This document shows, piece after piece, positions 1-32,000 of a stretch of DNA of 32,000 nucleotides (positions within the stretch are counted from its first letter, which is position 1; each line of letters starts with the position of its first letter). The stretch covers positions 614,499-646,498 of the forward strand of contig JAWAHN010000001.1 in NCBI GenBank assembly GCA_038889235.1, read 5' to 3'. Origin of the DNA: Candidatus Jordarchaeales archaeon (GTDB lineage: Archaea; Asgardarchaeota; Jordiarchaeia; Jordiarchaeales; Freyrarchaeaceae). The position numbers were made by a program, and so were the translations under genes. The notes beneath the pieces are model-generated. The model was not told where the DNA came from. It did not search any database and saw nothing but the letters and a program-made list of their open reading frames with translations.

Positions 1-369
1 AGGATCATAGTTGTTCTCTATAGCGCGTAGCGTGGCTGGCTCATGTCCGGTGTATGACTTAGGTGAGGTGACGCCACCGGGACAGTATATGCAATTTCCA
101 GGGCAAGGGTGCGGAGGGGTCATCACTGCTACAATTAGGATTCCTGAAAGGGACCTTGTGGTTTTCCTGCGCAGAATTTGGACGACTTTTTCTTTTTCAT
201 CTGGTGAGGCGTAACTCATGAGTTTTATATTGCTGGGGACCGCTTTCAACTTGTAGCGAGAACAGACGAAACGCTTAGCTTCCTCGGGGCGCCAACCCTC
301 AAGGATGAGTTTGATAATCTCCTTGCACGCTTTCTCCTCTAGCGTGGCCTCCTGACCTGCAATGTACAT
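1..369 (-). CDS. elp3: Elp3 radical SAM/acetyltransferase tRNA U34 modification enzyme, N-terminal part (runs off the window edge; missing from the ORF track)
   Basis: Manual translation from ATG at 369: MYIAGQEATLEEKACKEII...LRRKTTRSLSGILIVAVMTPPHPCPGNCIYCPGGVTSPKSYTGHEPATLRAIENNYDP. This matches the Elp3 motifs RxxSG...VMT, CxxxCxxCPGG, SYTGxEPA and YDP. SD-like AAGGTGA lies upstream. Confidence 0.92.
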   Translation of the reverse strand, partial: MYIAGQEATLEEKACKEIIKLILEGWRPEEAKRFVCSRYKLKAVPSNIKLMSYASPDEKEKVVQILRRKTTRSLSGILIVAVMTPPHPCPGNCIYCPGGVTSPKSYTGHEPATLRAIENNYDP

Positions 370-488
370 TTCTAGTTCACCTTCTTTCTCAAGAGTTCTT
401 GTTACCCAAGAGAATAAATAAAAAAATTTTGAGAGTTTAACAAAACCTGTAAAGAGTGTGAAGAACGGCCCATATGTAGAGGTGGATT

Positions 489-2442
489 TTGTTGAAGACC
501 GGTGAAAGTGAAATAGACTGGAAGGCTGTTGGCTTTACGGCTGGTCTAGAAGTTCACCAGGAATTGCTCACGCCGCGCAAGCTTTTCTGTCGCTGTTCCC
601 CTAAACTTAGGAATGACCCGCCTCACTTTACAATTAAAAGATTTTTCCGCCCCGTTCTCGGGGAAATGGGGGAGTACGATCCCGCTATGCTGGCAGAGTA
701 TGAAAAAGGTAAAGTCGTCATTTATGAAGGATACTATGATACTACTTGCACGTATGAGTTGGACGAAATGCGCACGCGGTAGCGCGTGTGCACGCTAAAC
801 GCCTCCGTTTGAAATTTCACAGGAAGCGCTGGAAATAGGGTTGGAGATAGCGCTGCTCCTGAAAGCTAGAATTATCGTTGACGAACTTCATGTCTGCCGT
901 AAAATGTACCTTGATGGCTCTGTTCCATGCGGCTTTCAGCGCACGCTCATAATAGGTATGAATGGAAGTATACCAATAAATGGAAAGGAGATCCCCATCG
1001 AGACAATTTGCATAGAAGAGGACGCTGCGCGCAAAGTTAAGGAGGAAAAGAATACTGTATATTACCGGCTTGACAGGCTCGGCATACCTTTAGTGGAAAT
1101 AGTGACTGCGCCTTGCATAGAAAGCCCGGAGGAGCTCGTCGAAACAGCGTTCAGGATAGGGCTCCTTCTTAGGAGTACAGGGAAGGTTAAGCGCGGGATT
1201 GGAACTATAAGACAGGACATAAATGTGAGTATAAAGGGAGGGGCGCGGGTCGAAATAAAGGGTGTCCAGAAACTTGAGTGGCTTCCTAAGCTAGCTAGAA
1301 ACGAGGTCATACGACAGCTTTCCTTGTTGAGGATAAAGGAGGAGCTTACACGCAGGGGGGTTAGGGAAGAGGACTTGAAGCTGGATGTCAAGGATGTAAC
1401 GGAGATTTTCAAAAATACGCAGAGCAAGATACTTAAACCGAGAGGTGGCGAAAGAGTTTTGGCTGTACGTCTCCCTAAGTTTTCAGGAATACTTGGAGTT
1501 GAGGTGCAGCCGGGTAAACGCTTTGGTAAAGAAATCGCCGAAAAAGTGCATGCGTACACGGGTCTTGCAGGCATAATACATTCAGATGAGGACCTTAAAG
1601 AGTATGGCATTAGCGACGACGAAAGAAGAGAGCTTTGCCGGGTGCTGAGCATTGAAAGTGACGACGCCTTTGTCATAGTGAAGGCACCTCGAGACATCGG
1701 AGAAAAGGCCTTGGAAATTGTCGTTAATAGAGCTAAGCAAGCTCTAAAGGGAGTGCCAAACGAAACTAGGCGTGCTTTGGAGAACGGGAACAGTGAGTTC
1801 CTACGAGAGCTTCACGGAGGGGCACGTCTATACCCCGATACCGACACGCCTCCTATAAAAATCGGTCGAGAGCTTAAAGAAAGGGTCGCCAGCAGGCTTC
1901 CAACGCCGCCATGGAATCTCAAGGAGGAACTTGTAAGAAAATACAAGATAAGTGATAGGTTTGCTGATGAACTTATACTCGAAGGTAAGGTATTCCTTTT
2001 CAGGGAGGTTGTCGACGAATACGGCATTGATCCCGTTCTCGTAGCCTCTGTCCTTCTGCAAACTCTTAAGGCCTTAGAAAGGGAGGGAGTAAAGGTCGAC
2101 GAGGTATCCGAAGAGGAGCTCAAGGACGTCTTCAGATGTCTTTCAGAAGGAAAAATAGCTAAGGAAGCCATAGGACCGCTTATTGCTAAGCTTGCAGAGG
2201 AGCATGTGGGCGTGGAGGAAGCGTTAAAGAAGCTGGGGATAAGACCGTTATCCGACGAAGAACTCGAAAAACTGATTGGCAAGATAGTGGAAGAGAACGT
2301 TACCCTCGTCAGGGAGAGGGGTGAAAGGGCCTTCGGCCCATTGATGGGTGTTGTTATGAGCCACGTGAGGGGTAGAGTGGATGGAGGAAAAGTCGCCGAA
2401 GTTCTGAAGAGAAAAATAAGGGAGGTGTTGGCAGTTGGCTGA
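489..2442 (+). CDS. gatE: Glu-tRNA(Gln) amidotransferase subunit E, interrupted; predicted join(489..767,799..2442), 640 aa
   Basis: ORF 489..782 has the GatE N-terminus (GLEVHQEL, KLFCRC, TTCTYELDE). The frame of ORF 841..2442 is open from 799 (TPPFEISQEALEIGLEIALLL...GFQRT...RLDRLGIPLVEI...GIGTIRQDINVSI...GARVEIKGVQ...RLYPDTD). It lies directly upstream of gatD. The start could be TTG 489 or TTG 492. Confidence 0.93.
768..798 (+). other. Putative 31-nt bulge-helix-bulge (BHB) intron in gatE mRNA
   Basis: Sequence ATGCGCACGCGGTAGCGCGTGTGCACGCTAA (20/31 GC). It has a 10-bp hairpin 769-778/783-792 with one G-U pair, AAA bulges at 766-768 and 797-799, and a central helix 762-765/793-796 with 3 of 4 pairs. 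Removing it restores the reading frame (ELDE|TPP). Confidence 0.8.
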
Positions 2443-3817
2443 GGATACACTTAGAGGGTACAGGGGGTTTGTAAGGGAGAAATTGGAAAAAGCAGGTGTA
2501 AAGGTGTGGAGCGTTGTACGGATAATAACTCCTGACGCTACTTATGAAGGCATACTATTACCGAGGAGCGAACTTGGGGACGAAGATCACGTTGTGTTAA
2601 AACTTAAGAACGGGTATAACATAGGCGTGAAAATCACGAAGGATGCAGTTATCGAAGAGGTAGGATATAGCCCAGGTCGTTACGTTCTGCCGGAGAGGAA
2701 AGTTGAGTTTAAGCCAGGGAAACCGCGGGTGTCATTGATAGGAACTGGTGGGACAATTGCTAGCAGACTTGATTACAGAACAGGAGCAGTAATACCTGCC
2801 TTTACCCCTCAAGAGCTCTTTAGCGCAGTTCCAGAATTAGAAGAGATATGTAATTTGGAGACCATCTCACTCTTTGAAATATTCTCTGAGGACATGCAGC
2901 CCGAACATTGGGTGAGGATAGCTGAAAAAGTAGCGGAAGAGGTTAGGAGGGGGGCTGACGGCGTAATAATTGCCCATGGAACCGACACTATGCACTTCAC
3001 CTCAGCAGCGTTGTCATTCATGCTGAAAGATTTACCTGTTCCAGTAGTCTTGGTTGGAAGTCAGAGAAGTAGTGACAGGCCTTCAAGTGATGCTGCTATG
3101 AATTTGATAGCCTCTGCAATCGTTGCCGCTAGGAGTGACATCGCAGAAGTTGTCGTGTGCATGCATGGAAGCAGCAGTGACGACTACAATGTAATACATA
3201 AGGGGACTAGAGTTAGGAAGATGCATACAAGTAGGAGGGACGCTTTTAAAACTATAGGAGACATGCCTCTAGGGATTGTCGTTAACGGAACAATACATAT
3301 GTTAAGAGGCGACTATAGGCGTAGGAGTAAGCATAAAGACGTTACCGTGGATGCTAAGATAGATCCAAAAGTAGTTTTGCTCTACACCTATCCAGGAATG
3401 CAAGCAGACATCATAGAACACGTCGTAAGCGCGGGTTACCATGGCATAGTTCTTGCGGGTACGGGACTTGGACATTGTCCTAAGACTATAATACAGCCTT
3501 TAGAGAAAGCGATAAGGGATGGAGTCGTTGTCGCCATGACATCGCAATGCTTGTACGGATTTGTGGGAATGAACGTTTACGAGAGGGGAAGAGACTTACT
3601 CAAAATAGGCGTAATACCCTGCGGGAACATGTTGCCAGAAACAGCATACGTTAAGTTGATTTACGTTCTGGGACACACTAGGGATGTTGACGAAGTTAAG
3701 AATTTGATGACACTCAACATGTGCGGGGAAATCACGAATGGAGAGTCGTACAACGCGTACTTGATTGCCCAAGGAGGACTAGAGGAATACATTAAGAAAC
3801 AAAAAAACTTACTCTAA
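2435..3817 (+). CDS. gatD: Glu-tRNA(Gln) amidotransferase subunit D
   Basis: N-terminal GatD domain plus asparaginase-like motifs GTGGTIAS, HGTDTM, GSQRSSDRPSSD and RKMHTSRRDAF. Overlaps the gatE stop and has SD GGAGGTG. Confidence 0.96.
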   Translation: MAEDTLRGYRGFVREKLEKAGVKVWSVVRIITPDATYEGILLPRSELGDEDHVVLKLKNGYNIGVKITKDAVIEEVGYSPGRYVLPERKVEFKPGKPRVSLIGTGGTIASRLDYRTGAVIPAFTPQELFSAVPELEEICNLETISLFEIFSEDMQPEHWVRIAEKVAEEVRRGADGVIIAHGTDTMHFTSAALSFMLKDLPVPVVLVGSQRSSDRPSSDAAMNLIASAIVAARSDIAEVVVCMHGSSSDDYNVIHKGTRVRKMHTSRRDAFKTIGDMPLGIVVNGTIHMLRGDYRRRSKHKDVTVDAKIDPKVVLLYTYPGMQADIIEHVVSAGYHGIVLAGTGLGHCPKTIIQPLEKAIRDGVVVAMTSQCLYGFVGMNVYERGRDLLKIGVIPCGNMLPETAYVKLIYVLGHTRDVDEVKNLMTLNMCGEITNGESYNAYLIAQGGLEEYIKKQKNLL

Positions 3818-4747
3818 GAATTCTACGTCGTCAATTATTCCGTCTCCATTTAAATCATATCCCATGACTACACGGGCTGGTATAGACGGATTAAAGGAAT
3901 TGTTTTCAGCAACCTTGTTTAGGTACTTCGTTACGGCAAGTACTGCAGCCTTGGTCCCCTGGAACCTTTTTCCAGCTAAAACTAATATTTTTGAGTTAAC
4001 GTTGAACGGGTTTACTGCCTTAACAATAATTCCACAACTGTCCTCGTAATATGTGCGACTTGTTATAGATGAAAAAATCCTGTTCTGCTCTTTTAGTTCA
4101 AAGCGTATGGGTAAGGTGTCGTTGATTTTGTATGAGACCATGTTTGTTACAGGTCCTCCGATAACTATCATATTGCTCTTAAGGTCTTCGTCACGCACCT
4201 CAGTATCCAGTTTCACAATTTCATCGCTTATGCTGCTAGAGATGCTTCCGATGAAAGCCGCAAGTTCGATGGCGTAGTGTGCATCTCTCGCTTGAGCCCT
4301 GTAAGGGCCGTGTGCATCAGGGCTGCCAACTATTATTTTTGCATCAAACCTCCCGTTAGTGATAAATGGTTCGAGAAATATCATGACTTCTCTTCTGATG
4401 TTTAGTACTTGTGGTGGGCTCAGTTTTATTCCATTCTTGTTAAAAACGAGGGAAATCGAGTTAAATTTTGTAGAGTAGTATTTTGCTACAGCCCCCCTAA
4501 CCTCTTCTTTCTTTGATACTTCAATAAGCCCCGCGTTTTTAAGCACAGTCAAATGGTAGTGCGCTGCTTGTTCTTTCATATTGAGCTTTTCAGCCAGCTT
4601 TCTGAGATACATAGGTTCCTCTGCGAGGGCTTTTAGTATGCGCACCCTGTCCCTAGTTAGTATTCTGCCCAGTGTGTCACTATCCTCCACCACTTGCGTT
4701 GGTACAGCTAGGTAGCTTTCATCGTCCTTAAGCAGGACCCAGTCCAT
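3809..4747 (-). CDS. ArsR-like winged-helix transcriptional regulator with an additional C-terminal domain
   Basis: N-terminal RVRILKAL...LAEKLNMKEQAAHYHLTVLKNAGLIEV helix-turn-helix. The C-terminus ends in DLNGDGIIDDVE. SD GAGGTGG precedes the ATG. Confidence 0.8.
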   Translation of the reverse strand: MDWVLLKDDESYLAVPTQVVEDSDTLGRILTRDRVRILKALAEEPMYLRKLAEKLNMKEQAAHYHLTVLKNAGLIEVSKKEEVRGAVAKYYSTKFNSISLVFNKNGIKLSPPQVLNIRREVMIFLEPFITNGRFDAKIIVGSPDAHGPYRAQARDAHYAIELAAFIGSISSSISDEIVKLDTEVRDEDLKSNMIVIGGPVTNMVSYKINDTLPIRFELKEQNRIFSSITSRTYYEDSCGIIVKAVNPFNVNSKILVLAGKRFQGTKAAVLAVTKYLNKVAENNSFNPSIPARVVMGYDLNGDGIIDDVEFLE

Positions 4748-4761
4748 TAAACCACCTCAGT

Positions 4762-4791
4762 AAAAATTTAAACGTTACAAAAAAATTTAAA
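4762..4791 (-). promoter_or_regulatory. Tandem TATA-like boxes (TTTAAATTTTT x2) upstream of the ArsR-like gene
   Basis: AAAAATTTAAA occurs at 4762-4772 and 4781-4791 on the + strand, about 15-45 nt upstream of the ATG at 4747. Confidence 0.45.
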
Positions 4792-5029
4792 AAGGTTTCT
4801 GTGTCAAAAGTTTTAAAATGTTGAAACACGAAAAATTGAGAAGAAAAATGGAGTTTTGGCAAAGAAAAAATTAAAAAATGTTGGATAATTAAAAAATGAC
4901 GCTGAAAATGAGAGTGAATATGAAATAAGTTTTTTAGTGTTCCAACGTTTTTTTAAAGAAAATTTATTTTCTTAAAAATTGCTTTTTTGAAAGTGAAGGG
5001 GGTATTTTTAGCTCTGGAGGTTGACTTTT

Positions 5030-6847
5030 TTGTGCGGAATAATCGGCATAGTTCATGGGAGCAAGCATGTTGCCCCGCTTTTAGTAGATTCATTGAAGAG
5101 ACTTGAGTACCGGGGGTACGATTCGGTAGGCGTGGCAACGCTTTACAATGGATCAATTTTCGTCAGAAAAGACAAGGGGAAAATAGATGAGGTGGATGCG
5201 AGGCTAAACCTTAAGTCGCTCCCTGGCTTTGTCGGTATCGGGCACACGAGGTGGGCGACTCATGGTCCACCTTCTAGGGAAAACGCTCACCCTCACGTTG
5301 ATTGTAAAGGAGTCCTCGCTCTCGTTCACAATGGGATAGTTGAAAACTTTTTAGAGCTGAAAGAATGCTTGAGCAAGGGCCATAAGTTTTCTTCGGATAC
5401 AGATACCGAGGTTGTTGCTCACTTGGTTGAGGAGCTGCTTAGAGATGAGGGAGATGTCATCTGTGCGTTTAGGGAAGCTGTTAAAATGCTTGAGGGGTCT
5501 TACGCCATAGCGGCGCTTTCCCCCTTGCTCCCCGACGGGTTGTTATGCGCAAGAAAGGATAGCCCCTTGGTCATAGGTTTGGGGGAGGAAGCAATTTTCT
5601 GTGCTTCAGACGTCACGGCCTTTCTACCCTTTACTAATAGAGCAGCAGTTTTGGAAGATAACTGCATGGCTATTGTGGGATGTAAAGATTTGACCGTTGA
5701 GAGGATTTTAGGTGGAGAGGCCGTTAAGCTTGAAGTGATAGATGTTCCTTGGAGCGTCGAAATGGCGTGTAAGGGAGGCTACCCTCACTTCATGATCAAA
5801 GAGATACATGAACAACCTCAGGCTGTGAGGGGGGCGTTAGCAGTTAGTTTACGGGAGCTAGATGAAGCTGTGAAAGCCATTAGCGAAATAGAGCACATAT
5901 TCCTGACCGGTGCTGGAACGTCCAACCACGCCGCGATAATTGGAAAATATTTTATTGCGCGTTTAGCCACTAAGATGGCGCACAGTGTCCTGGCTTCCGA
6001 GTTTCGAGAAATGTTTCAGGGACTTTTGTCTGAAGAAACGGCAGTTGTAGCGATTACACAGTCGGGTGAAACTGCGGACACTCTTGAGGCAGCTAAGTTC
6101 GCTAAGTCTATGGGGGCAAAGGTTATCGCTATAACAAATGTCGTGGGTAGTTCTATAACGCGTATTGCTGACGCTGTGCTTTACACTAGAGCTGGCCCGG
6201 AGATAAGTGTTGCAGCAACAAAAACTTTCCTGTCCCAGCTCGTCATACTTCTCTTGTTGGCTCTTAGACTCGGAGAGCACAACAACACTTTAGATGCAGA
6301 CTACGCTAGTTTCGTGAAAAAGAAAATTTACGAAATACCGGAAACTGTTTCCAGGACAATAAAAATAACGGAAGAGAAGGCTAAAATTCTCGCCAGTAAG
6401 TATTCAAAAAAGAAGAGCTTCTTCTTCCTAGGTAGAGGGGTGAGTGTTGCAACTGCAATGGAGGGAGCGCTTAAACTTAAAGAGGTGGCATACGTCCACG
6501 CTGAGGCATACCCAGCAGGTGAGCTAAAACACGGACCTATAGCATTGGTTAAAAAGGGGTTCCCGGCTATTTTCATAGCTCCTCCAGATGAGACTAGAAA
6601 CAAAATTATAGGAAACATCATGGAGCTTAAAGCGAGGGGGGCAAACATCATAAGTTTAGCGCAGGAAGGGGATAGGGAAATTGAGCAACTCTCCGATGAT
6701 GTCTTCTCCTTACCGGAGACGCACGAGCTCCTAACACCGATAATATACACTGTTCCCCTTCAACTTTTCGCGTACTACATGGCTGTGGAAAGAGGGGTTG
6801 ACCCAGATAAGCCACGCAACCTAGCTAAGAGCGTAACAGTCATTTGA
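5030..6847 (+). CDS. glmS: Glutamine--fructose-6-phosphate aminotransferase (isomerizing)
   Basis: Start moved to TTG 5030 to give the N-terminal catalytic Cys (M-CGI), with SD GGAGG. Motifs LEYRGYDS, GHTRWATHG, HNGIVEN, SQ/TQSGETADT, EGALKLKE and PRNLAKSVTV. Confidence 0.97.
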   Translation: MCGIIGIVHGSKHVAPLLVDSLKRLEYRGYDSVGVATLYNGSIFVRKDKGKIDEVDARLNLKSLPGFVGIGHTRWATHGPPSRENAHPHVDCKGVLALVHNGIVENFLELKECLSKGHKFSSDTDTEVVAHLVEELLRDEGDVICAFREAVKMLEGSYAIAALSPLLPDGLLCARKDSPLVIGLGEEAIFCASDVTAFLPFTNRAAVLEDNCMAIVGCKDLTVERILGGEAVKLEVIDVPWSVEMACKGGYPHFMIKEIHEQPQAVRGALAVSLRELDEAVKAISEIEHIFLTGAGTSNHAAIIGKYFIARLATKMAHSVLASEFREMFQGLLSEETAVVAITQSGETADTLEAAKFAKSMGAKVIAITNVVGSSITRIADAVLYTRAGPEISVAATKTFLSQLVILLLLALRLGEHNNTLDADYASFVKKKIYEIPETVSRTIKITEEKAKILASKYSKKKSFFFLGRGVSVATAMEGALKLKEVAYVHAEAYPAGELKHGPIALVKKGFPAIFIAPPDETRNKIIGNIMELKARGANIISLAQEGDREIEQLSDDVFSLPETHELLTPIIYTVPLQLFAYYMAVERGVDPDKPRNLAKSVTVI

Positions 6848-6995
6848 ACAAAATTACCCAGAACGGTCTTTGGTATTTCACTTTTCTCTCAATATTTTTA
6901 TCCGCCTCAGGCGGAAGTGTTAATAATTATGCAGGTATTATTTGCGTGATATCCCTGCTTAAATTCCAAGATTATACTGAATCTTACGTCCTCCG

Positions 6996-9900
6996 GTGGG
7001 TGATAGCACGGTTTACATAAAGAAAATTGCTATCAGAGGATTCAAGTCATTCGGCAACCGAAAAGTCATAGTTAACTTTTCTAAAGGATTTGTAGCTATA
7101 GTGGGGCCAAATGGGTCAGGTAAAAGTAATCTTCTTGATGCAATTCGTTTCGGTATAGGTATGATGAGTGCTAAATCCATGAGGGCAACAAGTTTCTCGG
7201 ATCTAATATACTACTCTAAGGATGGAAAGGGGAGAGGGGCTAAGTACGCTTCAGTCAGCCTTTACCTTGATAACACCGATAGACGCATTCCGGTAGATTC
7301 AGATACTGTGGTTATAACGAGACAAATAGACTTAGAAGGACGGGGGGTTTACAAGCTTAATGGCCGAGTAGTTCCGAGAGGCCAAATAGTGGACTTACTG
7401 GAGGCTGCGGGTATAAGCCCCGATGGATATAACATGATCCCCCAAGGGGAAATCCTTGAGGTTATACGTAAGGGTCCTGTTGAAATAAGGAGACTCTTCG
7501 AGGATATAGCTGGGATAGCTTCTTTTGATGAAAAAAAGGAGAGGGCGCAGAAAGAATTGGAGATCGCTGAGCAGAACCTGAGAGAGAACCTTGCACAGCT
7601 TAGGGAAGTGCAAAGTGTGGTTGAGAGACTGGCTAGAGAAAAAGAGGGGGCTCTTAAGTATAAGCGCTTGGATGAAGAAATAAGGGAACTCAGAGCAAAG
7701 CTCTGCTTCGCTCAGCTTAAGAGAGAAAGTGAGAAACTGAACAAAGTTGTTAGAGAGATAGATGAAAAAAGAGAGAAGATAAGGATGCTTCAGGAGGAAA
7801 TAACGAATCTTCAGAAGGAAAAGGTGGGGATCGAGGAGACTTCTAAAAAAATGAGGATGGACGCAGGGCTTATTGAAGAAAACCTTAGAGCGTTGGAGCT
7901 GAAGATAAGCGAAACGAAAAAAGTTCTCTTGGAAAAGAAGCTCACGGTTAATTTCAAGGAGAGGGAGCTTGCTGAAAAGGATGCACAACTGCAATCGCTG
8001 AAAAAAGAGGTAGAGGCCATTAAAGCTAGGATGAAGGAGGAAGAGAGAGATTTAGAGAAAGCTATGGCCGAGCACAAAAGGCTTAGTGAGGAGGCTGAGG
8101 CTAAACAACGCTTACTGAGAGCTCTGCGCAGTCAGATGGAAAGCATGGATGCAGAATACGTGAAGATTAAGGAAGAAATGGAAAGGTTAAGGGAAGAGTT
8201 AGATGAGCTGAGAAAAAGCGAAGTGCAGCTTGAAACAGAGAAAAAGCTCATTGAGAAAGATATTGCGAACAGTCAAGGAATTCTCTCGGCAAAGAAAAAG
8301 AAAATTGAAATGCTTAGAAACGCCTTGGAGAGCACGAGGAGAGAGTTGGCGTTGGTAGAGGAGAAGAAAGAGCAGGAGGAGAAGGAGAGGGAGAAGATCG
8401 CTGGTGAGCTCAAACTGGTTGAAGAAGAAGAGGAAAGAAGAGGGAAAGAGACCAGAGAAATTGAAAACATTATTCAAAAGTTAAAGGAAGAGATAATTAA
8501 GATAAAGGCGATCAATGAGGAAAGAGAACGTATACTTAAGTCCCAATCAGCGGTTTACGAGATATTAAAGCTACGCGACAAGGGGGTCATAGATGGGATT
8601 TATGGTACAGTAGCGGAGCTCGCCAAAACAAAGGAGGAATACGCATTAGCTCTTGAAGCTGCAGCCGGCCAACGTCTTAATTATGTTGTAGTTGAAAATG
8701 ACAGTGTAGCTGTAAAGTGCATAGACTTCCTCAAGAAAAATAGATTGGGCCGAGTAACCTTCATCCCGTTGAACCTGGTGCGCCCCAGACCAAGGTCAAC
8801 CATCGAGAGCGGTGATGGAATAATCGGTGCAGCCATAGACTTGATCGAGTTCGACGAAAAGTTCAGGCCTGCTTTCGAGTATGTTTTCGGTAACACAATC
8901 ATCGTTAACGATTTAGAAACAGCCCGGCGACTTCACGATGTTAGAGTAAGAAAAGTGACGCTTGAAGGAGAAATACTTGAAACATCTGGAGTGATGATTG
9001 GAGGACACTTGCAGAGAAGACAAGCAGTGTTTTTGCAGGAAGTAGGGGACTTATCAAAGTTGGAGGATGAGCTGAGAAGAGTAGAAGAGTTAAGGGCTTA
9101 CTTGATTTCGAGCAGTAGAAGTTTGGCTACTCGTAAACAGAGCCTCATGAAAGAGCTTAAACAGGCTGAGAGAGAGCTATACATATATGATTCCAGAATC
9201 AAAGAGATCGCCGCAAAGGTTTCTATTCTCGAGAAAGAGATCGAGGAAAACGAGGAAGAAGTGAAAAAGCACGCTGAAGAAATAGCTAGAAAGGAAGAAG
9301 AACTGAAGAAAGTTGCGGAGCAAATATTGAGTTTACGCTCCCGTATTTCATTGTTGAACGACAACTTAGTGCAACTCGAAAAGACTTTTTCATCGTCAAC
9401 TGCGGCAGTCCTTCAAAAGCAAGTAAAGGAATTGGAGAACGAAATTGGGGCATTAAGAGGTGCGCTCAGTCGGTTGGAGGTGGAAATAGCAAGAAAACAA
9501 ACACTTGTCGAAGAGCACCTGATGATGACCCTCAGAGAGAAAGAAGAAGCACTCGTGCGGATTAGTGAGGAAACAGAGCGCTTGAAGGCAAGTCTAGGCG
9601 TCGCTAGAAGTGAGCTGGATACTTTAACGAGGGAACTGGAACTTCTAGAAGAAGAAAGGAAAAAGCTTGCGGAGAAAAAGGAGCAGGTTAGAGCAGAACT
9701 GGATAAACTTAGTAAGGAAAGCGCTAAAATTTCCGCCGAGCTGGAAAAGCTGGTTGATGCAAGCAAAAAGCTAGAGTTAGAGGTGAGGGGGGCCGAAGTT
9801 GAGAAGAACTTCATTGAGGAGACGATAAACAAGCTGCAAAAGCAGGCTGAAGAATATAGCTCATATTCTTTTGACGACGTAGACGTAGTTGACTTCAAAG

Positions 9901-10580
9901 AGCTAGAAGACTTGATTAGGGTTAAAGAGAAAGAGAAAAAGAACCTTGAGCCAGTGAATATGCTAGCCATAGAACTTTATGAAAAAGAGAGAAAGAGATA
10001 CGAGGAACTTATAAGTAGGAGAAACAAGCTCATCGAGGAAAGGGAGAGTATTCTCAACTTCATACGAGAAGTTGAGAAAGATAAGAGGAATACCTTCCTT
10101 TCAACCTTGTATACTGTTGAAAGAAACTTTAAACAGATTTTCTCTCTATTATCCCCCGGTGGTAGCGCGCGCTTCGTTTTAGAGAACCCGTCAGACCCAT
10201 TTTCAGGCGGCGTAATTATAGAAGCCTCGCCCGCTGGAAAGGAGATTAAAAGACTGGAGTTAATGTCAGGTGGTGAAAAATCGCTTACATCGCTGGCGTT
10301 GATATTCGCTATACAACAATACTACCCAGCTCCATTCTACATAATGGATGAAGTTGATGCATTTCTCGACGAGCAAAATGCCAATAGAGTGGCAGATTTG
10401 ATAAAGGAGCTCTCTAAAACATCTCAATTCATCGTAGTGTCGCTTAAAAAAGCCGTCATGAAAAAGGCAGATCAGATTATTGGTGTAACTTATATGAATG
10501 GTTCATCACATGTTTTCTCAATAGATATACAGCAGTGGCGGCAGGAGGAGCGGTTGGGGGGCGAAGAGGTTGCAATGTGA
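6996..10580 (+). CDS. smc: Chromosome segregation ATPase SMC (condensin-type)
   Basis: Walker A GPNGSGKSN, long coiled coils, hinge (GIYGTVAEL, GRVTFIPL, TLEGEILETSGVMIGG), signature MSGGEKSL and Walker B YIMDEVDAFLD. 1194 aa. Confidence 0.97.
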   Translation: MGDSTVYIKKIAIRGFKSFGNRKVIVNFSKGFVAIVGPNGSGKSNLLDAIRFGIGMMSAKSMRATSFSDLIYYSKDGKGRGAKYASVSLYLDNTDRRIPVDSDTVVITRQIDLEGRGVYKLNGRVVPRGQIVDLLEAAGISPDGYNMIPQGEILEVIRKGPVEIRRLFEDIAGIASFDEKKERAQKELEIAEQNLRENLAQLREVQSVVERLAREKEGALKYKRLDEEIRELRAKLCFAQLKRESEKLNKVVREIDEKREKIRMLQEEITNLQKEKVGIEETSKKMRMDAGLIEENLRALELKISETKKVLLEKKLTVNFKERELAEKDAQLQSLKKEVEAIKARMKEEERDLEKAMAEHKRLSEEAEAKQRLLRALRSQMESMDAEYVKIKEEMERLREELDELRKSEVQLETEKKLIEKDIANSQGILSAKKKKIEMLRNALESTRRELALVEEKKEQEEKEREKIAGELKLVEEEEERRGKETREIENIIQKLKEEIIKIKAINEERERILKSQSAVYEILKLRDKGVIDGIYGTVAELAKTKEEYALALEAAAGQRLNYVVVENDSVAVKCIDFLKKNRLGRVTFIPLNLVRPRPRSTIESGDGIIGAAIDLIEFDEKFRPAFEYVFGNTIIVNDLETARRLHDVRVRKVTLEGEILETSGVMIGGHLQRRQAVFLQEVGDLSKLEDELRRVEELRAYLISSSRSLATRKQSLMKELKQAERELYIYDSRIKEIAAKVSILEKEIEENEEEVKKHAEEIARKEEELKKVAEQILSLRSRISLLNDNLVQLEKTFSSSTAAVLQKQVKELENEIGALRGALSRLEVEIARKQTLVEEHLMMTLREKEEALVRISEETERLKASLGVARSELDTLTRELELLEEERKKLAEKKEQVRAELDKLSKESAKISAELEKLVDASKKLELEVRGAEVEKNFIEETINKLQKQAEEYSSYSFDDVDVVDFKELEDLIRVKEKEKKNLEPVNMLAIELYEKERKRYEELISRRNKLIEERESILNFIREVEKDKRNTFLSTLYTVERNFKQIFSLLSPGGSARFVLENPSDPFSGGVIIEASPAGKEIKRLELMSGGEKSLTSLALIFAIQQYYPAPFYIMDEVDAFLDEQNANRVADLIKELSKTSQFIVVSLKKAVMKKADQIIGVTYMNGSSHVFSIDIQQWRQEERLGGEEVAM

Positions 10581-11298
10581 AAATGTGGTTAAACAGAAAA
10601 ACAAACCCTTCTGGCTTGACCCCCCCTGGTCTATTTTAATTGACCCCTCAAAAGCAAGTGACGACCCATGGAGTGTTAATGTAGCCGAGCTTATAATTGG
10701 GTTTCTAGAGAAAATGCGTGAGATGGAATGCTTTAACTACTGGGTTTCTGGAAAGGCGCTCCTATCTGCATCAATAATCCACCGTCTGAAGACAGAGATA
10801 CTACTTCAACTAGCATATATGAAGGATAGTAAAAAGGAGGAAGAAAGAGAAAATGTAGGAAAATTTGACATACCTCCGATACCTATGCCGTTTCGAATAA
10901 CGAGTCGTAAAGTATCTCTTGCTGAACTATTATTTGCGCTGCAACAAGCCCTTCTAACAGAGCAAAAGCGTAGCACCAGGGTAAAAACAAGAGAGGCAGC
11001 TTCGGTAGTCGAGGAAGTGGAACCGGAAGAAGTTGTTCTGGACGCGCTCCATGAGGAGTGGGATGTTGAAGCAAAAGCTAACGAAGTATATTCAAAGGTT
11101 GTTTCTCTCGGACAAGAGATCGTTACCTTTTCAAGTTTGGTTGGTGGAAGCAAGGCAAATCGTGAAATTATCATTGAAACATTTCTCGCGTTACTTTTCC
11201 TCTCAATTAGAGGAGCGGTTTACATTTGGCAGGAAAAACCGGGAGGAGAGATATACATCATGGAGGGTGAAAAGTGGAGGAAAATGTTAAGGCAATAG
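10570..11298 (+). CDS. scpA: Kleisin ScpA
   Basis: DPWSVNVAEL...GKALLSASIIHRLKT N-terminal kleisin motif and C-terminal IIETFLALLFL. Overlaps the end of smc. Confidence 0.88.
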   Translation: MQCENVVKQKNKPFWLDPPWSILIDPSKASDDPWSVNVAELIIGFLEKMREMECFNYWVSGKALLSASIIHRLKTEILLQLAYMKDSKKEEERENVGKFDIPPIPMPFRITSRKVSLAELLFALQQALLTEQKRSTRVKTREAASVVEEVEPEEVVLDALHEEWDVEAKANEVYSKVVSLGQEIVTFSSLVGGSKANREIIIETFLALLFLSIRGAVYIWQEKPGGEIYIMEGEKWRKMLRQ

Positions 11299-11810
11299 TT
11301 GAAGCCGCCCTCTATGCTGCCGGTAGACCACTAACAATAGACCAGATTTCCAAAATAGCAGGCGTTGAAGGAAGACTAGTGAAGAAAATAGTTTTAGAGA
11401 TAATGAAAGAGTACAGAGAAAGAGATAGTGCCATAGAAATAGTTGAACTTCCAGGGTCACGCTATGCTATGCAGCTTAAGGCTGCTTACTCTTCAAAGGT
11501 TAAAGACCTAGTTCCTGGAGGACTATTGTCGCTTGGAGAGCTCAAAACGTTAGCGTACATTGCGTTAATGCAGCCTGTAAAACAGTCACAGGTAATTAAA
11601 GCTAGGGGGAGCGCCGCGTACGCCCATATAAAGAGACTTGAGGGGCTGGGATTCGTAAGAGGGGAGACTGAGGGGAGAACGAAAATCCTATCCACGACAG
11701 AGCTTTTCGCAGATTATTTTGGCCTGCCATATGATGTGAAAAAGCTTAAGCTTCAGTTGAGGTGGAGAATGAGGGGTTTAGAGAGCACGGAGGAGGCGAA
11801 AACAAATTAG
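11274..11810 (+). CDS. scpB: SMC-Scp complex KITE subunit ScpB
   Basis: VEAALYAAGRPL, LKTLAYIALMQPV, HIKRLEGLGFV and TTELFADYFGL. Follows scpA with SD GGAGGGTGA. Confidence 0.93.
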   Translation: MEENVKAIVEAALYAAGRPLTIDQISKIAGVEGRLVKKIVLEIMKEYRERDSAIEIVELPGSRYAMQLKAAYSSKVKDLVPGGLLSLGELKTLAYIALMQPVKQSQVIKARGSAAYAHIKRLEGLGFVRGETEGRTKILSTTELFADYFGLPYDVKKLKLQLRWRMRGLESTEEAKTN

Positions 11811-11813
11811 GGA

Positions 11814-12167
11814 TCACTTTACTTTTGAGAGAGCAAGTTTCAGGTTCCTTATTATGAGTCCTAATGAGTTCGTGGCGTCCTTTCCTGTTATCGCTAGAAG
11901 CCCCTTCTTTCCGGAGAAGGTAATTATCGTGAAGCCATTTTCACTTTCAACATAAGCTACTGAAGCATTGCCTTTATCAACTGACTGGCTGAGTTTTTTT
12001 GCAGCCTCAATTATTGCCGCTGCGTTCTTCGCTATCTCCGCATGTTTCATCTGCGTTATAGTCTGCCCTATTACTACATTCCCACTAGTGTCAAATACTA
12101 TCAAGCCCTCGAGTTCTGGTATCTTATCCATGAGTGAAGCCACTATTTCCTCAACTGATTCTCCCAT
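11814..12167 (-). CDS. Roadblock/LC7-like small protein
   Basis: About 117 aa with the Roadblock/profilin-like pattern: helix, EGLIVFDTSGNVV, helix, strands VAYVESENGFTII/LLAIT, and terminal LGLIIRNLK helix. Start placed at ATG 12167 (the ORF track opens at 12185). Confidence 0.7.
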   Translation of the reverse strand: MGESVEEIVASLMDKIPELEGLIVFDTSGNVVIGQTITQMKHAEIAKNAAAIIEAAKKLSQSVDKGNASVAYVESENGFTIITFSGKKGLLAITGKDATNSLGLIIRNLKLALSKVK

Positions 12168-12280
12168 GATAACCACCATAACCACACATTATGAATAAGA
12201 GCTCCCTCATCAATTCTGGGGTGAGCTTCAAGATAAGTTTTTCTGAATTCTAAAATTGTTAAAAGAAAAGTACTTTCTTT

Positions 12281-13207
12281 TTAATATTCAATTATGTATT
12301 TTCCACCTTCCATTTTCTTAATTAGACCGTAGGCCGCGAGTTCTTCTAATAATTTTTGGGTGCCATCTGTGTGCGCGGGAGATGGACTCCCATAAAGGTA
12401 TCCTATAATGTCAAACAAAGAGTAGCATGTCTGTACTTTCCTACATGCTATTTCGAGCAGAGATTCGTAGAACCTCAAAATCTGTTGTTCTAATAACACT
12501 ATGTTTAAAGAGGTCTGTTTCAGTGCTGAGTACACACTTTTTTCCTTCAGTGGGAAGAAAACCTTGAAGCCTAGATCATTTGCTTCTCTCACCACGTTGA
12601 TTATTTCTTCTAACCATTGGGAAGGATATTCCGACAATTTACCGTCTAGATAATATTCCAGGAAAAGAAGGTCTATATTCTTTGAAAGGAGTTCTACAAG
12701 CAGGCTGATCCGCTCTTTCCATGCCTTGACTAACAGCAGCAACCTTTTCTTTGGTTTAAGTTTTTCGAGATCTTTTCCGATCACTTCGCCTATTACTCCG
12801 ATGTCAATTCGCGGGTTTTGGTCGAAACGCGGTGTTTCTCCGCCGCAGAGAAGCATAGCGTACGATAGACTTTTTAAGTCGCTGAGAAACTTCCTGAGAT
12901 TTGTGTAATTGCAAAGAAAGCTGAACTTAGCGTCCCCGCATTTTTGCGATAAGTTGTTAATAAGGGGCATTAGAGACGCAAAGACCTCTGAGAGACCTAG
13001 ATAGAAGAATCTGATGTCCGTAGCTCTCTTAGAGGCATCTATTTGCACTTTCATCTTTTTGCCAGTTATCCTTACATCCCATAGGATGCTGCAGTTTTCG
13101 ATTCCGCCTGATGAGTTCCACTTAATGTCCATGTCATCATCGCATACTACCACAGAGCACTTATTTCTTAGGTTTAAATATGAACAAGGATAAACTATGC
13201 AAGACAA
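12281..13207 (-). CDS. Hypothetical protein (308 aa), possible C-terminal winged helix
   Basis: Long ORF with SD GGGAGGA before TTG. No family recognised. Confidence 0.75.
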   Translation of the reverse strand: MSCIVYPCSYLNLRNKCSVVVCDDDMDIKWNSSGGIENCSILWDVRITGKKMKVQIDASKRATDIRFFYLGLSEVFASLMPLINNLSQKCGDAKFSFLCNYTNLRKFLSDLKSLSYAMLLCGGETPRFDQNPRIDIGVIGEVIGKDLEKLKPKKRLLLLVKAWKERISLLVELLSKNIDLLFLEYYLDGKLSEYPSQWLEEIINVVREANDLGFKVFFPLKEKSVYSALKQTSLNIVLLEQQILRFYESLLEIACRKVQTCYSLFDIIGYLYGSPSPAHTDGTQKLLEELAAYGLIKKMEGGKYIIEY

Positions 13208-13374
13208 AGATAATCCTCCCTGTAGGTCTGTTGAAGGAAAACTGATCAGTAAAGGGAATTCTATAATATTCTTTCACGCTGGGAGATATAAATGTAAAAG
13301 AAAAAGTGGAATATTCATATAGTTGCCCTTTTATAATAATGAGTTGATGCTCTGTAGAAAAAGAGGGTTTAAAC

Positions 13375-14007
13375 ATGACGCTTACCGAGTCTCAAAGAAA
13401 GGTGCTTGAAAAGCTGGAAAAACAGGTTCAGGAGCTATCTGAAAAGTTAGCTCAAAAGGACGAAGAGCTGGAAAGCGCAAAGAACAAGATGAAAGAGTTG
13501 GAAGACGCGCTCAACAAGGAAAGAAAAGAGAAAGAAGAAGCATTTAGAAGAGAAGAAGACTTGAAAAAGCAACTGTTAGAGAAGACAATGGAATTGGAGG
13601 AGAAAAATAGGGCAATTGCTCGTTTAGAGGAAGAAATTAGAACGATAAGCAAAAAGTTGAAAGAAGCTGAGCAGTTGGACGAGGCAAAAACCAAAGAAAT
13701 GCGGGGCAAAATAGAGGAACTTAAAAGAGTTGAAACAATCCTGGCGGAGAAAGACCTTACGATTAAAATGCTGGAGGGAGAGCTAGAATCCGCTAAGAAA
13801 CTATTGGAGAGACTTAAAAAAATACTGCAGAGAGATGCTAAGTTCAGAGTGTTCTTAATTCTTCAGGAGTCGGGAAAGCGGGCCATCGATGAACTGAGTA
13901 AGAGCACTGGGTTGAGTATTGTTCAGCTGAAAGCGATAATTTCTGAGCTTAGGTCTATGGGACTTGTAGAACTAAATGGCGAGTACGTTACAGCAGTGTT
14001 GCCCTAA
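13375..14007 (+). CDS. Coiled-coil protein with C-terminal winged-helix/HTH
   Basis: About 150 aa of E/K/L heptads followed by FRVFLILQESGKRAIDELSKSTGLSIVQLKAIISELRSMGLVEL. Confidence 0.8.
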   Translation: MTLTESQRKVLEKLEKQVQELSEKLAQKDEELESAKNKMKELEDALNKERKEKEEAFRREEDLKKQLLEKTMELEEKNRAIARLEEEIRTISKKLKEAEQLDEAKTKEMRGKIEELKRVETILAEKDLTIKMLEGELESAKKLLERLKKILQRDAKFRVFLILQESGKRAIDELSKSTGLSIVQLKAIISELRSMGLVELNGEYVTAVLP

Positions 14008-14064
14008 AAACGAAACCACATATGTCGATTAAGCTTAGTTGTTTTCTAGTGATTTTTCTAGGTT

Positions 14065-14898
14065 TTACGTGTAATATGTTTCGGTTGGTTCCCTTTCGCG
14101 TTCGTCTCTTAACGAAGCTACAATTCTTCTCATTATTTCTGGGGGTACAGTCTCTTCTTTTCTCAGTTCTTGCTCCATTTTTTCAGCGTGCTTCTCTAAG
14201 AAGCTTGTGTCAACTCTTAATCCGTACATACTGCAAAGAACGTCTATCAATGCCTTTGACGAGCGAGGGTTGAAAGCGATTCCGGAATGGCCTTCAGCTA
14301 ACAGGGAGACTCCATCTATGCCATACTTAGGGGCGAGGAGAGGGATAGTACCGTTCAGTCCGGATATTCGTCCTCCTCTGAGGGGGACGACGTTTTCTAT
14401 AGAAAGGAAGTCTTCTAAGAGCTTCTTGTTTGTAGCTGAAACGTACACTTTGGGGTTTTTAACATAGTGAGTTGCTCCGAAGCATCCGAGAGAAACTATA
14501 GTTTCAACTGAAAGTTTTTGCATTAAGTGAAGGAGTATATGAGCTATTAGATTACTCCCTAGAGGAGTGAAGGGTTGAGTGTATGACGAAATGAAAAGGT
14601 AATCCCTGCTATCTCCCTTCAGTAAGTAGACAAATATCGAGAAGGAGTCAAACCAGTCTGCGAAAACACCGTCTTCAACTAAGGCTACTGCGGGTATATC
14701 TAGGTTTGGAATTTTCAAAATGGGACGGGCTTTGAGTTTGGCGGTCATGTAGTCGACAGCAACGAGACCAACGTTCCCTATTCCTGCAAAGCCCTGGAAC
14801 ACTATAGGGCGCTTTAGCTTTAACTTGTCAATGTCAAGACCTTTCTTAAGTGCTTTAACCTTTAACAACTCTCCAAACTTTAGATCTTCCAAGATCAT
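14065..14898 (-). CDS. PAC2-family (proteasome assembly chaperone-like) protein
   Basis: QGFAGIGNVGLVAVDYM, IVSLGCF, GRISGLNGTI and PRSSKALIDVL pattern typical of archaeal PAC2 proteins. Confidence 0.85.
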   Translation of the reverse strand: MILEDLKFGELLKVKALKKGLDIDKLKLKRPIVFQGFAGIGNVGLVAVDYMTAKLKARPILKIPNLDIPAVALVEDGVFADWFDSFSIFVYLLKGDSRDYLFISSYTQPFTPLGSNLIAHILLHLMQKLSVETIVSLGCFGATHYVKNPKVYVSATNKKLLEDFLSIENVVPLRGGRISGLNGTIPLLAPKYGIDGVSLLAEGHSGIAFNPRSSKALIDVLCSMYGLRVDTSFLEKHAEKMEQELRKEETVPPEIMRRIVASLRDEREREPTETYYT

Positions 14899-15158
14899 TT
14901 TATAGCCTCAGAACCCTTTTTCAATTAAAAACTACGTAGAAGCCAATTTCAATTTTTCCTATGAGCGAAAAATAGTTTGGACAAAGTGTTTTACGTATAG
15001 GATAAACATGTTCTGTCGAGAACAATGAATAGAGAGGAAGTTTTATGTAACACGATAAGTTTTTTAAAACTTTCCCTTTCGTTCCCTTTGTATTCTCCTT
15101 ATCTTTAAGATGGAAGCTAAGGAACATGCAGAAAACAAGGTTAAGTGAGGTGCATTCA

Positions 15159-15329
15159 ATGAAAGCAACTTGCCCTGAATGCTACTTCGAGTTTGATGTG
15201 AAAAAGGAAGTGATCATCGGGGAGATAATCGATTGCCCTGACTGCGGGGCGGAGCTCGAGGTAGTCAGTATTAATGATGAGGAAATAACACTTCAACCTG
15301 TTACAGTAGAAGAGGACTGGGGCGAATAA
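15159..15329 (+). CDS. lysW: Amino-group carrier protein LysW
   Basis: MKATCPEC...CPDCGAELEV...EEDWGE C-terminus. ATG 15159 follows SD GAGGTG. Confidence 0.96.
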   Translation: MKATCPECYFEFDVKKEVIIGEIIDCPDCGAELEVVSINDEEITLQPVTVEEDWGE

Positions 15330-15333
15330 TTGG

Positions 15334-16188
15334 ATGATCCTCGGAATAGTACATAATAGGATAGCGTGGGAAGAAAAAGAGATAATAGAGACTGCTAAGC
15401 AGAAAGGTGTAACTGTAAAACTATTTGATAGTAGAAATTTAGATATAGAGGTGACAGGGGAAAAGTGCAGCGTTGACGCCGTCGACATTTTCCTTCAAAG
15501 ATCTATCAGCTATCTTAAGGGACTATATTCCACGCTCGTCCTAGAGGCTATGGGGTACAGGGTGGTTAACTCGTTTAAATCACAAGAGATATGTGGCGAT
15601 AAACTTAGGACAACAATAGCTCTTAAGAAGGCAGGGCTTCCTCTTCCAAAAACTTACTTAGCGCTTTCGTGCGATGCAGCATTAAGGGCACTTGATAAGC
15701 TCGGTTACCCTGCGATAACAAAGCCGCTAATAGGAAGTTGGGGTCGTTTGGTGGCGATCCTTAACGATCCTATATCAGCCAAAGCAATATTTGAGGCAAA
15801 AGAGACTCTTGGTGAAATGATTCACAAGATATACTATATTCAGGAGTATGTTAACCACAATGCACGAGATCTAAGAGTCTTCGTTATAGGAGATGAAGTT
15901 GTTGCGGCAATGTACAGATACGTTCTCCCGAACGATTGGAGAAGCAATGCTACGATAGGTGGTAAGACGGAAGAGTGTAAAATAACAGACGAGATAGCGG
16001 AGTTAGCTATAAAGGCTGCAAAAGCAACTTTCAGCGAGATAGCAGGGATTGACATGCTTGAAGGAAAGGATGGCTTACTCCTCAACGAAGTAAACCATAA
16101 CCCAGGATTTCAACACATTGTTGCGACGACAAAAGTCGATATAGCGGGAAAGATCGTAGATTATTTAATAAAAGAGTGCAAAGTTTAA
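15334..16188 (+). CDS. lysX: LysW ligase, ATP-grasp LysX/ArgX family
   Basis: CGDKLRT, KPLIGSWGRLV, YIQEYV, DLRVFVIG, WRSNATIGG and NEVN. Directly follows lysW. Substrate (glutamate or aminoadipate) is not determinable by eye. Confidence 0.9.
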   Translation: MILGIVHNRIAWEEKEIIETAKQKGVTVKLFDSRNLDIEVTGEKCSVDAVDIFLQRSISYLKGLYSTLVLEAMGYRVVNSFKSQEICGDKLRTTIALKKAGLPLPKTYLALSCDAALRALDKLGYPAITKPLIGSWGRLVAILNDPISAKAIFEAKETLGEMIHKIYYIQEYVNHNARDLRVFVIGDEVVAAMYRYVLPNDWRSNATIGGKTEECKITDEIAELAIKAAKATFSEIAGIDMLEGKDGLLLNEVNHNPGFQHIVATTKVDIAGKIVDYLIKECKV

Positions 16189-16297
16189 GTCCTCGATTTG
16201 ACGTTTCGGCCGCAAAGTTTTAAACAATAGGAGATACGCAACTTTAATCCAACTATTATGCTGAGAAGTAGGTTTAGAGAGCCAAGTGGGTGTTGCC

Positions 16298-17098
16298 ATG
16301 AAAATAGTGGTTAAGGTAGGTGGAAGTTTAGCAGGTAATGAACTTGAAAAAGTTGTAGCAAACATTTCGCTAGCAGCCAAGGATAACCAGGTAGTTGTGG
16401 TCCATGGTGGAGGGGCACAAATTAACAATATTTCTGAAAGGTTAGGTAAAAAACCTGCTTACGTTACATCGCCGAGCGGGTTTGAAAGCAGATACACAGA
16501 CGAGGAGACGAGAGATATTGCTGTTATGGCTATGGTCGGAAACGTGAACAAGAGAATAGTCTCCCTCTTGAATGTTAATGGGGTTGGTGCTGTTGGGATT
16601 TCAGGTGTCGATGGACCAACTCTCATAGCTAAGAGGAAAGATAAAATAATAGTGCAGGAAGGGGATAGGAAAGTTGTTTTAAGAGGGGACTACAGTGGAA
16701 GAATTGAAAAAACAGACGGAACATTGATTTCTTTTCTTCTATCGCTAGGATATGTTCCAGTAGTAGCACCTATAGCCATAAGCACTGACGGAGAGCTTGT
16801 CAACGTCGACGGGGATAGAGCTGCTGCTAACCTTGCCAAAGTTATAAATGCGGACATACTTATTTCTGCAACGGACGTAGCTGGGGTTATTTTGAACGGT
16901 GAGGTCGTAAGGCGATTGACCATCGAAGAAGCGGAAAAACTGCTCCCCAAAATTGAGGGAGGAATGAGGAAGAAGCTTTTCGCCGCTATTGAAGCACTAA
17001 AAATTGGAGTACCTACCGTAGTGATATGTAACGGGGCCGCGGAAAATTCTGTGGTTAAAGCCGCTAGGCTGGAACATGGAACGGTGATCACTAAATGA
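16298..17098 (+). CDS. lysZ: [LysW]-aminoadipate/glutamate kinase
   Basis: VVKVGGS, VHGGG, SPSGFESRYTD, NVDGDRAAA and GGMRKKL. Confidence 0.92.
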   Translation: MKIVVKVGGSLAGNELEKVVANISLAAKDNQVVVVHGGGAQINNISERLGKKPAYVTSPSGFESRYTDEETRDIAVMAMVGNVNKRIVSLLNVNGVGAVGISGVDGPTLIAKRKDKIIVQEGDRKVVLRGDYSGRIEKTDGTLISFLLSLGYVPVVAPIAISTDGELVNVDGDRAAANLAKVINADILISATDVAGVILNGEVVRRLTIEEAEKLLPKIEGGMRKKLFAAIEALKIGVPTVVICNGAAENSVVKAARLEHGTVITK

Positions 17099-18177
17099 TT
17101 AACGCTATAGAGTTTCTGAAGGAGCTCTTAGAAATACCAAGTCCTTCGGGAAGTGAAGGTGAAGTTGCCCTTTTCCTTTCGAAAAGATTGGATAAGTGGG
17201 GGTATCACGTAGAAGTTGACCGTGCTGGGAATGTTGTGGCCCAGTTGGGCGAGGGGGAACCGGTATTACTTCTGGCTTCACATTTGGACACAGTTCCGGG
17301 ACACTTTCCAGTGAGGGAGGAAGGGGGCAAAATATTTGGTAGAGGTGCTGTCGACGCTAAAGCATCCGTTGCCGCTATGGCTATAGCCGGAGTGGAGGCG
17401 GCCCGCTCAGAAATAAGGGGGAAGATAGTGTTTGCAGGAATAGTGGAGGAGGAAACAAGTCTTAGGGGTATTCAAACACTTCTTGAAGAGCTCCCAAGTA
17501 TCAATTACGCTATTTTCGGTGAGCCGACGGGAAAAAGCAGGGTTTGTTTAGCTTCCAAGGGAAGGTTATTATTAAAAATAGATGTACGAGCCACTGACAG
17601 CGGCCATGTGGCTTGCTCTTGGAGGTATAAGAATGCCATCGAAGAAGCCTTTAATCTTTGGACCCTGTTGAAGAAAGAGCTTTCGAAGATGGGGGGCTCA
17701 TATTTTTCATCCACAATACCTAACTTGACCATTTTTCAGGGAGGCAACGCCCCCAACATTACTCCTGAGCAGTGTTCGTTCTATGTGGACGTTAGGTTTC
17801 CGCCAGGCATGAACTCAGCGCAACTTTTGAAAGTTAGTGATGACGTAATAGAAGCTTTTAGGAAAAGCAGCGGTTTAAAGGTCGATTACAACATTTTGAG
17901 CCAAATAGAAGGATTTAGAACTAGCAAGCAAACTGTACTTGTGGAAGCGTTAGTGCGAGCGATAAAAGAAGAGTTAGGAGAAGAAGCGAAATTTATTAAG
18001 AAGACAGGGACATGCTTCATGAACCTGATAGGAAAACACTTCAATGTCCCAGTTGTTTGTTACGGTCCAGGAGACCCTGCACTTGAACATTCTCAAGAAG
18101 AAAGCATAGATGCGGAGGAATACTTAGCAGCAATAAGGGTATTGACTAGAACGATATGCTATGTATTGTCGAACTAG
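17095..18177 (+). CDS. lysK: [LysW]-lysine/ornithine hydrolase, M20 family
   Basis: SHLDTVPG, GRGAVDAK, VEEE and YGPGD...H. Translationally coupled to lysZ. Confidence 0.88.
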   Translation: MINAIEFLKELLEIPSPSGSEGEVALFLSKRLDKWGYHVEVDRAGNVVAQLGEGEPVLLLASHLDTVPGHFPVREEGGKIFGRGAVDAKASVAAMAIAGVEAARSEIRGKIVFAGIVEEETSLRGIQTLLEELPSINYAIFGEPTGKSRVCLASKGRLLLKIDVRATDSGHVACSWRYKNAIEEAFNLWTLLKKELSKMGGSYFSSTIPNLTIFQGGNAPNITPEQCSFYVDVRFPPGMNSAQLLKVSDDVIEAFRKSSGLKVDYNILSQIEGFRTSKQTVLVEALVRAIKEELGEEAKFIKKTGTCFMNLIGKHFNVPVVCYGPGDPALEHSQEESIDAEEYLAAIRVLTRTICYVLSN

Positions 18178-19160
18178 ATTATCATTAATAAGACCGCTTT
18201 TTGAACATGTAACCTGTTTTCAGCTTCGTCGTAAATTACGGAGTGAGGACCGTCGATTACGCCATCAGTAGCCTCCACGTTTCTCCGTATAGGGAGGCAG
18301 TGCATAAAGATCGAGTCTTTCTTGGTCAAACTCATCAAGTACTCGTTGCATATCCAATCTCGAAACTTAACACGCAGCTTTTTCTCTTCTTGCGGGTTAC
18401 CATAATACTTTAGCGAGCCCCAAGATTTAACATAGACGACATCAGCTCCATCGTATGCCTCTTCAACGTTGCTCGTAACTTCTAGGCTGCCTCCAGATTC
18501 TTCGGCGTTCTTTTTCGCCCACTCCATGATCTGCTGGTCGAGCTCGAAGCCTTCGGGGTGGAGAAGCGTAACGTCCATCCCGAAACGGGTTGAAATTAAG
18601 AGGGCTGAGTTTGGAACACTGCACGGGAGAGGGTTGGGGTGGTAAACCCAGCTTAAAAGGAACTTTTTTCCATGAGGGTCTCCCTTTTTCTCTATTATCG
18701 TCATTATGTCTGCTAGCTCTTGGCATGGGTGGAACATGTCGCATTCCATGTTTATTACCGGAACGTCAGCCCACATGGCGAATTCGCGTACAACCCGGTT
18801 GCTTTCCCCATAGCGCCACCCTGTCACGTTAGGAAATATTCTTATTGATATAGCATCGCCGTAGCGGGCCATAACGGAAGCAGTATCTTTTATTGACTCT
18901 GACCCTCTACCAATCCAACCAGACTCAGCTTCCATGTAGACCGCATGACCGCCTAGCTGTGTCATCCCTATTTCGAAAGAAAGGCGGGTTCTAGTGCTCG
19001 GATTAAAGAAAAGCATAATCAACGATTTTCCTCTGAGAGCGTCAGAGTAGCTTTGAGGCCTCTTTTTCACATCAAATGCCAGTTTTAGGGTATCTTCTAT
19101 TGCTTCGAGCTCCCATTCTTGTGTTGTTATGAGGTCTTTGCCTTTCAAGTCGCTTCTCAA
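18174..19160 (-). CDS. Carbamoyltransferase of the N-acyl-ornithine type (ArgF'-like AOTCase/SOTCase)
   Basis: Carbamoyl-phosphate motifs STRTRLSF, HPCQ and HCLP. The acceptor-domain motifs LSWVYHPNPLPCSVPNS, VYVKSWGS and CLPIRRNV match N-acetyl/N-succinylornithine transcarbamylases. The classic OTCase DxxxSMG motif is absent. Confidence 0.8.
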   Translation of the reverse strand: MRSDLKGKDLITTQEWELEAIEDTLKLAFDVKKRPQSYSDALRGKSLIMLFFNPSTRTRLSFEIGMTQLGGHAVYMEAESGWIGRGSESIKDTASVMARYGDAISIRIFPNVTGWRYGESNRVVREFAMWADVPVINMECDMFHPCQELADIMTIIEKKGDPHGKKFLLSWVYHPNPLPCSVPNSALLISTRFGMDVTLLHPEGFELDQQIMEWAKKNAEESGGSLEVTSNVEEAYDGADVVYVKSWGSLKYYGNPQEEKKLRVKFRDWICNEYLMSLTKKDSIFMHCLPIRRNVEATDGVIDGPHSVIYDEAENRLHVQKAVLLMII

Positions 19161-19217
19161 AATAACACCGCCTCGGGCCCCATGGTTACCTGAAGGAAAA
19201 ATTGAGTCACTTTAAAT

Positions 19218-19571
19218 TCAGTCCATAACGCACCTCTCTATCATTCCACTTTCCTCAAGACGCTTAACTATTTGATTGTACTTAGCCTTGTTGTTTAACA
19301 TTTCATTTATTGCTTCTTCGTTTATGTGTGTTCCGGGCTTCACTTTAACTTCGACGTCTACTCCAAGCTTATCCTCTAACACCTTCTTTATTATGACTCC
19401 TATGATGCCACCCATAGGACACATGGAAGATGTCGGGGTAAACACCACAGTGACCTTGTTTCTTTCTACTGTTATGTCATCTTCGCTAACTATTCCTAGG
19501 TCGACAACTGACATGGGTAGTTCTGGGTCGCTTACCTTCTTTAAAACTTCGAGAACATCACCTTTGTTCAT
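19218..19571 (-). CDS. DUF59/MIP18 (CIA2/FAM96-like) Fe-S assembly protein
   Basis: DPELPMSVVDLGIV, FTPTSSMCPMGG and C-terminal PGTHINEEAINEMLNNK...ERC. Confidence 0.82.
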   Translation of the reverse strand: MNKGDVLEVLKKVSDPELPMSVVDLGIVSEDDITVERNKVTVVFTPTSSMCPMGGIIGVIIKKVLEDKLGVDVEVKVKPGTHINEEAINEMLNNKAKYNQIVKRLEESGMIERCVMD

Positions 19572-19619
19572 GTCGTTTCCACCAAATTCCTTTTCAAGAC
19601 GAATGAGGGGGAATAGAAT

Positions 19620-20861
19620 TTAAACGTTTTCCCCCACTTTTCGCCTAGGTAAAAAACACCGTTCAAACTCGCCTAGCAATTCCCTGACACTTTTCCCCGT
19701 TGCTTCGGACACCTTCCTTAGATCCTCGAATTCCGGCTTAACTCTAAGCACTCTGCCCTGTTTATCCCTCGCCACTTTCACATTAATAGGGTACCTCTTC
19801 CCTTCGACCTCAAGATCAAAAGTAATCATCTCTTTTTCTAAAATTAGCCTTTTGACTTGATGAAGACGCACACCTAAAGTTCCAGTCTCCTTGATTAATT
19901 TTTCCGCTATGCTGGTATAGTTTTCGGGTGTACATATGACTTGTAAAATGCATCCTGGTCTCCCTTTTTTCGCGATGGTAGGTATGATAGTCACGTCTCT
20001 TGCTCCAGACTTTAGAAGCAATGTTGAAACGTGGGCGATCACTTCTCCTGAAATGTCGTCTACGTTTGTCTCGACAACAACCATCTCTTCCTCGTATAGT
20101 GAAGAAGTGTTGCCAATTATCACTCTAAAAACGTTCGGGAGGTCGGCTAAATCTCGCTCTCCAGCCCCATACCCCGCTTTTATAGGCGTAACTGGTGGCA
20201 TCACGCTAAACGGTTCTGCTTTCAACGCAGCAAGTATTGCTACACCTGTCGGTGTTGCAAGCTCACAGTTAGATAAGCCAGCCAGCATAGTCATCCCGGC
20301 TTCCCGCAATATCTCAACAGTTGCAGGGGCGGGTATTGGCAGTGAACCGTGGGATGATCGAATTACGCCACATCCGACTGCTACTGGGCTAGTAAACCAC
20401 TTTGCATCAAGTAAACCGAGCTTTTCGCACATGAGTGCAGCACCCACTATGTCAAATATAGTGTCTGCTGAGCCAAGCTCATGTAGATGTACTTCTTCGA
20501 CGTTTTCGCCATGAACCTTCGCCTCCGATTTAGCGAGAAGGAAGGCAATGCTGGTTGCCATGTTCAGAGCACGCTTTGAAAGTGAGAGTTCTTGAGCAGT
20601 TTTTTCAACAAAATCCAGTAATTCTTTACCAGTAAAGCCTTTCTCTTCCTTAACGAAAAGGGAGACTTTCGTAGCCGCGATATCTTTTCGCCTAACTTTT
20701 TCGACTCTAACTTCAGCTTCCGAACATTTATTTACTACTTTAGGTAAAACACTAGCCAGTTCTTCGAGTTCACTCCACTCTCCACACAAGTCGACGAGCG
20801 CACCCAAGAACATGTCACCGGAAACACCAGCAATGGACGAATCGGCTATAGCTATTGACAC
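19620..20861 (-). CDS. larC: Nickel insertion protein LarC (nickel-pincer cofactor biosynthesis)
   Basis: GVSGDMFLGALVDL, AEAKVHG-like SEAKVHG, VHLHELGSADTIFDIVG, HGSLPIPAPAT, TPTGVAIL, ETNVDD, KKGRPG, ETGTLGVR and KPEFED. Confidence 0.95.
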   Translation of the reverse strand: MSIAIADSSIAGVSGDMFLGALVDLCGEWSELEELASVLPKVVNKCSEAEVRVEKVRRKDIAATKVSLFVKEEKGFTGKELLDFVEKTAQELSLSKRALNMATSIAFLLAKSEAKVHGENVEEVHLHELGSADTIFDIVGAALMCEKLGLLDAKWFTSPVAVGCGVIRSSHGSLPIPAPATVEILREAGMTMLAGLSNCELATPTGVAILAALKAEPFSVMPPVTPIKAGYGAGERDLADLPNVFRVIIGNTSSLYEEEMVVVETNVDDISGEVIAHVSTLLLKSGARDVTIIPTIAKKGRPGCILQVICTPENYTSIAEKLIKETGTLGVRLHQVKRLILEKEMITFDLEVEGKRYPINVKVARDKQGRVLRVKPEFEDLRKVSEATGKSVRELLGEFERCFLPRRKVGENV

Positions 20862-20864
20862 TTT

Positions 20865-21665
20865 TCACCCCCCGGGTATTTTTTCTCTAAACATTGCTGC
20901 CCTGTTAGCTATCAAAGCCGCGATTACGCCTGCTCCAACCCCGTTGTCAATGTTAACAACGGCGACTCCGGGAGCGCATGTTTGAAGCATCGTGAAAAGG
21001 GCGCCAACGCCGCCTCCTCCAAACCCGTACCCCGTGCTTGTTGGAACACCTATTACCGGAAGGTTCACGAGTCCTGAAACTACGGAGGGGAGCGCGCCCT
21101 CCATTCCAGCGACAACAACTATTACATCTACCCCGTTTCTGACCATGTCGGCAAGCGGCTTAAATACTCTGTGAATTCCTGCGACCCCAACGTCATAGGC
21201 GACGTAAACTTCGCACCCCATACATCTTGCAGTTAGCCTGACTTCTTCGGCTACAGGTATGTCTGCTGTACCTCCGGTTAGGACACCTACCTTTCCGCCG
21301 GTCTTAGTCAGTTTGTAATCCGGCCTCCTGACGTAAATAGTTCCAGTTTCTTCTATCACTTCTAGCGAAAACATGCTCTCCGGAAACTCTTTTCTTAACA
21401 AGGACAACTGTTCCTCGTTGCACTTGGTTACAATAACGTAACCTTTCTCTTCAACAACTCTTCTAGCGATCTCAACAAGGTACTCTTTTCGCTTACCTTT
21501 AGCATAAACAATTTCCGGCGTACTCGAGCGGAGCTCCCTCTTCACGTCTATCTTGGCGATATTACCAACTTCCAGTATTTGAAAGAAACGAATTGCCCTT
21601 TCAGCTTCATCTAAGCTAATTTCGCCTTTAACTAGCTTCTCGAGGATCTCCCTTAACTGGCTTAT
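20865..21665 (-). CDS. larB: LarB (PurE-like carboxylase/hydrolase, nickel-pincer cofactor biosynthesis), probable ATA start
   Basis: PEIVYAKGK, GTADIPVAEE, YDVGVAGIHR, VAGMEGALPSVVSGL, GVPTSTGYG and VNIDNGVGA. Homology begins at SQLREILEK. ATA 21665 lies 8 nt after SD GGAGGG. Confidence 0.92.
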   Translation of the reverse strand: MSQLREILEKLVKGEISLDEAERAIRFFQILEVGNIAKIDVKRELRSSTPEIVYAKGKRKEYLVEIARRVVEEKGYVIVTKCNEEQLSLLRKEFPESMFSLEVIEETGTIYVRRPDYKLTKTGGKVGVLTGGTADIPVAEEVRLTARCMGCEVYVAYDVGVAGIHRVFKPLADMVRNGVDVIVVVAGMEGALPSVVSGLVNLPVIGVPTSTGYGFGGGGVGALFTMLQTCAPGVAVVNIDNGVGAGVIAALIANRAAMFREKIPGG

Positions 21666-21700
21666 AGCACTCTCCCTCCGGCCGGGCAGGACGTGATGGC

Positions 21701-21710
21701 TATTTAAATA
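21701..21710. promoter_or_regulatory. Palindromic TATA box TATTTAAATA, possibly shared by divergent larB and queC
   Basis: Perfect 10-bp palindrome roughly midway between the two inferred starts (21665 and 21758), with a GGAGGG SD on each side. Confidence 0.55.
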
Positions 21711-21757
21711 TCTCAACGATAATACCTTAAAAGTGTAGTGCGCTGGAGGGGAATAAT

Positions 21758-22504
21758 ATACAGGCAAAGATCGGAGTAGTCCTTTTAAGTGGAGGGTTAG
21801 ATTCGACGGTAACATTGTGGTGGGCTAAGGAAAAAGAAAGATATAGTGAGATACATACTTTAACGTTCCTTTACGGTTCCAGGGAAGAAAAAGTCGTGAA
21901 AAAGGTTTGTGAAAGGCTGTCTTCTCTTTCCGGGGCCAAGAAACAAGTCTTCCTAGAGTTACCTTGGCTCAAAGAGTTCTCCGCTAAAGCTGGAACAGCT
22001 TTGATAGAAGGAGGTAACCTGCCACCTAAATTAACTATTCAAATGCTTGATGATAAAAGTGCTGTGAGAGAGACGTCTAGGAGTGTTTGGGTTCCGGCGA
22101 GAAACCTTTGCTTTATAGCTATAGCTGCGGCGTATGCAGAGACGTTAGGTGGTGAGATCGAAATAATTACAGGCTTTAATAAAGAGGAGGCTGAAACATT
22201 CCCCGACAACTCTCTTACCTTCACTGAAAGAGCGAACGCGTTACTTGAAACGTCAACTCTCAAAGCTAGGGTCTCCTTAAAAACTCCTATTATACATCTC
22301 AACAAGAAGGAGATATGCGTGTTAGCAAAGTCGCTCAATGTCCCCGTTGAGTACACAAACTCCTGCTACAACCCAATCGGCATAACTGAGGACGGGAAAC
22401 CCATTCATTGCGGCGTTTGTGAGAGCTGCACGAGGAGGAGACGTGCTTTCTTGGAAGCCATAGGTTCAGACCCTACTATTTACGCTTACAATCAAACGAC
22501 TTAA
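21758..22504 (+). CDS. queC: 7-cyano-7-deazaguanine synthase QueC (PP-loop), probable ATA start
   Basis: The PP-loop IGVVLLSGGLDST is in frame upstream of the ORF-track TTG at 21815. Other motifs are VPARN, FPDNS, SCY and HCGVCESC. An in-frame TAA at 21728 closes the frame upstream. Confidence 0.9.
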   Translation: MQAKIGVVLLSGGLDSTVTLWWAKEKERYSEIHTLTFLYGSREEKVVKKVCERLSSLSGAKKQVFLELPWLKEFSAKAGTALIEGGNLPPKLTIQMLDDKSAVRETSRSVWVPARNLCFIAIAAAYAETLGGEIEIITGFNKEEAETFPDNSLTFTERANALLETSTLKARVSLKTPIIHLNKKEICVLAKSLNVPVEYTNSCYNPIGITEDGKPIHCGVCESCTRRRRAFLEAIGSDPTIYAYNQTT

Positions 22505-22621
22505 TTAGTAAAACAGGATTGCAGCCCAGAAAAAGCGGATTAGAACTCATAAAGAAATTTGGGAGTTGGAAAAACAAGGAGACATGGAAGCTTTGCAGTG
22601 TAAGCGCATATCTTAGGTAAA

Positions 22622-23959
22622 TTATGCCGTTCCTTCTCTCCACCCTCTGAGGTATGCCATTTGTTCCTTCGTGAGTTGTTCTAACTCTATTCCCATGGCC
22701 TTGCACTTCAATTCCGCCACGGTCATGTCTATTTCCTTTGGTATGTCGAGAACCACGTTTCCTAACTTCTTAAGCTCGTCTCTGTGTTTAACAATCCATT
22801 CAACAGCTAAAGCTTGGTCGCTAAACGACATGTCCATAACAGAGCTGGGGTGTCCTTCAGCAGCGACAAGGTTTACTAGACGACCTTTACAGAGCAAGTA
22901 TATTCTCCTTCCATCTTTTAGCCGATACTCTTCAACATTAGGCCTTATTTCTTCCTTGCTTACAGCCAGACTTTCTAGGTCCTTTAAGTTTATTTCGACG
23001 TCAAAGTGCCCTGCATTAGCAAGTATGGCGCCATCCTTCATTTTTTCGATGTGCTCCTTTCTTATAACGTCTTTGCAGCCAGTAGCCGTTATGAATATGT
23101 CCCCCACTTCTGCGGCTTTGTACATCGGCATCACGTCTATACCTTCAAGCGCAGCGGTAAGCGCTCTATGTGGGTTTATCTCTGTTACTATAACTCTCCT
23201 AGCGCCTAAACCTTTAGCCCGCAAAGCGATCCCGCGGCCGCAATGTCCGTATCCGGCAACCACAACCACTTTTCCTGCTATTAGTTCAGAAGTCGCTCTC
23301 ATTATTCCGTCGAGTGTTGACTGGCCAGTCCCCCACACGTTGTCAAATTCCCACTTGGTAGGGGTATCGTTCGTTGCAAGTATGGGGTACGGCAATTTCC
23401 CCTCTTCAGCCATGGCGCGGAGCCTTATTACTCCCGTAGTGGTTTCCTCGGCGCCACCCCAAACGTTACTCCACCAGTCGCCTCCTTCTCCCAGCACTTT
23501 CTTAACTATTTTTATTTCTTCTCCGCCTTCCTTGTGCTTTAGCTTGGCTATCGTAGAAACTAAGTCAGCCCCGTCGTCCAGCGTCACGTTTGGCCGGGCT
23601 TTTATAACGTTCGCTATAGACCTATAGTAACCTTCAGTGTCCATGCCGTACCAGGCGTAAACACCTATTCCATGCTTAACTAGGGCAGCCGCTACAGGGT
23701 CTTGTGTTGAGAGCGGGTTAGAAGCACAAAGGTAAACGGTTGCTCCTCCTGCTTGGAGTGTTCGAACTAAAACGGCAGTTTCTTTCGTTACGTGCAGACA
23801 AGCACCAACTACCACGTTTTTAAGTGGTTTTTCTTTCTCGAAACGCTCCCTTATCATTTTTAAGACTGGCATGTGGTCTTCTGCCCATCGAATGAGTTTT
23901 TCTCCCTGCGACGCGAGGCCTATGTCTTTTATCTCGTAATTTTTTCCAACCTGAGTCAT
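22622..23959 (-). CDS. ahcY: S-adenosylhomocysteine hydrolase
   Basis: ACLHVTKET, SNPLSTQD, DDGADL, EETTTGV, FDNVWGTGQS, GYGHCGRG, GHFDVEI and VNLVAAEGHP. Confidence 0.97.
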   Translation of the reverse strand: MTQVGKNYEIKDIGLASQGEKLIRWAEDHMPVLKMIRERFEKEKPLKNVVVGACLHVTKETAVLVRTLQAGGATVYLCASNPLSTQDPVAAALVKHGIGVYAWYGMDTEGYYRSIANVIKARPNVTLDDGADLVSTIAKLKHKEGGEEIKIVKKVLGEGGDWWSNVWGGAEETTTGVIRLRAMAEEGKLPYPILATNDTPTKWEFDNVWGTGQSTLDGIMRATSELIAGKVVVVAGYGHCGRGIALRAKGLGARRVIVTEINPHRALTAALEGIDVMPMYKAAEVGDIFITATGCKDVIRKEHIEKMKDGAILANAGHFDVEINLKDLESLAVSKEEIRPNVEEYRLKDGRRIYLLCKGRLVNLVAAEGHPSSVMDMSFSDQALAVEWIVKHRDELKKLGNVVLDIPKEIDMTVAELKCKAMGIELEQLTKEQMAYLRGWREGTA

Positions 23960-24009
23960 CACGTCCACCTCTCTCTGCTAAATTTTCAAGGAGTTTTAAA
24001 TTTGTTGGT

Positions 24010-25686
24010 TTACGCGATTCTTCCCTCTTCTAGTGCTTTTAATTCGGCCTGTATCTCTTCTTCTGTGATCTTTCTGAATAATGGTTTCGGCTGCTTGATC
24101 AAATGTCCAGGTTTTATGTTGAATCTCTTCGCAGATTCCCAGTTTTGTAGCTTAGTGTTAAGCATCTCGAAAAGCTGCTCCATGGATGTGGGGATTACAG
24201 GGTAAAGGCAGGTTGCCGCCGAGTAGAGGAAGTTCACGCAAATGTAGAGCGTGGTTGCAGCATTTTTTTCTTCTCCTTTTTTCATGGCGTCCCATGGTGC
24301 TTTGGCTGTAAAATAGCTGTTTGCTTTTTTGAACGTCTCGACTATGCGCCGTATAACTTTTGAGAAGTCACACTTTTCATACTCTCTTTCTACTTCTTCG
24401 ACCATTTGCATGAAAGTTGAGGTGAAGTCTTCGTCTTGTTCATCTGTCTCGCCTGGTTCTGGGACCCTCTTTTCGAACCATCTGGAAATGAATGACAAGA
24501 CACGGTGGGTGAAGTTTCCTATGTTGTCCACCAGATCTCCGTTCACTTTGTTCATGAACTCGGCCCAGCTGAAGTCGTTGTCGCTAATGTTGTTGGCTAC
24601 TTTTGAGGCTAAATAGAAGCGGATGTAATCCGCGGGGAACTTATCGAGGACGCGTTTGAGGGGGACGAACCACTTCCTGCTCTTACTCATTTTCCGTCCT
24701 TCGAGCGTAAGATAGCCATTTATAACATACTTCCCTGGGAGGGTATAACCTCCAACACCCATTAGCATTGCAGGCCAGAAGAGGAGGTGGTGGTATATTA
24801 TGTCTTTGCCTATGAAGTGAGTTATTAGACAGTCCCCCATCCAGTAGTCCTTCCAGTCCCGCCCGGTTTTTTTACTCCAGTTAACCGTCGAAGCGATGTA
24901 ACCTATGGGGGCATCAAACCACACGTACACATATTGGTTGTCCTTGGCGTCCTCATAAGGTAACTTGAAACCCCAGTAGTCCTCTCTCGTTATATCCCAA
25001 TCTTGTAATCCAGACTTGATCCATTGGACAACATAATTAACAACTTCCCTGGAGAGTTCATCGCTGCTTTTAGATTCCATCCATTCGAGCAACCTTTGTG
25101 AAAAGGCACTCAGCTTGAATATGAAGTGTTCTTCAGTCCTGATAGACGGAGGAGAACCGCACACAACACAACGCGGTTCAAGCATCATGCCGGGTTCTAT
25201 CGTTCTTCCGCACAATTCACAAGCGTCGCCGTACTGGTCTTCTGCTCCACAGTACGGGCACTTGCCTTTGATCATACGGTCGGGTAGGTACATTTTGTCT
25301 GTCTCACAGTAGAAAAGTCTAACTTCTTTCTTGTAGATGTACCCGTTTTTTCTCAATTTTAGCAGGAATTCTTCTGTTAGCTTCCTGTTTTCCTCACTGT
25401 GAGTTCTGTGATAGTTATCAAAGCTTATGCCAAGTTTCTCCAAATCCTCTATTTGGCGTTTTCTGTAGTATTCGACGTGTTCTAGAGGTGTGTGACCTGC
25501 CTCTCTAGCTGCAACCGATATGGGGGTTCCGTGCTCATCGCTTCCGCAAACAAAGACTACATCTAATCCCTTGATCCTACAAAAGCGGGTGAAAATGTCT
25601 GCCGGTATGTAAGTGCTAAAGGCGTGGCCGAGGTGAAGGTCGGAATTAGCATATGGTAGCGCTGCTGTAACCAGCACTCTGCGCAA
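24010..25686 (-). CDS. metG: Methionyl-tRNA synthetase (short form, no C-terminal tRNA-binding appendage)
   Basis: ALPYAN, HLGH, GSDEHG, Zn-knuckle Cys motifs, YVWFDAPIGY, GKDIIYHH and KMSKS. TTG 25686 follows SD GGAGGG. Confidence 0.97.
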   Translation of the reverse strand: MRRVLVTAALPYANSDLHLGHAFSTYIPADIFTRFCRIKGLDVVFVCGSDEHGTPISVAAREAGHTPLEHVEYYRKRQIEDLEKLGISFDNYHRTHSEENRKLTEEFLLKLRKNGYIYKKEVRLFYCETDKMYLPDRMIKGKCPYCGAEDQYGDACELCGRTIEPGMMLEPRCVVCGSPPSIRTEEHFIFKLSAFSQRLLEWMESKSSDELSREVVNYVVQWIKSGLQDWDITREDYWGFKLPYEDAKDNQYVYVWFDAPIGYIASTVNWSKKTGRDWKDYWMGDCLITHFIGKDIIYHHLLFWPAMLMGVGGYTLPGKYVINGYLTLEGRKMSKSRKWFVPLKRVLDKFPADYIRFYLASKVANNISDNDFSWAEFMNKVNGDLVDNIGNFTHRVLSFISRWFEKRVPEPGETDEQDEDFTSTFMQMVEEVEREYEKCDFSKVIRRIVETFKKANSYFTAKAPWDAMKKGEEKNAATTLYICVNFLYSAATCLYPVIPTSMEQLFEMLNTKLQNWESAKRFNIKPGHLIKQPKPLFRKITEEEIQAELKALEEGRIA

Positions 25687-25847
25687 CTTAGATCCCTCCA
25701 AGCAACGAAAGTAAAACAGGCAATTAAATATTACACTCAGAGGGGTTTTGCTTTAACTTTCAACCTTCAAGCATCTGATGAAGGACAAAATGCCCATTAA
25801 CCTTTTAAACCCGTCTGTGTGGAGTAGTATTCTGAAGGGGATGTATC

Positions 25848-26252
25848 ATGCCTAAAGAATTCACATATAGAGGGTACACACTGGAAGAGCTCCAGAAAAT
25901 GCCAATGGATGATTTCATAAAACTGTTGCCTGCGAGACAGAGGAGAAGCTTGATCAGAGGGTTACCACCACGCCACAAGAAGTTATTGGAAAAGATAAGA
26001 AGAGCGAGGAGAGCGCTTAAAAAGGATAAGAAAGTCATTGTGAAAACACATAACAGGGACCTCATAATCCTGCCGGAAATGGTGGGACTAACCATTGCAG
26101 TGTACAACGGTAAGGAGTTTGTACCAGTAGAGATAAGGCCTGAGATGATCGGCCATTACCTCGGAGAGTTCGCCCTAACGTGCAAAAGAGTCGTACACGG
26201 TGCTCCAGGGATTGGAGCAACGCGTTCATCGATGTACGTTCCACTTAAGTAA
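25848..26252 (+). CDS. rps19: 30S ribosomal protein uS19 (archaeal type)
   Basis: [35 protein letters not shown] and [18 protein letters not shown]. Confidence 0.98.
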
Positions 26253-26301
26253 GGCGCTGCTGCCGTCCCGAATTTTCGTAGAAGACGTGCTAGCTTGTTC
26301 T

Positions 26302-27462
26302 TTACATTCCTATTTTTGAGAGGGTGTCCATACTTCGTACTTTTCCCACTAATTTTGAAACCCCAGGGTCAACTCTCCTCAAGAGGGCTAAATAAAACGC
26401 TTGCCACTCTAAAGGTACTGCGTACAGTGGAGGGGAGAGGAAGTTTTCTATAATGCCGTCTGGGAATGGTATTTTTTCGTCGATCTCCTGAGGGGAGACT
26501 TCGAGTATTTTCTCTGTTCCCGCATGTCGCATCCAAAGGTGTTTAATGAACTGGGAGGTTTTCAGAGATTTTGCCTGGTTTGGGGGCTTAAGTATTATGA
26601 GCGGTTTTTTGTCTCTGTTCTCTTCCTCAAGCGTCTCGATTAACGAGTGCACGAATTCCTCCATTCTTACGTCACAGGCATCTGCTTTGACTCCTTCCAT
26701 AAGCATTATGAGCGCGTGCTTTCTAGCTATGGGATATCTTGGCCCGTCACCCATCACATAGAACATTTTGTCAACGTACTTGAACCCCCACTCTGCCGCA
26801 CTTTTACCCCACTCGAGTACTTTGTCAGACTTACTTAATTTGTCAATAAGGTCAGGTATAGTCTTGGTCTGCAATTCCAACGCTTTTTCGATTTCGGCAT
26901 CACGCTGAGAAAAAGCAAGCAGTTCCAGCAAAAGGATGTTTAGAAGCGCTAGGGTAGCGTGAAATGTTCCAGTTGAGGGGAGAGGTTTCTCAGGGTACGG
27001 TTTAGTTCTAGTTCTAACGACAAAACCCCCCTCCTCCTCCAAGTCGAGAAGCGAGCGCCCAGAAGGCCTTTCCCACCTGTTGGTTATAGCCACGCACGTA
27101 CTACCTCTCGAAAGGCAGAGTTCCATAGCGTCTAAAGTGTCTTTAGTAGTCCCAGACTGGGAAAGAAGTATGGCGAGAGTATTTCTTCCAACCCACTTTG
27201 GGGGGTTGTCCGCCAGTGTTCTGGCGTGCAGCGTTTTTATCGGTATTTCAGAAAAATGCTCCCAAAGGTATTCTGAAATCATAGGTATCAGATACTTATC
27301 TCCCGCACCCGTCATCAAAATGTTTTTGAACTTGACACTTCCAGCAATTTCCAAAATAACTTTGTAACTTTCCTTTATAGATTGTTTAACGCTCTCTCCC
27401 TGAAGTAAGATGGCCTCTTTCATGCCTGTTGAGTCAAGTTTTTCAAGTTCTCCCCAATCCAA
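26302..27462 (-). CDS. Double SIS-domain sugar-phosphate isomerase/deaminase-like protein without a glutaminase domain
   Basis: SQSGTTKDT and ITN SIS phosphate-binding motifs, a second SIS repeat (YVMGDGPRYPIA...EEFVHS) and a GlmS-like tail (RRVDPG...VGKV). Confidence 0.75.
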   Translation of the reverse strand: MDWGELEKLDSTGMKEAILLQGESVKQSIKESYKVILEIAGSVKFKNILMTGAGDKYLIPMISEYLWEHFSEIPIKTLHARTLADNPPKWVGRNTLAILLSQSGTTKDTLDAMELCLSRGSTCVAITNRWERPSGRSLLDLEEEGGFVVRTRTKPYPEKPLPSTGTFHATLALLNILLLELLAFSQRDAEIEKALELQTKTIPDLIDKLSKSDKVLEWGKSAAEWGFKYVDKMFYVMGDGPRYPIARKHALIMLMEGVKADACDVRMEEFVHSLIETLEEENRDKKPLIILKPPNQAKSLKTSQFIKHLWMRHAGTEKILEVSPQEIDEKIPFPDGIIENFLSPPLYAVPLEWQAFYLALLRRVDPGVSKLVGKVRSMDTLSKIGM

Positions 27463-27584
27463 CCCTTCTCCTCCTCTTTAAAACGGCTTTCTTGAAATGA
27501 ACCGCTAAAATAGTTTTTAATACGACTAGTTTATAATTTCTGTGTCAGCTCCTTGGAGTGACATCTTTTTACTGGGGGGAAACT

Positions 27585-28751
27585 TTGAAGGCCGTGATTT
27601 TGGCGGCTGGAAAGGGTACAAGGATGCGGCCTCTTACTTTCACTAGGCCGAAACATATGCTACCTATAGCTGGGAAGCCGATCTTGGAGCATATAATAAA
27701 TTTCCTGCGTTTAGGGGGTATAAACGACATAGTCATAGTTGTTAGTCCTGATGGTGATTTCATAATGGATTATTTCGGTGACGGCACTCGTTTTGACGTG
27801 AACATAGAGTATGCAGAGCAAAGGAAGCCTTTAGGCCTTGCTCACGCTGTCTCTGTAGCGCGCAGTCTACTGGAGGATGAGGAGCGATTCATTACGGTTT
27901 TGGGGGATGTGCTCTTCAAACTTAACCTGAAGGACATGTTGGCTTTTCACCTTAAGAAAGAGGCTAAAGCCACCATAGCCGTTTCCGAGGTTGCGGACCC
28001 AACGCCTTTCGGCGTGGTTAAGGTTTCGGATGGCTTTAGAATAGAGAAGCTTGTTGAAAAACCAAAGATTCCGCCGTCAAACTTCATTATCGCCGGAATA
28101 TACATTTTTGAAAAGGAGTTTTGGGATTGCCTAAAGGACCTCAAACCGTCGTGGAGAGGGGAGTACGAGATCACGGATGCTATTCAACTTATGGTGGATA
28201 GAGGGTACTCTGTATACGGATACCTCACCAGGAAGTGGTGGAAAGATACCGGAAAGCCAACAGATCTCCTAGAGGCTAGTAGAAAGTTTCTCTCCGAACT
28301 CTCAGAATTTTATGTGCTGGGCGAGGTTCAGAAAAGAGCAGAAATACGTGGTCCTGTCCAGATAGGGCGCGGAACAGTAATTTATGAGGGAGCAAAAGTC
28401 TTTGGCCCCACAGTTATAGGCGAGAGGTGTGAGATTGGACCAGACTGCGTTATAGGACCTAATGTTGAAATAGGAAATGACGTTAAACTGATAGAAAAAG
28501 TTGAGCTGCGGAACACCATAGTAATGGCGCATACCCTTATATCAAACAACGTGCGATTAAGTGACAGCGTAATAGGAGAAAATTGCAAGATAGGCTCCGG
28601 CGTTAGAGCTTGCGGAGATGAGAACACGTTCGGTGTCGTAATAGGTGACAATTCCGTCATAGGTCCAGGAATTTCGTTTTCCCCTGGGAGTATGCTCGGC
28701 CCTAACTCGTCAATAAAGATAAAGTGGGAGGAGGTGGAACATGAAGGGTAA
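27585..28751 (+). CDS. Sugar-1-phosphate nucleotidyltransferase (glucose-1-P thymidylyltransferase-like) with C-terminal hexapeptide repeats
   Basis: LAAGKGTRMRPLT, KHMLPIAGKP, EQRKPLGLAHA, VEKP, PSWRGEYEITD and WKDTG, followed by left-handed beta-helix repeats. Start placed at TTG 27585 after GGGGG. Confidence 0.9.
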   Translation: MKAVILAAGKGTRMRPLTFTRPKHMLPIAGKPILEHIINFLRLGGINDIVIVVSPDGDFIMDYFGDGTRFDVNIEYAEQRKPLGLAHAVSVARSLLEDEERFITVLGDVLFKLNLKDMLAFHLKKEAKATIAVSEVADPTPFGVVKVSDGFRIEKLVEKPKIPPSNFIIAGIYIFEKEFWDCLKDLKPSWRGEYEITDAIQLMVDRGYSVYGYLTRKWWKDTGKPTDLLEASRKFLSELSEFYVLGEVQKRAEIRGPVQIGRGTVIYEGAKVFGPTVIGERCEIGPDCVIGPNVEIGNDVKLIEKVELRNTIVMAHTLISNNVRLSDSVIGENCKIGSGVRACGDENTFGVVIGDNSVIGPGISFSPGSMLGPNSSIKIKWEEVEHEG

Positions 28752-29745
28752 ACGCGTACTAGTGACTGGTGGTGCTGGTTTTATAGGTTCTCACATAGTC
28801 GACAAGTTAATTGAGAATAACGAAGTCGTAGTGCTCGACAATCTTTCAAGCGGAAAAATCAGCAACATACAACACCACTTAGGACGTGAAGGGTTCACTT
28901 TTATTAAGGGAGATATTCTTGATAAGGACACTGTTAAAGAAGCCGTTAAAGGAGTGGACGTAGTTATACATCAGGCGGCCGTGGTTGGTGTTAAAAAATA
29001 TGTCAAGAATCCTCTGAACGTGCTGACCACAAACATTTTCGGGACACATAACTTGATAGAAGAGAGTCTTAGAGAGGGCGTGGAAAGGTTCGTTTTCGCA
29101 TCAACAAGCGAGATCTACGGTAAAAATGAGAAGGTCCCATTCAAGGAGGATGGAGACAGGGTTCTTGGGGCGACAAACATTGCAAGGTGGTGTTATTCAA
29201 CTTCTAAAGCTGTGGACGAGCACTTCCTTTTCGCGTATTATGAGACTTATGGTTTTCCAATGGTTATCCTGCGTTATTTTAACATATACGGGCCTAGGCA
29301 GGAAACCAGTGATTATAGTGGAGTCATACCAATCTTCATTAGGAGGGTCTTGAGCGGCGAGCCGCCATTGATTCATGGAGATGGCAAGCAAACTAGAGCT
29401 TTTACATACATCACGGATGCTGTGGAAGCTACGGTGCTAGCTGTTAGCAACAAGAGTGCTGTGGGAGAAGCTTTTAACATTGGGAGTAAAGAAGAAGTCA
29501 CAATAGAACAACTTGCATACATGATTATAGAACTTGCAGGCAACAATTCAATTAAGCCAAAGTACATACCTTACGAAGAGTTCTACGGAAAGAGCTACGA
29601 AGACGTAAGGCGAAGAGTGCCGGATGTGGAGAAAGCCGAAAAAGTGCTCGGATTTAGAGCGAAGATACCTTTACGCGAAGGACTTAAGAAGACAATAGAG
29701 TGGTACAAAAGGTCCTTGCTTAGCGGCTCGGATATGATTCAGTAA
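28741..29745 (+). CDS. NAD-dependent nucleotide-sugar epimerase/decarboxylase (extended SDR)
   Basis: TGGAGFIGSH, STSEIYG, YxxxK (YSTSK), RYFNIYGP and RRVPD. Confidence 0.92.
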   Translation: MKGKRVLVTGGAGFIGSHIVDKLIENNEVVVLDNLSSGKISNIQHHLGREGFTFIKGDILDKDTVKEAVKGVDVVIHQAAVVGVKKYVKNPLNVLTTNIFGTHNLIEESLREGVERFVFASTSEIYGKNEKVPFKEDGDRVLGATNIARWCYSTSKAVDEHFLFAYYETYGFPMVILRYFNIYGPRQETSDYSGVIPIFIRRVLSGEPPLIHGDGKQTRAFTYITDAVEATVLAVSNKSAVGEAFNIGSKEEVTIEQLAYMIIELAGNNSIKPKYIPYEEFYGKSYEDVRRRVPDVEKAEKVLGFRAKIPLREGLKKTIEWYKRSLLSGSDMIQ

Positions 29746-29947
29746 TCTCCTTTAATATTTTCAAGGTTTCCTCGGCTTCTTCTGGCCTAATTTTTTCGAT
29801 CGCATATCCCGTATGAATCATTACATAATCGCCAACTTTAACCTCGTCGAGCAAGGTAATGTATGCTTCCCTAGTTACCCCCCCAAAGTCTACTAGCGCT
29901 TTTTCGCCACGAATCTCCAAAACCTTCGCTGGAACGCCGAGGCACAT
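29720..29947 (-). CDS. hypC: Hydrogenase maturation chaperone HypC
   Basis: MCLGVPAKV...VDFGGV...VGDYVMIHTGYAI. 75 aa from ATG 29947. Confidence 0.95.
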   Translation of the reverse strand: MCLGVPAKVLEIRGEKALVDFGGVTREAYITLLDEVKVGDYVMIHTGYAIEKIRPEEAEETLKILKEITESYPSR

Positions 29948-30001
29948 GAGGGATTCCCCTGGGGAGAACTTTCTAGTAACTGGGAGGGCATTCGGTGGCA
30001 T

Positions 30002-30595
30002 TTAAGTTTTCCCTTTACTAGGCAAGAATCTTTGCGAGATGTGTGGGTCACTCTTAGGAAGCGTTTCTAGCGCTATCTCTAAGTATGATCTAAGCTCGAA
30101 GCCTTCTACGGGGATGCCCAGCTTTTCAGCTTTAAGTAGTAACTCGTTGCGTTTAGTTTCGACCTCGCTTTCACTTTCAACGATCGTTTCGATTTCCACG
30201 AAAAAACCTATGCCGTCAACGTCGTCAAGATGTAGGAGGATTTCGTTCAGCGCGTAGGTTTTCCTGTTTTTGACTATCTTAGCCACTCGGAGGAAGCCCA
30301 GTTTTTCGAAAAGAAGTATGGTTTTAGAGAAGTTATCAACCTCGACTTTTACTTCTTCCCTAGTCTTTGACTTCGGATCAATCCTCGGACCCTTGTACGT
30401 GATTTCCGTCTTGTTTCCAACGCGTCTAACCCTCAGCGCTTCGTCTGTTAACGCAAAGTTCCTTGAAGGATGTTGGAAGTATATGTCCTCTTGGATTTCT
30501 TCGCCAACAAATACGCCACCCATAGAAGTTACCCTTGAGAGGATTTGCTCTACAGAATCCTTTGGAACCCTGTATTTGATCTCAACTTCTATCAT
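30002..30595 (-). CDS. cyaB: CYTH-domain protein (class IV adenylate cyclase CyaB-like / triphosphate tunnel enzyme)
   Basis: EVEIKY, QEDIYF, ALRVR, TYKGP, REE, KNRKTY, LDDVDGIGFFVEIE and SYLE. Confidence 0.88.
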   Translation of the reverse strand: MIEVEIKYRVPKDSVEQILSRVTSMGGVFVGEEIQEDIYFQHPSRNFALTDEALRVRRVGNKTEITYKGPRIDPKSKTREEVKVEVDNFSKTILLFEKLGFLRVAKIVKNRKTYALNEILLHLDDVDGIGFFVEIETIVESESEVETKRNELLLKAEKLGIPVEGFELRSYLEIALETLPKSDPHISQRFLPSKGKT

Positions 30596-30619
30596 TCTGC
30601 TTCCATCTCCCTTACCCAC

Positions 30620-30871
30620 TTAGGTCTCTGAAACGTTTATTCTTATGGCGCCTCTAGGGCAGGCCTCAACACACTTGTAACATGCTATGCAAAATCTTTG
30701 AAATGATGGGACAATCCTGTAATGTGTTGGTTCTTTGTTAGGTTCCCTATCTGTCGCATACCTGACGAAAACTGTGCAAGGGCATACTTCTAGACACTTT
30801 CCACAGTTTTGTGGCTCGGGACATTTGTCTTCAAACCATTCTATCGAAACCTTCACTGTCAGTTTCACCAT
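30620..30871 (-). CDS. 2x[4Fe-4S] ferredoxin-like protein
   Basis: CxxxxxCxxCxxxCP and CIACYKCVEACP. ATG 30871 follows SD GGAGG. Confidence 0.85.
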   Translation of the reverse strand: MVKLTVKVSIEWFEDKCPEPQNCGKCLEVCPCTVFVRYATDREPNKEPTHYRIVPSFQRFCIACYKCVEACPRGAIRINVSET

Positions 30872-31704
30872 TCCTCCTTCAGTCCTGGTATGCTTTCCCT
30901 TGGAACAAGAGTAATAGCGTTTTCTGGGCATGCTGCTCGGCAAACGCCGCAGCCAAAACACTTCCAAAGATCAATGTACGCCTTACCAAGTGTCGGGCGG
31001 AGCTTGGCGGCGCTGAACTGGCAACGCATCACGCAATTTCCGCAACCTATACATTTATCTAAGTCTAGCATAGCTACATAGTGCCCTTTTAACAAGTGGC
31101 GAACGTTAAAGTCGATTCTTGGTCTAAGAGCGATGCATTCTGGGTATTCGCAGTTACAAAGGGCAAACGCAAACGGGAGAGGGGTGCCAGCGATCGTGTG
31201 AACTAACCCTTTCTCGTAGCACTCGTCCAAGAAGGCTTTTGCCTCTTCTACGCTAAGAATTTCAACACCTTTTGGAGCATGATCAGGGAAAGTTCTTGCT
31301 GTTTCCCCATGAAGACCTAAAGGCATGCACATGTAAACCTTCTCATTCCTGTTCATCCACCGGCATGGACACATAACTCGATAAACTTCTCCAGAAATCT
31401 CGACAACTTTCTTCGCTTCTTCAACCGTTATTACTTGTCCAAGGTGTCCTTCAGGAAAGGAGCGAGCGCCTTCATCTTTTTGTATCATTGCTTCGATCAT
31501 CCTTTTCGTTGGTTCTGCGAGGTTTGGATCATTAATCACGTCGGACAACATTTTAGCGGCATCACCGTAAACCTTGTCGATCAATTTCCAATGGTCTAGC
31601 TCCCAAAGTTCGTAACCCAGCTCTCTTGCTAGTTTTACAGAAAGATTCCTCTCGTTCAGGTACCACTTCTTGCCTCCACCATGTTTGTAGCAAAACTTAC
31701 ACAA
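30865..31704 (-). CDS. Uncharacterised multi-Cys Fe-S protein with C-terminal 2x[4Fe-4S] domain
   Basis: N-terminal CKFC..H, central CPCR...CM, CNC..PEC, and C-terminal CIGCGNCVMRC / CFGCGVCRAACP. SD GAGGTGG. Confidence 0.85.
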   Translation of the reverse strand: MCKFCYKHGGGKKWYLNERNLSVKLARELGYELWELDHWKLIDKVYGDAAKMLSDVINDPNLAEPTKRMIEAMIQKDEGARSFPEGHLGQVITVEEAKKVVEISGEVYRVMCPCRWMNRNEKVYMCMPLGLHGETARTFPDHAPKGVEILSVEEAKAFLDECYEKGLVHTIAGTPLPFAFALCNCEYPECIALRPRIDFNVRHLLKGHYVAMLDLDKCIGCGNCVMRCQFSAAKLRPTLGKAYIDLWKCFGCGVCRAACPENAITLVPRESIPGLKEEW

Positions 31705-31867
31705 AATTCCACCTCACTTGCAGCGAGCGAACACTAGGAAATATGAAGTAGCAGTAATAAAAAGGCTTAGTTTAATCCTTGCGCCACGATATGTGAAGAG
31801 AATACTTATATACTTCTTGGAAATAATCTAAGATTCGCCTCTTTCAGTATAAAGGAGGGGAACTGAG

Positions 31868-32000
31868 ATTTCAGGGAAGAATCACGACGGAAAAATATTT
31901 CTCTTAGACCTTGACGGAACGCTTGGCTTGTCGTTGATACCCGAAGAGGACGCGATACTGGAAACGCTCGACTTCATAGCCAGTGAAGTCGCCAGACGTT
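31868..32000 (+). CDS. HAD-superfamily hydrolase, 5' fragment (runs off the window), probable ATT start
   Basis: Manual translation gives ISGKNHDGKIFLLDLDGTLGLSLIPEED..., with HAD motif I (hhhDxDGT). SD GGAGGGG at 31854-31860. In-frame TAA at 31850. Confidence 0.65.
   Translation, partial: MSGKNHDGKIFLLDLDGTLGLSLIPEEDAILETLDFIASEVARR

Follow-up and report, generated by a model that had tools for sequence, protein, structure and literature searches.

The closest described system is the pre-mRNA intron of crenarchaeal cbf5 (Watanabe 2002; Yoshinari 2006; Yokobori 2009, PMC2738675), and for more than 20 years no archaeal protein-coding sequence other than cbf5 has been reported to carry a splicing-endonuclease intron (PMC7714728; PMC12397907), with PMC12397907 still citing the cbf5 papers alone. 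In Haloferax volcanii, the 5' UTR of HVO_1309 contains a bulge-helix-bulge (BHB) intron, which was identified as an EndA substrate by circRNA-seq and in vitro cleavage (Schwarz 2020, PMC7714728). Multi-intron tRNA genes have been described in Freyarchaeia and Atabeyarchaeia (Valentin-Alvarado 2024, PMC11291895; bioRxiv 10.64898/2026.10.13.758758), and the tRNA genes of this clade are crowded with introns, 92-95% of them being interrupted (PMC11291895). A further parallel is the IRE1/RtcB splicing of HAC1/XBP1, in which a short mRNA intron is excised by protein catalysis, independently of the spliceosome and with a change of frame (PMC13149111).

Here we describe a 31-nt insert in the gatE gene of an Asgard archaeon, which we read as a BHB intron. 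Like the cbf5 intron, it would be a short BHB intron in coding sequence, it is conserved over an order-level clade with a hetero-oligomeric EndA, and it was missed by gene callers; the cbf5 intron is removed by the tRNA-splicing machinery. The two differ in that gatE encodes a subunit of a tRNA-dependent amidotransferase in Asgard archaea, whereas cbf5 encodes a pseudouridine synthase in Crenarchaeota, and in that RT-PCR and in vitro cleavage have demonstrated splicing for cbf5, whereas gatE splicing is deduced. The likeness to HVO_1309 lies in an mRNA as substrate of EndA, in the case of gatE predicted from sequence; in contrast, the HVO_1309 intron sits in an untranslated leader and leaves the frame intact, while GatE could not be made without excision. 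The tRNA introns of Freyarchaeia and Atabeyarchaeia share with the gatE insert the clade, the motif, the presumed enzymes, the short length and non-canonical positions, but the two reports on them (PMC11291895 and the bioRxiv preprint) cover tRNA genes only and leave protein-coding introns unmentioned. The HAC1/XBP1 system differs in its endonuclease (IRE1), in its substrate (two stem-loops rather than a BHB) and in being a regulated stress response. The HAC1/XBP1 exons are joined by tRNA ligase, which is RtcB in metazoa.

Results

The source genome, that of the Asgard archaeon Ca. Jordarchaeum, is metagenome-assembled (8 contigs, 95% complete), and the window, meaning the whole stretch of DNA that was analysed, comprises 32,000 nt, across which tRNA and Rfam scans gave no matches. 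On the plus strand, gatE exon 1 (489-767; 93 codons, TTG start) ends in ...TYELDE with GAA 765-767, and exon 2 (799-2442; 547 codons plus stop) begins with ACG 799 and reads TPPFEIS..., TPPFEISQEALEIG. Between them, also on the plus strand, lies the putative 31-nt BHB intron (768-798), whose ends are placed between the second and third nucleotides of the two bulges. Without splicing, gatE consists of two open reading frames of 97 aa and 533 aa; with 768-798 removed, it encodes 640 aa collinear with intact orthologues, and the spliced product aligns to Odinarchaeum GatE without a gap where the exons meet (query residues 100|101), the DNA surplus being exactly 31 nt. The GC content of the insert is 20/31 (0.645) versus 0.48 for the gatE gene. 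The predicted spliced RNA would read GGACGAA|ACGCCUCCG at the junction (GAUGAA|ACN CCU in the Freyarchaeia form), and the predicted peptide across it ...YELDETPPFEISQEALEIGLEIALLLK.

Exon 1 covers positions 3-34 of the Pfam GatB_N profile, while exon 2 covers positions 47-275 together with GAD and GatB_Yqey, so that the product has the GatB_N domain, the GAD insertion and the C-terminal GatB_Yqey that identify GatE, with gatD adjoining. The gatD gene (2435-3817, plus strand), which encodes the partner subunit of GatE, is intact (460 aa; GatD_N, Asparaginase and Asparaginase_C domains), starts 8 nt before the end of gatE and is the only gatD in the genome. GatE is needed for making Gln-tRNA. 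The earlier note had named another intact gatE or a GlnRS, with decay of this copy, as counting against an intron: a genome search found no second gatE, GlnRS was not found in the genome, where the Glu/Gln-tRNA synthetase family is a single gene, and exon 1 was undecayed.

The anatomy of the insert follows the BHB scheme. In the central helix, exon nucleotides GACG (762-765) pair with intron nucleotides CGCU (793-796), in this genome as G-C, C-G, an A.C mismatch and G-U. It is flanked by the 5' bulge AAA (766-768), with a predicted EndA cut at 767/768, and the 3' bulge AAA (797-799), with a predicted cut at 798/799. The inner helix and its loop occupy 769-792, where 769-778 pair with 783-792 (10 bp, one G-U) around the loop GUAG (779-782). 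The outer helix joins 756-761 on the exon 1 side to 800-805 in exon 2 through G761-C800, U760.G801, G758-C803, A757-U804 and G756-C805; all these features lie on the plus strand. The insert holds TAG 780-782 in the exon 1 frame and TAA 796-798 in the exon 2 frame. Recomputation reproduced all exon, insert, stem, bulge, helix and stop coordinates that had been proposed in the earlier note, as well as the insert length, its 65% GC, the stops in both relevant frames and the restoration of a 640-aa GatE upon excision. A reading of the intron TAG as pyrrolysine was rejected, since translation would still end, out of frame, at TGA 808-810.

Geometry as good as this arose at a rate of 1.2e-5 per position-and-length combination in a background taken from another contig of the same genome (central helix at least 3/4 paired, inner stem of at least 10 consecutive pairs, outer helix at least 2/3), and at gatE both position and length are fixed because collinearity must be restored. 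The fold of 745-816 was not significantly more stable than shuffled sequences (z = -0.54), and in its minimum-energy register A763 was bulged and the A.C pair was not formed. Since the thermodynamic fold was thus uninformative, weight was put on covariation.

An insert was found at the identical codon boundary (DE|TPP) in 11 of 11 species genomes of the class Jordarchaeia/Freyarchaeia, with lengths of 29, 30, 31 or 35 nt. It was also present in all five metagenome contigs of the clade, four of which duplicate genome sequences and one of which (L074) is new. The gatE genes of G288 and G058 are contiguous at the intron site, and those of G084 and G048 are broken by contig ends; flags for stops inside gatE of G024 and G058 were not reproduced on re-examination. 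Each of the 11 inserts carries an in-frame stop in its loop (TAG, or TGA in G004), and because there are insert lengths that are not multiples of 3 and every insert contains such a stop, a translated insertion is ruled out. Outside the class, orthologues have an uninterrupted DETPP and match the spliced product collinearly, thus supplying the intron-less relatives that the earlier note had proposed to look for. In Atabeyarchaeia, the sister class, gatE has a canonical BHB intron of 35-41 nt with a full outer helix, 5 nt upstream, and the remaining Asgard gatE genes inspected had no interruption.

Across the relatives, the central helix (alignment columns 9-12 with 44-47) was 97.7% paired, as was the inner stem. 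Most relatives form the central helix with 4/4 standard pairs, compared to three plus A.C in this genome; its pair 11-45 switches between CG and UA from Jordarchaeia to Freyarchaeia, a synonymous exon change of GAC to GAU being compensated by an intron change of G to A. The inner helix is 10 bp long in this genome and 6-10 bp in relatives, with two-sided changes in 6 of 8 aligned pairs. Overall, seven pairs showed double-sided changes, and the observed values were reached by 0 of 500 shuffles. The three columns of the 5' bulge were invariant in 11/11 sequences, and columns 48-50, the 3' bulge, were invariant in the alignment. The covarying stems and the same-site inserts throughout the class support the BHB reading put forward in the earlier note. 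Its outer exon-exon helix is present in this genome but specific to it: in relatives it is not conserved, with 58% of cells paired and the bulge-adjacent pair found in 1 of 11. Because the outer helix is unconserved, the 3' site depends on a relaxed motif, and relaxed BHB motifs are described in PMC5829648 as substrates of αβ- or ε-type EndA.

The genome encodes two PF01974 genes, that is, EndA paralogues of the αβ type: an α-like protein of 196 aa with the catalytic Tyr/His/Lys present, to which the closest chains were 3p1z_B, 3ajv_B, 2zyz_B and 2cv8_A, and a β-like protein of 195 aa without the His. RtcB is encoded by one gene. In each bulge, archaeal EndA cleaves between the second and the third nucleotide. 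On this basis, we propose that the gatE-gatD pre-mRNA folds locally, with 762-765 pairing with 793-796 and the AAA bulges on opposite strands, that EndA composed of both paralogues would cut at 767/768 and 798/799, and that RtcB would ligate the exons to GAC GAA|ACG CCU, giving a 640-aa GatE with ...YELDETPPF.... Unspliced RNA would yield only a 97-aa fragment, because the conserved stop lies four codons into the intron, and this stop may act as a fail-safe. Since archaeal translation can begin on nascent RNA, gatE splicing would have to outrun or tolerate ribosomes. Among 5.8 billion database proteins, no full-length (~640 aa) GatE of the clade was found, either cDNA-derived or from an intron-less allele; all GatE entries of the clade are exon-2 fragments of 469-564 aa.

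From the observed anatomy, conservation, covariation, purifying selection and enzyme complement, we infer that gatE RNA is cleaved and ligated. Overall, we give a probability of about 0.88 that 768-798 is a genuine archaeal BHB intron within the gatE coding sequence, and its excision from the mRNA is very probably performed by the tRNA-splicing enzymes. We place the gatE intron already in the common ancestor of Jordarchaeia/Freyarchaeia; the Atabeyarchaeia intron is either related to it or independent.

Strong purifying selection acts on both exons (omega ~0.03-0.05 for each), and the constraint on exon 1 is no weaker than that on exon 2, exon 1 having an amino-acid identity to congeners of 83-89%, a dN of 0.05-0.07 and a saturated dS above 1.9. 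Conservation of both pieces under such selection is also what would be seen if gatE were a split gene, in which polypeptides of 97 aa and ~530 aa assemble non-covalently and the hairpin acts as a terminator or as an element of translational coupling; in public annotation, exon 2 is already entered as a stand-alone GatE, and split genes are known in some archaea, such as Nanoarchaeum. We consider this very unlikely. Among relatives, no conserved start codon was found near the 5' end of exon 2, the first ATG/GTG/TTG falling, in one genome or another, at codon -18, 15, 18, 20, 29, 31, 41 or 106; the conserved segment DETPP is itself where the gene is broken; and the covarying 4-bp exon-insert helix and inner stem and the two invariant 3-nt bulges would be left unexplained.

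Translational bypass, in which ribosomes hop over the 29-35 nt with the hairpin as signal, as in phage T4 gene 60, appears more improbable still. A stable hairpin right after the take-off codon, with a stop a few codons on, gives the locus a superficial likeness to gene 60, but the matched take-off and landing codons of that system are missing at gatE: take-off GAA 765-767 has no matching GAA before ACG 799, the preceding triplets being CUA and AAC, or UAA. Moreover, bypass has no need of the 4-bp exon-intron helix or of the second bulge, features that are both conserved and covarying, and many other genes of the same genome carry the same motif. A comparably slim chance attaches to removal at the RNA level by machinery other than EndA/RtcB, with the BHB-like shape incidental to some nuclease or ribozyme. 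The poor conservation of the outer helix would suit it, but the features that are conserved, two 3-nt bulges 4 bp apart, are exactly the cues of EndA, EndA and RtcB are both encoded, and 29-35 nt is far below the size of group I or II ribozymes. That the 31 nt arose in assembly, or are an insertion that disabled a gatE now in decay, as might be thought of a metagenome-assembled source since frame breaks are common artefacts there, is already contradicted by same-site inserts in JGI contigs and in 11 assemblies that are independent of each other and come from different sites, by the complete Freyarchaeia genome G006, which was long-read validated by its authors (PMC11291895), by the low omega of both exons, and by the status of this gene as the sole gatE where GlnRS was not found.

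A motif-free census, in which the genome was compared with the open reading frames of the complete Odinarchaeum genome, revealed about ten further genes split by inserts of 19-34 nt, with BHB geometry resolved for six. They include cbf5, rpl44e, leuD, aEF-2, PCMT and LeuC, and the cbf5 intron is a 29-nt BHB at G000:C1:835887-835915. A motif scan for a BHB with a two-frame fusion gave ~11,500 raw and 1,889 coding-potential-filtered candidates, mostly ordinary gene boundaries, and was abandoned; its coding-potential filter had discarded gatE itself. Candidates of this type within the window, such as those at ~19,650 on the minus strand and ~28,670 on the plus strand, were likewise ordinary gene boundaries.

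Discussion

These results place beside cbf5 another gene with a probable BHB intron, gatE, which is unrelated to it and probably indispensable, and so alter the picture of cbf5 as a single case. In the published record of mRNA introns, the Asgard class Jordarchaeia/Freyarchaeia is a new lineage, as the earlier note had suspected. Because the public GatE entries of the clade are exon-2 fragments, gene calls, completeness estimates and metabolic inferences for these genomes will be systematically wrong at such loci.

The presence of the gatE intron throughout the class, with a neighbour in the sister class, suggests that tRNA-type splicing of mRNA is regular there and not a one-off, which bears on the spread of introns into coding sequence in archaeal relatives of eukaryotes. 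A wider reading, which we regard as doubtful and raise tentatively, is that of a clade-wide system predating the split between Jordarchaeia/Freyarchaeia and Atabeyarchaeia, in which a dozen or more housekeeping genes could be expressed only after mRNA splicing by EndA/RtcB, with the in-intron stop as fail-safe and splicing as a control that makes the production of translation factors depend on tRNA-splicing capacity. The genes named in this wider reading are gatE, aEF-2, cbf5, rpl44e, PCMT, LeuC/LeuD and others. If true, these organisms would be the first prokaryotes in which protein-catalysed pre-mRNA splicing is both pervasive and obligatory, and would be so among the relatives of the eukaryotic ancestor.

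Structure of the gatE locus

The window opens with a minus-strand fragment of a radical-SAM-like gene, followed on the plus strand by gatE and, directly after it, a gene that is a complete GatD by Pfam. As it stands, gatE is interrupted: one ORF runs from TTG at 489 to TAG at 780-782 (97 aa), and a different frame is open over 799-2442. An earlier note on this DNA had proposed a bulge-helix-bulge (BHB) intron at 768-798, with cuts at 767/768 and 798/799, and its structure was recovered exact to the base, including the stops in both frames. The inner stem (769-778 with 783-792, GUAG loop) is flanked by two AAA bulges (766-768 and 797-799) and a central helix (GACG at 762-765 facing CGCU at 793-796, including an A.C mismatch and a G.U pair), outer pairs form at 761-800, 760-801 and 756-758 with 803-805, and the insert has a GC content of 65%. 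Removing 768-798 and thereby joining 767 to 799 restores a 640-aa GatE, as had been predicted. Exon 1 (489-767) translates into 93 residues ending in TYELDE and matches positions 3-34 of the Pfam GatB_N profile, and exon 2 (799-2442) translates into 547 residues beginning with TPPFEIS and matches GatB_N 47-275 together with GAD and GatB_Yqey. The central helix is imperfect in this genome, and the minimum-energy fold favours a different register. Using another contig of the same genome as background, equal or better BHB geometry occurred at 1.2e-5 per position-and-length combination; in gatE both position and length are set by the reading frame.

Conservation and covariation of the insert

The genome under study belongs to the Asgard lineage Ca. 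Jordarchaeum / Jordarchaeia (genus g1), and Freyarchaeia correspond to the other family of its order. When both exons were located by tblastn, each of the order's 11 genomes proved to have an insert between the ...DE and TPP... codons. Within the Jordarchaeum family it measures 31 nt in the genome under study and 30, 35, 29 and 30 nt in the others; 6 of 6 Freyarchaeia have an insert of 30 nt. The open frame matching exon 2 is ~550 aa in 11/11 genomes of the order and ~640-650 aa elsewhere (41 relatives). Intron-less orthologues, a comparison suggested by the earlier note, do exist: in the relatives compared outside the order, the codons for DE and TPP are contiguous. Metagenome contigs of the clade carried the insert in 5/5 cases, four of which duplicate genome sequences and one of which (L074) contributes a new intron sequence.

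The 11 distinct clade intron sequences were aligned, and pairs were counted against the BHB model. Central helix and inner stem are each 97.7% paired with compensatory changes, bearing out the expectation of covarying stems; two-sided changes occur at 6 of the 8 inner-stem pairs, and both AAA bulges are invariant. The third pair of the central helix differs between the two families: Jordarchaeum and its kin have C-G, Freyarchaeia U-A (U.G once). Since the base on the 5' side of this pair is the wobble position of an Asp codon (GAC or GAU), a synonymous change in the exon is compensated by a base of the intron. None of 500 shuffles matched the observed pairing or covariation, and shifting the 3' partner by 1-3 columns lowered pairing to 19-51%. 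The outer exon-exon helix described earlier is paired in the genome under study, but across relatives pairing is 58% and the bulge-adjacent pair forms in this genome only, so that in most clade members the motif is of the relaxed kind.

Shortened gatE frames were also sought phylum-wide, in the ~150 best matches listed from a sample of 301 genomes, among which the only further lineage interrupted at this site was the class Atabeyarchaeia, which has been placed sister to Freyarchaeia. Four other short frames lay at contig ends or were uninterrupted at the site. The Atabeyarchaeia inserts are 41, 41 and 35 nt long in three genomes (loci L030, L065 and L064 of G021, G031 and G041, respectively) and have canonical geometry of the strict hBHBh' motif, with a central helix AGGC/GCCU, bulges AGA/AGA (the second AAA in one genome), an inner stem of 5-9 consecutive pairs and 3-4 of 4 outer pairs. 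Excision of these inserts (L030:1452-1492 in G021) would join GAG GCA G|AU GAG to give ...LEADEEPPHP..., with a phase-1 splice point in the Asp codon that lies 5 nt upstream of where the Jordarchaeia intron sits. The introns of the two classes are unrelated in sequence, and may represent either one ancestral intron that has slid or two gains.

Constraint on the interrupted gene

Decay of this gatE copy, one way in which the proposal could have failed, is contradicted by the constraint on exon 1, for which dN against two congeners is 0.052-0.067 with dS saturated (at least 1.9); dN of exon 2 is ~0.12. No second gatE was found in the 95%-complete assembly (GatB only), which has one gatD and a single class-I Glu/Gln-type synthetase gene, and thus no GlnRS was found either. 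A start codon for exon 2 is not conserved: the position of the first one varies between genomes, from codon -18 to codon 106. The exon-1 frame meets a stop 3-4 codons inside the intron in 11/11 sequences (relatives' loci L005-L014 and contig L074; TAG 780-782 in the window), always TAG except for TGA at the same codon in the relative G004. This stop is kept even in the 30-nt introns, whose length alone would permit in-frame readthrough, which argues that the insert is not destined for translation. We infer that the stop would prevent unspliced RNA from yielding a GatE whose conserved segment is lengthened by ten residues, and it may act as a fail-safe against translation of such RNA. Public GatE proteins of the clade (P0003-P0013) are all exon-2 fragments of 469-564 aa that lack the N-terminal 93 residues; the intron has been overlooked by gene callers, and gatE is annotated short.

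Splicing enzymes and other split genes

The genome encodes the RNA ligase RtcB and two tRNA_int_endo genes. Inspection of the translations showed that the 196-aa product retains the catalytic Tyr, His and Lys, and its closest chains are 3p1z_B, 3ajv_B, 2zyz_B and 2cv8_A, which we take to be catalytic subunits from heterotetrameric crenarchaeal enzymes. In the 195-aa product the catalytic His is missing, and two such paralogues of the splicing endonuclease EndA would fit an (αβ)2 architecture. This architecture has been inferred for most Asgard genomes (2026 preprint, bioRxiv 10.64898/2026.10.13.758758), and (αβ)2 EndA is described as cleaving relaxed motifs (PMC5829648). Because the insert is conserved and covarying, the gene is under selection and the enzymes are present, we consider it highly probable (roughly 0.88) that gatE mRNA is spliced at 768-798. 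Judged by comparison of sequences, the insert is a real and conserved BHB intron.

In a motif-free census, 2,036 ORFs of the complete Odinarchaeum genome were compared with this genome for adjacent match pairs with a small DNA surplus. It returned gatE, where the extra DNA amounts to exactly 31 nt and the protein aligns without a gap, together with about ten further split genes. A frame-restoring BHB was resolved for six, named from Pfam (leuD from its junction peptide): cbf5 (contig C1, 835887-835915, 29 nt), leuD (contig C2, 145890-145918, 29 nt), aEF-2 (C1, 445935-445963, minus strand, 29 nt), protein-L-isoaspartate methyltransferase (PCMT; C1, 804315-804345, minus, 31 nt), a Toprim-domain protein (C1, 972079-972112, minus, 34 nt) and a LeuC-type aconitase large subunit (C2, 318659-318687, minus, 29 nt). 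The aEF-2 insert, with central helix ACGU/GCGU and bulges AGA/AAA, lies within the G-domain motif DTPGH|VDF. Splits for which the automatic search placed no clean BHB were found in rpl44e (C1, ~836941-836965, 29-nt surplus), a 444-aa protein with no Pfam match (C2, ~133880-133910, plus, 29 nt) and a 97-aa protein (C1, ~894789-894809, minus, 19 nt). In this small sample, 7 of 10 split genes, gatE among them (residue 93 of 640), carry the insert within the first third of their length. Two surpluses with poor BHB geometry, in a hydrogenase/complex-I-like fused 30-kDa/49-kDa subunit (C1, 549841-549889, minus, ~59 nt) and a chorismate synthase/mutase fusion (C2, 361432-361464, plus, ~16 nt), may be linker differences and not introns.

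Complete genomes of one member of Freyarchaeia (CP147778.1, 3.58 Mb) and two of Atabeyarchaeia have been described; 92-95% of their tRNA genes contain introns, of which many occupy non-canonical positions (Valentin-Alvarado et al. 2024, PMC11291895). In full-text literature searches, no published BHB intron came to light for gatE or for a protein-coding gene of any Asgard archaeon, in keeping with the suggestion of a new locus and possibly a new lineage; papers from 2020 and 2025 name no coding-sequence case other than cbf5, alongside a Haloferax 5'-UTR intron (PMC7714728; PMC12397907). The gatE intron is of the same kind as that of cbf5 and differs in affecting a new gene in a new phylum, with splicing predicted from sequence, and it belongs to a wider set in this genome.
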